Positions 1 through 63,954 are shown, numbered from the whole stretch's first letter. The stretch is 63,954 bases of DNA, filler included, from Candidatus Babelota bacterium (GCA_017999075.1; 8 parts of 8 records of this genome joined end to end with filler, not necessarily neighbours in it); one strand, 5' to 3'. Notes: a model not told the origin generated them from the sequence alone. A program made the numbers and translations.

Positions 1-1173
1 GTTTTAAAAAATATAAATTCTTATAATATATCAAAAATTAATATTTTAAACCTGAAAAAATTAGACAAATCCGTTGTTGAAGATTACACTAATTCTTTAA
101 TTAAAAAAAATTATAAATCCGAAGAAATGCTGGCTTCAATTTACAATCTCTACGGTTCAGGATACTTTGATAAAATCAATTATAATTTCCAAAAAAATGA
201 AACCGATACGGACTTCAACCTCAATCTTTATTTGGTTGAAAAAAATTATTATTCATTAAATTTAGGATTTTATGCTGATGAATACTATAACGCCGTCGGT
301 TGTCTGGGCATATCAAAGAATAATATAGATAAATTCGGATCAAAACTTGATTTTGAAACTAATTTCGGATTATACAAAAAAATAAAACTGAAATATACTA
401 CACTCAACACAACCAAATTGAAATTGACTTCTCAAATAACAACAAGTTATATAGACAGTTTTATTAAATTGTTTAATGATTCATTTTTTATCAATAATGA
501 TTATTTCCGGTATAAGGATATTTCGTTTAACATAAGCAAATATGTGAGCTTTCATTCTGCATTTAACATTTCACTGAATTTTTCGAAATTCAGCAGTTCT
601 TTAAATCAAAGTACTCCATATTCTAAAATCGAATTATCATTTAAATATGACAATTTGAAAGATTATATTTTCCCTGCAAACTCTTCAAATTTCTGTATAA
701 AATACAGTAAATTTCTATCTCATAATTATAAAAATTCGGAAAAGCTTTATCTTGGAACGTCTTATTTCCCTTTAATATACAGAAATACTCTCTTAATAAT
801 TAATTCCGGAATAGGATTATCATCCCATGAAATCAATTTTATTGAAAAGTTCACTTCAGGAGGTCCTGACGAAATTCCAGGATATTACAGAAATGAATTC
901 AGAACAGATAATTTATATTTTCTAACTTTAGGAGGAGTTTACAAAATTAGAGAATATAAATCTCTGCTTAAACAAAAAATATACTGTTCAATACTTTCAG
1001 GAATAGCCGAAATAAAAAATAATAAAAACTTTTCTTTTGATTACAATAATTTATTGTACGGAATTACAGCAAAATTTATTTTATCAACGAATTTCGGAAA
1101 TTTGGAAATTATAGGCGGATGCAACAGAAAAAAACAAATGCACTTTTATTTTCAATACGGATATAAGTTATAA
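1..1173 (+). CDS. Omp85/BamA-TamA-type outer-membrane beta-barrel protein, C-terminal part (POTRA + barrel; possibly patatin/PlpD-like), 5' truncated
   Basis: Frame is open from base 1. POTRA-like 'IYNLYGSGYFDKINY...LYLVEK', Omp85 loop-6-like 'FTSGGPDEIPGY', alternating aromatic beta-strands and a terminal beta-signal-like 'FYFQYGYKL'. Confidence 0.7.
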   Translation, partial: VLKNINSYNISKINILNLKKLDKSVVEDYTNSLIKKNYKSEEMLASIYNLYGSGYFDKINYNFQKNETDTDFNLNLYLVEKNYYSLNLGFYADEYYNAVGCLGISKNNIDKFGSKLDFETNFGLYKKIKLKYTTLNTTKLKLTSQITTSYIDSFIKLFNDSFFINNDYFRYKDISFNISKYVSFHSAFNISLNFSKFSSSLNQSTPYSKIELSFKYDNLKDYIFPANSSNFCIKYSKFLSHNYKNSEKLYLGTSYFPLIYRNTLLIINSGIGLSSHEINFIEKFTSGGPDEIPGYYRNEFRTDNLYFLTLGGVYKIREYKSLLKQKIYCSILSGIAEIKNNKNFSFDYNNLLYGITAKFILSTNFGNLEIIGGCNRKKQMHFYFQYGYKL

Positions 1174-1233
1174 TTAATTTCTGAAAATTATGGATATTGC
1201 GCTTTGAAATAATTTAAATTTATTTACAATATT

Positions 1234-1253
1234 TTAATTGATCAATCAATTAA
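1234..1253. promoter_or_regulatory. Near-perfect 20-bp palindrome, possible repressor operator
   Basis: TTAATTGATCAATCAATTAA about 65 bp upstream of the ferredoxin start. It is AT-rich, so it could be chance. Confidence 0.3.
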
Positions 1254-1316
1254 GAGGTTGGTAAACCAATCATTTCATAAGAATAAAAAATTACAATTAA
1301 ATCTGCAGGACTTAAA

Positions 1317-2081
1317 ATGAAAATATTTTATTTTACCGCAACAGGAAATTGTCTGGATGTAGCTAAAAGATTTGAATGCGAACTAATATCAATACCAAAT
1401 ATATTGAAACGTTCAGAGAAACAAGAGATTACGTTTAAAGATGATAAAATAGGAATTATTTTTCCATGTTACGTACTGATTGCCCCGAAAATTATACGCG
1501 AATTTATTGATAAAGTTAAACTAAACAGCGATTATATTTTTGCTATTATGACTTACGGCAATTTTCCAGGCGATGGAATTAACTGGTTTGTAAAATACTG
1601 CGATAAACGCGATATTAAAATCAGCTATGCAAATGATCTTCTAATGATAGATAATTATCTGCCGATATTTGATATTCAGAAGCAAATCGAAAAAGAGCCG
1701 GAAAAAAAGATTGAAGAACAGATTGAAAAAATTAAAAAAGATATTTTTGATTCAAAAAAAATAATTGTGAAACATGGTTTTCTTAATAAATTAGCCTCTG
1801 GAATACTTCAATATTTCTATGATTTCCTGTTGGTTAATGGATATAAAAAATTCATTGTTAATAGCGGATGCAATAGATGCGGCATATGTCAGCAAGTCTG
1901 TCCAAGAAACAATATCGTTATAAAAAACAAATCTGAAATCGGCAATAAATGTGAATTCTGTTTGGCCTGTATTAACTTATGTCCACAAAAAGCTATTATA
2001 TATAAGAATGAAAAAAATCCTGATTACAGATTTAAAAATAGAAATGTAAGTTTAAAAGAAATAATTAATTCCAATAATTAA
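1317..2081 (+). CDS. EFR1-family ferredoxin (flavodoxin-like N-terminus + 2x[4Fe-4S] domain)
   Basis: N-terminal 'FYFTATGNCL'; CNRCGICQQVCP and CEFCLACINLCP motifs. Confidence 0.88.
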   Translation: MKIFYFTATGNCLDVAKRFECELISIPNILKRSEKQEITFKDDKIGIIFPCYVLIAPKIIREFIDKVKLNSDYIFAIMTYGNFPGDGINWFVKYCDKRDIKISYANDLLMIDNYLPIFDIQKQIEKEPEKKIEEQIEKIKKDIFDSKKIIVKHGFLNKLASGILQYFYDFLLVNGYKKFIVNSGCNRCGICQQVCPRNNIVIKNKSEIGNKCEFCLACINLCPQKAIIYKNEKNPDYRFKNRNVSLKEIINSNN

Positions 2082-2136
2082 CATAAATTTTCACTTATTT
2101 ATTAAACTTATAGATAAAATCAAACTCAATAAAACT

Positions 2137-3096
2137 CTAATCATTATTTGTCTTAAAAATCACGTTAACGCCGACGTATCCCATTATCACTTCTATATAC
2201 ATTATAAAAAAAACCAATACAGCTAATGAAAAACCCTGTTCTGTAGGGAAATTAAAAATTTTAGAAAGAATATATATTATCACAGCATCGCGCGTGCCTA
2301 ATCCAGATATTGATACAGGAACAAGCGCTATAAGAGATGACAAAGAAATGATAACCACTATGATTCCGTACGACAAATTTATTTTCAAAGCTGCAGCGAG
2401 CAAAAAAATCTGAAAAAAATATATTGCCCAAGAAACTATGGTTATAAAATTCCATTTTGCTATCATCCCGGTTAATCCGTTTTTAGCATAATCAGGAAGT
2501 TCGTTAAGCAAACTAAAATTAGTAAAAAATTTTTTCAATATTCCGCTTAATAAAATATAAAGTTTTTTATTAAGCAGCAAATAATTAATTAAAACAAATA
2601 TTACAACACATACGGCGCATAACATTGAAAATCTATAAAATCCGATTTTCCCAGTATAAAACAATAAATAAAAAAAACTTATCATCCCGGTTATTATAAT
2701 AAGAAAAAGATCTATAAAGCGGTCTATTAAAACAAGAAATAAAGAAAGAATTTTTGATTTAATTACTGAATTGATATAAAAAAACCTTGAAAATTCGCCA
2801 ACTTTTCCTGGAGTTATAGTTCCCCAGAAATAACTTTCCATATAACTTTTATAAATAATTTTACTGTCTAATTTTTCATTTGTATAACATGATAAAACAG
2901 ATTTTATGCGTAAAGTTTTCAAAAAAATCATAACCGGAAAAAGTAAAATAGATAAAAACACTATAAAATAATCGGTTTTACTAAAAATTTCTTTAATAGT
3001 CTTTAAATCCTGTTTAGACAATATATAAAAAAAAATTATGATCCCTATAATTTTAAACAGAGTATAAAATTTTTTGATATGTCCGGATTGAGTCAT
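2137..3096 (-). CDS. Lysylphosphatidylglycerol synthase TM-domain / UPF0104 flippase-like membrane protein
   Basis: Multi-TM protein with 'TPGKVGEFSR', 'DRFID' and 'PVSISGLGTRD' family motifs. Confidence 0.85.
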   Translation of the reverse strand: MTQSGHIKKFYTLFKIIGIIIFFYILSKQDLKTIKEIFSKTDYFIVFLSILLFPVMIFLKTLRIKSVLSCYTNEKLDSKIIYKSYMESYFWGTITPGKVGEFSRFFYINSVIKSKILSLFLVLIDRFIDLFLIIITGMISFFYLLFYTGKIGFYRFSMLCAVCVVIFVLINYLLLNKKLYILLSGILKKFFTNFSLLNELPDYAKNGLTGMIAKWNFITIVSWAIYFFQIFLLAAALKINLSYGIIVVIISLSSLIALVPVSISGLGTRDAVIIYILSKIFNFPTEQGFSLAVLVFFIMYIEVIMGYVGVNVIFKTNND

Positions 3097-3101
3097 TGAA
3101 A

Positions 3102-5642
3102 TCAGAATTCCATTTTAATGCCTGTAAAAGCAGAAAGTTTTTTATAATTCATATCAGAATTTTCAAAATCATTTATATCATAAACTATTTTGAGGGTATA
3201 ATTATTTTTTATTTTAGGGAGTTTCTGAAGAAAAATAAATTCGTATTCTAATTTTTGTTTTTTAGAATCCTGATCGATCACTGAAGTTTTGTTTAAATCA
3301 TAATAATATGAAATTGACGAGCTCACAGAATTTTTAGAATATTTCAACGAACAACTTCCATTTATGAATTTATCTTTTTTTTCGTCTATTGTTTTGTATC
3401 TGTATTTTCCGCGCAAATCAATGTTCAGAATATTAAATATTTTTTTCGTATACGAATTATAATATTCATACTGTCTGGATTTTGAAATTGTAAAATTCAC
3501 TTTATCATCTTCATTTTCCCTTTCATAAGACACGTACAAATTCAACGCATTAGACAGCAAAGTATTTGAAATTTTAAAATTAAACAATAAATTTTCATTA
3601 TACTTATCTCTCTTTGAATTTCCGGACAGAAGTTCATTATAAGTTTTTCTGAGTTCGGACGTATTTTCGATTTTTATTTTATTAAGCGGCTTAATATCGT
3701 TTTTAGTAAAAGGAAGATAAGTCAAATTAGAAGTATAACTGTTTAAATAATTTGTTTTATCAAAATATTCGTCAAGGTTATCATTCTGGTATATAGTCGA
3801 AAATTTAATATTCAAATCCTTAACTGATTTATTTATATAAGTAAAATCAAACTTTTGCCTGTCAATTGTAGCAATTCCATTCATAGTAACATAATCAGGA
3901 TCAATTCTGATATAATTCAGCATACAATTATTATTATTATTAGGCGCATAATTAGTTTTGATTTCTATTGCGTTTCCTATAATGCTCTCAGTATTGACAG
4001 ATAAATCCGTAAAATAGGAATAAATAAATTCGTATTGAACAGTTAATTTACTGAATGGCAGTATTTTACCTGAAAAACTTATAAGAGTATTTTTTCCCGG
4101 GATAAAAACATTCGAATCATATACTATAGAATTTCTGTCATCTTCAGAATAAACAAAACTGAATATTCCGCTGCTTTTTTTATCTATCGCTATATTCAAA
4201 TTCAGTCCTAAATTCAAACGTTCAAAATTCTGAAAATCTTCAGGCCTTCTGTCTCTTCCTGCAAAAAATTTCAAAACTTCTTTATTCCCAGGAATTTTAT
4301 AATCAATCATAATTCCTTCCTGCGAATTATTAAAAGTCATTTTTGTGAACATAGGAAATATATTCCCTGCCGTAATAACCAGACTTTTAGTTTTATATTC
4401 TGCAGTAATTTTGTCAAGGTCATATTCACGTTCATCATAATTGCTTCCTTTTAATTTTAAAAGACCGGCAAAAATTCCTGTTTTATCTTTTAAATTAACT
4501 TTAAACTCGGCATCAGCAGAAACTTTATTATTATGTTCTATCAATTCTCCAGAAGATTCAATATCTCCTTTAACCTGAATGTCTTCATTGCTTAACGAGA
4601 CAACAGCACTGATTTTTTTCAGCGGCTGAGCAGGCTTAGCGCTCATACTGTTAATCAATGATTTTTGTTCAGATGACAATTCTATGATTTTTTTTCCTGT
4701 TTTCAATTGTTCTCTGATATCTTTAAAAATTTTATCCGCTTCATCGTGAATTTTATTTGCTGATTCTATTACGAATTCATCCAGCGCCTGTTTATCAGAA
4801 ATTCCTATTTCCACAGAATAAACCGGAGTATAGTATAAATATTCAGTATAAAAATTTTTCTTTTCCGTAATAATTTTTCCGTCCTGAGAAGAAACAATTT
4901 TAAAATCAACCAGTAATTCATACCTTTTTTCCAAAACCTGATTTGAGGAATTTACCCTATTGTCAACCAATTGAAAATTTTTAATCAGCCCTTCAAGTTT
5001 AAATTGTCCGTTTAAATTCACATCATAACTTGAAGAAGAATTCTTAAAACTTTTTTCAAGCTCATTTTTCAAATAATCGCGCAATCCCAATTTGTTTACA
5101 AGCGGCGCTTCATTTTCATTATGATTAAACCAATTTATAAAAATAGATACTTTATAATCGACAGATGATATAGATTGCGTCTGAGGTCTAAAAACTTTTT
5201 TTCTTAAATTTATATTTTCAGTTAACTGGTCAAACATAGCTCCAACAACAGGATTATCTTTTTCCGCGTATTCTCTGAATTTTTCTAAAAATTTTTCAAG
5301 ATTGTTCAGGTTTTGTTCTGACATTCTCTTTATATTTGATTGCAGCAGAATCAATTGCTCAGCGTATTTCTGATAATCTTCAATTTTTGCAAGTGAATAT
5401 GCATATAATATTTTTCCATTAATCTGATTCACATCTATAATTTTATCTGCCAATAATTGATTCAAACTATTTTTCAAATCCTGAGCAGTTTTTTTAATTA
5501 CATTTTCAATTATCAAATTATTGAATACAGTTTGCGTGTCCGGTGGTGGAGCAGACTCCGCATAAAGCGTATGAATAGTTAAAATTAAAAATGTTATAAT
5601 TATAAAAAAACGATTATATATTTTCATGGTGGTATAATCCAA
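3102..5642 (-). CDS. Large exported protein: signal peptide, helical region, LptE-like domain and C-terminal outer-membrane beta-barrel
   Basis: Signal peptide 'MKIYNRFFIIITFLILTIHTLYA' (likely start 5627). Middle segment 'KLEGLIKNF...RYELLVDFKIVSSQDGKII...KQALDEFVIESANKI'. About 500 aa of amphipathic strands ending 'AFTGIKMEF'. Confidence 0.55.
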   Translation of the reverse strand: MDYTTMKIYNRFFIIITFLILTIHTLYAESAPPPDTQTVFNNLIIENVIKKTAQDLKNSLNQLLADKIIDVNQINGKILYAYSLAKIEDYQKYAEQLILLQSNIKRMSEQNLNNLEKFLEKFREYAEKDNPVVGAMFDQLTENINLRKKVFRPQTQSISSVDYKVSIFINWFNHNENEAPLVNKLGLRDYLKNELEKSFKNSSSSYDVNLNGQFKLEGLIKNFQLVDNRVNSSNQVLEKRYELLVDFKIVSSQDGKIITEKKNFYTEYLYYTPVYSVEIGISDKQALDEFVIESANKIHDEADKIFKDIREQLKTGKKIIELSSEQKSLINSMSAKPAQPLKKISAVVSLSNEDIQVKGDIESSGELIEHNNKVSADAEFKVNLKDKTGIFAGLLKLKGSNYDEREYDLDKITAEYKTKSLVITAGNIFPMFTKMTFNNSQEGIMIDYKIPGNKEVLKFFAGRDRRPEDFQNFERLNLGLNLNIAIDKKSSGIFSFVYSEDDRNSIVYDSNVFIPGKNTLISFSGKILPFSKLTVQYEFIYSYFTDLSVNTESIIGNAIEIKTNYAPNNNNNCMLNYIRIDPDYVTMNGIATIDRQKFDFTYINKSVKDLNIKFSTIYQNDNLDEYFDKTNYLNSYTSNLTYLPFTKNDIKPLNKIKIENTSELRKTYNELLSGNSKRDKYNENLLFNFKISNTLLSNALNLYVSYERENEDDKVNFTISKSRQYEYYNSYTKKIFNILNIDLRGKYRYKTIDEKKDKFINGSCSLKYSKNSVSSSISYYYDLNKTSVIDQDSKKQKLEYEFIFLQKLPKIKNNYTLKIVYDINDFENSDMNYKKLSAFTGIKMEF

Positions 5643-5647
5643 ATAAG

Positions 5648-7756
5648 TTAATATGGGGTAGCCGGAATATCAGGAAAATTTTTAATAAATATCAAACCAT
5701 TTTTATCGCTTAAAATTTTCCAGCCGTTATTTTCTTTAATAAGCTCAAAAGAAGCATTAACTGTAATATCCTGATTTCTTTCTATATCGTCAAACTTAAA
5801 TTTTCTTTTAAAAACAAAATCAACCTGCGCCCTCGAAGAATTCATAATATTAATTTTTTCATTCTGATAAACGCATGTCATAGTAACAGTTTTATCAAAA
5901 ACTTTTTTTATGCTTGTCTGCACATCCGTATAGTCTAAATAACCTTCATTACTTCCTGAAAATGACGAAGCAAGACAGTCAATAAACAAATCTTTATCAT
6001 TAGTCAAATAAGATTTACATAAATCCGAAAGTAAATCTTTCACCATATCCTGTTGGGTTTTATTTATAAAAGTAAGTTTTTCCAGAGGATAAAAATAGTC
6101 TTCTTCAAAAGTGCGGCCGTCATCCGATACAGCGATAATCTTAAATTTATATACAGAATTATCCTGAGGTTTAAACGAATATTTGAATTGATAAGGCTGC
6201 TGTTGTTTAATGAAAGTTATATTATTAAAACTGCCTCCGTCATCATAAGATATTGTAAAAGATTTCAATGCATTAGAACCGGTTAAATTTCCAGTAATAG
6301 AAATCATATCATTTTCTAAATCTTCTTTTGTGAAACTGGATTCTTTTTCAAATATTTCGACTGATTTATTATTTAATCTTATGTCCGAAATTATAATTTC
6401 AACAGGTTCTGCGGCAGTAGTTTCAGGTATATCAGAAGAAATAATTTCAGAAGTATCAGAAATATTTCTTTCCGCAGCTGAAGTATCAGAAATTACTGAT
6501 GTATCTTCAATAATTTGTTCTGAATCAGAGGCGGCAGCAGCAGGTTCAGCAAGGTTTATCGTAAATGAAGAAAATGTATTGGCATCATTAATAGAAATAA
6601 TTTCATTATCTGTATTAAATGCAGCTACAAACCACGAATATTGAATTTTATTTTTCAACGGTTCCACAGAATCATTTTCAGCAAATTGATATTTATTTTC
6701 GCTTATATTTTTTATCATTATTATATTGTTCTCAGAAATAGGAGTTTTCGACAAATAAAATTGATAATAATCCACGCCTTGAATTGGATCCCATAAAAAT
6801 AAAGGGATTAAATTAGTAATACTGGAATTGTTCGCAGGTTCAATCCTTTGAATATATTTTTTTTCAGGTTTAAGTATTACTCCGGTATAAGGCGGCTGAG
6901 TTAATGATGGAAAATAATAGTCCACATTTTCATCAACGACATATTCAATTTCTTCTTTAATCACAATTTTAGGTTCTTGAGTAGTCTGCGCCGGTTCCAA
7001 AGAAGGCGTTGAAGTTAAAACAGGCTGCTGCTGAACAGAAACAGGCGTTCTTATTTCATTTTCCTGTTCCTGCGAAGGTTCTTGCTGTGCATTTTGATTC
7101 TGAGTTTCCTGTTCTTTAATTGCAGCAGGCACATTCTGAACAGGAGCAGAAACAGGTTCACTAACATTCTGTACAGTATCTGCGCCAAATGATATTTCTA
7201 TATCTGTAAAAGAATTGCTTATTACTTCATCAAGAAAAATTATTTCTTCAATTTCCTGAACTGTCTGCTTTACATCCTGTTGCTGCTGTTCAGTTTGCTG
7301 AGGCAGTACAACAGGCGCAGACTGCTGAGGTTCATTCTGCTGCGATGATGAAGATTCAGATATCTGCGGTTTCGGTTCTTCAGCAGATTTTACAGGTTCA
7401 TAAGCAGCAGAACTTTTCTCATCTGCGGTTTTTTCTTGAGTCTGAACAGTATCCGCTGCTGAACTAATATTAACTTCATACGAACTGCTTACTGTTTCTT
7501 CAACCCATATTATTTCTTCAGTTATTCCCAAATCCAAAGAACCACTATCCTGAATATTTTGCTGATGAACTTCTATTTTCTGTTCTAATTTATCACCTTG
7601 ACTTATTTCTACAGCATTGTCTTCTCTTAATAATTCAGGTCCTCTAAAAAAATTATTGAACCCTTCAGGATATTCATAAACCTTCGCTATTAATAAATTT
7701 TGCGCACATATTATTATAATAATCAAAATAAACAATGACCCGTATCGTAAATTCAT
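5648..7756 (-). CDS. Secreted acidic protein with Q/E/P/S low-complexity stalk, Ig/FnIII-like domains and C-terminal NTF2-like domain
   Basis: Signal peptide, long low-complexity region, FnIII-like 'PLFLWDPIQGVDYYQFYLS...YSWFVAA', and NTF2-like 'LCKSYLTNDKDLFIDCLASSF...FELIKENNGWKI'. Confidence 0.55.
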   Translation of the reverse strand: MNLRYGSLFILIIIIICAQNLLIAKVYEYPEGFNNFFRGPELLREDNAVEISQGDKLEQKIEVHQQNIQDSGSLDLGITEEIIWVEETVSSSYEVNISSAADTVQTQEKTADEKSSAAYEPVKSAEEPKPQISESSSSQQNEPQQSAPVVLPQQTEQQQQDVKQTVQEIEEIIFLDEVISNSFTDIEISFGADTVQNVSEPVSAPVQNVPAAIKEQETQNQNAQQEPSQEQENEIRTPVSVQQQPVLTSTPSLEPAQTTQEPKIVIKEEIEYVVDENVDYYFPSLTQPPYTGVILKPEKKYIQRIEPANNSSITNLIPLFLWDPIQGVDYYQFYLSKTPISENNIIMIKNISENKYQFAENDSVEPLKNKIQYSWFVAAFNTDNEIISINDANTFSSFTINLAEPAAAASDSEQIIEDTSVISDTSAAERNISDTSEIISSDIPETTAAEPVEIIISDIRLNNKSVEIFEKESSFTKEDLENDMISITGNLTGSNALKSFTISYDDGGSFNNITFIKQQQPYQFKYSFKPQDNSVYKFKIIAVSDDGRTFEEDYFYPLEKLTFINKTQQDMVKDLLSDLCKSYLTNDKDLFIDCLASSFSGSNEGYLDYTDVQTSIKKVFDKTVTMTCVYQNEKINIMNSSRAQVDFVFKRKFKFDDIERNQDITVNASFELIKENNGWKILSDKNGLIFIKNFPDIPATPY

Positions 7757-7785
7757 ATTTTAATCAGATTACCCTAATTTCCGAT

Positions 7786-8268
7786 TTATTTTTTTACAAT
7801 TTTATACCTGTGAGTATATTTCCCCGGTTTTGTAAAAGTATACTTTGCAGAATATGTTTTCACATCTTCAATATTTTTTCCGCCTGAAACAAAACTCATC
7901 TGAACAGTTTCAACAATTTCATTTTCTTCGTTTAGTAATATCAAATTTATTGAAAACTTATCCTGTAAAATATTCTTGATTTTTACAGTATATTCGACAA
8001 CTTTTTTCCCATTTTCTTCGGAAACCAATGCGCTGTTTTGTTCAACAACTTCAGGGCTAAGCGGAATCTGAACTTTTTTAAATATCACCTGTTCCTGCTG
8101 CTGCAATTTCTGCAAATCCTGAGCAGGTATCTGAACAGGAGCCGACGGAGGAGTATTTTGTTTTACTGAAGCGCGTTTGCCTGCGCCTACAGAAATTTTC
8201 TGATCAGGAAATTCAGGATTAAAAACTTCCACTTGCCCGTCTAAAACAGATATTTGTGCTTCTTCTCC
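7786..8268 (-). CDS. FecR-domain protein, C-terminal fragment (5' truncated at contig end)
   Basis: Frame is open to the contig edge and reads 'GEEAQISVLDGQVEV...ISVGAGKRASV', the end of a FecR domain, followed by an Ig-like tail. Confidence 0.65.
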   Translation of the reverse strand, partial: GEEAQISVLDGQVEVFNPEFPDQKISVGAGKRASVKQNTPPSAPVQIPAQDLQKLQQQEQVIFKKVQIPLSPEVVEQNSALVSEENGKKVVEYTVKIKNILQDKFSINLILLNEENEIVETVQMSFVSGGKNIEDVKTYSAKYTFTKPGKYTHRYKIVKK

Positions 8269-8368
8269 NNNNNNNNNNNNNNNNNNNNNNNNNNNNNNNN
8301 NNNNNNNNNNNNTTAATTAATTAANNNNNNNNNNNNNNNNNNNNNNNNNNNNNNNNNNNNNNNNNNNN
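8269..8368. other. Artificial contig linker (N44-TTAATTAATTAA-N44)
   Basis: 100 nt carrying a stop-in-all-six-frames spacer, identical at all 7 junctions. Confidence 0.99.
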
Positions 8369-8482
8369 TATTTATATTATATATTTTTTCACAAAATAAA
8401 CTTATGGTTTATCAATATATAAATTTTGTAAAAAATGGCAGAACTGCAATAATGGCAGAACGGCCGTTTGCAAACATTCCCG

Positions 8483-9721
8483 TTATTCCGGTTGTATATA
8501 ACATAATTTTTCTTTTACCATAACATATATTTCTTCAGGGGAAAAATCATTAACGCATTTATTGTTTTTACAAGCGCTCAGTCTGTAATTAAAAACATTA
8601 AGACAAGGACTGCAATTATAATTTTTATATAATACTGTACAGTTTTTACTTAAAGGTTTATATAAGACAGGAGTTTCTGGACCGAAAAATACAAATGAAT
8701 TTATATTTGTTAAAGCTGAAAAATGAGCTGCTCCGCCGTCATTTGTAATTAATAATTTTGAGATATGGCATAATTGTATAAATTCATACAGAGAAGTTTC
8801 TCCTGTTATATTTATACAGCGGGTTGAATTAATTTTATTTTTAAGATGTTCATTTTTATCATAGGCATTTTTAGTTCCTGAAATAATTACTAAAAAATTA
8901 GTATGTTTTTCAATTATCATTTTTGCAAAAGCTTCATAATTTTCATATTTCCATCCCCGTAAAGGTATTTCTCCTGCATCCGGACTTAAAATACAAATTT
9001 TTATATTATCACTAAATTCAGCATAATTTTTTTTTATAAGCGATCTTATTTTGTCACAGCATTTTTTATCATATTGAATTTGAGAAAACTCTGTGTTTTC
9101 CTGAATATTTTTTTTAAGCATAGGTTCTTCATTCTGTTCAAATATAACAGAGTCAATAAGAGCAATATAGTTTTTATATAAATGTTCGTAATAATTGAAT
9201 GTAACGTGTTTTGTTAAAAAATTTCCGCGGTATAATCCTTCAACATTATTAAGATGAAATCCAGCATATTCTTTATATGAAATCAGAAAACTGTAAATAC
9301 TTGAGAATCTGGAAAACATTTCAAAATCAAATATTATATCTATTTTTTGTTTTCTAAAAAAGATTATAGTTTTTAATGTATCTTTTATAAACTGAAAAAA
9401 ATTTTTGCTTTCAATAGTAATAATATTTTTTTCAGGAATTATATTTAGTATACTGACAGATTCCTTATTTTTTTCAAAAATAAGGAAAAATATTTCCGGA
9501 TTATTGAAAAAATTTTTCAGTTTAGATATTGATTTAGAACTTAATAACGCGCTTCCCATTTCAGGAAGTTCAATTATAAGTATTTTTACGCCACTGTTTT
9601 TATAATTTGAATATTTAGAATTAAATTTTAATAGACTGGCAATTCTATTTAATACAGATAACGCGGCGCAGACAGGTATTCCAGCATACCTGTCCACAAA
9701 CCGCATGAATTTTATTTCCAT
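8483..9721 (-). CDS. Glycosyltransferase family 9 (ADP-heptose:LPS heptosyltransferase-like)
   Basis: 'ILIIELPEMGS', 'LITNDGGAAHFS', 'FFGPETP' and a C-terminal 'CSPC...C..C' pattern typical of GT9. Confidence 0.88.
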   Translation of the reverse strand: MEIKFMRFVDRYAGIPVCAALSVLNRIASLLKFNSKYSNYKNSGVKILIIELPEMGSALLSSKSISKLKNFFNNPEIFFLIFEKNKESVSILNIIPEKNIITIESKNFFQFIKDTLKTIIFFRKQKIDIIFDFEMFSRFSSIYSFLISYKEYAGFHLNNVEGLYRGNFLTKHVTFNYYEHLYKNYIALIDSVIFEQNEEPMLKKNIQENTEFSQIQYDKKCCDKIRSLIKKNYAEFSDNIKICILSPDAGEIPLRGWKYENYEAFAKMIIEKHTNFLVIISGTKNAYDKNEHLKNKINSTRCINITGETSLYEFIQLCHISKLLITNDGGAAHFSALTNINSFVFFGPETPVLYKPLSKNCTVLYKNYNCSPCLNVFNYRLSACKNNKCVNDFSPEEIYVMVKEKLCYIQPE

Positions 9722-10371
9722 TAAACTTTCATTTTTATCATAGTAATTTCAATATAATCAGCAACATTTTCTATTGAATCTGCTATTCCTGAAATCAGTG
9801 TTATAAGTTCTTCGATTATTAATTTATCAACTTTATCAAGAGTTGTATTAGTTTTATAGAGATACATTTTAGCAGCCCATTCGATTTTATCAACTTTTTG
9901 TTCATATTTTGAAACTTCTTCAGCAAGCTGCATTATTTTTTTGAAATTATTAGGTATAAATTCAAAAATTTCAAGGAATTTGTTGTAAGTTTCAAGTACA
10001 GCTTCAGTAAGCTGTTTTAAATAAATTTTAATTTCATTAGGCATATCGACTTGACGTAAAAATATCTCTTTACAAACTTTTACTGCAAGTCCAGGGACCT
10101 TGTCAACAAAATCAGGAATCCTCGTAAAATTTTCTCTGTAAAACGGAAGGAAAGCTCCTTCGCAGAGTTTACGCTGAATTTCTCTTCTTGCTTCGTCAGC
10201 TTCGTGTTCTTTTTTATGAACCTGAAAAGATAATTCTTTGAGTTGTTCGTCGTTTGCGCCGTCGCAATAAGCAGTGATAAAATCATTAAATAATTTTAAA
10301 TTTTCTTCTATCAAATCAAAATGCTGTCCCATTAATTCAATAACTTTTTCTTCTTTGTTACGAAAAAACAT
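9721..10371 (-). CDS. DUF47/TIGR00153 PhoU-like phosphate transport regulator
   Basis: 'EHEADEARR...GAFLPFYRE', 'IADSIENVAD'; directly downstream of a PiT gene. Confidence 0.9.
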   Translation of the reverse strand: MFFRNKEEKVIELMGQHFDLIEENLKLFNDFITAYCDGANDEQLKELSFQVHKKEHEADEARREIQRKLCEGAFLPFYRENFTRIPDFVDKVPGLAVKVCKEIFLRQVDMPNEIKIYLKQLTEAVLETYNKFLEIFEFIPNNFKKIMQLAEEVSKYEQKVDKIEWAAKMYLYKTNTTLDKVDKLIIEELITLISGIADSIENVADYIEITMIKMKV

Positions 10372-10398
10372 TTTAACTCCCCCTTTTTCCGAAATATT

Positions 10399-11493
10399 TT
10401 ATAAAGCAAATTTGTAAAGAATATATGCTATAGTAGCCCCTAAAACCGGAGTCATTACCCATCCTATAAAAATAAATCCTAATGTTTTGTATCTTATTGT
10501 ATTTCCACCGCGTATTAGACCTATGCCCATAACAGCACCGACTATTGCCTGAGATGAAGAGACAGGTACTTTTAACATTGTAAAGACCATTAAACTTAAT
10601 GAATGAGAAAATACTGTTATCATAGCAGAAAACGGGTCAAGAGCTGTAATACTGCTGCCTACTGTATACATAACTTTTTTACTGTAAGTCAAAGCTCCTA
10701 TTGCAATTGATAAGCTTCCTATAAATGCTGCTATTAGAGCAGGCTCTTTCCACCAGACGTGAACTGCGTTTGCACTGATATCGCCGAACATCCCTGAATT
10801 ATAATATGGAGCTGTAGTGATAACAACATTATTCGCGCCGAGTTCGTATGCTCCATAACTTCCAGCTAAAAGTAAGAGAATTCTGTAAAGTCTGTTTAAT
10901 CCGGATAGATCTTTACCATAAAATAGTTTTATTATAAAACCTACTATGTAATATAATACTATTGAAATTATAGCTGTTCCTATAGGATTCAATACCCAAC
11001 ATACAAGCATTTTTCCGAATTTGGTCCAATCAGCTACGGTAGCCCAGTTTATAGGTCCTCCTAAAGCCAAAGCGTCAGATATCGCCATTCCAAGCATTGC
11101 ACCGATTGCGGCTTGAGAAGTAGATGCAGGAATACCAAGAATTGTGGCTACAAGAACAGTTAATGCCGCAGCTAATGTTGAAATAAATGCTTTTGTTTCG
11201 TTATTTGAACTTTTTTCATTTTGTTTTTCACTTGGTGATTGAGAAGTTTGCTGCTCTGAATTTTCGTTCTGAGATGTGTGTTTAAAATTTAGTTCTTCAA
11301 AAAGATGAGTACCGTGGATACAGGAACCAAGTATTACAAATATGGCTATTAAAGTTACCGCTGTTTTGAATTTAATTGAATTTGTGGCTACAGCAGTTCC
11401 GAAAACATTAGCAGAATCATTTGCTCCAACCCCCCATCCGAGAAATAATCCGCCGAACAGTTTCCAATTAAGGATTTTTAACAATGAAATCAT
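10399..11493 (-). CDS. pit: Inorganic phosphate transporter, PiT family
   Basis: Two PiT signatures, 'GANDSAN' and 'GANNV', plus 'PVSSSQAIVGA'. Confidence 0.92.
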   Translation of the reverse strand: MISLLKILNWKLFGGLFLGWGVGANDSANVFGTAVATNSIKFKTAVTLIAIFVILGSCIHGTHLFEELNFKHTSQNENSEQQTSQSPSEKQNEKSSNNETKAFISTLAAALTVLVATILGIPASTSQAAIGAMLGMAISDALALGGPINWATVADWTKFGKMLVCWVLNPIGTAIISIVLYYIVGFIIKLFYGKDLSGLNRLYRILLLLAGSYGAYELGANNVVITTAPYYNSGMFGDISANAVHVWWKEPALIAAFIGSLSIAIGALTYSKKVMYTVGSSITALDPFSAMITVFSHSLSLMVFTMLKVPVSSSQAIVGAVMGIGLIRGGNTIRYKTLGFIFIGWVMTPVLGATIAYILYKFAL

Positions 11494-11537
11494 ATCTTAT
11501 TATCTCCGTATGTTTCATTTAAAAATAATATTATAAT

Positions 11538-13136
11538 CTAATAATAAAATTTTTCAATGAAATTTTTTGATAAGTCAAAGTTTTGTTCATAAGAAAATAA
11601 TTTATAATAAAATTTTTCTGATTTTTTTGTAATATCGTTTATTCCGAATAATTTTTTTTCGGTTTTTATTTTGTTATATAAAATTTTAAACAGCAAGCTT
11701 TGATTGAGTTTAACATTTGAAACGATATTATTATTGCCTAATTCAGGAAGTTCAATATTATTTTCTGAATTAAAAATTTTTATTAAATTAAGAGTCCGTA
11801 TTAAACGGAAGAAAGTTATTAAATCTGTTTTAGAAAAAAAATCAGTTTCATAACAGGCAGCAGTCATTCTCATAGCAGAATAAGGGATTTTATCTATTTT
11901 TGATTTGTGATATTTAAAAATATCAAGGTTTGGAAGAGGATAAAAAATAGAAGGTCCTATTACAACATTTTTTTGTTCAGTTAAAAATTCCAATGCTTTT
12001 ATTAAATCATCATATGATTGACCGGGTAATCCTATTATTAAATAAACAGTTACAAGCATATTGAGATTATATGCGGCTTGAATGATTTCCGATAATAATT
12101 TTAAATCTGTTTTTCTTGAAAAATTTTGTGCGCCGCAGTCGACAAGAGATATATTCAAAGTTTGCATTCCTGATTTATTTAAGCATTTTATTAAATTTGA
12201 ATCAAGATTTATATAATGCAGTCCGTTCATAAAATATAGTTTAAGATCAGAAAAATTTTTTATGATAAATTCACAGAATTCAAATGTATAAAATTTGTCG
12301 GAAGTAAAATTTTCGTCTTCAATATTAAGAGCTGTAAGTCCGTATCTTTTTATGTTATACGAAATTTCATTTTTAACAATTTCAATATTTTTTTTTGAAT
12401 AACCTGTTGTATTTTTATTTGAAGAACAGAACGTGCAGCTGTATCCGCATCCTCGTGATGTTACTAAAGAAAGGCATTTTTGTTTTCCGATTTTGTATTT
12501 TTCGGTATCAATGAAATCAAGTTTATAAAAGTTGTCATTAATATTGAAATTGTCAGATTTATGCGTAATTATGAGCTGGTTATTTCTTATAAAAGCTATG
12601 TTAGGAACATTTTCCGGAGAACTAATACTTAACAATAAATTTTTTAAAGTTTCTTCTCCTTCGCGGAATACGGTAAAATCAATGACTCCTGATTTTAAGA
12701 GAAGTTCAAACATTACAGGGATATTATTTCCTCCTGCTATAACAGGTTTGCCTGAAAAATTTTTTTTTATAATTCCGCAGTATTCAATAACAGTTTTATA
12801 ATAAGGAGTAAAGTTAGAAGATATACAAAAATAATCGGTATCATAATATTTGGTTTTAAGAATGCTTTCAAATTTTTCATTTGAATATCCAAACCTGAAA
12901 AAATCGTGGAATAATTTTGCCGGTGAAAAATCTTTGACATAATATTTGTTCAAATATTCAAAGTCATCGTCTGTTTTAATTTTTAGCGGTTTAATACCGG
13001 TAACACAGTCGAGAATTTTAACATTAATTTTGAATTTTTGAAGGTAATTAGCTATATAAATGAGCCCTGTAGGGAAAGTACGTTGTTTAGTTATATAAAA
13101 ATCTTCTATAGCAGGCTGTATCAATAATACGTTCAT
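11538..13136 (-). CDS. B12-binding domain radical SAM protein
   Basis: N-terminal cobalamin-binding region 'PTGLIYIA...IAGG' and the CxxxCxxC motif 'TSRGCGYSCTFC'. Confidence 0.88.
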   Translation of the reverse strand: MNVLLIQPAIEDFYITKQRTFPTGLIYIANYLQKFKINVKILDCVTGIKPLKIKTDDDFEYLNKYYVKDFSPAKLFHDFFRFGYSNEKFESILKTKYYDTDYFCISSNFTPYYKTVIEYCGIIKKNFSGKPVIAGGNNIPVMFELLLKSGVIDFTVFREGEETLKNLLLSISSPENVPNIAFIRNNQLIITHKSDNFNINDNFYKLDFIDTEKYKIGKQKCLSLVTSRGCGYSCTFCSSNKNTTGYSKKNIEIVKNEISYNIKRYGLTALNIEDENFTSDKFYTFEFCEFIIKNFSDLKLYFMNGLHYINLDSNLIKCLNKSGMQTLNISLVDCGAQNFSRKTDLKLLSEIIQAAYNLNMLVTVYLIIGLPGQSYDDLIKALEFLTEQKNVVIGPSIFYPLPNLDIFKYHKSKIDKIPYSAMRMTAACYETDFFSKTDLITFFRLIRTLNLIKIFNSENNIELPELGNNNIVSNVKLNQSLLFKILYNKIKTEKKLFGINDITKKSEKFYYKLFSYEQNFDLSKNFIEKFYY

Positions 13137-13251
13137 TTTAACAATAATAATTTTGATAATCTAAAAATCAATATATTTATTGACTTTTTTGTATAATTTT
13201 ATAAAACTAAAAACTTAAAAAATATTATACTTTTTAAATTGATGTAATTTT

Positions 13252-14463
13252 ATGAAAAAACAATTGATTTTATTTTTGATGTTATATTTTATTTTTGTTT
13301 CATGCGGACATAAAAATGTTGTATTAAAACCTGACGTAAAACCGATATGGACAAATCAGAATTCATTGAAAAAAATTGATTCCGTAATTTTTTCTGACGA
13401 TTTGACAAAACAGTCTTTGATTAGTGCAGCAGAAAATTCTTTGAAATATATAAATAAAAAAAATTCTTCGGATGTTTTATATTTCGGTTCTGATACTTTT
13501 TCAATATCCCAATTAAAAACTACAATAATTGATTTTAAAACAAAAGTTGAAGAATTAGATTTGACGGATACTTTTTTTAATTATATAAGTCAGAATTATC
13601 ATATTTATAAATCTGCTTCAGATACTGTTTTATTTACAGGTTATTATGAAGCTTTTTTAAAAGGATCATTGGTTCAATCGGACACGTTCAGGTATCCGTT
13701 ATATTCTAAGCCTGAGGACATGTATAAAATTGAATTATCCAAATTTCCCATATACTCTAAATTTAAAGATTCAGGATTACCGAAACAATTGCGATGCAGA
13801 ATAGACAATTCAGGCAAAACGGTTTTACCGTACTATACCAGAGATGAAATAGATAATGGGAAAAAACTTGAAAATAAAAATTTAGAGATTGTTTGGTGCG
13901 ACAGTTTAATAGATATATTTTTTCTTCAGATTCAAGGTTCGGGTATAGTTCAGCTTGATAACGGTGATTCAATGCGCGTTAATTACAGCGATGAAAACGG
14001 GCATCCGTATAAACCGATAGGAAAATATTTACTGGAAAAAAAAGTTTTAACCAAAGAAAATGTTTCTATGCAGTCTATACGTTCTTATCTTGAATCTCAC
14101 AATGAAGAAATTACGGATGTTTTTAATTATAATCCGAGTTATGTTTTTTTTAGAAAAGTTGAGGAAGGTCCTCTTGGAAATATAGAAGTACCATTAACTC
14201 CGTTACGCAGCGCAGCTTTTGATTCAAGAATTTTCCCGAAAGGGGCGTTGTGTTTTATAGAAACTTATAAACCTGTGTTTGATGAAAATAACAGGATTAT
14301 AGATTGGAAGAAATGTTACAGATTTATTTTTAATCAGGATACAGGAGGCGCAATTGTAGGACCTGGCAGAGTAGATTTGTTTACAGGTTTTGGAAAACAG
14401 AGCGAAATTACAGCAGGTCATTTGAAACATTACGGAAACCTGTATTTTTTGATAAAAAAATAA
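13252..14463 (+). CDS. mltA: Membrane-bound lytic murein transglycosylase A (lipoprotein)
   Basis: Lipobox FVSC; 'FTGYYE', 'FFLQIQGSG', 'NPSYVFF'; catalytic 'QDTGGAI..GRVDLF'. Confidence 0.93.
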   Translation: MKKQLILFLMLYFIFVSCGHKNVVLKPDVKPIWTNQNSLKKIDSVIFSDDLTKQSLISAAENSLKYINKKNSSDVLYFGSDTFSISQLKTTIIDFKTKVEELDLTDTFFNYISQNYHIYKSASDTVLFTGYYEAFLKGSLVQSDTFRYPLYSKPEDMYKIELSKFPIYSKFKDSGLPKQLRCRIDNSGKTVLPYYTRDEIDNGKKLENKNLEIVWCDSLIDIFFLQIQGSGIVQLDNGDSMRVNYSDENGHPYKPIGKYLLEKKVLTKENVSMQSIRSYLESHNEEITDVFNYNPSYVFFRKVEEGPLGNIEVPLTPLRSAAFDSRIFPKGALCFIETYKPVFDENNRIIDWKKCYRFIFNQDTGGAIVGPGRVDLFTGFGKQSEITAGHLKHYGNLYFLIKK

Positions 14464-14497
14464 AAGTTATTATTTAAAATTAATCTGTTATTTTATT

Positions 14498-16546
14498 TCA
14501 TAAAATTTTAAATTTGCTTACAAGTTTTGAAAGGTTTTCGGAAATATTTTTTAAATTGTTAATTTCTTCAGAAACTTTTTCTGCTGAACTTAAATTGAAA
14601 TTAGAAGCTTTATTAATTTCTTCCATTGATTTGTTTATATGATCAGCTCCATTTTTCTGTTTATTCATAGCAGAATTTATCTCTTTTGTTATATTCGCTA
14701 CATTTTTCATGGAAAGAACTATTTCTTCAATTGATCTTGCCTGCAACCCCTGAGCCTGAGTTATTTCACCGGTAATCTGTTTAAGTTTTTCTACTTCCTG
14801 TAATATTAAATTTCCACCTTCATTTTGTTCAGTTATAGCTGAATTTACCTGTTTTATCAATGAAGTCATATTTATAAATTTTTCTGTGATAGCGTTAAGA
14901 ATAGATCCTGTATCGTTTGATAATGTCATGCCTCCTGAAGCAAGATCAAAGCCCTCTTTTGTTGAAATAATTGCTTTGTTGGTTTCATTTTGTATATCTT
15001 TGATTATCGCAGAAATTTCTTTTGCTGATTTTGATGAACGCTCTGCAAGTTTCCTGACTTCTTCAGCTACTACGGCAAATCCTTTTCCGTGTTCGCCTGA
15101 TCTTGCCGCCTCTATAGCTGCATTTAAAGCAAGCAGATTGGTTTGTTCAGCAATTTCGTCAATAACCCCGACTATTTGGTCAATATTCATTGCGCGCATT
15201 CCTAAATTTTCCATTATTTTAACAAGTTCTGACATTTTATTGCAAATTTCGTTCATACTGCTTATGACGGAATTTATTGATTTTTTGCCTGTTTCAGTAG
15301 TCTTTCCGCTTTCGTCAGCAGCTTCGCTTACTAAAGATACATTTGATGTTATTGAACTTATATTTCTCATCATTTCTTCAATTGCAGATGATGTTTGAAC
15401 AACTGATTTAGACATTTCATTTGTATTTTCAGATATTCGCTTTACAGAAAATGAAATATTCTGCGTGGAATCATTGGTTTGAGTTACAAGATTGTTTTGA
15501 GATTCAACATTTTTTGTGGTTGAAGAAATATTTAGATTGAATTCATTCATTGTCACAACAGTCTCTTTTATAGACGCAGTTGTTTCTTCTGTAGCAGCCA
15601 ATACTTTGTTTATTTGGCCGTCGACTACTGCTGTAGCTTCAAACATATTTTTTGACATTGATTTAATATTGTTTATCATTCCGGATAAATTATCCACCAT
15701 ATCATTTAATATTTTTGACATTTTTCCGAGTTCATTATTATTTGTAATAATAATTTTTTCAGTCAGATCTCCGTCGCTTATTTTTTTAGCTACTAAAACT
15801 ACATTATTAATTGGTTTTTCTATAAATTTCCTGACAATACCTCTTATAAGAATAATTGATAAAAATATTATTAATATAGTTATTATTAAACTTTTAATAA
15901 ATTGTTTTTTTACGGCAGCATCCATTTGATTTAATGAAAGTATAACTTCGAAAGCTCCGTGAACTTCTCCTGTTTTCCAATCCTCCATTTTTATGCCGGT
16001 TACATCAAGACCTTTATCATTTCCCCAAATCTGCTGAGATGAAGAAGGATCTCCGTGACACAATAAGCATTCTTTCGTAAGTTTAATTGCTTTTAAATAT
16101 CTGACAGAATTAAGTGATTTATCAATTTGAATATAATCTTCACTTATTCCTGATTCCAATTCCTCCAATGCTTTTTTTTCAAAATCGTCAGGAGAGTTTT
16201 TTATGTTTCTCGGATGATTTTTTGGAACTTTAAAAATATATCCCCCTCTTTCTGCTTCACGCTGAGCAGCCTGCCATGCAAGAACTACAGGAACCGTTGC
16301 GACAACCTGTTTCGGATCAGTTAAATCTTTTCTGAAAATATCCAGGTTATACCTGTCAGCCATTTCATTTCGCACACTTTCAGCATTTAAAACAAGAGCT
16401 TTTGAAAGTTTTATCATGGAATCCATTTTAGAATTTTTATAGTCATTAATATTTACTATAAAAGTTATTATTGCAACTATAAATATAATCAGAATAACTA
16501 TGGTTAAAATGAAATTTCCTATTTTTTCACTAATAAATGCTGGCAT
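14498..16546 (-). CDS. Methyl-accepting chemotaxis protein with DUF3365-type c-heme sensor domain
   Basis: Two TMs, periplasmic 'CLLCHG' (CxxCH) and 'GEVHGAFEV', HAMP, and signalling tip '[34 protein letters not shown]'. Confidence 0.92.
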
Positions 16547-16599
16547 AATTCCTCCTGAAGTTTAAAATTTTTTCTGGTTCCGTTTAAAAAAACGGAAAG

Positions 16600-16699
16600 N
16601 NNNNNNNNNNNNNNNNNNNNNNNNNNNNNNNNNNNNNNNNNNNTTAATTAATTAANNNNNNNNNNNNNNNNNNNNNNNNNNNNNNNNNNNNNNNNNNNN
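16600..16699. other. Artificial contig linker
   Basis: N44-TTAATTAATTAA-N44. Confidence 0.99.
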
Positions 16700-16898
16700 T
16701 GTTAGAACTTAACAATTCTCTGATTTCATTAAGTTTTTCTATTGTAACAGGTTCATTGTATTTCACTATAACATTAGCTCCGCCGGCAAAATCTATTCCA
16801 TATTTTAAACCTTTATGATACCCTATAGAAATCAAACCGGCTATAATAATTATTACAGATAAAGTTATAAAAATATTCCGTTTTCCGATAATGTCCAT
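16700..16898 (-). CDS. secF: Protein translocase subunit SecF, N-terminal fragment (3' truncated)
   Basis: 'GLKYGIDFAGG' motif directly downstream of secD, with an AGGAG RBS. Confidence 0.9.
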
Positions 16899-16938
16899 AA
16901 TTTTGTTCCAACTCCTTAATAAAAGTAATAAATATTAA

Positions 16939-18447
16939 TTATTTTTTCGCTGTAGGCAAACATTTGTCTAACAAAATTGCCAATGGCGAAAAAACAGGGA
17001 TATTCGATATATTATTATTATTCAAAAGAATTATCAGCATTGTTCTTGTAATAAATATACCTGCAAACATACTGCATAATATACCTAATGTCAAAGTTAC
17101 AGCAAACCCGCGAATAGGACCTGCGCCGTACTGATATAAAACTATAGCTATAATCAAAGTGGTTATATTAGCGTCTGCAATAGTGATAAATGCTTTTGAA
17201 TATCCTGTTTCTATTGCTCCGCGCATTTTTTTGCCAAGCCGCATTTCTTCTTTTATACGTTCAAATATTATAACATTAGCATCTACTGCCATCCCTATAG
17301 TCAATGCTATTCCTGCGATACCAGGCAAAGTTAAAGTCGCTCCTAAAAAAGCCATACATCCAAGCATCATAAAAATATTAAGAATCAATGCTATATCTGC
17401 TATTATTCCGAAAGCCAGATAATACAATATCATAAACAATACTACTCCCACGCTTCCGATATAAGCAGCTTTAATTCCTTTCTGTATAGAATCAGCTCCC
17501 AATGACGGTCCTACAGTCTGTTCTTCAAGTATATCTATAGGAACAGGCAAAGCTCCTGATCTAAGTTTTATAGCTATATTTTTAGCTTCATCAAGATTGA
17601 ACCCGCCTTCAATAATACCTTCTCCTCCGGGTATTCTTGATTTTATATGAGGAGCCATCAGCACATTATTATCAAGAACTATTGCAAGACGGTTATTATC
17701 AGTCTGGCTGCGTTCTCTGTATCTGTCTGTAAGATTTTCAAAAGTTACAGCTGCATTAGGTTTGAGTTTAAAAGATATTATAGGTTTGTTTTCCTGATTT
17801 ATGTTTACATCTGCAGTTCTCAAATCATCGCCGCGGAGTTCCACTTTGTTTGAAATCAAATAAGGAATCTTTTTAGGAGTTTTCCCGTCTTCAAGCATTA
17901 CTGGAAAACCTTCCTGAGTTTTAGGATATTCATACAAAATTTTATAATCTGCAGGAACAATTTTTCCCGGAAGCAAATCTCCTTTTTCATCCGTAATCTC
18001 TTTAATGAGCATATCATTTTCTTTATGAACCATTTTAAATTCAAGTACAGCCTGTCCTTCTATAAGTTTTCTCGCACGCTGAGGATCTCTCAATCCCGGA
18101 AGTTCTATTTCGATTCTATCATTAGCCAATCTTTTTATTGAAGGTTCAGCAACTCCAAACTGGTCAATACGGTTTCTTATAATTTCAAGAGTTTTTTCTA
18201 CTGCATCTTTTGTATATTGTTTAACGTCAACAGTTTTATCTTTTGCCGCAAGATTTTCAATATACTTTGTATTAACCTGAATAATCAAATGCATTCCGCC
18301 CTGTAAGTCCAATCCAAGATTTATTGTAGGAGGAAATCCTTTAAACGTATCAATTTCTTTCCAGTCTTTAACAGGATAAAGCGATACAAAAGAAATTACC
18401 AGTATCGCAGCAATTATAACTATGCGCAATGTAACATTTTTCAGCAT
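16939..18447 (-). CDS. secD: Protein translocase subunit SecD
   Basis: 'LGLDLQGG', 'RIDQFGVAEP', 'LRSGALP', 'IGMAVDANVIIFERIKEE'. Start placed at the ATG at 18447, after a GGAGGA RBS. Confidence 0.97.
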   Translation of the reverse strand: MLKNVTLRIVIIAAILVISFVSLYPVKDWKEIDTFKGFPPTINLGLDLQGGMHLIIQVNTKYIENLAAKDKTVDVKQYTKDAVEKTLEIIRNRIDQFGVAEPSIKRLANDRIEIELPGLRDPQRARKLIEGQAVLEFKMVHKENDMLIKEITDEKGDLLPGKIVPADYKILYEYPKTQEGFPVMLEDGKTPKKIPYLISNKVELRGDDLRTADVNINQENKPIISFKLKPNAAVTFENLTDRYRERSQTDNNRLAIVLDNNVLMAPHIKSRIPGGEGIIEGGFNLDEAKNIAIKLRSGALPVPIDILEEQTVGPSLGADSIQKGIKAAYIGSVGVVLFMILYYLAFGIIADIALILNIFMMLGCMAFLGATLTLPGIAGIALTIGMAVDANVIIFERIKEEMRLGKKMRGAIETGYSKAFITIADANITTLIIAIVLYQYGAGPIRGFAVTLTLGILCSMFAGIFITRTMLIILLNNNNISNIPVFSPLAILLDKCLPTAKK

Positions 18448-18623
18448 ATTAAATTCCTCCAAAAATTTAACTATAATATAATAACATTAATATAATACAT
18501 CAAACTTTAATGTTTGAAAAAAATAATTCAAAAATTTCTTTAGTCTTATAACTTTCAAATTTTTGAAACACGTATTTATTTTATAAAACTTTTTTTGTCA
18601 GTCTTATCTAAAATAAGTTAGTA

Positions 18624-18708
18624 AAATTACTTTAAATATTGCATAATGTCAAGTTTTTTTAAAAAAAGTTTAAAAAAAAGTTGACAAATATAGTTTTTTT
18701 AATATTAT
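18624..18708. promoter_or_regulatory. Back-to-back sigma70-type promoters for secD and rplU
   Basis: Plus strand: TTGACA (18681-18686), 16 nt, TATTAT (18703-18708). Minus strand: TTGACA (18652-18647), 17 nt, TAATTT. A/T tracts lie between the two -35 boxes. Confidence 0.6.
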
Positions 18709-18748
18709 TTATAAGTTAATAAAATTGGACTTGGAGGAAAATCCCATT

Positions 18749-19069
18749 ATGTATGCAATAATAAAAATTGGAGCAAGTCAATTCAAGGCAGAAAAAAATC
18801 AGGAAATTAATGCTCCTTATTTGCCTGATTATTCAAAAGGCGATTTATTTGAAATAAACGATGTCGCTATGTTTAAAGATGACAAAGACAACGTAAAAAT
18901 AGGAACACCTTTTTTGTCGAACGTTATTGTTAAAGCAAAACTTGTTGCTCACGATAAAGAAGACAAAATTATTATTCAGAAATTCCGTAAACGGAAAAGA
19001 TCTAAAAAACGCACAGGTCACCGTCAGAATTTCAGTAAAATAAAGATTATGGATATAATCTGCAAATGA
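18749..19069 (+). CDS. rplU: 50S ribosomal protein L21
   Basis: 'MYAIIKIGASQFKA', 'KIGTPFL', 'GHRQNFS'; GGAGG RBS upstream of the ATG at 18749. Confidence 0.96.
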   Translation: MYAIIKIGASQFKAEKNQEINAPYLPDYSKGDLFEINDVAMFKDDKDNVKIGTPFLSNVIVKAKLVAHDKEDKIIIQKFRKRKRSKKRTGHRQNFSKIKIMDIICK

Positions 19070-19389
19070 TAGAAATTACCGTTATTAACCGTAAAATTGA
19101 AAACGGTTTATCTGCGGTAAAAGTCGAAGGTCATTCCAAAAACATTACTTTATGTAATGCTGTATCCATACTGATGAAAAATTTAGAAATCGGATTTGAA
19201 TATGCTTCTTGCATAAAATCAGAATCCAACAGCGTTAAGTTTAATGTTAACAGACCTGCGCCTGGGACTTTTGAAATTTATTATAATAATACGGAATATA
19301 CAGATTTTCTGATTTCTGTTTTTAAACAAACGGTAAATTGGCTGATAAATCAATATCCGGATGAAATTAAAATTTACGAGGTGAATTAA
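19066..19389 (+). CDS. prp: Prp-like ribosomal-processing cysteine protease (YsxB family)
   Basis: Located between rplU and rpmA; 'VEGHS....LCNAVS' His/Cys pair; C-terminal 'QYPDEI'. Confidence 0.82.
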
Positions 19390-19390
19390 T

Positions 19391-19651
19391 ATGGCTCATA
19401 AAAAAGGAGTCGGAAGTTCAAGAAACGGACGCGACAGTAACCCGCAATTTCTTGGAGTTAAACGTTATGGCGGTCAATTGGTAAAGGCAGGAAACATTAT
19501 AGTCCGTCAAAAAGGTACTAAATTCCATCCAGGAAAAAATGTAGGGATTGGGAAAGACGATACTTTATTTGCTTTAAAAGACGGGTACGTAAAATTTTTC
19601 CGCAAAAAAGAAGACCGCAGATTTGTAGAAATAACAGAATCTGCCGAATAA
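19391..19651 (+). CDS. rpmA: 50S ribosomal protein L27 (short form)
   Basis: '[16 protein letters not shown]...[15 protein letters not shown]'. Confidence 0.98.
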
Positions 19652-19746
19652 TAAATTGCTGCCAGTCAATTCTAAAAATAAACATTTAAATTGAGATTAT
19701 TTTATATTATTTATTTTTAGAGCAATACAGTAATTTCAAGTTTTCT

Positions 19747-19780
19747 TTAAAAAAAGGGAGGCGATGTCTCCCTTTTTTAA
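19747..19780 (+). terminator. Rho-independent terminator after rplU-prp-rpmA
   Basis: AAAAAAGGGAG-GCGATGT-CTCCCTTTTTT hairpin with a U-tract. Confidence 0.85.
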
Positions 19781-19801
19781 TTTAATTATTTAACCCGGTT
19801 T

Positions 19802-20746
19802 ATGAAAAAATTTTTAATCATAGCAAATCCGGTATCCGGCAGTTTTATTGGAATAAACAAATTAGAACAGCTTAAAACTTATTTTTCAAACCAAGGCATT
19901 TATACTGAAATATACCTCACTCAATACAAAAATTCAGCTATAGATTACTGTTTAAAACGTCATTCCGAATTCACTGATTTTATAGCAGTCGGCGGAGACG
20001 GAGCTATAAACGAAATTTGTCAGATTGCAAAATACAGAGAAATAAATCTTGGTATAATACCTGCAGGAACAGCCAATGTTTTAGCTAAAGAATTCAATAT
20101 ACCTGAAAATGATATTTTCAAATCCGCAGAAATAATATTAAAAGGTTATGAAACCAAATTTGATTGCTGGGTTGCCAATGATAAAATTTTCGTATTATTC
20201 GTAAGCGGAGGAATAGATTCTGCCGCAGTTGAAAACATAAATCCGCTTTTAAAAAAAATAACAGGCAAAACTGCTTATGTGTATAGTTTTATAAAAAAAT
20301 TTATTTTTTTCAATCTGCCTGATTATAATATAACAGTCAGTATTTCTAATGATTCATTTAAAAATAACCAGCATAAAAAAAACAATAATCAATCTGAAAC
20401 GCATATAATTACAAAACAATTTTTTCTGACAAACATAGAAAAATATGCTGGAAATTTCAGTTTAAACTGCGGTAAAATATATTCTGATAAAATAATTGAA
20501 CTGATATATTTTAAAAATATCAGCAGGTTAAAACTGCTAAAATTCGTTTTTTATATGATTTTCAAAAAAAATATTTTATCGCTTGATTATATAGGTTTAA
20601 TTAAATCGGACGAATTTAAAATTACGGGTTCAAATTCTTTTCCAGTAGAATTCGATGGAGATTCCGGATTATACATTCCTCTCTGCATAACCCCGAATAA
20701 ATACTGCATTAATATAAAAACCGGCAAAAAAAATATTCAACCCTAA
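19802..20746 (+). CDS. Diacylglycerol kinase family lipid kinase (YegS/DAGKc)
   Basis: 'IANPVSG', 'AVGGDGAINE', 'IPAGTANVLA', 'EFDGD'. Confidence 0.9.
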   Translation: MKKFLIIANPVSGSFIGINKLEQLKTYFSNQGIYTEIYLTQYKNSAIDYCLKRHSEFTDFIAVGGDGAINEICQIAKYREINLGIIPAGTANVLAKEFNIPENDIFKSAEIILKGYETKFDCWVANDKIFVLFVSGGIDSAAVENINPLLKKITGKTAYVYSFIKKFIFFNLPDYNITVSISNDSFKNNQHKKNNNQSETHIITKQFFLTNIEKYAGNFSLNCGKIYSDKIIELIYFKNISRLKLLKFVFYMIFKKNILSLDYIGLIKSDEFKITGSNSFPVEFDGDSGLYIPLCITPNKYCINIKTGKKNIQP

Positions 20747-20790
20747 ATTTCATTTTCAAATAAAATCAAATTTTGGGTTGAATATTTTTT
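20728..20790. terminator. Bidirectional terminator-like inverted repeat between convergent genes
   Basis: AAAAAATATTCAACCC...GGGTTGAATATTTTTT, a perfect 16-bp stem that extends to about 23 bp with one mismatch. Confidence 0.7.
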
Positions 20791-20817
20791 AAGTTCAAAC
20801 AATTTTACAGTTCAAAG

Positions 20818-23148
20818 TCACACTTTGAATATTGATACTGATTCTGCAAGATTTGAAGCAATGCCATTCAAATTTTTCGATTCTAAAGCAAGCTCGTCAG
20901 CGCTTCTCGAATTTTCCTGAGCAGCCTGATTTATTTGAGACATAGCCAGATTAATCTGACCAACTCCTGATTTCTGTTCAGCCATAGCATTTTTTATCTG
21001 ATGAGTAATTTTATCAACATTGTCCATTGATTTAACTATCTCAGAAACTGCGTTAGACTGTTCCTGTGTAGCAGAATTAACTTCAGTAGTAGCTGATTGA
21101 ATAAGTTCAACCTGTTTAACTATTTGTTTGCTGGTGGTGTTCTGCTCATTCATAGCTGCCGTAACCTGAGATATTAATGACACCATTTCCTGAACCTTAG
21201 AAACAATTGATTCCAGAGCTGTTCCAACAAGATTTGAAAGTTCAACTCCATTATCAGCAAGTTTAGCATTACTGCGGGTAGAATCAACAGCTTTCTGAGT
21301 TTCAGTCTGGATATTTTTTATTATTCCGCCTATTTCTTTAGTGGCGTTAGAACTGCGTTCAGCAAGTTTCCTTACTTCATCAGCAACTACGGCAAAGCCT
21401 TTTCCGTGTTCGCCTGCGCGCGCAGCTTCAATAGCTGCGTTCAAAGCAAGCAAATTCGTCTGTTCTGAAATTTCAGTTATAACATCAACAATATTACCTA
21501 TATTTTCCGCGCTTATTCCAAGACCTTCAATAATCTTTACAAGTTCAGTCATGCTGTTTTTAATCTGTATTATTCCATCATTTGATTTATTAACAGCTTC
21601 TTTACTGTCATTTGCAGTATCCCCGCTTTCTTTGGCTTTACTGTTAACCACATTTATATTGTCTGTAATTGTAGCGAGATTAGCCATCATTTCTTCAATT
21701 GCAGCAGAAGTCTGGTTTACGGAAGAACTCATACTTTTTGTTGAACCTGCCACGTTTTTCACTGATGCCGAAACCTGTGCAGCGCTTGCAGTTGTCTGAG
21801 TTACAGCAGAAGCTTGAACTTCAACATTATCAGAAACCATATTCAAATTTGAAGAAAATTCTTCAATAGTCGATGAAGTTTCTTCCACGCTTGACGCAGT
21901 TTCCTGAGATGCAGAAGAAATATGATGAACTTTTTCTTCAACTAATGAACTCGACTGTTTAACAGACTGAGCAGAATCTTTGATATTTTTTATAAGTTTG
22001 CCTATTTCTTTTACTGTAGTGTCAATATTATTCGCAAGAATTCCTATCTCATCTTTTGAATCTATTCCGCTTTTTACAGTAAAATCTCCTTCAGCCACTT
22101 TTTTCATTACATCCACTATTTTAAAAACAGGTTTTGTAATAATTTTACTTATAACCAAAGTTATGATTATTCCTATAAATACGGCAACTATAAGGCCTAT
22201 AATAACCAGTCCTGTAGATAATGACAAAGCATTGGCGTTTTCTTTAGAAAGTTTCGATGATGATTCCACTGCAACTTTAGTAATTTCAGAAACTGATTCA
22301 AGAAGTTTTTCAGCCAAAGAATTTCTTGTTTTATTAAGGTTATCCATATCTTCGAAATTTTTCATTATTTTTTCAGTAGCTGATTTATATTCATGACTTG
22401 CAGCCAGTACTCCATCAAGTTCTTTTAAATCTTCTTCCTGAGTTGTATATTTTTTCAATTCAGCGACTGTTTTATCAATTTCTTCAAATTTTACCAATGC
22501 AGCCTGAATTATAGTAAAATCACGTATTGCTTGAGATTTATAGTTAGCTATTCTTATTTCATTTCCAAAATCTACAACATTATTTATCAAAGTAATTTTT
22601 GTATGTCTTCCTTTAACTTTAACTGCTCCTGCACCATATTCTTTTTCCAATTTACTGTTTTGTCCTGAAAGATAATCGTTCACTAAACCCACAAATTTTT
22701 TAGCACTTTCATCCATTACAATTCTCATTGCATCTCTTTCATCGTCCATTCGTTCAGTTTCATTAATCAATTTTTCATATTCAACAAGCAGAGGTTCAAT
22801 AATTTCCAGATTTTTTTTCAATAAGGTTAAATTAGGATACTTCCCGGAAAACTCTTTAGCTTCACCTAAATGAGTTTTAACTTCTTCAAATTCTTCACGG
22901 CAAATTTTAAGATATTCTTTATTTTCAGACAATGAATATCCCCTGATATTGAACATAACTGTTCTGTAATGCCTTTCAAAATCAACGGACAACTCAAGTT
23001 CTTTTAAATATTCGTCTGAAAGACGGACAGATTTGGTTGTAGCGCTTTTCATATTAAAAGAGGCAAATAATCCTACCAATATAAGTATTGCAAGTATAAC
23101 ACCGAACCCGTAAGCTAATTTCATGCCAAGTTTTAAATTTTTGAACAT
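20818..23148 (-). CDS. Methyl-accepting chemotaxis protein (helical periplasmic sensor, HAMP)
   Basis: '[16 protein letters not shown]', two TMs, HAMP 'DEIGILA', tip '[31 protein letters not shown]'. Confidence 0.95.
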
Positions 23149-23178
23149 AGCTTTCTACCTCTTATTTTTTAGATTTAA

Positions 23179-23730
23179 TTATTTAACATTTCCCTGAGAA
23201 GCCTGACCTGACTGAACATTTTGAGGCGCCTGAGTTTGAACCTGCTGTTTGTTTATAACTGCGGATGGAACAGCCTGTTTTTCCTGTGAAGCAGACTGAT
23301 TAACAGTGGTCTGCTGTGTTACAGTTTGGTTCTGGGAAGCAGCAGGCTGAGCTGGTGATTGAGGTTTCTGACCTTCTTCCACCTGCTGAGACATAGGCTG
23401 CTGCTGAACCTGAGCAGGAGCTTGAGTTTGCTGCGGCTGAGCCTGATTTTGTGTTTGAAAATTCATAGCAGGAGATTTTTTTATTACAGAATTTCCTGTA
23501 GGAGTCAAACTTAAAACTATAGATGTTACCATAAAAGCAATAGCTGAAAAAGTCGTTATTTTAGATAAAACCGTTTCTCCCTGAGTTCCAAAAACTGTTT
23601 GTGAAGAACCTCCAAAAATCCCGCCAAGAGAATTCCCTTTCCCTACCTGAAGCAAAACAACTATAATAAGTTCTATGCATACAACAATATGAATAATCAA
23701 AACAAAAGTGTGTAAACTAAAAAAATTCAT
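23179..23730 (-). CDS. secG: Preprotein translocase subunit SecG with long Gln-rich C-terminal tail
   Basis: 'VVLLQVGKG..LGGIFGG.SQTVFG', in the conserved pgk-tpiA-secG order. Confidence 0.92.
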   Translation of the reverse strand: MNFFSLHTFVLIIHIVVCIELIIVVLLQVGKGNSLGGIFGGSSQTVFGTQGETVLSKITTFSAIAFMVTSIVLSLTPTGNSVIKKSPAMNFQTQNQAQPQQTQAPAQVQQQPMSQQVEEGQKPQSPAQPAASQNQTVTQQTTVNQSASQEKQAVPSAVINKQQVQTQAPQNVQSGQASQGNVK

Positions 23731-23908
23731 TTTATAAACTCATCTCCTCAACCGCGTCATACGGTAAAATATTATAATAATTTAACAAAACAATAATTTT
23801 TAAACTAAAAATGCAGCAGCAAATTTCAATATTTTAATTTTATTTCACAAATTAATTGCAATTTTGATCCAAAGATCAAACCTCTGCATTTATTCTTTTA
23901 TTGTAATT

Positions 23909-24661
23909 TTATTTAAATTTAACTATCGAAGCAAAACTTTCACAATCCAGAGAAGCGCCGCCTACAAGAGCTCCGTCTATATCAGGCTGATTCATAAGTT
24001 CAGCTATATTATTAGGTTTTACACTGCCGCCATACTGAATCACAATTTTTTCAGAACATTCAATCCCATACTTTTTTTTAAGCCAATCGCGTATATATTT
24101 ATGAACTTCCTGCGCCTGTTCTTTTGTCGCAGTTTTTCCTGTTCCTATTGCCCATACAGGTTCATAAGCAATAGTAATTTTCACCATATCTTCAGATGTA
24201 ATATCTTTCAATCCTTCCTGAAGCTGAGTATCAATTACTTTAAACGTTAAATTTTTTTCACGTTCATCAAGAGTTTCACCAATGCAAAAAATAGGAAGCA
24301 ATGATGAAACCAGCGACGCTTTAATTTTTTTGTTTATTGTTTGATCTGTTTCTTTAAAATATTGCCTGCGTTCCGAATGACCGAGAATAACATACTGTCC
24401 GCCAGCGCTTAAAATCATATCAGCAGATATTTCTCCAGTAAACGCTCCTTCTTTTTCAAAATACATATTCTGCGCGCCGACAAATATATTTGAATCTTTC
24501 AAAATCTGAGATACTGATTCCAGACAAACAGCATTAACGCATACAGCTATATTCACATCTTTAATTCCAATCAATTTATTTTTAAGATTTATCGCAAGCA
24601 TCTTTGCATCTTTCAGATTTTTATACATTTTCCAGTTTCCTGCTATAAACGGTTTTCTCAT
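23909..24661 (-). CDS. tpiA: Triosephosphate isomerase
   Basis: 'IAGNWKM', 'GHSERR', 'AYEPVWAIGTG', 'LVGGASL'. Start at the ATG at 24661 after GGAGGA. Confidence 0.98.
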   Translation of the reverse strand: MRKPFIAGNWKMYKNLKDAKMLAINLKNKLIGIKDVNIAVCVNAVCLESVSQILKDSNIFVGAQNMYFEKEGAFTGEISADMILSAGGQYVILGHSERRQYFKETDQTINKKIKASLVSSLLPIFCIGETLDEREKNLTFKVIDTQLQEGLKDITSEDMVKITIAYEPVWAIGTGKTATKEQAQEVHKYIRDWLKKKYGIECSEKIVIQYGGSVKPNNIAELMNQPDIDGALVGGASLDCESFASIVKFK

Positions 24662-24760
24662 AATTTTATTTTCCTCCAAAAAATTATAAAACAATCACTT
24701 TTATCATAAATCTATTCATTTTTAAAATCATACTAATAATTTTTTTATATATATCCGCTT

Positions 24761-24894
24761 TTATTTGTTATTTAACGCTGAAACACCGGGCAATTCTTTG
24801 CCTTCCAAAAATTCAAGAGATGCTCCGCCTCCAGTAGAAATATGGGTCATTTTATCTGATAACCCAAGTTTTTTTACAGCAGAAACAGAATCTC
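24761..24894 (-). CDS. pgk: Phosphoglycerate kinase, C-terminal fragment (missed by the ORF track)
   Basis: Minus-strand translation '[43 protein letters not shown]'. Confidence 0.95.
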
Positions 24895-24994
24895 NNNNNN
24901 NNNNNNNNNNNNNNNNNNNNNNNNNNNNNNNNNNNNNNTTAATTAATTAANNNNNNNNNNNNNNNNNNNNNNNNNNNNNNNNNNNNNNNNNNNN
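24895..24994. other. Artificial contig linker
   Basis: N44-TTAATTAATTAA-N44. Confidence 0.99.
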
Positions 24995-26046
24995 CTTTTG
25001 AACAGTTCAATAATCTCTTCGGACGCGTGCATAATGTTTTTTTTGTTTTTTTTGTTCATTTTTTCTATAATCTGATTGGAAATAATTTCAATGTCTTCAA
25101 AACGTTCCCTTAGAGGAGGCAGGACTATAGGTATTACATTTATTCTGTAATATAAATCTTCCCGGAATCTTTTGTTTTCAACTTCATCCCATAAGTTTTT
25201 GTTGCTTGCCACTATGAACCTTGCGTCTATATCTATAGCAGCTGAACTGCCTAATCTTTCGATTTTTTTTGTTTGAATAACCCGGAGAAGTTTTGCCTGA
25301 GAATCTAAATCCATATTGTTGATTTCATCAAGAAACAGGGTTCCGTTATTAGCAAGTTCAATTTTTCCTTTTTTAGAACCTGCAGCTCCTGTGAATGCTC
25401 CTCGTTCGTATCCGAATAACTCCGACTGTATTAAAGTAGGAGGTATTGCTCCGCAATCTATTGCTATAAATGGATTGTCTTTTCCCTTTGAAATGTTATG
25501 AATATAATTGGCCATAACCTCTTTTCCTACGCCGCTTTCTCCCATCAGAAGTATTGTAACATTCTGTTTTGCAACTTTATGAACTGTATTCATTATTTCT
25601 GCCATTTTAGGACTTTTGGTTTTTAGTTCAAAACTGTGTTTTTCTATTGAATTTGATTTTAAATATTCAAGCTGGTTTTCAATATCTTCTACATATAAAG
25701 CCTGTTTTATAGTATATCTTATTTCATCTATATGGAATGGTTTTGTAAGATATTCGTAAGCTCCTGATTTTATGCATCTGACAGCTGTTTTCAAATCATC
25801 AATAGCAGTCACCATTATAACAGGAAGCCTGTCAAATTTATTTTTGATTAATTTAAGAACTTCTTCGCCAGAAATATCAGGCATTCTTATATCAAGAATG
25901 ACAATATCAGTCATTTCATTATCAAGAAAATCCAGAGCTTTTTTTGGATTTGTATAAGATATTACAGAATAATCTTTGCCAAGCAGATCATTTAAAAATG
26001 AACAGACAGATTCGTCATCGTCAATAACAAGTATTTTTTTTTTCAT
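24995..26046 (-). CDS. Sigma-54-dependent NtrC-family response regulator (3' truncated)
   Basis: REC domain, Walker A 'GESGVGKE', 'GAFTGA', 'LFLDEI', 'FREDLYYRINV'. Confidence 0.95.
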
Positions 26047-26056
26047 AAATTTTGAG

Positions 26057-29000
26057 TTACCCTTTTATCAATAAATCAAAAATTTTTTTTATGAGTTCTT
26101 TGTTGGAAAAAGGTTTTGTAAGTATATCGTTTGCCCCTGAATCAAAGCATATCTGGCGAACGCTGTTTTCAGCTCTTGCAGTTATTATTAAAACAGGGAT
26201 GTTTTTTGTTGATTCACTGCTTTTGATTTTTTTGCATACGTCAATTCCGCTCATGTCTTTCATTGAAATATCAAGAAGAATAATATCTATTTCCTGATTT
26301 TTTAAAATAGAGAATGATTCTTTTGGATTAGGACATTTTATAACATTGAAATTTTCGTTTTCAAGCAGTATTTCAATAAAATCGAGTATTTCGTTGTCAT
26401 CATCAATTATAAGCACAGATTTTCGTTTTAATCCTGATTTAAAAAAATGTTTTCCGTTTTTTTTCTGAGATTCATCTGTTGAAATTATTTTTTCGTTATT
26501 AATTTCAATATGCGCAACAGGAGGTAAAATGAATGAAAAAATGCTGCCTTTGTTTAAAGAGCTTTTTACAGTTATGATTCCTGAATGGAGTTCTATAATA
26601 TTTTTGCAGATTGATAATCCAAGTCCGAGTCCGCTGTAAGAGCGGGTTGAAGAAGAGTCTATTTGATAAAATCTTTCAAAAATTTTTTCAATTTTATCGT
26701 CAGGGATTCCAATCCCGAAATCCTGAATTTTGAATTCTACTGATTTATCAGAAAAAACTGAAGCAGATATGTTTATAACACCGTTCTTATTTGAAAATTT
26801 TATGGCGTTGCTTAATAAATTGTTTATTACTTGTAAAATTTTGTCTTTATCGCAGGTAATACATATTTCTTCCTGCGGAATAACCAATTTTACGGATATA
26901 TTTTTTTGTTTTAATAAGTCTGAATGCAGAGATATCGAATCATTAATAATATCTCCGAAAACAAATGTTTCATAAAAAAGTTTGTCAATTCCTTTTTCCA
27001 TTCTTGAAAAATTTATCAGATCATTTATTATATTAACAAGCCTGTCAACGTTTGAAATTATACGCGTCAGATAGTCTTTTTGTATTGAAGTCAGAACGCC
27101 GTTATCGATTTTAATGATTAATTCCGAAAAACCGCGTATTGCAACCAATGGGGTTCTAAGTTCATGAGAAATGTTTGATAAAATATTTGTTTTTACTATA
27201 TCCAGAGATTTCAGTTCTTTATTAACTTCTGTAAGTTGTTCGTTAATCAGATTTATTTTTTGTTCCTGCATTTTAATATCTGTAATATCGGGGAAAATCA
27301 TAAGTCCGGCAATTATGTCTCCGAATTTGTTTAATATAGGAGTTGCATACATTAGCGCCCATTTTTCCGAACCGTCCTGGCGTATAATTTTATATTCTTT
27401 GTTTATTATTTTTTTTCCTGAAATAGCTTGATTTAAAGGTCTTTCTGAAATTTCAATTAGTTTGCCGTCTTCAGTTGAAAAATTCCAGGAATAATTTAAG
27501 TCGGACATATTTGTATCAATATATTTGTTTTTAAATTCGGGTTCAATTCCCAAAATTTTGAATGCTGCAGGATTGCACATTTTCATTTTTTTTTCAATTG
27601 AGTCTGCCAATGCCATAGGAACTGGATTTTGTTCAAATGCTGTTTGCAGAAGCGCCTGTGTATATTCAAGTTCTTTTTCGAGTTTTTTTCGTAATGAAAT
27701 GTCGCGAATTATAGCCTGGTAAGTTGAATCAGGCATCATTTTAGTATTCATTTCAATTATGACTGTTTGTCCGTTTTTTTTTGTGAGGAATCTTTCATTT
27801 ATAACCTGCCTGCCTTGTTTTAACAAATCATATTGAAACGGAACTCTTTTTAATTCTTCAGGGTTGAAAAGAATTGAAATATTTTTTCCGATCAGCTCAT
27901 TCTGACTGTAGCCTGAAAGTTCGCATATTTTTGAATTTGCGCCTATTATTATTCCTTCTGAAGAACCCAGTAAAATTCCGTCTGCAGCAAGTTCAACAAG
28001 TATTCTGTAGCGTTCTTCGCTTTTTTTAATAGCTTCATCGAGAGTTTTTTTTAAAGTTATATCTCTGAAAATTCCCAATAAATATTTTTTTTCATTTATT
28101 GTAATAGGAGAGGAATTAATATCAGTAAAAAAAATTGTTCCGTCTTTTCTTTTTACAGGAATATCTGAAGCTGTTTTGATTTCGCATTTTAACTGTTTTT
28201 CCATTAAATCTTTTATTTTATCAATTTCTTTTTCAGGATGAATATCCGTAATGTTTAACGATAATATTTCTTTTTTAGTATAACCGAGCATTTGGCAAAT
28301 GGAGTTATTGGCGAGAAAAAAAGATTTGGTTTCTGCATCTGCAACAAGTATGCCGTCAAGAGCGTTGTCGAAAATGGTTCTGAATTGTTCTTCTGATTCT
28401 TTTAAAGCGGATTGAGCATGTATTTTTTGAGTAAGTTCTGTTTTTAATTCTTTGGTTTTAAGAGTAACCTGTTTATGTAATAAATAATTCCAGATTATTA
28501 CAAGCAAAAAGAAACCTGAAATGATTAAGGCAGTTGTAATAAAAGTTTTTCTGAATTTTTTACTGAACCATATATCTTTTTTTTCGAGACTTATCCATTT
28601 TTCATAAATGACTTTTTTTTCGCGGTCAGAAATTGAATTTACAGTTTTCTGCAGTATATCACGCAATAATGGGTAGTCGTTTCTGACAGCTATTGCTAAA
28701 GGGTTGCTTTTTCCTGAATCTCCTGTAACACGCAAATTTGAAATGCCGTGTTTTTCAATAAGATATGATGCTATAGCAAGATTTACCACAGTAGCATCAG
28801 CTTTGTAAAATGATACTTCTTTCAATGCAGTTAAATCGTCTTTTACAGGGATAATAATTACATTCGGATATTTTGATTTTATAAACTCATGAATAGCATT
28901 GCCTTTTGTAATTGTAATTTTTTTTCCTGACAACTGCTCAAGGGTGATTTCGTCATAAGAATCGCCTGCAGTTATAATAACATTAGGAATATCGATTATA

Positions 29001-29383
29001 GGATTTGTGTAAATAAGATATTTTAATCTGTCTGGAGTTATCTGAGCCGCAGTTATTCCGTCTACTGACCTGTTTTTTGCAGCTTCAATAACATCATCCC
29101 AATTTTTAAGCTGAACAATTTTTAATTTTATTCCCAATCTTTGTTCAATAATAGAAAAATAATCCGAAAAAAAACCTGAATATTTGCCGTTTTCAAAATA
29201 TTCAAGCGGAGGGAAATTGGGATCAGGAGCTAAAGAAATTACAGGATGCGAATTCAGCCAGGAAAGTTCAGAACTTGTGAATTTTATTGGTTCGGCATAA
29301 GAATTGGTAATAATTAAACCGAAACATAATAAAAAAATATAAGCTATAAAAATTTTATTATTATTATTTTTTTTATAATTCAT
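26057..29383 (-). CDS. Hybrid sensor histidine kinase (periplasmic solute-binding family 3 domain, 3 PAS, HisKA, HATPase, REC)
   Basis: 'DPNFPPLEY', PAS repeats, H-box 'SHELRTPL', 'NLLSNAIKFS', 'GLGLGLSIC' and a C-terminal REC. Coupled to the NtrC gene. Confidence 0.93.
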   Translation of the reverse strand: MNYKKNNNNKIFIAYIFLLCFGLIITNSYAEPIKFTSSELSWLNSHPVISLAPDPNFPPLEYFENGKYSGFFSDYFSIIEQRLGIKLKIVQLKNWDDVIEAAKNRSVDGITAAQITPDRLKYLIYTNPIIDIPNVIITAGDSYDEITLEQLSGKKITITKGNAIHEFIKSKYPNVIIIPVKDDLTALKEVSFYKADATVVNLAIASYLIEKHGISNLRVTGDSGKSNPLAIAVRNDYPLLRDILQKTVNSISDREKKVIYEKWISLEKKDIWFSKKFRKTFITTALIISGFFLLVIIWNYLLHKQVTLKTKELKTELTQKIHAQSALKESEEQFRTIFDNALDGILVADAETKSFFLANNSICQMLGYTKKEILSLNITDIHPEKEIDKIKDLMEKQLKCEIKTASDIPVKRKDGTIFFTDINSSPITINEKKYLLGIFRDITLKKTLDEAIKKSEERYRILVELAADGILLGSSEGIIIGANSKICELSGYSQNELIGKNISILFNPEELKRVPFQYDLLKQGRQVINERFLTKKNGQTVIIEMNTKMMPDSTYQAIIRDISLRKKLEKELEYTQALLQTAFEQNPVPMALADSIEKKMKMCNPAAFKILGIEPEFKNKYIDTNMSDLNYSWNFSTEDGKLIEISERPLNQAISGKKIINKEYKIIRQDGSEKWALMYATPILNKFGDIIAGLMIFPDITDIKMQEQKINLINEQLTEVNKELKSLDIVKTNILSNISHELRTPLVAIRGFSELIIKIDNGVLTSIQKDYLTRIISNVDRLVNIINDLINFSRMEKGIDKLFYETFVFGDIINDSISLHSDLLKQKNISVKLVIPQEEICITCDKDKILQVINNLLSNAIKFSNKNGVINISASVFSDKSVEFKIQDFGIGIPDDKIEKIFERFYQIDSSSTRSYSGLGLGLSICKNIIELHSGIITVKSSLNKGSIFSFILPPVAHIEINNEKIISTDESQKKNGKHFFKSGLKRKSVLIIDDDNEILDFIEILLENENFNVIKCPNPKESFSILKNQEIDIILLDISMKDMSGIDVCKKIKSSESTKNIPVLIITARAENSVRQICFDSGANDILTKPFSNKELIKKIFDLLIKG

Positions 29384-29467
29384 TGTGTTAAAATTTTATA
29401 TTAAAAAATAAAAAAAAATAATGTTTTTTTATAAAATTGAAAAAAATGTGTTTTTTATGCAACGAGC

Positions 29468-29495
29468 TTGACATTTAATTCATAAAAAGTAAAAT
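29468..29495 (+). promoter_or_regulatory. Putative sigma70 promoter of murA
   Basis: TTGACA, 16 nt, TAAAAT about 30 nt before the start. Confidence 0.5.
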
Positions 29496-29525
29496 ATTAC
29501 GATAATTTTATTGAGGAAAAAATTG

Positions 29526-30806
29526 ATGGATAAATTTATTATCGAAGAATGTAAAAAAATAAGCGGCGAAATATTTGTTAGCGGATCTAAAAATGCGGCT
29601 CTTCCGATTATGGCTGCAACCCTCCTTGCTTCCGGAGAATATGTTTTGTCCAATATACCGGATTTACGCGATGTTAAAACAATGTCTAAAGTTTTGGAAC
29701 ATCTTGGAGCAAAAACAAAATATGATAATATTTCCAAAAAACTTATTATAAACACAGAAGGCATAAAAAAAAGTTCTGCCGCTCCTTATGAACTCGTTAA
29801 AACAATGCGTGCTTCGGCAGTTGTACTTGGGCCTTTATTGAGCAGATTTGGGGAAGCAAAAGTTTCTCTTCCAGGCGGATGCGCTATAGGAGCAAGACCT
29901 ATAAATATTCATCTTAGAGGATTTGAAGAATTGGGCGCTGCTATAAATATTGAAGATGGTTATGTTTTAGCTAAAACTACTAAAAAACTTAAAGCTGCAG
30001 TTATATCGCTTGATTTTCCTTCTGTAGGGGCAACAGAAAATCTTATGATGGCTGCGTGTTTGGCTGAAGGAAAAACAAGGATATTGAACGCTGCCAGAGA
30101 ACCTGAAATAGTTGATCTTGCTAATTTTTTGAATAAAATGGGAGCTAAAATAAAAAATGCCGGAGAATCGAATATTGATGTTACAGGAGTAAAAAAATTA
30201 AAACCTGTTTCATATAAAATAATTCCTGACAGAATAGAATTCGGAACTTTTATAACAGCAGGCGCTATGATTCCTGGAGAAATAACTATAAAAAATGTGA
30301 ATACTGAACATTTGCCTGGAGTTATTGAAAAAATAAGAAAGACAGGCGTTATAATCGAAAACAGTGGCGCCAATGCTGTAATTGTCAGTAGAATGAAAGA
30401 AAAATTAAAACCAGTAAATATTAAAACAATGCCGTATCCAGGATTTCCTACTGATATGCAGGCGCAGATGTGCGCAGCTTTGTGTTTGGCTGACGGAGTA
30501 AGCTGTATTTCTGAAACAGTGTTTGAAAATAGGTTTATGCATATTAGCGAACTTAACAGACTTGGAGCCAATATTAGAATTGACAGAAATACCGCTGTAA
30601 TAACTGGTGTGAAAAAATTAACCGGAGCGCAGATTATGGCGACTGACCTTCGAGCAAGTGCAGCGCTTGTTCTTGCAGGACTTGCATCATCTGGAAAAAC
30701 CGAACTTTTACGCGTTTATCATATTGACAGAGGATACGAACATATAGAAAAAAAATTTGCGCATATAGGCGCTAAAATACATAGAATAAAAGCTGAAGTC
30801 ATATAA
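29526..30806 (+). CDS. murA: UDP-N-acetylglucosamine 1-carboxyvinyltransferase
   Basis: 'SGSKNAALP', 'LPGGCAIGARP' (active-site Cys present), 'PYPGFPTDMQ', 'TDLRA', 'IDRGY'. Confidence 0.98.
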   Translation: MDKFIIEECKKISGEIFVSGSKNAALPIMAATLLASGEYVLSNIPDLRDVKTMSKVLEHLGAKTKYDNISKKLIINTEGIKKSSAAPYELVKTMRASAVVLGPLLSRFGEAKVSLPGGCAIGARPINIHLRGFEELGAAINIEDGYVLAKTTKKLKAAVISLDFPSVGATENLMMAACLAEGKTRILNAAREPEIVDLANFLNKMGAKIKNAGESNIDVTGVKKLKPVSYKIIPDRIEFGTFITAGAMIPGEITIKNVNTEHLPGVIEKIRKTGVIIENSGANAVIVSRMKEKLKPVNIKTMPYPGFPTDMQAQMCAALCLADGVSCISETVFENRFMHISELNRLGANIRIDRNTAVITGVKKLTGAQIMATDLRASAALVLAGLASSGKTELLRVYHIDRGYEHIEKKFAHIGAKIHRIKAEVI

Positions 30807-30866
30807 ATTTATTGATATTTAAATAATTGTTTTTTTATTTTTGAAAATTGAATTAGGAGGAAAAAT

Positions 30867-31430
30867 ATGGTTGTATTGATTGCGTTAGGTGTTCTTGTTT
30901 TGTTATTTTTAATTATAGCGTTTTACGCTGTTGGAGTGTATAACGGGATAGTCGGGCTGAAAAATCAGTCGGAAAATTCATGGTCTCAGATTAAAGTACA
31001 ATTGAACCGGAGGTATGATCTGATTCCTAATCTTGTTGAATCTGTAAAAGGATATTTGAAACATGAACGCGAAACTCTGGAAAAAGTTATTCAGGCGAGA
31101 AATATGGCTGCCGGTAGCGCTAACATTTCGGATAATATAAAAAATGATAATATGCTTACAGGCGCTTTGAAATCGTTATTTATGGTAATGGAAAATTATC
31201 CGGAACTTAAAGCAAATCAGAATGTTATGCATCTGCAGGAAGAACTCGTGTCAACTGAAAATAAAATAGCTTTTGCGCGTCAGCTTTATAACGATACTGT
31301 AATGCAATTCAATACATTGATTCAATCTTTTCCGCAAAACATTATAGCCAATTCATTTAATTTTAAAGCTTTTGATTTTTTCAATGTTGAATCTGAAGAA
31401 ACATTAAAGAGGCCTGAGGTTAAATTTTGA
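30867..31430 (+). CDS. lemA: LemA family protein
   Basis: N-terminal TM, 'QLNRRYDLIPNLV', 'ENYPELKA', 'ENKIAFARQLYN'. Confidence 0.95.
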   Translation: MVVLIALGVLVLLFLIIAFYAVGVYNGIVGLKNQSENSWSQIKVQLNRRYDLIPNLVESVKGYLKHERETLEKVIQARNMAAGSANISDNIKNDNMLTGALKSLFMVMENYPELKANQNVMHLQEELVSTENKIAFARQLYNDTVMQFNTLIQSFPQNIIANSFNFKAFDFFNVESEETLKRPEVKF

Positions 31431-33174
31431 AAAAAACTCCGGCGAATTCGGATTTCTGGGCTCTTCAAAAACAAAATAAATTACGGTTTAAACTGCTGCT
31501 GGCAATTCTCTGCGTAATTTATTCAGGTATATTTTATTTTGTGTTTGCTTCAACAATAATTATTTTAGGAAGCAGGCATTTTGGATTCGATAATTTATTT
31601 GAAATAATAAAAAGTTTAAAGTTTTTTATATATTCTTCAGCCGCAGGATTAATTTTTACATTATTTCAATACAAGTTTTCCAATAAAAACGGAGCAGATA
31701 CCATTGTAGAGTTACTTAAAGCCAATAAACCTGATAAAGAAGATTTTCTTCATAATCAAGTCATAAATATTCTTGAAGAAATAAAAATTGCTTCCGGATA
31801 TATCCATCGTGTTGATTTGGTTATATTGCCTACTTTATCGAAAAATGTTTTCTGCGTCGATATATCAGGATTTAAAGTTATAGGTTTAACGGAAGGAATA
31901 ATTTTTAAGTTTTCAAGAAATGAAATTCAGGCTCTTATATCTCAGCAGTTTACTCATTTAATAAACGGAGACACGGAAATAATATCATTTATATGTTCCA
32001 CACATACATTTTTTCAAAATATTGCTGACGCTATTTTGTTTTCCGGCACGATTAAAACTCCGCGTGCAAGGAAATCTTTGTTTTCTGATAAAGGCGAAGG
32101 CGAATCCATATCATTCAACCTGCATACTTTTCTTATTTACGGGGTTCTTGTTGCGGCACAGGTTATTATAAAACTTCTTAATGTTACAATATCCCGTAAC
32201 CGTGAATTTTTTGCGGATTACAAAGCTGTTGAATATACCAGAAATCCTATGGCGTTAGCAGAAGCTTTATATAAAATCAGCGAATCAAGAATAAGTAAGA
32301 ATATAGGACTTCATCAGAACTTATCTGCATTGTTTATAGTTCCTCCGGAAAGTTTCTCGATTAATGAAAAAAAAGGTTTGATAGCGGAATTGTTTTCGAC
32401 TCATCCTCCTGTTAAAGAACGGATAGATAAACTTATTGAAATGGCTGGAATGTCGGTTAAATATTTTTATTTTGATAAAGGAAGAAAAGATTATATTAAA
32501 AATAAAAAAAACATTGAATCTGATACGTATATTGACGGATCAAAAAATGAAACTTGTAAATCGCAAGTAAACAATGTTGAAAATTCTTCTGGCGAAGGGA
32601 ATAAAGATAAAGAAGAAAAACAGATGTACTATGTTTATAATCAGGATAAATGGGAAGGACCTTTTGAAAAAAATTGTTTGTTTTCTCTTCAATATTTAAT
32701 GCCGGACTCTTATGTGAATATTGCAGGCAGAGATACTGTAGGAAGATTGACAGAAATATTGCCTGAATTCGGATTTTTGGAAAATAAAAGTTCTGAAACT
32801 GCGTGTCCGAGATGCGGAGAGATGGGAGGAACTCTGGTTAAAATTAAATATGAATATGTTCCTGTTGAAAAATGCAGGCGTTGTTCAGGATATCTGGTAC
32901 ATACCAATAAAGTTATAAGAATATTAAATAGAAGTATAGAACAAATATCTTCTGATAAAATAAAAATTGCGGAAACTTATTTGAAAAGTATAGTTACCAA
33001 ACACAAAAAAGTTTTTGAACTGGATTCGACTAAACTCTTGAAATGCCCTAAATGCAAACAAAATATGATACGGTGTTTTTATAATTATATAGATTATATT
33101 GTTGTAGACAGATGCCTTGTTTGCAATTTAACCTGGTTTGATGCTAAAGAACTAGAAATGCTTAAGTATTATGT
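31427..33174 (+). CDS. M48/HtpX-like membrane protease homologue with degenerate zinc motif, GYF_2-like domain and two zinc ribbons (3' truncated)
   Basis: Follows lemA. 'SRNREFFAD' and 'STHPPVKERI' are retained, but the HExxH position reads QQFTH. C-terminal CPRC/CRRC and CPKC/CLVC pairs. Confidence 0.8.
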
Positions 33175-33274
33175 NNNNNNNNNNNNNNNNNNNNNNNNNN
33201 NNNNNNNNNNNNNNNNNNTTAATTAATTAANNNNNNNNNNNNNNNNNNNNNNNNNNNNNNNNNNNNNNNNNNNN
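33175..33274. other. Artificial contig linker
   Basis: N44-TTAATTAATTAA-N44. Confidence 0.99.
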
Positions 33275-33355
33275 TAATAAAATCAAATCTATTAAAAAAA
33301 GTATCACGGCATATAATTTAGTTTTTATAATTTTCAATATAATGCTTTTCATATT

Positions 33356-34735
33356 TTAATATGACCCTCTTGCAGTTATAACAGTAGTTATGGTTTTCAA
33401 AAAAATATATAGATCAAGTCCTAATGTCCATTGTTCAATATAATAAATATCAAGTTTAACCATTTCTGTAAAACTCAAATCACTTCTTCCTCTAACCTGC
33501 CATAAACCTGTTAATCCGGGCATAACTGAAAGTCTGCGTTTATGCCATTCCTCATATTTTTCAACTTCTGAAGGTATCGGCGGCCTAGGTCCTATCAAAC
33601 TCATCTCACCTTTTAAAACATTATATAACTGAGGCAATTCATCTATACTAAATTTTCTTAAAAAAGACCCGAATGCAGTAACCCTGGGATCTTTCCTTAT
33701 CTTAAAGATAGGACCGTCAGCTTCATTAAATTTTTTCAAACCGTCTAATTTTTTTTCAGCGTCGGCACACATTGTTCTGAATTTATAAAAAACAAATAAT
33801 TTTCCTTTTCTTCCAACCCGTTTTTGTTTAAAAAAAACAGGTCCTGGAGAATCAATTTTTATAAACAACATTATTATCAATAAAAAAGGCGCTAAACTTA
33901 TAAGCAGTATCAAACTCAATGAAATGTCCATCAGCCGTTTCAACAAAAATTTTATACCTGTCAATGGAGTATCAATTATCTTCAAAAAAGTTAAATTTGA
34001 AATTTTATAAGGCACAGAAACGCTGGTAATAATATTATACGAATCTGGCACAAAATAAGAAATTATTCCATTTTTTTTTAAATCACCGGCAAGCCGTTTA
34101 TATATATCCAAATACGATGCCTGATTTGTCATAATAATTTCTTTCACATTATTCTGAATCAAAAATTCTTTTACAGAATCAAATTTTTTTTCAAGTTCAG
34201 AAACATCAAATATCTTTACAAGGCGCAATCCATATTTAATATAAGACAAAATTTTAGTTTCAATAATTTTCGTATCTCCGGGCTGACCTATCAAAACAAT
34301 ATTTGAAACATCGTCACCTGATTTCCTTAATTTCATTATTTCAGATAAAATATATAACCTAAAAATAACCAATATAAACGCAGTGCTTATAAAACTGAAT
34401 GTAACTCGCCTTGGAGCAAGAAAAAGATTTTTTGATAAAAACAATAAAAACATAAATACTATAAATTGAGCGCACAACCCTTTTATTAAAATTTTAACGT
34501 CTCTTGCTATAGATATTATCCTGAATCTATGATAATATCCCTGATGATTAAGATTTTTTAAAAAAAAATAACTTGAAACGCAAAGAATCATTATGAAATG
34601 TATCAAAGCCTGCAAATTAAATTTATAATAATATTTAGGCGTGGTCAAAAAGAAAATAAGGTATATGGAAAACAGCGCTGCCAGATCAATTATTTTTAAA
34701 TTTATTCCTGATTTTAGTTTTCCAGCATTTTTCAT
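33356..34735 (-). CDS. Polyprenyl glycosylphosphotransferase (WcaJ/CpsE-type initiating sugar transferase)
   Basis: 'KRLMDI', 'KFRTM', 'DPRVT', 'IDELPQLYNVLKGEMSLIGPRP', 'PGLTGLWQV'. Confidence 0.95.
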   Translation of the reverse strand: MKNAGKLKSGINLKIIDLAALFSIYLIFFLTTPKYYYKFNLQALIHFIMILCVSSYFFLKNLNHQGYYHRFRIISIARDVKILIKGLCAQFIVFMFLLFLSKNLFLAPRRVTFSFISTAFILVIFRLYILSEIMKLRKSGDDVSNIVLIGQPGDTKIIETKILSYIKYGLRLVKIFDVSELEKKFDSVKEFLIQNNVKEIIMTNQASYLDIYKRLAGDLKKNGIISYFVPDSYNIITSVSVPYKISNLTFLKIIDTPLTGIKFLLKRLMDISLSLILLISLAPFLLIIMLFIKIDSPGPVFFKQKRVGRKGKLFVFYKFRTMCADAEKKLDGLKKFNEADGPIFKIRKDPRVTAFGSFLRKFSIDELPQLYNVLKGEMSLIGPRPPIPSEVEKYEEWHKRRLSVMPGLTGLWQVRGRSDLSFTEMVKLDIYYIEQWTLGLDLYIFLKTITTVITARGSY

Positions 34736-35499
34736 ATTTTTTTCTCTATGCCTTTATTGAAATGATTTTTTAATAAATCATATAAAAATATAAAAATAAA
34801 TTTCGGATATTCCAAAAAATATCGTTTAAATAAATACGGTTCATCGTATATTCTGTATAACCATCTTAAACTGAATTTATCGACAAAATGAGGATAGTAA
34901 TATAATTTTTTAGCGGCCTGATGAATAAAGCCTCCACACGAAAATCCTATCCCTGACCAATTATTATTAAGAAGCTCAATCAAAAATTCTTCCTGCAGCG
35001 GAGCTCCCATTCCTGTAATAACAATATCGGGATTTAATGCTGTAATATTTTTTATAACTCTGATTTTCTCATTATTATCAAAAAAATATCCGTTTCTAAA
35101 TCCAGAAATTTTCAACCCCGGAAATTTATTTTTTATATTATCAATGCTTTTATCTACAATGTCGTCCTTAGCTCCGATAAAATAAACAGACAGTTTATTA
35201 TTCGCTGCCTGTTCGAATACAAATGGAGCAATTGAAGTCATATCAAAACTTTTCCGTTCACAATCTGAAACAGAAAAAAAATTTAAAAATTTTACAAGCA
35301 GCATGCCGTCAATAAATATATGGTTAAATTTGTTATATAATTCAGGATTTTTTCTGCCTATCAAATATGTATACGGATTCAAAAAAGTAAAAATTCGAGA
35401 ATTGAATTCACTGTTATTTTTATTTTTCAAAAAGTTGAATAAATCTGCTAATTCCGGTGTATTTCTCCGGCTGGTTTTAGTTTTAAGTATGCTTATCAT
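34732..35499 (-). CDS. WecB/TagA/CpsF (GT26) glycosyltransferase
   Basis: 'IDG', 'GFRNGYF', 'GMGAPLQE', 'WLYRIYDEP..FKRY'. Confidence 0.9.
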   Translation of the reverse strand: MISILKTKTSRRNTPELADLFNFLKNKNNSEFNSRIFTFLNPYTYLIGRKNPELYNKFNHIFIDGMLLVKFLNFFSVSDCERKSFDMTSIAPFVFEQAANNKLSVYFIGAKDDIVDKSIDNIKNKFPGLKISGFRNGYFFDNNEKIRVIKNITALNPDIVITGMGAPLQEEFLIELLNNNWSGIGFSCGGFIHQAAKKLYYYPHFVDKFSLRWLYRIYDEPYLFKRYFLEYPKFIFIFLYDLLKNHFNKGIEKKI

Positions 35500-36569
35500 A
35501 TTTTAAGATATTCGGAAATATTTTTCAAAGTTGCAAGTTTGGTCATTCTGTAAATCGAACAATTTTTAGAAATGCCTATTTTATCTATAGTTATAATTCT
35601 GTCGGCAGGATAATTTTTTTCAATCATATCAAGAACAACCGCAGACCCGAAATTTATTATATACGCATATTCAAAAAAATCTATGTCTTCCGCTATATCA
35701 ATATTTTCTATAATATTAATTTTATCAGAATTCACATATTTTAAAAATTTGGATTCTGATTCAAGCGGATGAATTTTCACATAAATGTTAAAACCCGCCT
35801 CATTCAAACTTCTAAATAATATATTGTACATTTCAATCTCGGATTTTTTAGACATCAGTCTTCCTTCAGATAAACACGATGTTATGATCAGAACTTTTCT
35901 AGTGCCATTGATTTGTTTTGCACATCCGTTATTTTCAACTTTCATTTTATAATATATTTTATTAGGGTTTCTGTAATTCAGCAGATGTTCCCATCTCACA
36001 TACACATCATCAATAACACTCGATGTCCCAAACACTCTATAATATTTATAGGGAAAATTAAAAAATATTTTTGAAATAGGTGGATAAATTATTTTCAAAA
36101 AATAATCAATCGGTTTGTTTTTATTATAATAAGATGCACCTTCATCTATTGCAGTTATCTTTATAGAATCTGCAACCTGTTTTAACTGAAAAATAAAAAT
36201 TTGAGTAAAAACATCTTTTTCAGAAAAGATTATCAATCTAATGCTCATATTTTTATAAGGAGCAACATATCTTGAAATTTTTATTTTTAAAGAATAAATA
36301 AAGCGCCTGTATTCCAGCAATTTAACTAAAGGGTTTTTTAAAAAGTCGATTTGTCTGAATTTATAATCTCTGATTTCTACAATTTTAGAGCTTGGAAACT
36401 TTTCAATCAGGTATTCTTTATTAACGTATTGACTTATAAAAAAAACATATTCTCTGCCATAAAAATCTTTATTGGTATTATCTTCAGCAACACGTAAAAA
36501 CTGACGCAAATGAAACGGCGTTTTAATAATTACTGCATTCATTTTTTTTTTTAATAACAAAAGATTCAA
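35496..36569 (-). CDS. Putative sialyl/nonulosonyl-transferase-like GT-B enzyme
   Basis: 'IKTPFHL', D/E-D/E-G motif 'IDEG' and HP motif 'KIHPLE'. The real start may be a downstream ATG (MNAVII). Confidence 0.6.
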   Translation of the reverse strand: MNLLLLKKKMNAVIIKTPFHLRQFLRVAEDNTNKDFYGREYVFFISQYVNKEYLIEKFPSSKIVEIRDYKFRQIDFLKNPLVKLLEYRRFIYSLKIKISRYVAPYKNMSIRLIIFSEKDVFTQIFIFQLKQVADSIKITAIDEGASYYNKNKPIDYFLKIIYPPISKIFFNFPYKYYRVFGTSSVIDDVYVRWEHLLNYRNPNKIYYKMKVENNGCAKQINGTRKVLIITSCLSEGRLMSKKSEIEMYNILFRSLNEAGFNIYVKIHPLESESKFLKYVNSDKINIIENIDIAEDIDFFEYAYIINFGSAVVLDMIEKNYPADRIITIDKIGISKNCSIYRMTKLATLKNISEYLKI

Positions 36570-37770
36570 TTGTATTCAAACATTTTTCAGAACTGCCGCA
36601 ATCAAATTCAGTATAATTAATTTCAACCCATTTTCTGCAAATACCGCATGCTTTTTCATAATAAACAGGATCACTTAAAAGTTTGTTAAGTTTTTCCGTG
36701 AACGTGCCGGAATTTTCAGCAAACAAGAAATCATCATTCAATTCATCATAAAAAGATTTTTTGTTACCCGTGAAATCAATACTTATAGCCGGTTTGCCGT
36801 GTATAATCGACATTCCAAGAACTGCGCTGAAATGTCCAATCGACAGAAATCCGGAATCAATAAGATTTTCAAGTAAAATCTCATTATCAGAAAAAAAATA
36901 TTTTTCGCCTGTTAAAACTGATTTATAAATCTTCCTGATATTTTCAGGTTCACGAGGATGAAATCTTATAATAAATACGGCATTTCGATTACAGTCATCC
37001 ATAGATTTTTTTATCAGCTTGATAGAATGCTTCAAATATTCCATCCCATAAATTTCCTGTATTGCTTCAGTAAAAAAAATTATTTTTTTCACACTGCATT
37101 CCATTTTATTTTTTTCAGAAGAAACAAACTTATTTTTCATAAGAATTTTTTCAAAAACAGGATTCCCTGTTATTTCAATATTCTCCGCGCTAATGCCAAG
37201 CTGCAGCAAATGTTTTTTCAAAGATTCACCAGAAACCATATATACAGAATTCCTGTTTTCTGCTGCATTGCAGTTCCAGTTTAAAACATAATCTAATCCG
37301 ATTTTCACAAATATTTTTTCAACAAACCTATTATATTTTTTGATATCAGGTTTATCTTTTGTTAACCACAGGCTTGCAACAGGAATTCTAAGTTTTAAAC
37401 ATAAGGACTGAATCAATCTTATATACAATCCTCCAAGAGATGAACCAATAATTAAACAATCAGGTTTAAGGATTATGATTCTAAATACCAATATAATTGA
37501 ATTTAAAATCTGAAAAAACCTATGACAAATTTTTAAATTTGAATCAGAACTATTTTTAAAAAATAATAGCGGAAGCTTAATTATTTGTGCGCTGGAATCT
37601 CTCCTCAAGCGTTTTATATCAAAATTATCTATTGATTTATCCGCAGCATTCAATTTTTTGGAATAAATAAAAAAACATCTATGTTTATTTTTATCAGCCG
37701 CTTTTTTAATTATCTCATAAAATATATCAAACTGAATATAATAATACCACGGTACAAACAATAGTTTCAT
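36523..37770 (-). CDS. GT-B capsule/surface-polysaccharide biosynthesis protein
   Basis: 'IEITGNP', 'RFHPRE', 'FSAVLGMSII..KP'; lies within the polysaccharide operon. Confidence 0.6.
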   Translation of the reverse strand: MKLLFVPWYYYIQFDIFYEIIKKAADKNKHRCFFIYSKKLNAADKSIDNFDIKRLRRDSSAQIIKLPLLFFKNSSDSNLKICHRFFQILNSIILVFRIIILKPDCLIIGSSLGGLYIRLIQSLCLKLRIPVASLWLTKDKPDIKKYNRFVEKIFVKIGLDYVLNWNCNAAENRNSVYMVSGESLKKHLLQLGISAENIEITGNPVFEKILMKNKFVSSEKNKMECSVKKIIFFTEAIQEIYGMEYLKHSIKLIKKSMDDCNRNAVFIIRFHPREPENIRKIYKSVLTGEKYFFSDNEILLENLIDSGFLSIGHFSAVLGMSIIHGKPAISIDFTGNKKSFYDELNDDFLFAENSGTFTEKLNKLLSDPVYYEKACGICRKWVEINYTEFDCGSSEKCLNTIESFVIKKKNECSNY

Positions 37771-37791
37771 GATAGGGCATTATTAAAAAAA

Positions 37792-38799
37792 TCATGTTAT
37801 CGGGCACAAATCTTTTTTAATACCCGTAACTTTTTTTATATGAGAGTTGAATATTTTAAAAAGTTCTTTGTGGATTACAAATGATTTTTCCAAATCAGGC
37901 AATCTGCTTTCTTTTTTTAATAATATTTCTTCAGCTAACATCGAAGTCAACTGGCTTGTGTAAACAATGTTGAAAGGAACTTCTTCAGAATTCAATCCAT
38001 TCAAAATTTTAAAAATATAAGCCGAATTTTTACTTTCATCAATTTTAATCCTGTAATTATCCGAAAGAATTTCTATCTGTACCGGAACCATATTTCCAGA
38101 ATGAAATTGTACAGAACAAAAATTTTCATTTATTTTTCCTGTAATAACTCCTGAAAATTCTGAAAGTTCAGTTCCCCTCTGATTTTTTAAAATCTCCTGC
38201 GATAAATATTCACCTTCAAGATTTAATTTCCCTTTATCTCCGCATAACGCATAAAACAAATCTATAAAATGAACGGCGTTGCATCCAAGTCCATGGTTTC
38301 CGGAAATAACATTAAAATATATTTTGGTTTCAGTTTTAAATTTTTCAATCAAGCCAGCGTAAAAAGGAAAATATCTTCGCGTGCAGTTAATCCAGCCTTT
38401 AGCTTCATTTTTTTTAAAAGCCTTAATTATGGTTTTAAATTCATCTTCCGACTGACAAACCATTTTTTCAATCAAAAAACATTTTATTCCCAATTTCAAT
38501 AAATCTAATAAAATATTTTTTCTGCCGGCAGCGGTTGTAGCTACAATGGCCAAATCATAACTATTTTCTAATTTTTCATGAGAAGTATACCATTCGATTT
38601 TGATATTTCTATTTTTTAAGAATTCCTGATTAGCCTCAGAAATTCTTGTAATTGCAGTTTGAGTGTTTTTTTCATTCGGTTCTACAACATCTATATTCAT
38701 TGTGAATTTGTCTATATTCAATAAAGATTGCAGATGCCGGCTTCCAAGCTGGCCGCATCCGATAATAACAATTTTTTTATGTTCCATAAAACTCATCAA
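37792..38799 (-). CDS. Gfo/Idh/MocA family NAD(P)-dependent oxidoreductase
   Basis: 'IIGCGQLGSRHL', 'FLIEK', 'GLGCNAVHFID'. Confidence 0.85.
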   Translation of the reverse strand: MMSFMEHKKIVIIGCGQLGSRHLQSLLNIDKFTMNIDVVEPNEKNTQTAITRISEANQEFLKNRNIKIEWYTSHEKLENSYDLAIVATTAAGRKNILLDLLKLGIKCFLIEKMVCQSEDEFKTIIKAFKKNEAKGWINCTRRYFPFYAGLIEKFKTETKIYFNVISGNHGLGCNAVHFIDLFYALCGDKGKLNLEGEYLSQEILKNQRGTELSEFSGVITGKINENFCSVQFHSGNMVPVQIEILSDNYRIKIDESKNSAYIFKILNGLNSEEVPFNIVYTSQLTSMLAEEILLKKESRLPDLEKSFVIHKELFKIFNSHIKKVTGIKKDLCPIT

Positions 38800-38807
38800 C
38801 TCCGATT

Positions 38808-40652
38808 TTATTTTTTTCTAATTCTATCAATAATTAAATTTACCGCATTATTCGACGCATTTCCTCCTGAATTTCCAAAAAGCTTATAAAATTGTGTTTT
38901 GGAAAATTTTCTAAAATTATTTTGTTTTTCTTCATCAGACAAATATTCTATCATATTAGCTTCAAGGTTTTCCGGAGAATCGTTAAACACAGTCATATTT
39001 CTGTAATTTTCAACATATCCTATTTCAAAATAATATTTTGTTTCAGGATAATTCAACATAAAACACAAATTGTCAAGTAAAACGGCTTCACCCATAATCG
39101 ATGAAAATGTGCCAACGCACCAATCAGTTACTGAAAGCAAATCAGCATTATGAACTATCAAATCCTGCGGAGCAAAATAAATTTTCGAGGTATCTAATGC
39201 GGCGCAGCTTTCAAGAAAACCCATATTATCGCTTGACCAAGGTTTTATAATAATATCAAATCCGAATTTGTAACCTAATTTAATTAATATTTTAAGTGTT
39301 TTATGATAGTTTTCCCTTATGATTAAAGCCGTATCTAAAACATCCACCTGAGCTGTAAACAATAAATATCTTTTATCAGGATTCAATTTTAAAATTTCAG
39401 AGATTTTTTTTCTTGTTTCTTCACTTTTTGTTTTCAGAATTTTCCAGTGTCTGTCAAGCCTGGGATAACCCGTAACTTCTACAGAATCAGACGGGTATCC
39501 GAACGACAAAAAATTTTTTTTATGAAATTCGCTCCACACAAAAACTTTATCAGGTATACAAAACGCGTTTTGACGCTTATTTTCCGATGTCCAATATCCA
39601 TTTTCCGAACGATTCAACCCGTGATGATACGGACCCAATGCCTGCTGCATTCCAAAAATATAAATATTAAGCATTCTCGCCGCAGAAACCAACGGTCTAA
39701 AAACTCCTTCCCAGTTATAAACAAACACCGCTTCAGATTTTATTTTATCCAACAGCTTCAAATACAAATCATATTCTGCTATTTTATGCTGAAAAATTTC
39801 TTTTAAATTTTCAAAAGATAAATAATCTGAAATTATATCATATGCCAATGAATATATTTCTTCTAAAACTTTTATATATCCGTTATCCAATGGTTTAGGC
39901 GATTTAACAGGCAGCTTATGTTTAAAAAAATTCCAGTTAAAAGAAGATAATTCAAAATCAAACGGAGTTTTTGAAAAACACTCAAATTCATTTCCCATCT
40001 GTTCTGAAAGAGATTCCATTATTCCTTCAGCATAAGGTAAAACAGTATAATAATTCTCATTTTGAAAATCAAAATGATTACGCAGATTTTCATATTCAAC
40101 TATACTCAAAAGTTTTTTTTTATTTAATTTGAACAGTTGGATATTCTGAAATATATCCCGCGCTAATAAACGGCTTTTTGTTTTAATTTCATTTTTCAAA
40201 GATTTTTTTTGTTTTTTAGTTACAACTAAACGCTGACAATATCTTATTTTAGACGTGTTAAGCGGTAAATTTTCAATAACAATGTCTTTAAAAATTTTTC
40301 TTTTAAATCTTTCTATACATTCTTTTTTCCGTAAAACAAGATAAGCAGGTTCCTGGAACGAGATTTCTATAAACCACCATGCGCTGATATTTTTATAAAT
40401 TAAAGAATCAAACACAGGTTTTCCTGTAGTTTTTAAAATTTTATTTGATAGTTCTGCAACATAATTACGTGCTTTATCTCTAATTCTATCTTCTGCTGTT
40501 TCAGGACCGAATTCAGAAATATGATAAATGTTCTTATTCTTTATGATATCAGGAAAACTTTTCGAATCAAAAACAGCAAATTCATTTTCAGACAATTTTT
40601 TTTTATTTAAATCCGAATCGCCATTAATCAGAAACAATGTTTTAAACTCCAT
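38808..40652 (-). CDS. Surface carbohydrate biosynthesis GT-B-like protein
   Basis: 'VEVTGYPRLD', 'FSSIMGEAVL'; same superfamily pattern as 36523..37770. Confidence 0.5.
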   Translation of the reverse strand: MEFKTLFLINGDSDLNKKKLSENEFAVFDSKSFPDIIKNKNIYHISEFGPETAEDRIRDKARNYVAELSNKILKTTGKPVFDSLIYKNISAWWFIEISFQEPAYLVLRKKECIERFKRKIFKDIVIENLPLNTSKIRYCQRLVVTKKQKKSLKNEIKTKSRLLARDIFQNIQLFKLNKKKLLSIVEYENLRNHFDFQNENYYTVLPYAEGIMESLSEQMGNEFECFSKTPFDFELSSFNWNFFKHKLPVKSPKPLDNGYIKVLEEIYSLAYDIISDYLSFENLKEIFQHKIAEYDLYLKLLDKIKSEAVFVYNWEGVFRPLVSAARMLNIYIFGMQQALGPYHHGLNRSENGYWTSENKRQNAFCIPDKVFVWSEFHKKNFLSFGYPSDSVEVTGYPRLDRHWKILKTKSEETRKKISEILKLNPDKRYLLFTAQVDVLDTALIIRENYHKTLKILIKLGYKFGFDIIIKPWSSDNMGFLESCAALDTSKIYFAPQDLIVHNADLLSVTDWCVGTFSSIMGEAVLLDNLCFMLNYPETKYYFEIGYVENYRNMTVFNDSPENLEANMIEYLSDEEKQNNFRKFSKTQFYKLFGNSGGNASNNAVNLIIDRIRKK

Positions 40653-41411
40653 TTATTTGATACCTCCGGACTGAAACTGCTGCTGCTGATTAATAATTTG
40701 AGTTCCGCTTAATGTCAAAGCAGCTACACCCATATCAATATTTGAATTATTTATTTCATTAGACATATGCAATTCATTGAAATAATATGTTACTGCAATA
40801 TCAGGATCTCCGTAATAAATCTGTTTTCCATGTGATATAAGTAATGCCTTATTACATTTTTGCTTAACAAATGAAACGCTGTGAGTCACTATAACTACCA
40901 CTTTTGCTTTATCAATCAGTTCATCCATACGTTTTGCGGCTTTTTGCTGAAACTTTATATCACCTGCGCTGAGCAATTCATCAAGCATTAAAATTTCAGG
41001 GGCAATATTTGTAGCTATAGAAAACACAAGCCTGCTCTTCATTCCATCCGAATAAAATTTAAAAGGCTGATCTATAAATTCTGACAATTCTGAAAATTCT
41101 ACTATTTCATCAAATATTTTGTCGATTTTATTTTTTGTCAATCCCATAAAACAACCAGCCAGATAAATATTATCCCTGCCGCTTAATTCATTTCGTATTC
41201 CCATTCCAGGACTTAACAGCAAATGTTGTCCGAAAATCCCGATTTTCCCTGTTTTTATAGGGACCAATCCTGCAATTGCTTTAAGCAAAGTGCTTTTACC
41301 TGCGCCGTTTGCTCCTATTATTCCAATAATATCTCCTTTATAAACTTTAAAATTAATATTCGTCAGTGCATAAAAATAATCAAGTTTTTTCCTTTTCAAC
41401 AAACGCGCTAC
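40653..41411 (-). CDS. Polysaccharide export ABC transporter ATPase (Wzt/TagH/KpsT family), 5' truncated
   Basis: Walker A 'GANGAGKST', 'LSGRDNI', signature 'YSDGMKSRL', 'LDELLSAGD', 'VTH'. Confidence 0.92.
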   Translation of the reverse strand, partial: VARLLKRKKLDYFYALTNINFKVYKGDIIGIIGANGAGKSTLLKAIAGLVPIKTGKIGIFGQHLLLSPGMGIRNELSGRDNIYLAGCFMGLTKNKIDKIFDEIVEFSELSEFIDQPFKFYSDGMKSRLVFSIATNIAPEILMLDELLSAGDIKFQQKAAKRMDELIDKAKVVVIVTHSVSFVKQKCNKALLISHGKQIYYGDPDIAVTYYFNELHMSNEINNSNIDMGVAALTLSGTQIINQQQQFQSGGIK

Positions 41412-41511
41412 NNNNNNNNNNNNNNNNNNNNNNNNNNNNNNNNNNNNNNNNNNNNTTAATTAATTAANNNNNNNNNNNNNNNNNNNNNNNNNNNNNNNNN
41501 NNNNNNNNNNN
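41412..41511. other. Artificial contig linker
   Basis: N44-TTAATTAATTAA-N44. Confidence 0.99.
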
Positions 41512-41744
41512 ATGTTATATTTCCGCTTGCCTCGACTTCTGCCAACACATCCGGCGAAACAGAAATTTCTGATTTTGAGACTGCGTATAAAAAATTTCAT
41601 AATAAAGTTGACGCTATAATAAAATATTCTGAAAATATAAATAAATTAAATACAATGGTGGAATTCGATGATTCCGGAGAATACAGAATTTTAAGAGAAG
41701 GTAAATATAATTCGTTTGAAATAGCGAAATTGCTTGACGAATAA
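41512..41744 (+). CDS. tsaC: L-threonylcarbamoyladenylate synthase (TsaC/YrdC/Sua5), C-terminal fragment (missed by the ORF track)
   Basis: Translation from 41514: 'VIFPLASTSANTSGE...VDAII...NTMVEF...YRILREG...*'. Confidence 0.8.
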
Positions 41745-41827
41745 AAATTTGTTATATAAAATTATTTTTTTATAATAAAAGTTAAAAACAATTCATTACA
41801 TTCATTTATTAAAATTGGAGACTTATT

Positions 41828-43507
41828 TTGCTTATTAAAGAATTTATAGGAAACAGAATTTCTGTTATTATTAAAGAAATTTTCGGGATAGATGCCGAAG
41901 CCAAAATTGAGAATTCTAAACTTGAGAATGCAGGTGATTATTCTACGAATATTGCCATGGTAATATCCGGAAAATTAAAGCGAAAACCTATTGATACTGC
42001 TAATGAGTTAGCTTCTAAAATCAGTGAATTTGATTTCGCTGATAATACTAACGTAACAGCACCTGGTTTTATTAATTTCAGGTTAAATAAATCATTTTTA
42101 AGAAATCGGTTGGTTTTAATGTCTTCTGATTTTGAACGATATATAAAAATAAATATAGGAAATAACAAAAAATATAATATAGAATTTGTAAGCGCTAATC
42201 CTACAGGACCGTTAAATGTAGTTAATGCCAGGGCGGCTTCAACGGGTGCGGCTCTTGCTAATTTATTAAATAAAATAGGGTTTCAAACTTTTAAAGAATT
42301 TTATATAAATGATGCAGGAAACCAGATAGAAATATTCGGAAATTCTGTTAGATTGAGGTATTTGGAATTATTCGGAATTCCAATTGTTTTTCCTGAAAAT
42401 CATTATCAGGGTGATTATGTTATTGAAATATCAAAAAAAATAAAAGAAGAAGATGGCGATAAATATCTTAAAAATACTGAATGCGAACAAAAAAAAGTTT
42501 TTAAGGATAGAGCCAGAGAAATTGTTGTGAACTGGCAAAAGAGAACTCTTGAAAAATATAATATATATTATGATAAATGGTACAGTGAATATAATGAACT
42601 TCATCTGACAGGAAAAGTCTATGATACTCTTGAAATAATTAAAAATAAAGATTTATGTTACCAGGAAGAAGGGGCAGTTTGGCTGAAAACCAAGCAATAT
42701 GGAGATGAAAAAGACCGTGCTTTAAAAAAAAATAACGGATTACCCACTTATTTTTTAACTGATATAGCGTATCATAAAGATAAATTTGACCGCGGTTTTG
42801 ATTATGTTTTGGATTTATGGGGACCTGATCATCACGGACACATTAAACGGACAGAAATAGCATTAAAATCAATGGGGTTGAATGCAGAAAATTTTAAGGT
42901 TATGATAATCCAGCAGGTGAATTTTATTGATAATGGCGAACATTTAAAAATGTCTAAAAGAAAAGGGCAAATAATAACATTGGATGAACTTATGAATGAA
43001 ATTCCTGATGATGTTTCTAAATTTTTCTTTTTAATGAGAAACAGCGATAGTCATCTTGATTTTGACATTCAGCTTGCAAAAACTGAATCAAATGAAAATC
43101 CTGTTTATTATATTCAGTATGCTTATGCTAGAATCAGAAGTATTTTCAGAAAATTTGAAAATGAAAATAAAAGCAGGTTTGATAATTTTAAAATATTTTA
43201 TGAACAAATCAGAATTAAAGGACTTAATATTGTTGGAAACGAAGAAGAAGAAAAGGAACTTATTAAAACTTTGACTATATATCCCGAAGAGATAAAGCTT
43301 GCGGCATTGACATTACAACCACACAGGATAACAAATTATTTGCGTAAACTGGCAGGAGATTTTCATTCGTTTTATAATAAGCTTCAGATATTAAATTGCG
43401 ATAATTCAATGAATGAATTTGAAAGGCTTGTACTTGTTGACTGCGTAAGTAAAGTTATTAAAGACGGATTAACTCTTTTGAATATTTCTTCTCCGGAAAA
43501 AATGTAA
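41828..43507 (+). CDS. argS: Arginine--tRNA ligase
   Basis: 'GDYSTN', 'PGFINF', 'EFVSANPTGPL', 'DIAYH', 'WGPDHHG', 'KMSKRKG', 'YIQYAYAR', 'PEKM'; TTG start after GGAGA. Confidence 0.97.
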   Translation: MLIKEFIGNRISVIIKEIFGIDAEAKIENSKLENAGDYSTNIAMVISGKLKRKPIDTANELASKISEFDFADNTNVTAPGFINFRLNKSFLRNRLVLMSSDFERYIKINIGNNKKYNIEFVSANPTGPLNVVNARAASTGAALANLLNKIGFQTFKEFYINDAGNQIEIFGNSVRLRYLELFGIPIVFPENHYQGDYVIEISKKIKEEDGDKYLKNTECEQKKVFKDRAREIVVNWQKRTLEKYNIYYDKWYSEYNELHLTGKVYDTLEIIKNKDLCYQEEGAVWLKTKQYGDEKDRALKKNNGLPTYFLTDIAYHKDKFDRGFDYVLDLWGPDHHGHIKRTEIALKSMGLNAENFKVMIIQQVNFIDNGEHLKMSKRKGQIITLDELMNEIPDDVSKFFFLMRNSDSHLDFDIQLAKTESNENPVYYIQYAYARIRSIFRKFENENKSRFDNFKIFYEQIRIKGLNIVGNEEEEKELIKTLTIYPEEIKLAALTLQPHRITNYLRKLAGDFHSFYNKLQILNCDNSMNEFERLVLVDCVSKVIKDGLTLLNISSPEKM

Positions 43508-43559
43508 TATACAAATTAAGAGATTTATTATAAAATAAAAATTAATATTTATTAAAGTC

Positions 43560-43952
43560 ATGGAGGGAAAATTGAGAAAAATAGCTGTTATAGACGATGA
43601 TTATAATTTGAGAAAACTTGTAACAAATGTTGTTGAACGTGAAATAGGAGTTGCAGCTGTGTCTTTTCCTCCTATGCTTGAGCTTATTACGATTTTTAAA
43701 GAGAATAAGTTTGATTTACTTATAATAGATTATTTAATGCCGAATATTGACGGACTTGAATTAATATTGAATTTCTTAAGTGAAAATAATAAAATTCCTG
43801 TAATACTTACGACTGGTTATCCTGACATTGAACAAGTTCAAGTTCTTAAAAATAATGAACAAAAATGGAATATCCGATGTCTTAAAAAACCATTTTCAAT
43901 TGAAGAAATGCTGAGAATGGTAAAAGACGCTTTAACTGCCGGAGGAAAATAA
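43560..43952 (+). CDS. Single-domain response regulator (REC)
   Basis: 'VIDDD', 'IIDYLMPNIDG', 'TTGY', 'KPF'. Confidence 0.9.
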   Translation: MEGKLRKIAVIDDDYNLRKLVTNVVEREIGVAAVSFPPMLELITIFKENKFDLLIIDYLMPNIDGLELILNFLSENNKIPVILTTGYPDIEQVQVLKNNEQKWNIRCLKKPFSIEEMLRMVKDALTAGGK

Positions 43953-44182
43953 TGATGAAAATATCTGATGAAGCAGTTAGAGCTCTGGAAATGCAGATAG
44001 AATCCTATAAAAACCGGATTTCAACATATAACATATCTATAGAGAAACTTTCTAAAATGCCTGAAAATGAAGTAGTTAAAAAAAGTATAGATGGTTATAA
44101 AAAACAGGTTGAATTTCTTAAAGAAAAAATTTTTTGTCTGGAAAGTGATCTTGTAATTATAAAAAAAATACGAGAAGAATAG
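43952..44182 (+). CDS. Small coiled-coil hypothetical protein
   Basis: GGAGG RBS, TAATG overlap with the upstream gene, heptad pattern. Confidence 0.65.
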   Translation: MMKISDEAVRALEMQIESYKNRISTYNISIEKLSKMPENEVVKKSIDGYKKQVEFLKEKIFCLESDLVIIKKIREE

Positions 44183-44200
44183 TTAAGATAAAAAAGATTA

Positions 44201-45436
44201 TTGATGAAAATTAATTTTATTGTTCAAGGTTATTATCCTGCAATAGGCGGGAGTGAATTTTTACTGCAGAACCTTGCCGAAACTTTAAGCTGCAAATATG
44301 ATCATATATGTAAAGTATTTACAACAAATACTTATTCTTGCGACGCATTTAATGACCCCGAATTACCCCGTATGAATATAGGAAAAAAAAACATTAATGG
44401 AGTTGAAATATACAGATATAATATTAGCGGGAAATACGGAACAATTTTTAAAAAGTTTGAAGAAATGTGCAGCAATAATAATTTAAGGGTTACAGATTTT
44501 GTCCGTATGCTTCATTCAGGACCGAGATCATTTGATTTGTATTGGTCGTTATTAAATGAAAAATGTGATTTGATATTTGCTTCTTCATTTCCCTTAATGC
44601 ACATATTAGTAAGTTACTGGATAACGAAATTTTGCGGTAGAAAAATTATTATACAGGGGAATTTTCACATTGACGATTGTTTTTTTGATAATGAATTGAA
44701 CAGAAAAATAGTGAAAAACTGCGATGGATATATATGCAATACTAAAGTTGAATACGATTATTTTATAAAAAACGGAGTATCTTCTGAAAAATTGGAAATA
44801 ATACCTCCTGCTATTGTTTCCATTAAGAATAATTTGGATTTAAAAATTAAACCTCGCGAATTGTTGAAATTGCCTGATAAAACCATAATTTTATATTTTG
44901 GTCAATTATTGAAAAATAAAAATATAGATATGCTTTTAGATGGATTTTGTGAGATTGCAGAGAAGAATAAAGATATCTGTATAGTTTTTGGAGGAAGCGG
45001 GTATTCAAAATATTATATTGAATTAAAAAAAAAAGTTATGGAGTTTAATTCTGACATTTCTGAAAGAATATATTTTTTTCTGAATGTTGATGAAATAACA
45101 AAAGATTTAATTTACAGATGTGCTGATATATTTGTTTTTCCTTCATTATTTGAATCTTTCGGTATATCTTTAATAGAAGCGTGGTCATATAAATTGCCTG
45201 TTATTGCAAGTGATTTGGAACAAATAAAAGATACTGTAAAAGACAAATTTACCGGATTAATATTTAACCGCTATAATAAAAATGATTTAATAGATAAGAT
45301 GCAGATCCTTATAATGAACAGCGATATCAGGGAAACATTGAGGGAAAACGGGTATAATGAATTTTTAAAAAAGTTTGAAAAAGAAAAATTGGGAGAAAAA
45401 ACAGAAAAGTTTTTAAATAAAATAATGTGTCAATAA
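44201..45436 (+). CDS. Glycosyltransferase family 4
   Basis: 'YYPAIGGSE', 'FPSLFESFGISLIEAW'. Confidence 0.9.
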   Translation: MMKINFIVQGYYPAIGGSEFLLQNLAETLSCKYDHICKVFTTNTYSCDAFNDPELPRMNIGKKNINGVEIYRYNISGKYGTIFKKFEEMCSNNNLRVTDFVRMLHSGPRSFDLYWSLLNEKCDLIFASSFPLMHILVSYWITKFCGRKIIIQGNFHIDDCFFDNELNRKIVKNCDGYICNTKVEYDYFIKNGVSSEKLEIIPPAIVSIKNNLDLKIKPRELLKLPDKTIILYFGQLLKNKNIDMLLDGFCEIAEKNKDICIVFGGSGYSKYYIELKKKVMEFNSDISERIYFFLNVDEITKDLIYRCADIFVFPSLFESFGISLIEAWSYKLPVIASDLEQIKDTVKDKFTGLIFNRYNKNDLIDKMQILIMNSDIRETLRENGYNEFLKKFEKEKLGEKTEKFLNKIMCQ

Positions 45437-45549
45437 TCTGAAACCAGTATAATACGATGAGAAATATTCGGAAAATTAAAATAAGAAAATTTTTTTTATC
45501 AGGATTTAATAAGAAATCAAAAAAAAATGTATAATTGGTATAAGTAAAT

Positions 45550-46953
45550 ATGTTCGAAAAAATATTTAAGTTATCTGAAAATAAAGTTACGGTTAAAACT
45601 GAAGTTATATCAGGAATAATTACTTTTTTAACTATGTCTTATATTATATTTGTCCAACCTGCAGTACTATCAGGAGTTATGTTTAATTTTCAAACAGGTA
45701 TGGATTTCGGAGCATTGACGTCTGCTACTTGTCTAAGCGCGGCAATAGCGTCATTTTTGATGGGGGTTTACGCAAATTATCCGATATCTTTAGCCCCTGG
45801 AATGGGAGAAAACTTTTTTTTTGTATTTACGGCAATACCTGCGGCAGCAGCAGCCGGATTCGTTAATGTATGGCAGACTGCTCTTGGTGTTGTTTTTATA
45901 TCAGGGATAATTTTTTTTATTATATCCTTAGCAGATGTCAGAAATGTTATATTCAACACAATAAGTCCAAGTTTAAAAAACGGCATTGCAGTGGGAATCG
46001 GTTTGTTTATTGCTTTCATAGGCCTTCAGAATTCTACGATAATAATTAAAGATCCCGGCACTACTGTAAAGTTGAATCCGCATTTCAATTCGCCTGATAT
46101 TATAGTATTTTATTTTGGCTTATTTATTACTGCTGCTCTTTATGTGAGGCGAATTAAAGGGGCAATACTATGGGGAATTATATGTTCTACAGCATTTGCT
46201 GTTTTATTAAAAATGATTTTTGTTGAAATTAACGCATTTTCTACAAATAAAATTATAGCCGAATCAATGCTTATGAAATGGTTTGTTATTGCTGACAGTA
46301 TTTTTTCAGCTCCTCCATCATTAGGCCCTTTATTTTTAAAAATGGATTTGAAAGCTGCTTTATCAGCTGCCATGTTTCCTATGATAATAATTTTTTTGTT
46401 TATGGATATTTTTGATACAATGGGAACAGTAGTTGGAGTTTCCGAACAGGCAGGTTTTATTAAAGATAATAAATTGCCAAGGATTAAACGAGTATTCATG
46501 GCTGATGCAGTTGGAACTTTGGTGGGAGCAGTATTCGGAACAAGCACAGTAACAAGTTATATTGAAAGCTGCGCCGGAATAGAGCATGGCGGCAGGACAG
46601 GTCTTACTGCAGTAACAGTATCGTTATTATTTATTATAGCTTTGTTTTTTACTCCAATTATAAAAATGGTTGGAAGTTACCCTGTTATAACAGCGCCGTC
46701 GCTTGTTATAGTAGGTTCATTGATGATTCGTAATATTTTGAAAATTCAATGGGATGACTTCAGTGAATTATTTCCTGCTTTTTTAGCAATGATAGGAATA
46801 CCGTTAAGTTATTCTATTGCAGATGGACTTGCTATTGGATTTATATGTTATCCATTAATAAAATTATTCGGCGGAAAATCAAAAGAAGTTCCAATAATGA
46901 TGTACGTATTATGTCTTGTATTTATTTTTTATTTTATAATGTTCAGAGGATAA
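45550..46953 (+). CDS. NCS2/AzgA-type purine permease
   Basis: 'TFLTMSYIIFVQP', 'LAPGMGEN', 'DIFDTMGT', 'TSYIESCAG...GGRTGL'. Confidence 0.92.
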   Translation: MFEKIFKLSENKVTVKTEVISGIITFLTMSYIIFVQPAVLSGVMFNFQTGMDFGALTSATCLSAAIASFLMGVYANYPISLAPGMGENFFFVFTAIPAAAAAGFVNVWQTALGVVFISGIIFFIISLADVRNVIFNTISPSLKNGIAVGIGLFIAFIGLQNSTIIIKDPGTTVKLNPHFNSPDIIVFYFGLFITAALYVRRIKGAILWGIICSTAFAVLLKMIFVEINAFSTNKIIAESMLMKWFVIADSIFSAPPSLGPLFLKMDLKAALSAAMFPMIIIFLFMDIFDTMGTVVGVSEQAGFIKDNKLPRIKRVFMADAVGTLVGAVFGTSTVTSYIESCAGIEHGGRTGLTAVTVSLLFIIALFFTPIIKMVGSYPVITAPSLVIVGSLMIRNILKIQWDDFSELFPAFLAMIGIPLSYSIADGLAIGFICYPLIKLFGGKSKEVPIMMYVLCLVFIFYFIMFRG

Positions 46954-47030
46954 TATAATATAATAAAAGTTGTTTTTTTTAAATTAAATTATAGAATCAA
47001 AAACGATTATTAAAAAAATGAAGGTGTTTT

Positions 47031-47936
47031 TTGAAAAAAATCGGATTCAGATGTTATTATAGGGATAAAACAAATTTTGCTGTTTTACAAAGTAATTCAA
47101 TTGAAATTAAACTTAACGATTGGGTGTTGATAAAGTTTAAGGGGAATACTATAGATATAGGTAAAATAGTTTATCTGCCAAATTGTGATTCTGCATCTTC
47201 GTGTAAACATGAAGACGTTCAAAGCGATATGCCTGTAATAATAAAACATGCCGAAGATTCAGATATAAAACAAAAAGAATCGGCATATAGTTTCTGCAAA
47301 GATGCGTTATCAAAATGTTATGAACAAATAAAAAAACATAAACTCCCAATGTTTTTACTTGATGCGCATTTAACTTTAGATAAATCCCGTTTGACTTTTT
47401 TTTTCAGCGCTAACGGAAGAATAGATTTTCGTGATTTGGTAAAAGACCTTGCGCAAATTTTTAAAACACGAATAGAATTGTTTCAGGTTGGAGTTCGCGA
47501 TGAAAGCAAAAGAATAGGAGGTATCGGTATTTGCGGACGTTCCGTATGCTGCTCGAGTTTTTTATATGATTTTACCAGTGTTACTATAAAGATGGCTAAA
47601 AATCAAAATTTAAATTTGACGCCAACCAAAATTTCCGGCATATGCGGCAGGCTTTTATGCTGCCTGTCTTATGAAAATGAATACTATATTGAACAATTAA
47701 AAAAGTTCCCGCCACAAAATTGTATGTTCAAAGTCAATGAAAATACGGGAAAAATAATAAACTTTAATGTGATAACATCTACAATTACTTATGCAATTAA
47801 CAATGGATATACAAAAGAATTGCCGTTAGATGAATTTTTAAAAAATTATGGAAATACTTTGATTTATTCTAAACATTATGAAAAACATGATGATGAACAT
47901 ATAAGTCAGGAATTAAAGGAACTTGAAGGCGATTAA
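47031..47936 (+). CDS. ricT: RicT/YaaT (PSP1-domain) Fe-S protein
   Basis: 'RIDFRDLVKDLA', 'GGIGICGRSVCC', 'KISGICGRLLCCLSYE'. Confidence 0.92.
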   Translation: MKKIGFRCYYRDKTNFAVLQSNSIEIKLNDWVLIKFKGNTIDIGKIVYLPNCDSASSCKHEDVQSDMPVIIKHAEDSDIKQKESAYSFCKDALSKCYEQIKKHKLPMFLLDAHLTLDKSRLTFFFSANGRIDFRDLVKDLAQIFKTRIELFQVGVRDESKRIGGIGICGRSVCCSSFLYDFTSVTIKMAKNQNLNLTPTKISGICGRLLCCLSYENEYYIEQLKKFPPQNCMFKVNENTGKIINFNVITSTITYAINNGYTKELPLDEFLKNYGNTLIYSKHYEKHDDEHISQELKELEGD

Positions 47937-47982
47937 AAATATAAATTATTCCAAATAAAATATTCTAACTAATAAATAAGTA

Positions 47983-48393
47983 ATGTCTGACTTTTTATTG
48001 TTAAAAATAAAAAAATTGAAAATTTTTCAAAAATTAAATATATTTGATATTGCAGTTATAATTGGCAGCATATTTTTATCTATTATACAACTTCCGTTTT
48101 TATTTACCAGCTCTCCTTATAATAGGGGTTTTTTTAAAATATTAGACTGGATTGGTATATTTTTATTTATTCCTTTTGCGTTATTAAAACGTTTTCTTGA
48201 AAGTAAACTGAGTTTAATCAATGATGCGGCGAACATAACTGTTTGTTATTTAATTACTTTATCTGTATTTTTTTTTATTGCTGCAGTAATAAGAAAAAAA
48301 GTTTTTTTTGGAAAGACACAAATGTTTTTAATAGCTTTATTTATAGCGATATATTTTTTTATTTCAATTTTATCATTGAATAAATTGATGTGA
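47983..48393 (+). CDS. Hypothetical membrane protein (about 4 TM)
   Basis: Hydrophobic segments; fills the space between co-oriented genes. Confidence 0.6.
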   Translation: MSDFLLLKIKKLKIFQKLNIFDIAVIIGSIFLSIIQLPFLFTSSPYNRGFFKILDWIGIFLFIPFALLKRFLESKLSLINDAANITVCYLITLSVFFFIAAVIRKKVFFGKTQMFLIALFIAIYFFISILSLNKLM

Positions 48394-49118
48394 TTTTAAA
48401 TTATATAAAATCAGTTAAAATCAAACAGGGAGAGTTGAGTTCGATAAATAAAATAGGCATTCAAAAAGAAAGATCATTGCACAGCGCTGTGAAAAAATTG
48501 TATTCAGAACCAGGGGATTTGATTGAACATAAAATCGGAAAATATGTCATAGATATAGTCAGAAATGATTTGCTTATTGAAATTCAAACTTCGAATTTTT
48601 CCGCTATAAAAAAAAAATTAAGCGATTTGATTAATAATTATAAAATTCTGGTTGTTTACCCGATTGCTGAACTTAAAACTATAACTAAGGTTTCAGATTC
48701 TGGAGAAATTTTATCTTCAAGAAAATCTCCAAAAAAATTTTGTTTATACGATGTTTTTGATGAATTGATCAATATAAGAAATTTTTTAAATCATAAAAAT
48801 TTTTCTTTAGAAGTTTTAATAATTAATGAAGAACAAATAAGAAAAAATGATGGGCAAGGGAGCTGGAGAAGAAGGGGAATCAGTTTGATTGACAGAAAAC
48901 TTGTTGGAATTAAAGAAAAAAAAGTTTTTGTTTCATCCGAAGATTTTAAAAAATTTATTCCGAAAAAATTAAAAAAACCATACTCTAATAAAACATTTGC
49001 TGAAAAAACCGGAATATCGATTTATAAAAGCAGAAAAGTAAACTATGTTTTAAAGTCGATGGGAATTATAAACATTTGCGGAAAAAATAAAAATGAATTG
49101 TTATTTGATTTTTCATGA
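48390..49118 (+). CDS. PD-(D/E)xK nuclease-fold hypothetical protein with possible C-terminal HTH
   Basis: 'ERSLHSAVK...IEH...YVIDIVRNDLLIEIQT' restriction-endonuclease-like pattern. Confidence 0.55.
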   Translation: MILNYIKSVKIKQGELSSINKIGIQKERSLHSAVKKLYSEPGDLIEHKIGKYVIDIVRNDLLIEIQTSNFSAIKKKLSDLINNYKILVVYPIAELKTITKVSDSGEILSSRKSPKKFCLYDVFDELINIRNFLNHKNFSLEVLIINEEQIRKNDGQGSWRRRGISLIDRKLVGIKEKKVFVSSEDFKKFIPKKLKKPYSNKTFAEKTGISIYKSRKVNYVLKSMGIINICGKNKNELLFDFS

Positions 49119-49336
49119 TTAAATTAATGTTAGAAACACTGAAAAATGACTGTAATATAAACTACTGAAATGGCAAAATACGTAAACTAAGAAATTTATG
49201 ATTATATTGCCAAAAGGAAAACATGAAATCACCTTTAAAACCAGTAACGCTTCATAAGGAACACACTGCGAATCAGGGAAAAAACAAATATAAAAAAATA
49301 AACTTTAAATACAATGGGAAAGATTATAAGTCTGCG

Positions 49337-49644
49337 CTATTTTATTTTCTGCAATTCAAGCATTGCCTCTTTTTCTGCTACAGATAATTCTTTTAAAATA
49401 TCAGAAGCTCTTGACAAATATTTTTTATCCGCTGTTTTACCGGCTTCATTTATTAAACTCGAAACTTCAAACCATTTTAACGCTATATCGCAAAATTTTC
49501 TATATCCGTTTTCAATATGTTCATTCGGATATATTTCTAAACTTTCTTTAAGGAAATCACGATATATATTTCTAAACAGTGAACCGCCAGTTCCGGCTTT
49601 TTCCATTAACAATGCAGCCAATGTTAAATCTTTTTTTATATCAC
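49337..49644 (-). CDS. BtrH/DUF4872-type protein, C-terminal fragment (5' truncated)
   Basis: 'MEKAGTGGSLFRNIYRDFLKE...IA.KW...EKEAM.EL'; frame open to the contig edge. Confidence 0.7.
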
Positions 49645-49744
49645 NNNNNNNNNNNNNNNNNNNNNNNNNNNNNNNNNNNNNNNNNNNNTTAATTAATTAA
49701 NNNNNNNNNNNNNNNNNNNNNNNNNNNNNNNNNNNNNNNNNNNN
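49645..49744. other. Artificial contig linker
   Basis: N44-TTAATTAATTAA-N44. Confidence 0.99.
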
Positions 49745-51552
49745 GTGATGAATTTTAATTCTATTTTATATTTTTTTTTCTTATCAGAAATAATTTTTTC
49801 TGCAACTGAATTCAGAGTATTTTTAGCATTTTCATTTAATGCAGCAGAATTATAATCAAATTGAACCAGAAAATAATTTTCATTTTTTGAATCAAAAGGT
49901 TTCATCAAAAATGACAATGGGGATAAAACTGTTTTCCCGATAATTTTCCATACTGCTTTTGAATAACTGAATTCCATATCGTCGAGTTTTCCTTTTACAG
50001 GAATTTCAAGTTTTACAACACCGTTTTTATCTTTTAATTTTTTTAAAGCAAATTCAAGAGGTATGTCGAAAATATCATTTATTTTTTTTATTTCAGGATT
50101 ATAAATTAATAATGTATTCGTAGAAATTATTTCAGAATCATTTATTTCAGTACTGTTATTTATATCAATTTTTCCGAGATTAAACCTGTATCCGGTATAA
50201 TCTTTGAAATAAGGATTAAAATTAGGAAGAGATAAATTTTTAGCATTAAATTTTGTTGAAAAATTCAATTTATTTCTATATATCAAATTTGCCTCAAGGC
50301 TGCCTGAACCATTTATCAAAGATTTTATATCAATATCTGTATAAAAATTGTTTTTGTCATAAACTAAATTTTCTGTTTTTAAAAACACACTATCAAAAGA
50401 TATAGACAATGTATCTGTTTTCAACCCTATTTTAAAAACAAGATTGGAATTTTGAAACGATAAATTTTTGATAATTGTGTTATAGATATAAGATGAATCA
50501 ATAGAATCAGGAGCATAGTGTTCGTCTGAATAAGAAAAGGTATCGGATTTTTCTTTTATATAATCTGATGTATCAGATAAAGATTCATAATTTACTTTAA
50601 AATCAGTTTTAAAATATAAATGATTAGCTTCAAAATTTTCAACAGTAATTTTTTTTTTGACAGAATTGTATTCGGAAATATCAACTATTAAATTTCTGAA
50701 TCCGATGGTTTGATTTTTATAATCAAAAGTTCCATTTTTACAATTCAATTTGCATAAAAAATTAAATTCGCTGAATTTTCTATATATCGAACCTTTTATA
50801 AAACCGCTATTATTTAAACCGTATAAATCTGCTCCTGTAAATGATTTTATAGTGTTTTTTAATAAAGTAAAATCCAAGTTCTCCATTGATATATTGAAAT
50901 CGATATTTTCATTTTCTATATTCAAACCTATAAATCCATTTATTTTTCCGCGCGATATTTTAGAATCAAATAGAATATTAATTCGTTTGGTTAAATTAGT
51001 AAATTCATTGATTTTAATAGTGGTGTTTTTTAAAGTTAGTTTATCCGAATCATAAACTAATTCGATTTCAGAATTTGTAACTTCAATATTTTTAAATGAA
51101 TATTTTTTATTAAAATCATCAAAAGAATCGACAGGCCGGTCAGATTGTGTAGTTATTTTTTTTCCGTTTTGATCTGAACTTCCCAGATAATCAAGATTTG
51201 TTTTTCCTTGAGAAATATTAAGTTTGAGTTTCATACCGTCTATTTTGAGAAAGGTTACGTCTATAGTATTATTCTTTAAAATATTCCAGAGTCCAAGATT
51301 TATGCGTATAGATTTGATTTCAATTTCAGGTTTTGCCGAACTATTTAATATTTTCAAATCGGAAATTTTTATTTCGCCGTTTGTAACGCTGAAATCAATA
51401 TCCGCTATTTTGATTTTTTTGTTATATTCTTTAAACTGGGTTTTTAAATAATACGGGATAATTTTAGAAACATAAGGGACATTGTCTATTGAAGAAACAA
51501 TGATTAAAATTGAAATCAATAATATTTTTTTTAATAAAATGACTGAACTCAT
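49745..51552 (-). CDS. DUF748/AsmA-like envelope protein with the start of an OmpA-like domain (3' truncated)
   Basis: N-terminal TM, beta-taco-like strands, 'FNPYF..Y.GY...GKI', 'LKDKNGVVKLEIPVKGKLDD', 'VLSPLSFL', then 'QFDYNSAAL'. Confidence 0.8.
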
Positions 51553-51607
51553 AAATTTTTATAAAATAAATAATTAATACGGTATTAAAATTTTTTTGCG
51601 GGCTATG

Positions 51608-52210
51608 TTACTTTGTCGGCAGTGAATAATAATATTTATAACTTTCATCATAATCAATAATTTTCACTTTGTATTTTTTTATTGAAGAAACTGCGCCTAT
51701 AACAATAACTTTATTTTTGTTTATTACACCGAAATATTCGCCACGTTTAGTTGAACCAAGTATTTCAATATTATATTCGCTATCCAATTCAATCACAGTT
51801 TCATCGGTTTTAGAAGCGACATTATCTATTTTTTTTATTAGATCTGCTTTAGCAGATTTGCCCGATTTTGTAAAATCTGTAATTTTGACCAGTATTTTAT
51901 CTCCGAGTTCAACGTCATCGTTTATTAAAACCCTGAAATTGTTAATAAGTCCGTAATAGTTTTTTCCGGTTTTTCCGATCACAATCATTTCGTATTCTTT
52001 ATCAATTTCAGGCAGCGGCAGATTTTCTTCCTCAGAAGATTCCGAAAGATATAATTTAAAATCGTCGTTTTTGTTTTGTAATTCCTGTTTTTCGAAATCT
52101 TCAAGTAATTTAACAGATGGATTTGAACTGCACGAGCTTATAAATATAATTATAAAAATCAGTATTATATTTTTATAAATCCAGTCATTTTTCATTTTTA
52201 TATTCCGCAT
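51608..52210 (-). CDS. Lipoprotein with two TRAM-like domains
   Basis: Lipobox 'ISSC' (likely start 52195) and two ~60-aa repeats 'EY.(M/I)...G......G.IN...V.........(V)KI.D'. Confidence 0.6.
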   Translation of the reverse strand: MRNIKMKNDWIYKNIILIFIIIFISSCSSNPSVKLLEDFEKQELQNKNDDFKLYLSESSEEENLPLPEIDKEYEMIVIGKTGKNYYGLINNFRVLINDDVELGDKILVKITDFTKSGKSAKADLIKKIDNVASKTDETVIELDSEYNIEILGSTKRGEYFGVINKNKVIVIGAVSSIKKYKVKIIDYDESYKYYYSLPTK

Positions 52211-52224
52211 TTATAGGGTTTATT

Positions 52225-53994
52225 TTAATAATTAAATATTTTAAAACAGTTTCTGCCTGATCTTTTAGCTTCATATAAACTGCTGTCTGCAAATTCAATA
52301 AGTTCGGTTGAAGACATTCCTTTTTTATAGAAACAAGCGCCTATACTTATTGTAACATGATGATCCTGTTTATCGCCTTTAAAAACATAAGCATCAATAT
52401 TTTTTCTTATTCTTTCGAGTATTTGGGGAAGAGTACCTTCCTGAAGATTAAATAAAATAATGCTGAATTCTTCTCCGCCGTATCTTGCAAGCATGTCAGG
52501 CTCGCGTTTTGCTTTTTTTAAATCGAATCCGCGTATTGAATTTTTTAATACCTTGGCTACTTCTTTTAAAATAATATCGCCTTCCTGGTGTCCAAACGAA
52601 TCATTGAATTTTTTAAAAAAATCTATATCTATCATACATAACACAATTGATTTGAAATTATCGGAAAAATAAATATACTCTTCAAGTTTTTGGAGAAAAT
52701 GTCTTTTTAGAAATATTCCTGTCAAACCGTCGGTTATAGCCATATCATACAATCTCGCGTTTTCGAGAGCTGTCATAGAATGGCTTGCAAGTAATTCTAT
52801 TATAGAATGGTTATCCTGAGTTAGTTCTACGTTTTTTCCTATTATCAATATGATAGCTCTTAATGATTCGTTTAAAACCAAAGGTATTCCCATATATCCG
52901 ACATTTTTGTCAGGAATAGAATTGTTGTAAAACAATTGCGTTTCAGGCATAGTTTCGAGTTCTTTAGTAAACTCAATTTTCCAGGATGAACAAACCCTGC
53001 CAAGCAATCCTTCAGTAAAATTCAGAGTTATACTCGAATCTGAAACTCCGACAGCGGCTGTAATAGTAAATTTATTAATCGTAAAATCAGGTATTACAAG
53101 AGCGCATTTTTCCGATTCGAAATAATCAGTGAATGTATGTACTATTATATTTGATAATTCATCACGGTTAATCCTGGAACTGATTTTCATACTCAATAAT
53201 TGAAGCATATTAAGGTTTTTTATTTTTTCATCAAGTTTTTCTGTCATATTATTGAATTGAACCGATAATTCGCCTATCTCATCGTTTGAAATTATTTCTG
53301 CACGTTTTGTTAAATCTCCAGCAGCAATTTCATTAGCCGTACGCCTTAATGCCTGAACCGGTTTCAACAGATATTTGGCGAAAAAATATGTTATTATCAA
53401 ACTTCCAGCCAGAGAAACAAATCCCAGCAATAAAGCATCCCAGATCATAGATTTAATTCCGTCAATAACGGAATTTGTTTTTATACCCATAGATAAAATT
53501 CCAATATAATTGTTCGCGTTGTCTTTTAATTTATAATAATGATTTATTATATTATCGTCTTCGTCATATAACAAAAAATATATTTTTTCTTCAAGAAGGT
53601 TTTCTATAGACTGCATCTGCTGCATAATATTATTTCTTAATTTAGTTTCATCATTGTAAAGATATATTTTTTTTGTTGATTCATCGTAAAAATATAAATG
53701 AGATATGATTTCGTCTTTTGGAAGAACTCTTGCAAATAAAGAAATAGTGTCTCTTGGTTTAACATTTTTTGCGTTTCCTGTTCCTGTCATTATACGTGTT
53801 TGAAAATTTTGTATTACAAAATCAAATATGGATGATGAACGTTTTAATAATTCTTTATATTTTTCGGTTTTATAATCGCTTATGCTGAATAGAAGAAGAG
53901 TTGATATAACAAGCAGATTTATAGCTGCAGTCAAAGAAAATATTTTGTAATAAAGTTTGAAATTGAATTTTTTGGAAGTTTTATCTTTTATCAT
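52225..53994 (-). CDS. Membrane diguanylate cyclase (sensor, HAMP, GAF, GGEEF)
   Basis: 'AITDGLTG', 'DIDFFKKFND.FGH..GD', I-site 'REPD', 'RYGGEEF'. Confidence 0.94.
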   Translation of the reverse strand: MIKDKTSKKFNFKLYYKIFSLTAAINLLVISTLLLFSISDYKTEKYKELLKRSSSIFDFVIQNFQTRIMTGTGNAKNVKPRDTISLFARVLPKDEIISHLYFYDESTKKIYLYNDETKLRNNIMQQMQSIENLLEEKIYFLLYDEDDNIINHYYKLKDNANNYIGILSMGIKTNSVIDGIKSMIWDALLLGFVSLAGSLIITYFFAKYLLKPVQALRRTANEIAAGDLTKRAEIISNDEIGELSVQFNNMTEKLDEKIKNLNMLQLLSMKISSRINRDELSNIIVHTFTDYFESEKCALVIPDFTINKFTITAAVGVSDSSITLNFTEGLLGRVCSSWKIEFTKELETMPETQLFYNNSIPDKNVGYMGIPLVLNESLRAIILIIGKNVELTQDNHSIIELLASHSMTALENARLYDMAITDGLTGIFLKRHFLQKLEEYIYFSDNFKSIVLCMIDIDFFKKFNDSFGHQEGDIILKEVAKVLKNSIRGFDLKKAKREPDMLARYGGEEFSIILFNLQEGTLPQILERIRKNIDAYVFKGDKQDHHVTISIGACFYKKGMSSTELIEFADSSLYEAKRSGRNCFKIFNY

Positions 53995-54016
53995 AACATA
54001 AGTAATTATTTTAAAT

Positions 54017-54063
54017 AAAAATCAGCATCATTATGTTAAATTAACATTTTAATGCTGATTTTT
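54017..54063 (-). terminator. Long hairpin, probable terminator of the OB-fold/TctA/hydrolase operon
   Basis: AAAAATCAGCAT...ATGCTGATTTTT outer stem plus inner ATGTTAA/TTAACAT stem, 7 nt after the hydrolase stop. Confidence 0.7.
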
Positions 54064-54070
54064 TATAACA

Positions 54071-55204
54071 TTAATCAAGAGTAGCGTCGCCGAATCCGTC
54101 AGGTTCTTCTTCAAAATCTTTTAAAACCTGTTTTTCTTTTTCCTGAATTTTTTTCTTTATAACTGCAACGACCCAGAAATAGACAGTTAACGGAACAATC
54201 AGAAAACAGATATAATATAACCACCACGGCATAGTAATCAGTTTAGTTGTAAATCTGTCAATATTATGAATTATCATCACTATTGCAGCGTAATCAAGCG
54301 AAAAATTGGTTCTTGGATCGCTTGCTTTAAACAGTTCAAGACCTTCTGATCTTGCTTTATGAAGAGGCCAGAACAGAGAACCTCCGATGTGTCCGGTCAT
54401 GTCTTCAGTTATATGAACAATAAATCCGAGATTAGCGACAAGTCCGTATAACCACCAATTATGAAGGTTTAACAAGTAAGCTATTATAAACACAGGTATT
54501 GACAACATAAATCCGAGGACATAGGAATGACTCCATGTTCTGTGCCATGGAAGCCAGTTAAAATATATTTTTCCATCAGATTCTTTTCTGAATTCAAATT
54601 GAGTTCCCATAAAAATTTCAACAGACGACGGTTTTACAGGTCCAGGTGGATGATCCGGTCCTTTCAACAAATGCCGCAGCCATTGAACCGATTTATTGAG
54701 CCAGCATATCTGATTAGTTCTGCTTTTCAATTCATATTTAAATTTTGCTCTTCCTACTCTGTTGGTTTTAGGCGCAGTTCCAGGAATAGGACATTGAGAA
54801 GTTTTTACTATATTATCTATTTGAATAATAACTCCGTCATTTTCAAAAATCATATTATATTTTCGCCATAAACTTGCGCCCAACTGAATTGTGTACAACT
54901 GTATTTTTGTCGGGTTTCCGGAATCACCCGCTTCATTTACTGCTTTAGCAAAAGCGTCTGCAATTTTTTGAGGATCAGGGTTACGAGGATCAGGATCTTC
55001 TTCGTTTTCAGCTATTGAAAAAAACTGCCCGAGTTTAAAATCCATAGTATCAGGCATAACTCCGAATGCTCCGGCAAGCAATATTATAAATGAACCTGAC
55101 ACAGCTTCAGGATTGTCGAGTTTCATAGTAGTTGACATTCTTACGACTTCAGGAATGAACGTGGTTGCAGCTATTGCAGACATAAAATGAGTTAATCCTT
55201 TCAC
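54071..55204 (-). CDS. YdjM/DUF457-like membrane metal-dependent hydrolase with a large insertion
   Basis: 'MKGLTH', 'PDTMD', 'HRTWSHS', 'HITED', 'LFWP' metal-ligand pattern; GTG start 1 nt after the upstream stop. Confidence 0.75.
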   Translation of the reverse strand: MKGLTHFMSAIAATTFIPEVVRMSTTMKLDNPEAVSGSFIILLAGAFGVMPDTMDFKLGQFFSIAENEEDPDPRNPDPQKIADAFAKAVNEAGDSGNPTKIQLYTIQLGASLWRKYNMIFENDGVIIQIDNIVKTSQCPIPGTAPKTNRVGRAKFKYELKSRTNQICWLNKSVQWLRHLLKGPDHPPGPVKPSSVEIFMGTQFEFRKESDGKIYFNWLPWHRTWSHSYVLGFMLSIPVFIIAYLLNLHNWWLYGLVANLGFIVHITEDMTGHIGGSLFWPLHKARSEGLELFKASDPRTNFSLDYAAIVMIIHNIDRFTTKLITMPWWLYYICFLIVPLTVYFWVVAVIKKKIQEKEKQVLKDFEEEPDGFGDATLD

Positions 55205-55205
55205 T

Positions 55206-56621
55206 TTACATCAACCCCAGGAAACGAGCTATAGCATCGCCATAACCAGCCATATTTAACGCTATAGGAACAAGAAGAACAGCCATACAATGCGACCGCC
55301 TGCAGCTATAAAATACCGGAATTAAACCGACGCATGTGGTAGCAGCAGCTACGCCTATAGCCATCCATCCGCCGCCCATTACAAATAATAAAACAAGTAA
55401 TACAACAGTTACTATTCCATATACAAGTCTGACATTTATTTTAGGCATAATTTTAATCGTCCAGTCAGTAAAATATATCAATAACAACAAAGACAATGCT
55501 GAAGTGAAAAATATAGTGGCCAGCATTACTGCAAAATCTCCTCGTTCAGGAGAAAATATAGGTTTTAACAGAATATTCATTCCTCCGCGTCCCATACCAT
55601 TTGGAGTTAAATCAGTAATTGCAAACAAAAATAAAAATGCTCCGACATAATAAATAATTTTATTAATTCCTCCTGCTACAAGAAACACTCGTTCCTGCTG
55701 GTAATAAATTTCAGGGATATGGATGTGAACTGCAGTATTAGGATTTTTGGGTTTTTCAAAAGAAGCTTGTCTTAAATTTCTGTGGTTTGTTATATGTCCG
55801 GCAAATATAGCTGAAATACCAACTGTTACTGCAGGAATAAATGCTGTTATCAATCCTCCGATAATTCCGGGAAGCGCGCCGTATCCGAAATCAGACCATT
55901 TACAATTAAGATATTTTGAATTGTATTGTTTAACCGGATATTTCGCTTCAGACATCATAGCCTGAATTATTGAAGGAAACGCAAAAAAACCAAGAAAAAT
56001 CGGCATTATATTTTGGAAACTTTTTTCAGGAGGAGCTAATGGTTTGCTTGTGATTATCAAACCTATTATGGAAGACAGTACAAAAGTCAGTAATCCTGCA
56101 AAACAATTGTGCCATGCGTTTTTAAATTTAGCCCATGGTGTTTTGCCTCTTCCCGCACCTTTCGGCCATTCGCTCATAACATAAAAAACAAGAATTAGTC
56201 CTATTATCCAGTGAAGATGAGCTCTCATAGGCAGATAAATATAAGGTGCTATATAAAACACAAATGGAGTAAGTAAGACTAATATTACAGCACCGACAAA
56301 AGTTGCAAGACCTGATATAACAGACGCATCTCTGCCTTTACCGCTTTTCAGCATGTCAGTAGTAGGCAGTATTGAAGCTCCGGCAGATTCGTCAGCAGCA
56401 GAAAAAAAAGTCATTGGTATTGTATTAATAAAAGCAAACGATACCATAAGAGCCATGAAAAACGGACCGATTGTATAATATGGAATTTTAGTGCTGAGTT
56501 CAATCCATAATATTATAGCTATGCCTGCAACATTATAAATGTGCAGAGAAGGTATCATACACAATATACCGCCTGCTAATGTTCCAAGCAAACTGAAAGC
56601 TATTACAATTATTCCTTCCAT
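55206..56621 (-). CDS. TctA/DUF112 family membrane protein (archaeal-like, stand-alone)
   Basis: About 12 TMs with an internal repeat ('GTLAGGILCMIPSLH' / 'GIIGGLITAFIPAV'), 'SILP...M...GKG..A' and 'PIFLGFFAFP'. Confidence 0.75.
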   Translation of the reverse strand: MEGIIVIAFSLLGTLAGGILCMIPSLHIYNVAGIAIILWIELSTKIPYYTIGPFFMALMVSFAFINTIPMTFFSAADESAGASILPTTDMLKSGKGRDASVISGLATFVGAVILVLLTPFVFYIAPYIYLPMRAHLHWIIGLILVFYVMSEWPKGAGRGKTPWAKFKNAWHNCFAGLLTFVLSSIIGLIITSKPLAPPEKSFQNIMPIFLGFFAFPSIIQAMMSEAKYPVKQYNSKYLNCKWSDFGYGALPGIIGGLITAFIPAVTVGISAIFAGHITNHRNLRQASFEKPKNPNTAVHIHIPEIYYQQERVFLVAGGINKIIYYVGAFLFLFAITDLTPNGMGRGGMNILLKPIFSPERGDFAVMLATIFFTSALSLLLLIYFTDWTIKIMPKINVRLVYGIVTVVLLVLLFVMGGGWMAIGVAAATTCVGLIPVFYSCRRSHCMAVLLVPIALNMAGYGDAIARFLGLM

Positions 56622-56625
56622 AATT

Positions 56626-57790
56626 TTACTCGATTTTAATAGATTTTGGATTTTTAATTTTCAACTGCAATTTTTCTTTGTATTCGTCAACAGTAAAAAT
56701 TCCTGATAACGAAGCACCTTTTTCAATATCTGCCATACCGGGTATTTTTTCAAGCATATTTTCCCATATCATTATTTTTATTTTACCTGTGCCATCATCA
56801 AGGGTAAGAGACAGACCTTTATCATTAGAACTTACAAATTTAACTTCAGCTTTTTCGATTTTTACTGATTTTCCTGCATCTGCAAGAGTTAATTCACCGA
56901 TTTTTTTTAATTGGGCGTCTTCCTGTTTTTCAGTTTGCTTATATTTTGAAGAAGAGTTTTCTTCTTTTTTGCTAACAGCAACAGTACCCACTTTTTTTAT
57001 TGAAGTTACGTCTGCAATATTTGCCTGTATTTTCCCTCTGTATTCAGAAATTTTAAGAACCACTTCAATCTCATTTCCTTCTGTTGATATATTCTTTTTG
57101 TTTTCTTCAGATATGGCATTATAATCGCCGTCAAATATAGTTACATTTATACTCCCTGTTTTATCAGTCAATTCAAGAAGATACAAATCTTTTCCTTTTT
57201 TAGTTTTCTTTTTTGAAAACAGAGTTATTCCTGCCTTAACTTTATAAATATTATTAACATTATTTTGGTTTAAATCTCCGATATTTATTGATTTTACATT
57301 GGCAGTTGTTGCTCCTGAACCTGCAGAATCAAGTTCAGATTCGGTTATTTCGACCACTCCCAATTTTTTTATTTTTAAATAATCCAGGATAGCAGCCTGA
57401 AATTCGCCGCGGAATTCTCCTATTCGAATTGCAGTTTCAAATTCTGTTCCCGGCGTAGAAAAAATTTGTTTTATTTCATCCGGCAATTTTTGAAATCCTG
57501 CTTCAAATAAAGTCATTCCGATTTTTCCTGTTTCATCTCCTAAATTTATATTATACATTTTAGTCCCTTTTTTAGTAACTCGTTCAGAGACTGAAATCAC
57601 GTGAACTTTCACTTTAACTATTTCATCGATATTTTCTTTCTTTAATTCTCCGAGTTTAATTTCCTTCATTTGAAATTTTTCTAAAACCTGCAGCCTTTCA
57701 GGTATTTGTAAAAACATTGAAACCCCGAATTTATCAGTAATATTTAAAACTCCTGTAATCTGAACAGAATCTCCGACTGCTGGCATATTT
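56626..57790 (-). CDS. Multi-OB-fold (RPA/tRNA_anti-type) nucleic-acid-binding protein, 5' truncated
   Basis: Three complete repeats and one partial, with 'I..L...', 'L.D.TG.I...(F/W)' and 'E(Y/F)(R/K)...Q' motifs. Confidence 0.8.
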
Positions 57791-57890
57791 NNNNNNNNNN
57801 NNNNNNNNNNNNNNNNNNNNNNNNNNNNNNNNNNTTAATTAATTAANNNNNNNNNNNNNNNNNNNNNNNNNNNNNNNNNNNNNNNNNNNN
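57791..57890. other. Artificial contig linker
   Basis: N44-TTAATTAATTAA-N44. Confidence 0.99.
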
Positions 57891-57891
57891 G

Positions 57892-59253
57892 GCAATATCA
57901 GCGGGACAAATATTATCTTTAATTTTTGCAGTATATTCCATATATCTTTTCAGTTTGATAATGCGTATTTTAATAAAAGACATTTTTTTTATTATCTGCT
58001 CAGTATTTTATTTCACTTTCAGTTACTGGTTCTGGTATTACAGCATGGATGCAGAACTTCATATTCCAAATATTTTTTTCATGCTTTTATCGATTAATTT
58101 GTACATTAAACTTTACAGGGAGCCATCTGTAAAATACGTTATTTATTCAGCAGTAATAAACTCGTTTCTAATCATATTTCATCAAACAAATCTAATAATT
58201 TTTTCAATAACATTATTATTTAATTTAGAATATTTTTCAGATAAAAAAAAAGTTTTAGTTATATGGGTAATAAGTTTTTTAATGATAACCATTATTCCGT
58301 ACATAATAATTCCTCATTATTTCTTAGGAATATCTTCTACATCAGATCTAATAGAATGGCTGACACGTTACCAATCAAAAGGATATTGGTCCAACATAAC
58401 TCAAAATTATTTAATTGATTCTATGAAAGGATTCTCATTTGCTCTAACAGGCGGCGGAAAAATAAAATTAATTACAAATTCGGTTTTGGCATTACTGGTA
58501 TTGGTGTATTATTTTAAAAAGATTTTTTTAAAAAAAATTGACAGAATCGAATTATACATTTTTTGTATTTTTATTTTTTATTCCGGAATTGTAATTTACT
58601 GGCATCCAGCAAACCCTGAAAATTGGTGGGCAGTGATGCCATTCTCAATTTTATTGTTTAAAGCTGCGGAATCACTAAAAAATACACCGGTATTATTTAG
58701 AGGATTTGATTTTACGCAAAAAAATATTAGTTCGCTGCGAATACTCTTATTGTCATTTTTTTCAATATTCTCAATATTTCTATTCAAACTATTCCTTAAT
58801 AAAATAATTAAACTGTTTTTCATAATATGGCTTTTATACAGTTTTAACGCTGTATTTAACGGTTATATTGTAAAATACCATAAAAAAGAATCAAATCAAT
58901 GTTTTAATATTATTCACAATTTGAATAAAATTTATAATCAAGGCGATTTAATTATATCTCTCGGAGAAGGCGATCTTGCAAATTTAAATGTTTACCTGAA
59001 ATATTTCACAAAATATAATTTCACTACAATAGCCATTGAACTTGATTTATATTCAGGTTCTTTAGAAAAAACCATTGAATCAATAGCTTGCAAAATAAAT
59101 CAAACTCACGGAAAAATTATTTTGATAAACGATTTATACGATGTAAACGGAATATCTCAGCTTTCAAAAATGCATAAATTAAACAATTTGAAAAACAGTT
59201 TACACGAATTCATTTATAAAATAAATAAAAATAAAGTAATTATTAATCTATGA
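57892..59253 (+). CDS. GT-C fold (PMT/ArnT/DUF2723-like) polytopic membrane glycosyltransferase, 5' truncated
   Basis: Frame is open from the contig edge; 'FSYWFWYYSMDAELH', 'IIFHQ' and many TMs. Confidence 0.6.
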   Translation, partial: AISAGQILSLIFAVYSIYLFSLIMRILIKDIFFIICSVFYFTFSYWFWYYSMDAELHIPNIFFMLLSINLYIKLYREPSVKYVIYSAVINSFLIIFHQTNLIIFSITLLFNLEYFSDKKKVLVIWVISFLMITIIPYIIIPHYFLGISSTSDLIEWLTRYQSKGYWSNITQNYLIDSMKGFSFALTGGGKIKLITNSVLALLVLVYYFKKIFLKKIDRIELYIFCIFIFYSGIVIYWHPANPENWWAVMPFSILLFKAAESLKNTPVLFRGFDFTQKNISSLRILLLSFFSIFSIFLFKLFLNKIIKLFFIIWLLYSFNAVFNGYIVKYHKKESNQCFNIIHNLNKIYNQGDLIISLGEGDLANLNVYLKYFTKYNFTTIAIELDLYSGSLEKTIESIACKINQTHGKIILINDLYDVNGISQLSKMHKLNNLKNSLHEFIYKINKNKVIINL

Positions 59254-59271
59254 ACTGTCAATCATTATAAA

Positions 59272-59667
59272 ATGAAAAAATTACATGCTTTCACAATAAT
59301 CGAACTGTTATTATCAGTTTTTATAATTGCCACTTTGACTTTCAGCATACTGTCAGCAATTAATTATACATTATCTCAAAATGCAATAATAACCGCAAAA
59401 AATTCAGCTTATATCATAGCAGACAATGCATTAAAAAGTAAATCAAGTTTAAACGAATATTCTGTAAAATTCAATAATGTTGATTACACAGTAAAGATTT
59501 CCGAAAAAAAAATGAAACCAAAAGATTTGTTCAATTTTTCAGATGACTATCTAAATCTAATTTCTGATAATATAGAAATAACAGTAAAATCATCAGCAGT
59601 CAAATGGAATATAGGAACCCGCCAGTTTACTGTAAATATTGAAAAATATAAAGATGCAGAATTTTAA
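59272..59667 (+). CDS. Type IV prepilin/pseudopilin-like protein
   Basis: Class III signal 'MKKLHA|FTIIELLLSVFII' with Glu at +5 and Ala at -1. Confidence 0.75.
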   Translation: MKKLHAFTIIELLLSVFIIATLTFSILSAINYTLSQNAIITAKNSAYIIADNALKSKSSLNEYSVKFNNVDYTVKISEKKMKPKDLFNFSDDYLNLISDNIEITVKSSAVKWNIGTRQFTVNIEKYKDAEF

Positions 59668-59723
59668 GGAGGATCCCGATTTAAAAATTAACGTTTAACC
59701 TAAAAGTTTCGAGGAGGATTTTT

Positions 59724-62700
59724 ATGAAATATTCGATCATCAAATCTCCGCGGATAAATGCTGTAAAAATTGCCGGGGTTTATATTTTTATTTCTGCATT
59801 ATGGATTTATTTTTCTGATAATATTTTAAGATTGTTATACAATACCGCTTCTGTAGTAGTTGATATTTCTATTTATAAAGGATTAACTTTTATTATAATA
59901 ACAGGAGCATTATTATATTTCCTTGTTATCAAATTTTTATCAAAAATTAAACAGAACGAACAAAATTTTTCTGTAGCTTTTCATTCAAGCCCTTCATTAA
60001 TAATTATATCGTCTATTAATAACAATCAGTTTGTTGAAGTTAACAAATCTTTTGAAAATCAAATCGGGTATACCCGTGAAGAAATTATAGGATGCAACGT
60101 TGACGGCCTGAATTTATTGGAAAATCCTGAAGAATGGAACGAACTGAAAAATCTGTTATTATCAGAAAAAAAATACCGAGATAAAGAAACTAAAATTAAA
60201 ACTAAAAGTGGAGAACATCTTTTCGTATTGGCATCGGCAGAATTAATTGATTTTGCCGGTAAGAAATGCATTATGATTGTAGCTGAAGACATAACGGAAA
60301 GGAAAAACGCAGAAGACAAACTAAAAGCCACAGTCGAATTGCTGCGCATTTGTAACAAAAGTGAAAATCTAACAGAACTAATAAAATCCCTTACAGTATA
60401 TTTTCAGCAATATACTTCTTGTACCTCTATAGGTGTGCGCCTCCGCAAAGGAAACGACTTTCCGTATTACGAAACAATAGGATTTTCTGAAGAATTTATT
60501 CTTGCTGAAAACAATTTATGCGCTAAAGATCAAAAAAATGAATTAATCCGCGACTATATCGGACATCCCGCGCTTGACTGTATGTGTGGAAATATACTTT
60601 GCAAACGATTCGATCCTTCAAAACCATTTTTTTCTCAACGTGGAAGTTTCTGGTCAGGCTGCACTTCAGAATTACTCGCAAATACTACTGAAGCCGACAG
60701 ACAATCAAAAACACGTAACAGATGTAATGGCGAAGGTTATGAATCTGTCGCATTAATTCCTTTGCGGGTTAAAGACGAAACATTCGGGTTGTTTCAATTT
60801 AATGATAAGCGAAAAGGACTTTTTACTGAAAAAAAAATTTCTTTCTACGAAGATCTTATAGATTATGTTGCAATAGCGGTTGCTAATTTAAAAAAAGACG
60901 ATGAAATACAGGAATCAAATAGATTCAATCAGCAAATCATTAACAGCGCTAATGAAGGCATTATTGTCTATGACAATAATCTGAATTATACTGTATGGAA
61001 TCCTTACATGGAACGTTTGACAGGATTGACTTCTGATAAAGTCATTGGGAAACATCCTTTAACTCTTTTTCCATTCATAAAAGAGACTCCCCTTTTAAAA
61101 AATCTTTATTTGGCGCTGGACGGAAAGACATTAGAAACTCTGACTTTTCAATTTTATTTAATACATAACCAAAAAAAAGGGTGGGTTACCGATACAAGCG
61201 CTCCGCTTTTAAATAATGATGGAAAAATTATAGGAATAATTTCTGTTGTCCGCGATATTACTTCTGAAAAATTTGCTAAAGATGCTTTATACAACAGCGA
61301 AAAAAAATACCATTCTCTTTTTGAAAATATGCTTGAAGGGTTTGCATTATGCAAAATGATTTATGATTATAACAATAACCCCGTAGACTTTATATATCTT
61401 GACACCAATAATTCCTTTTCAAAATTAACAGGATTAAAAGATGTAATAGGAAAAAAAGTTACTGACATAATTCCCCAAATAAAACATTTAACTCCTGAAT
61501 TATTCGATATTTATGGAAGAGTGTCAACAACAGGCAACCCTGAAAAATTTGAAATCGACTTCAAACCTCTTTCAATTTGGCTTTCAATTTCAGTTTATAG
61601 TCCTGAAAAAGGATATTTTATTGCAGTATTTGATAACATAACCGAACGCAAACAAATTCAACAAGAACTAATAAGTGCAAATCAAAGATTAAAATTAGCT
61701 ACTTCATCATTAAATCTCGGAATATGGGATTGGGACATAAAAAATAATGTCTTACTATGGGATGACAGAATGTACGAAATATACGGAATATCTAAAATTA
61801 CTTCTAAACCAAATTTTGAAATATGGAAAAACAGTATAATTACAGATGACCGCGAAACTGCCTTGGATATAACAAAAAAAGCTATTGAAAGCCAATATGA
61901 ATATGATACTGAATTCAGAATTCAACTGCCTGACGGTAATATAAAAAATATAAAAGCAAATGCGATTATAATAAGAGATGATGATGGAACAGCTTCACGT
62001 ATGATAGGATTAAATCAAGATATCACTGATTTAAAACATCTTGAAGAACAACTTCGCCAGTCTCAAAAAATGGAAGCTATCGGACAGCTTGCTGGAGGAA
62101 TAGCCCATGATTTCAACAACATTCTTTCTATAATTTACGGTAATTGCGTTTTAATGCAAATGGAACTTGAAAACAACAAATTTAAAGATATAATTGATTC
62201 TATATTAACTGCATCAAAAAGAGCAGCAAACCTAACAGGCAGTTTACTTGCATTCAGCCGTAAACAAATAATAAAACCAAAAATTGTTAACCTAAATGAA
62301 ATAATATTAAATTTTACAAAAATGATTACAAGAATTATAGGGGAGGATATAAAACTTAAAACTATTTTCAATGTAGATCCGTTAAATGTCTTTGCAGATA
62401 CAGGGCAGATTGAACAGGTTCTGATAAATATGTCGACAAATGCGCGCGATGCTATGCAAAATGCCGGAATTCTTATTATAGAAACAGAACTTAAAGAAAT
62501 AGATAAAAATTTCAATCATTCGCTTGATGATTATCAGCCAGGCAAATATGCTGTCATATCTATATCCGATACAGGCAAAGGAATTGACAAAGAGTTACAA
62601 AAAAAAATTTTTGATCCATTTTTTACAACAAAAGAAGTGGGAAAAGGAACAGGGCTCGGACTTTCAATAGTTTACGGTGTGATTAAACAGCACAAAGGTT

Positions 62701-63194
62701 ATATAAATGTCTACAGTGAGCCAGACAAGGGTACAACTTTCAGAATTTATCTCCCAATTACAAATCAAAAAAAATCTGAAATTGAAGAAAATAAAATTAA
62801 TGATTATCCTCAAATGGGTACTGAAACAATACTTCTTGCTGAAGACGATCCTTTTGTCAGTCAATTTATCGAAACAATTTTAAAAAAATTCGGATATAAA
62901 ATTATACTCGCGCAAAACGGCGATGATGCAATAAATAAATTCAGGGAAAATACTGATAAAATACAATTTATTATTATGGATATGGTGATGCCTGAAAAAA
63001 GCGGAAAAGACGCTTATTCTGAAATCTGTAATCTTAAACCTGATATAAAAATTCTTTTTATAAGCGGTTACAGCAATGATTTACTTGCAAACAAAGGATT
63101 GTTTGAAAATAATTATGAGATACTTGTAAAACCGTTTCAACCTTTAGAACTGATAAAAAAAATCAGAAAAATTCTTGATTCAGTAAATAAATAA
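59724..63194 (+). CDS. Hybrid sensor histidine kinase (2 TM, multiple PAS, Cys-rich GAF, HisKA, HATPase, REC)
   Basis: 'QKMEAIGQLAGGIAHDFNN', 'NARDAM', 'FFTTKEVGKGTGLGL' and a C-terminal REC; GAGGAGG RBS. Confidence 0.94.
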   Translation: MKYSIIKSPRINAVKIAGVYIFISALWIYFSDNILRLLYNTASVVVDISIYKGLTFIIITGALLYFLVIKFLSKIKQNEQNFSVAFHSSPSLIIISSINNNQFVEVNKSFENQIGYTREEIIGCNVDGLNLLENPEEWNELKNLLLSEKKYRDKETKIKTKSGEHLFVLASAELIDFAGKKCIMIVAEDITERKNAEDKLKATVELLRICNKSENLTELIKSLTVYFQQYTSCTSIGVRLRKGNDFPYYETIGFSEEFILAENNLCAKDQKNELIRDYIGHPALDCMCGNILCKRFDPSKPFFSQRGSFWSGCTSELLANTTEADRQSKTRNRCNGEGYESVALIPLRVKDETFGLFQFNDKRKGLFTEKKISFYEDLIDYVAIAVANLKKDDEIQESNRFNQQIINSANEGIIVYDNNLNYTVWNPYMERLTGLTSDKVIGKHPLTLFPFIKETPLLKNLYLALDGKTLETLTFQFYLIHNQKKGWVTDTSAPLLNNDGKIIGIISVVRDITSEKFAKDALYNSEKKYHSLFENMLEGFALCKMIYDYNNNPVDFIYLDTNNSFSKLTGLKDVIGKKVTDIIPQIKHLTPELFDIYGRVSTTGNPEKFEIDFKPLSIWLSISVYSPEKGYFIAVFDNITERKQIQQELISANQRLKLATSSLNLGIWDWDIKNNVLLWDDRMYEIYGISKITSKPNFEIWKNSIITDDRETALDITKKAIESQYEYDTEFRIQLPDGNIKNIKANAIIIRDDDGTASRMIGLNQDITDLKHLEEQLRQSQKMEAIGQLAGGIAHDFNNILSIIYGNCVLMQMELENNKFKDIIDSILTASKRAANLTGSLLAFSRKQIIKPKIVNLNEIILNFTKMITRIIGEDIKLKTIFNVDPLNVFADTGQIEQVLINMSTNARDAMQNAGILIIETELKEIDKNFNHSLDDYQPGKYAVISISDTGKGIDKELQKKIFDPFFTTKEVGKGTGLGLSIVYGVIKQHKGYINVYSEPDKGTTFRIYLPITNQKKSEIEENKINDYPQMGTETILLAEDDPFVSQFIETILKKFGYKIILAQNGDDAINKFRENTDKIQFIIMDMVMPEKSGKDAYSEICNLKPDIKILFISGYSNDLLANKGLFENNYEILVKPFQPLELIKKIRKILDSVNK

Positions 63195-63259
63195 ATTCTT
63201 CTAATGCAAATCAGGAAGGGGCATTTTTAAAAATAAAATATTTTTTTCATTACCTCATT

Positions 63260-63954
63260 TTATTCGCCAGATTTATTAATTTTTTTAGAACATTTAAAAA
63301 GAAGTTCATCTATATTCTCGTATCCTGGAGAAAGATTCTTGACTTTCATAAAATTTTCCGATGCTTCATTATATTTTCCCGTTTGATAATAATAAGCTCC
63401 ACGAATAAAATACTGTGGAGGAAAATTCTTATCAAATGAATTGAGTATCTGCAATGTTTTTTCCATTTCAGAATATTTATTATTATGTAAATAATAAACT
63501 GCAAGGTTTGAAATGGAATTGCAATAACTCTCAAAAATATTTTTTAACCTCAAATCAGTATGGTTTTCTATCGGCATACCAAATTTATATTTATCAAATC
63601 CTGATATTTTATATTTACTCCAGAAACTAAAATCATATATCAATTCCTGTTTTATGCCTTTTTCAGACAAAACCCCTATTATTCCGCAAGGAGTATAATC
63701 ATAATATTGAATAATTCCCTCTTTTGAAAAAATACTGGTGATTCTTTTATTTTTAATATTTGCATCAATAACGCGTTTGGTCATTTCATTCCCTGAATTA
63801 TTTTGATATCCCGGCATATTAAGATTTTTATATCTTTTTTTTAATTGGGCATAATACCATTCATACCTGTCAAAATTCAAGGCTATTCCTATTAAATCCT
63901 TTCTCATTTTATTGACAATCTGCATATATTGAAAAGAACCTATCAAATCATCAC
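63260..63954 (-). CDS. DUF2723/TMEM260-like membrane glycosyltransferase, C-terminal soluble/TPR part (5' truncated)
   Basis: Frame is open to the window end: '(G)DDLIGSFQYMQIVNKMRKDL'; TPR-like 'RGAYYYQTGKYNEASENFMKV'. Confidence 0.55.
   Translation of the reverse strand, partial: DDLIGSFQYMQIVNKMRKDLIGIALNFDRYEWYYAQLKKRYKNLNMPGYQNNSGNEMTKRVIDANIKNKRITSIFSKEGIIQYYDYTPCGIIGVLSEKGIKQELIYDFSFWSKYKISGFDKYKFGMPIENHTDLRLKNIFESYCNSISNLAVYYLHNNKYSEMEKTLQILNSFDKNFPPQYFIRGAYYYQTGKYNEASENFMKVKNLSPGYENIDELLFKCSKKINKSGE

Follow-up and report, generated by a model that had tools for sequence, protein, structure and literature searches.

TctA is a family of secondary transporters for small anions, and the YdjM/YbcI (DUF457) proteins are inner-membrane proteins of the LexA regulon. 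The passage of DNA across the archaeal membrane is an open question; to our knowledge, the sole transporter candidate for this step so far is a TctA-like protein of Methanococcus with an OB-fold neighbour. The genetics of this pair come from Methanococcus maripaludis (PMC10133366, 2023). The passages on it describe MMJJ_13020, an OB-fold protein with one transmembrane (TM) helix whose gene adjoins that of the TctA-like MMJJ_13030, and report on the basis of in-frame deletions and complementation that each of the two is essential for natural transformation, as is a TctA-like homologue in Methanoculleus thermophilus. Literature searches gave only this study and its preprint as tying TctA-like proteins to DNA uptake; it bears out the role in methanogen transformation that a preliminary description of the locus considered here had mentioned. 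For ComEC, PMC12455585 gives an OB fold, a competence TM domain and a beta-lactamase-like nuclease, each with its role. YdjM is called "possibly a phospholipase" in PMC11442139, where the passage on it treats metal-dependent hydrolase activity as predicted.

The present locus comes from an uncultured wastewater bacterium and is located on contig C287 (8046 bp), where ORF calling gives three co-oriented ORFs on the minus strand of the window. The window (the whole stretch of DNA analysed, 63,954 nucleotides) is a chain of contigs of roughly 8 kb joined by 7 N/TTAATTAATTAA linkers. The features of the locus are as follows.

56626..57789, minus strand: 3' part of the OB-fold gene (ORF; Pfam PF01336 and PF13742)
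55206..56621, minus strand: gene of a TctA-like (DUF112-type) permease, 471 aa (ORF; Pfam PF01970)
54071..55204, minus strand: gene of a divergent YdjM-family membrane protein, 377 aa, GTG start (ORF; Pfam PF04307)
54017..54063, minus strand: long hairpin followed by a U-run (RNA folding and sequence reading)
57790..57899, no strand: assembly joint with N runs around TTAATTAATTAA (seen in the sequence; not biology)

The intergenic gaps are 4 nt between the OB-fold and TctA-like genes (56622-56625) and 1 nt between the TctA-like and YdjM-like genes (55205). The hairpin has a folding energy of -19.6 kcal/mol (z -5.45), a stability that 0 of 200 shuffles attain. It is unlisted in a simple terminator scan; judging by its sequence, it is likely the intrinsic terminator of a three-gene operon. 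The co-orientation, both gaps and the closing hairpin had been given in the preliminary description and were all seen at these positions. Its suspicion that the OB-fold gene is truncated was also right: the N runs and the TTAATTAATTAA linker start at 57790 and cut off the 5' end of the gene, 387 codons of which are in the window (the first ATG gives 56626-57786, 386 aa). As the window is made of joined contigs, genes past 57790 have no linkage to the operon. Directly downstream of the trio in the source genome there is a diguanylate cyclase (GGDEF) gene, a neighbour not conserved among 80 related loci. An Rfam scan of 11 loci revealed neither riboswitches nor leaders associated with the trio, and PADLOC gave zero defence-system matches for four proteins. 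The locus is recorded in five DNA runs from wastewater or activated sludge, belonging to two studies, and in no RNA run.

Among 80 related loci, single-sequence phmmer matches were obtained for the OB-fold protein in 71 and for the YdjM-like protein in 75. The OB-fold gene is adjacent to the TctA-like gene in 67 of the 74 loci with room upstream, and the complete trio, ordered, adjacent and on the same strand, is present in 58 of the 66 loci with room on both sides (median gaps 6 and 12 nt). Such constancy of order and strand puts the adjacency beyond chance. Apart from these partners, each neighbouring gene is shared by 8 of the 80 loci at most. The carriers represent ten or more bacterial phyla, and a genome scan confirmed 363 relatives. 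The survey of trio conservation proposed in the preliminary description thus came out in its favour; its designation of the locus as an archaeal-like system in a bacterium, which implies a rare transfer, does not agree with so wide a bacterial distribution. Trios with the same zinc ribbon-TM-OB architecture of the first component occur on three metagenome contigs of probably archaeal origin (L107, L119 and L122), and contig L120 carries a related copy. Identity of the probably archaeal copies to the window proteins is 32-34% for TctA and 29-30% for the YdjM-like protein, and in a quick tree they form a group with long branches. A search started from a protein labelled Altiarchaeales led to bacterial relatives.

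The part of the OB-fold protein encoded in the window comprises the end of OB1 and three more OB folds, matched in Pfam by PF01336 (E 4e-16, three stretches) and PF13742 (E 1.6e-7). The 5' part of its gene was found on another contig of the same genome (G000:C130, 2308-2871, 188 codons), about 5 codons being absent between the ends of C130 and C287. Tblastn with the full-length relative P0123 places its residues 1-259 on C130 and 263-466 on C287; for another full-length relative, L004, these are residues 1-203 and 209-606, respectively. The C130 piece encodes a GYF_2 domain (Pfam E 1.2e-13), a zinc ribbon (CPTCG..CPRC), one TM helix and the start of OB1, which means that the OB array has a membrane anchor and is most likely exposed on the outer side. 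The membrane anchor that the preliminary description had suggested looking for at this end of the gene is therefore present, with the array predicted outside. Throughout the family the CPxCG..CPxC ribbon is found in 67 of 71 related proteins and a TM segment, positioned after the ribbon, in 64 of 71. The number of Lys and Arg residues is higher before the TM segment than after it in 55 of 65 proteins, and this argues for an N-in, OB-out topology. The ectodomains are 202-762 aa long, contain a variable number of OB folds (2-6 or more) and have pI values from 4.3 to 9.6, i.e. without consistent basic character.

PF01336 is detected in 64 of 66 members of the OB family. A profile of this family, compared with solved structures, finds archaeal RPA32 (E 1.1e-7), YhaM (2.8e-5), the AIM2 HIN domain (3.5e-4) and replication factor A (4e-4), all four of which are nucleic-acid binders; the matches of the window fragment alone to solved structures all have E > 0.06. 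It should be kept in mind that membrane-anchored periplasmic OB folds can bind ligands other than nucleic acid. Weak matches were noted of one family member to CcmE and of the window protein to BOF/YgiW. The OB-fold protein is the fastest-diverging component of the trio in 15 of 15 close pairs (75% identity between the window and L004, with 96% and 95% for the other two proteins), as expected for an exposed binding part.

The permease matches PF01970 (TctA) over profile positions 2-422 of 423 (E 1.4e-29, 103.4 bits with a cut-off of 28.9), and this family is represented by one gene per genome in 6 of 6 carrier genomes, the source genome included. Near its N-terminus there is a PSLHIYN motif, in which Pro24, Leu26, His27, Ile28 and Asn30 are invariant in a 15-sequence alignment. 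The P-x-L-H-x-x-N pattern singled out in the preliminary description was recovered in 68 of 78 bacterial and 3 of 4 probably archaeal relatives. A sequence search against solved structures gave zero matches. Tblastn against 72,556 plasmid records gave zero matches as well, which indicates that the permease is too distant from plasmid-borne TctA genes for this method. Neither TctB nor TctC is encoded on the operon contig, as had been described, and the same is true upstream of the recovered 5' end of the OB-fold gene and for the source genome. TctC (PF03401) was found in 0 of 6 carrier genomes (the source and G004-G008), and since these are incomplete its absence is likely rather than proven; TctB (PF07331) has no match in the source genome, which is 87% complete. 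The annotation "tripartite tricarboxylate transporter permease" is probably misleading for this permease clade.

ComEC was found in 6 of 6 carrier genomes tested, and in the source genome PF03772 genes are located on contigs C64 and C210. The module is hence not needed to explain competence, and the term "non-ComEC" fails if it is taken to mean a replacement of ComEC. By Pfam, both PF03772 and the beta-lactamase-like (MBL) domain are absent from the three trio proteins. The region of the TM helix and OB1 matches DUF4131, the N-terminal OB domain of ComEC, in 11 of 66 sequences when E ≤ 0.01 is required; the lowest E is 7.8e-6, and the scores stay under the gathering threshold. Hhalign of the OB family with 7 ComEC sequences gave a probability of 0.55%, and a relationship to the ComEC OB domain was thus not confirmed by the profile-profile comparison.

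The YdjM-like protein is polytopic and conserved on a par with the TctA-like one. It matches PF04307 with E 2.7e-10 (40.5 bits, cut-off 29; 35.2 bits in the genome scan), over profile positions 53-157 of 176 only. In a 36-sequence alignment of YdjM-like proteins the N-terminal MKGxTH motif is conserved and His6, Asp52, Asp55, His221, His226, His264 and Asp268 are invariant. Residues 60-225, approximately, form a conserved alpha/beta insert some 160 residues in length, for which Pfam offers nothing meaningful (matches in 3 of 36 members, best E 0.005) and a profile comparison with the OB family was negative. This YdjM-like subfamily is a small one that stands apart: a search of 1.84 billion representatives yields 432 clusters at E ≤ 0.001. 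Conservation is weak in an alignment of divergent YdjM-like proteins, and the source genome also encodes an ordinary YdjM on contig C132 (100 bits). Zero matches were found in a sequence search against solved structures. The AlphaFold2 model (pLDDT 85.8) retrieved nothing from the PDB at E ≤ 0.001 with Foldseek (best E 0.077), and the highest Z in a wide VIA search was 6.6, which is at noise level; no nuclease or other solved fold is matched. A kinship of YdjM with P1-nuclease and phospholipase C folds received no support here and was set aside. By a simple positive-inside count the insert and the polar residues that are conserved appear to lie on the cytoplasmic face, which does not fit processing of the substrate outside the cell and weakens the proposal of the preliminary description that the hydrolase processes the substrate.

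In a sister clade, the YdjM-like genes of "orphan" loci, which stand without TctA or OB-fold genes, are followed in 4 of 15 loci by giant secreted proteins with LTD and PLD-like domains, and these neighbours point the same way as a role connected with nucleic acid. Once a sister-clade YdjM-like gene adjoins a patatin-like phospholipase.

The best-supported reading of these data, to which we assign a probability of roughly 0.45, is that the trio is a nucleic-acid import machine. It draws on the conservation of the trio, the lack of TctB and TctC, the relatives of the OB domains and the Methanococcus genetics. The products of the three genes would work together in the inner membrane, taking hold of a nucleic-acid polymer, or pieces of it, on the outer side of the cytoplasmic membrane and carrying it into the cell as a single machine. 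Its first component would be a bitopic protein with a cytoplasmic zinc ribbon (here preceded by the GYF domain) and one TM helix, whose outward array of about four RPA-like OB folds would bind single-stranded nucleic acid. The stand-alone TctA-like permease would provide the membrane path, although passage of a polymer through a TctA fold is hypothetical. The polytopic YdjM-family protein, with its conserved His/Asp cluster and inserted soluble domain, may either process the incoming substrate at the membrane or replace TctB as a scaffold. Topology, the assembly of the three proteins into a complex, a nucleic-acid substrate, the direction in which it moves and any hydrolase activity are what we infer for the module, which would be the bacterial counterpart of the archaeal OB-fold/TctA-like transformation pair and would act alongside ComEC, not in its place. 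The putative orthology to MMJJ_13020/13030 rests on family, architecture and neighbourhood, and the transformation phenotype of the archaeal pair could be indirect.

The TctA fold belongs to small-molecule transporters, and the full-length PF01970 match could mark a tripartite-type secondary transporter. Such a system would carry a small anionic solute (a carboxylate, nucleotide or short oligonucleotide) and move no polymer, the tethered OB-fold protein playing the part of TctC and the YdjM-like protein, which is polytopic and as strongly conserved as TctA, that of TctB. The number of components would be as in TctABC, in line with the missing TctB and TctC, and DNA import in the carriers is already covered by ComEC. 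We nevertheless regard this as somewhat unlikely. The OB domains resemble nucleic-acid binders and not solute-binding proteins, their variable array (2-6 or more folds in ectodomains of 202-762 aa) fits a polymer better, the permease is too distant from plasmid-borne TctA for tblastn, and the sole genetics on such a pair concern, in the passages of PMC10133366, DNA uptake.

The PLD-like neighbours of sister-clade YdjM-like genes, together with the single patatin-like phospholipase, would also suit a module of envelope or lipid maintenance. The YdjM-like protein would then be a phospholipid hydrolase, the TctA-like protein would move a product or precursor of lipid head groups, while the OB-fold protein would bind a surface polymer such as an oligosaccharide, of which OB folds are capable. 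This is improbable, given that PF01336-type OB folds and the best solved relatives bind nucleic acid and that no conserved lipid or cell-wall gene occurs near the trio. Moreover, the PLD neighbours could just as well be nucleases, since LTD domains are found together with nucleases that act outside the cell. The parts of the proposed importer could run in either direction, and the diguanylate cyclase gene next to the trio would be in keeping with export or display of nucleic acid, e.g. release of extracellular DNA or RNA for biofilm or cell-cell exchange. Since the 80 loci do not share this GGDEF neighbour, the outward capture array fits import better and the archaeal phenotype given in the passages of PMC10133366 is a loss of uptake, export is very improbable.

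Under the import reading, the likeness of the trio to the methanogen DNA-uptake gene pair means that it may be a second route of nucleic-acid import, and the possibility is raised of an uptake route besides ComEC in many bacteria. A wider proposal is put forward only tentatively: a second, ComEC-independent import machine common to archaea and many uncultured bacterial phyla may be the long-sought archaeal DNA translocator, its OB array, TctA-like path and YdjM-like metal-site protein mirroring, as unrelated proteins, the three ComEC domains, and the YdjM-like protein being an unreported component. The trio bears on the question of archaeal DNA passage, gives the archaeal OB/TctA-like pair a defined, conserved architecture with the YdjM-like gene as an added and equally conserved third partner, and offers natural variants by the hundred on which structures, binding and heterologous function can be studied.

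The comparison with known systems can be made component by component. The OB domains of RPA/replication factor A and YhaM are the best profile matches among solved structures and share the tandem arrangement of OB folds, but these proteins are cytoplasmic and soluble, whereas a TM helix tethers the OB array of the trio, which is predicted outside the membrane. The third protein resembles YdjM/YbcI in its above-cut-off PF04307 match, MKGxTH motif and retained His/Asp positions; it differs in matching only the second half of the profile and in adding an insert of about 160 residues. With TctABC the trio has in common a full-length PF01970 permease and three components, but TctB and TctC are absent, the partners here being the OB array and the YdjM-like protein, and the permease carries the N-terminal PSLHIYN motif. 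MMJJ_13020/13030, as described in PMC10133366, are alike in that a single-TM OB-fold protein stands beside a stand-alone TctA-like protein without TctB or TctC. Here, in contrast, the host is a bacterium that possesses ComEC as well, and the third conserved gene, YdjM-like, is a feature of the bacterial trio that the passages on the Methanococcus pair do not mention. The logic of the trio is similar to that of ComEC, where an outward DNA-binding OB fold is likewise combined with a polytopic part in the membrane and a hydrolase-like part that depends on metal; in the trio, however, these parts are separate proteins of unrelated families.

The operon is formed by three consecutive ORFs on the minus strand, separated by gaps of 4 and 1 nt and closed by a hairpin.

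Features of the operon in the window
56626–57786, minus strand: OB-fold gene, counted from the first ATG
55206–56621, minus strand: TctA-like permease, ORF of 471 aa
54071–55204, minus strand: YdjM-like membrane protein, ORF of 377 aa
54017–54063, minus strand: closing hairpin, −19.6 kcal/mol, z −5.45, followed by a U-run

In Pfam, the OB protein is matched by PF01336 (E 4e-16 over three stretches) as well as by PF13742, the permease by PF01970 over its full length (E 1.4e-29) and the YdjM-like protein by PF04307 (E 2.7e-10), the latter match being restricted to profile positions 53–157 of 176. The NCBIfam matches of the OB protein are all sub-threshold and fall on OB regions of DNA polymerase III alpha, SSB, YhaM and replication factor A; the permease and the YdjM-like protein have none. 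A GGDEF/HAMP gene (diguanylate cyclase; 52225–53994, minus strand) lies directly downstream of the terminator and is not kept as a neighbour in 80 related loci. The product of the ORF at 51608–52210 (minus strand) is likely a lipoprotein; it has 200 aa, contains two internal repeats and matches the TRAM domain weakly (E 2.8e-4).

The window is composed of about eight contigs of ~8 kb each joined by seven linkers (N runs around TTAATTAATTAA at 8313, 16644, 24939, 33219, 41456, 49689 and 57835); since it is not one piece of DNA, any finding spanning these points would be based on false linkage. The last linker stands immediately upstream of the ATG of the OB gene, and the operon contig C287 comprises 8046 bp of a genome of 3.83 Mb in 594 contigs (87% complete). 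Genes beyond 57790 belong to another contig and are therefore not operon neighbours. Among them are a pilin-like protein (59272–59667, plus strand), whose N-terminal methylation motif is weak (PF07963, E 0.0032, below the cut-off), and a 1156-aa ORF (59724–63194, plus strand), a multi-PAS hybrid histidine kinase by the look of its sequence.

Full-length relatives of the OB protein start with a zinc ribbon and a transmembrane helix. A tblastn search of the genome maps their N-terminal parts to the last 564 bases of another contig, C130, and the remainder to the end of C287: residues 1–259 and 263–466, respectively, for the full-length relative P0123, and 1–203 and 209–606 for the OB protein of the related locus L004. 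Between the contig ends a gap of about five codons remains. The C130 piece codes for a GYF_2 domain (E 1.2e-13), the CPTCG..CPRC motif, one transmembrane helix and the beginning of OB fold 1; joining of the two pieces thus gives a protein of ~580 residues with GYF domain, zinc ribbon, transmembrane helix and four OB folds. Divergent genes upstream of it on C130 are fliW, csrA and an M20 peptidase (136–1416, minus strand), and neither tctB nor tctC is found there. A transformation screen in Methanococcus also hit a putative succinyl-diaminopimelate desuccinylase, presumably an M20-type enzyme. This is probably a coincidence, because the M20 neighbour is not conserved among the related loci.

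Conservation of the module was examined in a scan with one genome per species, which gave 363 confirmed permease relatives; the best 80 of the 363 loci were kept. They span Hydrogenedentota, Elusimicrobiota, Lindowbacteria, Sumerlaeota, Muiribacteriota, Auribacterota, Chlamydiota, Planctomycetota, Kiritimatiellota, Lentisphaerota, Chloroflexota and others. With the window proteins as single phmmer queries, an OB match is present in 71 and a YdjM-like match in 75 of the 80. Of the 66 loci whose contigs extend far enough in both directions, 58 have the ordered same-strand trio (median gaps 6 and 12 nt). As for the eight misses, the YdjM-like gene lies 1–2 kb off in two (L063, L067), the OB gene 1.9 kb off in one (L048), and the OB gene is undetectable in the remaining five; L083, with no detectable OB gene, has no YdjM-like gene either. 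In two of these five, from Brocadiia-like genomes, a 373-aa secreted protein takes the place of the OB gene (L066 4688–5809, L076 325–1446). Other neighbours recur in at most 8 of the 80 loci. The YdjM-like marker is present in all four species genomes of the small phylum to which the window belongs.

The ribbon (CPxCG..CPxC) is found in 67 of the 71 OB proteins, three of the four exceptions being cut by contig edges, and a hydrophobic helix follows within ~10–15 residues in 64. Lys and Arg are more numerous between ribbon and helix than after the helix in 55 of 65 proteins (equal in 6), and due to this excess the ribbon is predicted to be inside and the OB array outside. The array varies in length (202–762 residues) and pI (4.3–9.6). 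PF01336 is matched in 64 of 66 OB proteins, and DUF4131, the family of the N-terminal OB domain of ComEC, gives sub-threshold matches in 11 of 66 (best E 7.8e-6); a profile-profile test of the OB family against seven ComEC sequences was negative. When solved structures are searched with the family profile, the best matches are archaeal RPA32 (E 1.1e-7), YhaM (2.8e-5), AIM2 HIN (3.5e-4) and replication factor A (4e-4), followed by other nucleic-acid-binding OB folds. The OB protein is the fastest-evolving member of the trio in 15 of 15 close pairs; the window and L004 share ~75% identity in it, 96% in the permease and 95% in the YdjM-like protein. In L006 a c-di-AMP riboswitch (4464–4614, minus strand; 71 bits) is antisense to what looks like an extended N-terminus of the OB ORF, so the ORF start has been called too early there; the riboswitch probably serves the divergent upstream gene.

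The permease is the single PF01970 gene of its genome, as in five other carriers. TctC is absent from all six carrier genomes tested and TctB from the window's own genome. The P-x-L-H-x-x-N motif pointed out in the preliminary description is invariant in a 15-sequence alignment and is found in 68 of 78 bacterial relatives. The permease has no match in 72,556 plasmids (tblastn) and no sequence match among solved structures.

In a 36-sequence alignment of the YdjM-like protein M1, K2, G3, H6, D52, D55, H221, H226, H264 and D268 are invariant, and an insert of ~160 residues is conserved, for which the best Pfam hit (E 0.005, in 3 of 36 members) is not meaningful. AlphaFold2 models the protein with confidence (pLDDT 85.8, pTM 0.79), and the model matches no structure, the best Foldseek E being 0.077 and the best VIA Z (6.6) lying within noise. 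Judged crudely from hydropathy and the positive-inside rule, the insert, the cluster of conserved polar residues and the tail at the C-terminus would be on the cytoplasmic side. The subfamily is small and clearly set apart: among 1.84 billion representatives it comprises 432 clusters at E ≤ 1e-3, 300 at E ≤ 1e-10 and 176 at E ≤ 1e-30, and an ordinary YdjM is encoded elsewhere in the same genome. In many high-GC metagenome loci the YdjM-like gene is present and both TctA and OB genes are absent. In 4 of 15 such loci examined the next same-strand gene, 25–116 nt away, codes for a giant secreted protein with lamin-tail (LTD) and PLD-like domains.

Giant secreted LTD + PLD-like (+DUF11) proteins following the YdjM-like gene
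L099, 5809–9225
L113, 4572–10178
L125, 6566–9130
L134, 1992–6575

Lamin-tail domains accompany extracellular nucleases. A patatin-like gene is also present upstream in L099. On a low-GC metagenome contig a YdjM-like gene lies beside one for a UvrD-type helicase that contains an intein splicing domain (L097, 3136–6135, plus strand).

The preliminary description connected a TctA-like gene with natural transformation of methanogens, and this is correct. According to passages of PMC10133366, transposon insertions in Methanococcus maripaludis fell in MMJJ_13020 (OB-fold, one transmembrane helix) and MMJJ_13030 (TctA-like, 11 transmembrane helices), in-frame deletion of either gene abolished transformation and was complemented, and a TctA-like homologue in Methanoculleus thermophilus is essential as well. 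The TctA-like protein was proposed there to be the DNA transporter archaea otherwise lack; those passages mention neither a bacterial homologue nor a third gene.

A metagenome scan with a divergent YdjM-like protein as query gave 39 loci, of which three contigs carry the full trio next to neighbours pointing to archaea.

Neighbours of the trio on three metagenome contigs
L107: EMG1/NEP1 methyltransferase (E 8e-63)
L119: two Ras-family GTPases and an XPD-like helicase
L122: PF01637 ("ATPase domain predominantly from Archaea"), DUF234 and MCM_C

We take these families to mark archaea, and the contigs are probably archaeal. L120 harbors a related copy of the L119 trio. The OB proteins have the same ribbon (CPSCGR..CPxC) and transmembrane helix; identity to the window is 32–34% for the permeases and 29–30% for the YdjM-like proteins. 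In a tree of 88 permeases (quick maximum-likelihood search, midpoint root, with a warning of long branches meeting) the four form one long-branched group (aLRT 87; 100 for L119, L120 and L122) beside Chloroflexota, Planctomycetota, Muiribacteriota and Kiritimatiellota clades. The window permease groups with L004 and next with Hydrogenedentota, Elusimicrobiota and Lindowbacteria. In the control genomes of Methanocaldococcus jannaschii and Methanosarcina acetivorans TctA and YdjM are matched, and TctB and TctC are not. An all-archaeal ESM Atlas cluster (score 0.79) of 66 proteins, 466-aa "DNA-binding proteins" most commonly from Methanobacteriota, has PF04307 in every member and PF01336 in 39%; as a lead only, these may be natural fusions of YdjM with an OB domain.

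The best-supported function of the trio would be to capture nucleic acid outside the cell and import it, with a rough probability of 0.45, because of the conserved unit, the OB array, the stand-alone, divergent permease, the divergent YdjM-like partner, the trio on probably archaeal contigs and the Methanococcus genetics. The OB array is tethered, consists of nucleic-acid-type folds and probably faces outward. The main rival, a small-solute transporter in which the binding protein and the small subunit are replaced, accommodates the missing TctC and TctB; with folds of this type in the array and the deletion phenotypes in Methanococcus we consider it less likely. A lipid or envelope role is possible: E. 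coli YdjM is LexA-regulated and is predicted to be a membrane metal hydrolase, "possibly a phospholipase", in a passage of PMC11442139. An export role is possible too. Nucleic-acid import by the trio would not replace ComEC, as the "non-ComEC" label had implied: PF03772 genes are present alongside the trio in the window's own genome (two) and in all five other carriers tested.

Beyond the Methanococcus study and its preprint, no paper was found tying TctA-like proteins to DNA uptake. A single study in archaea has already described this kind of system; its distribution in bacteria, its third component and the fact that the receptor-like protein has a zinc ribbon-TM-OB architecture are new.
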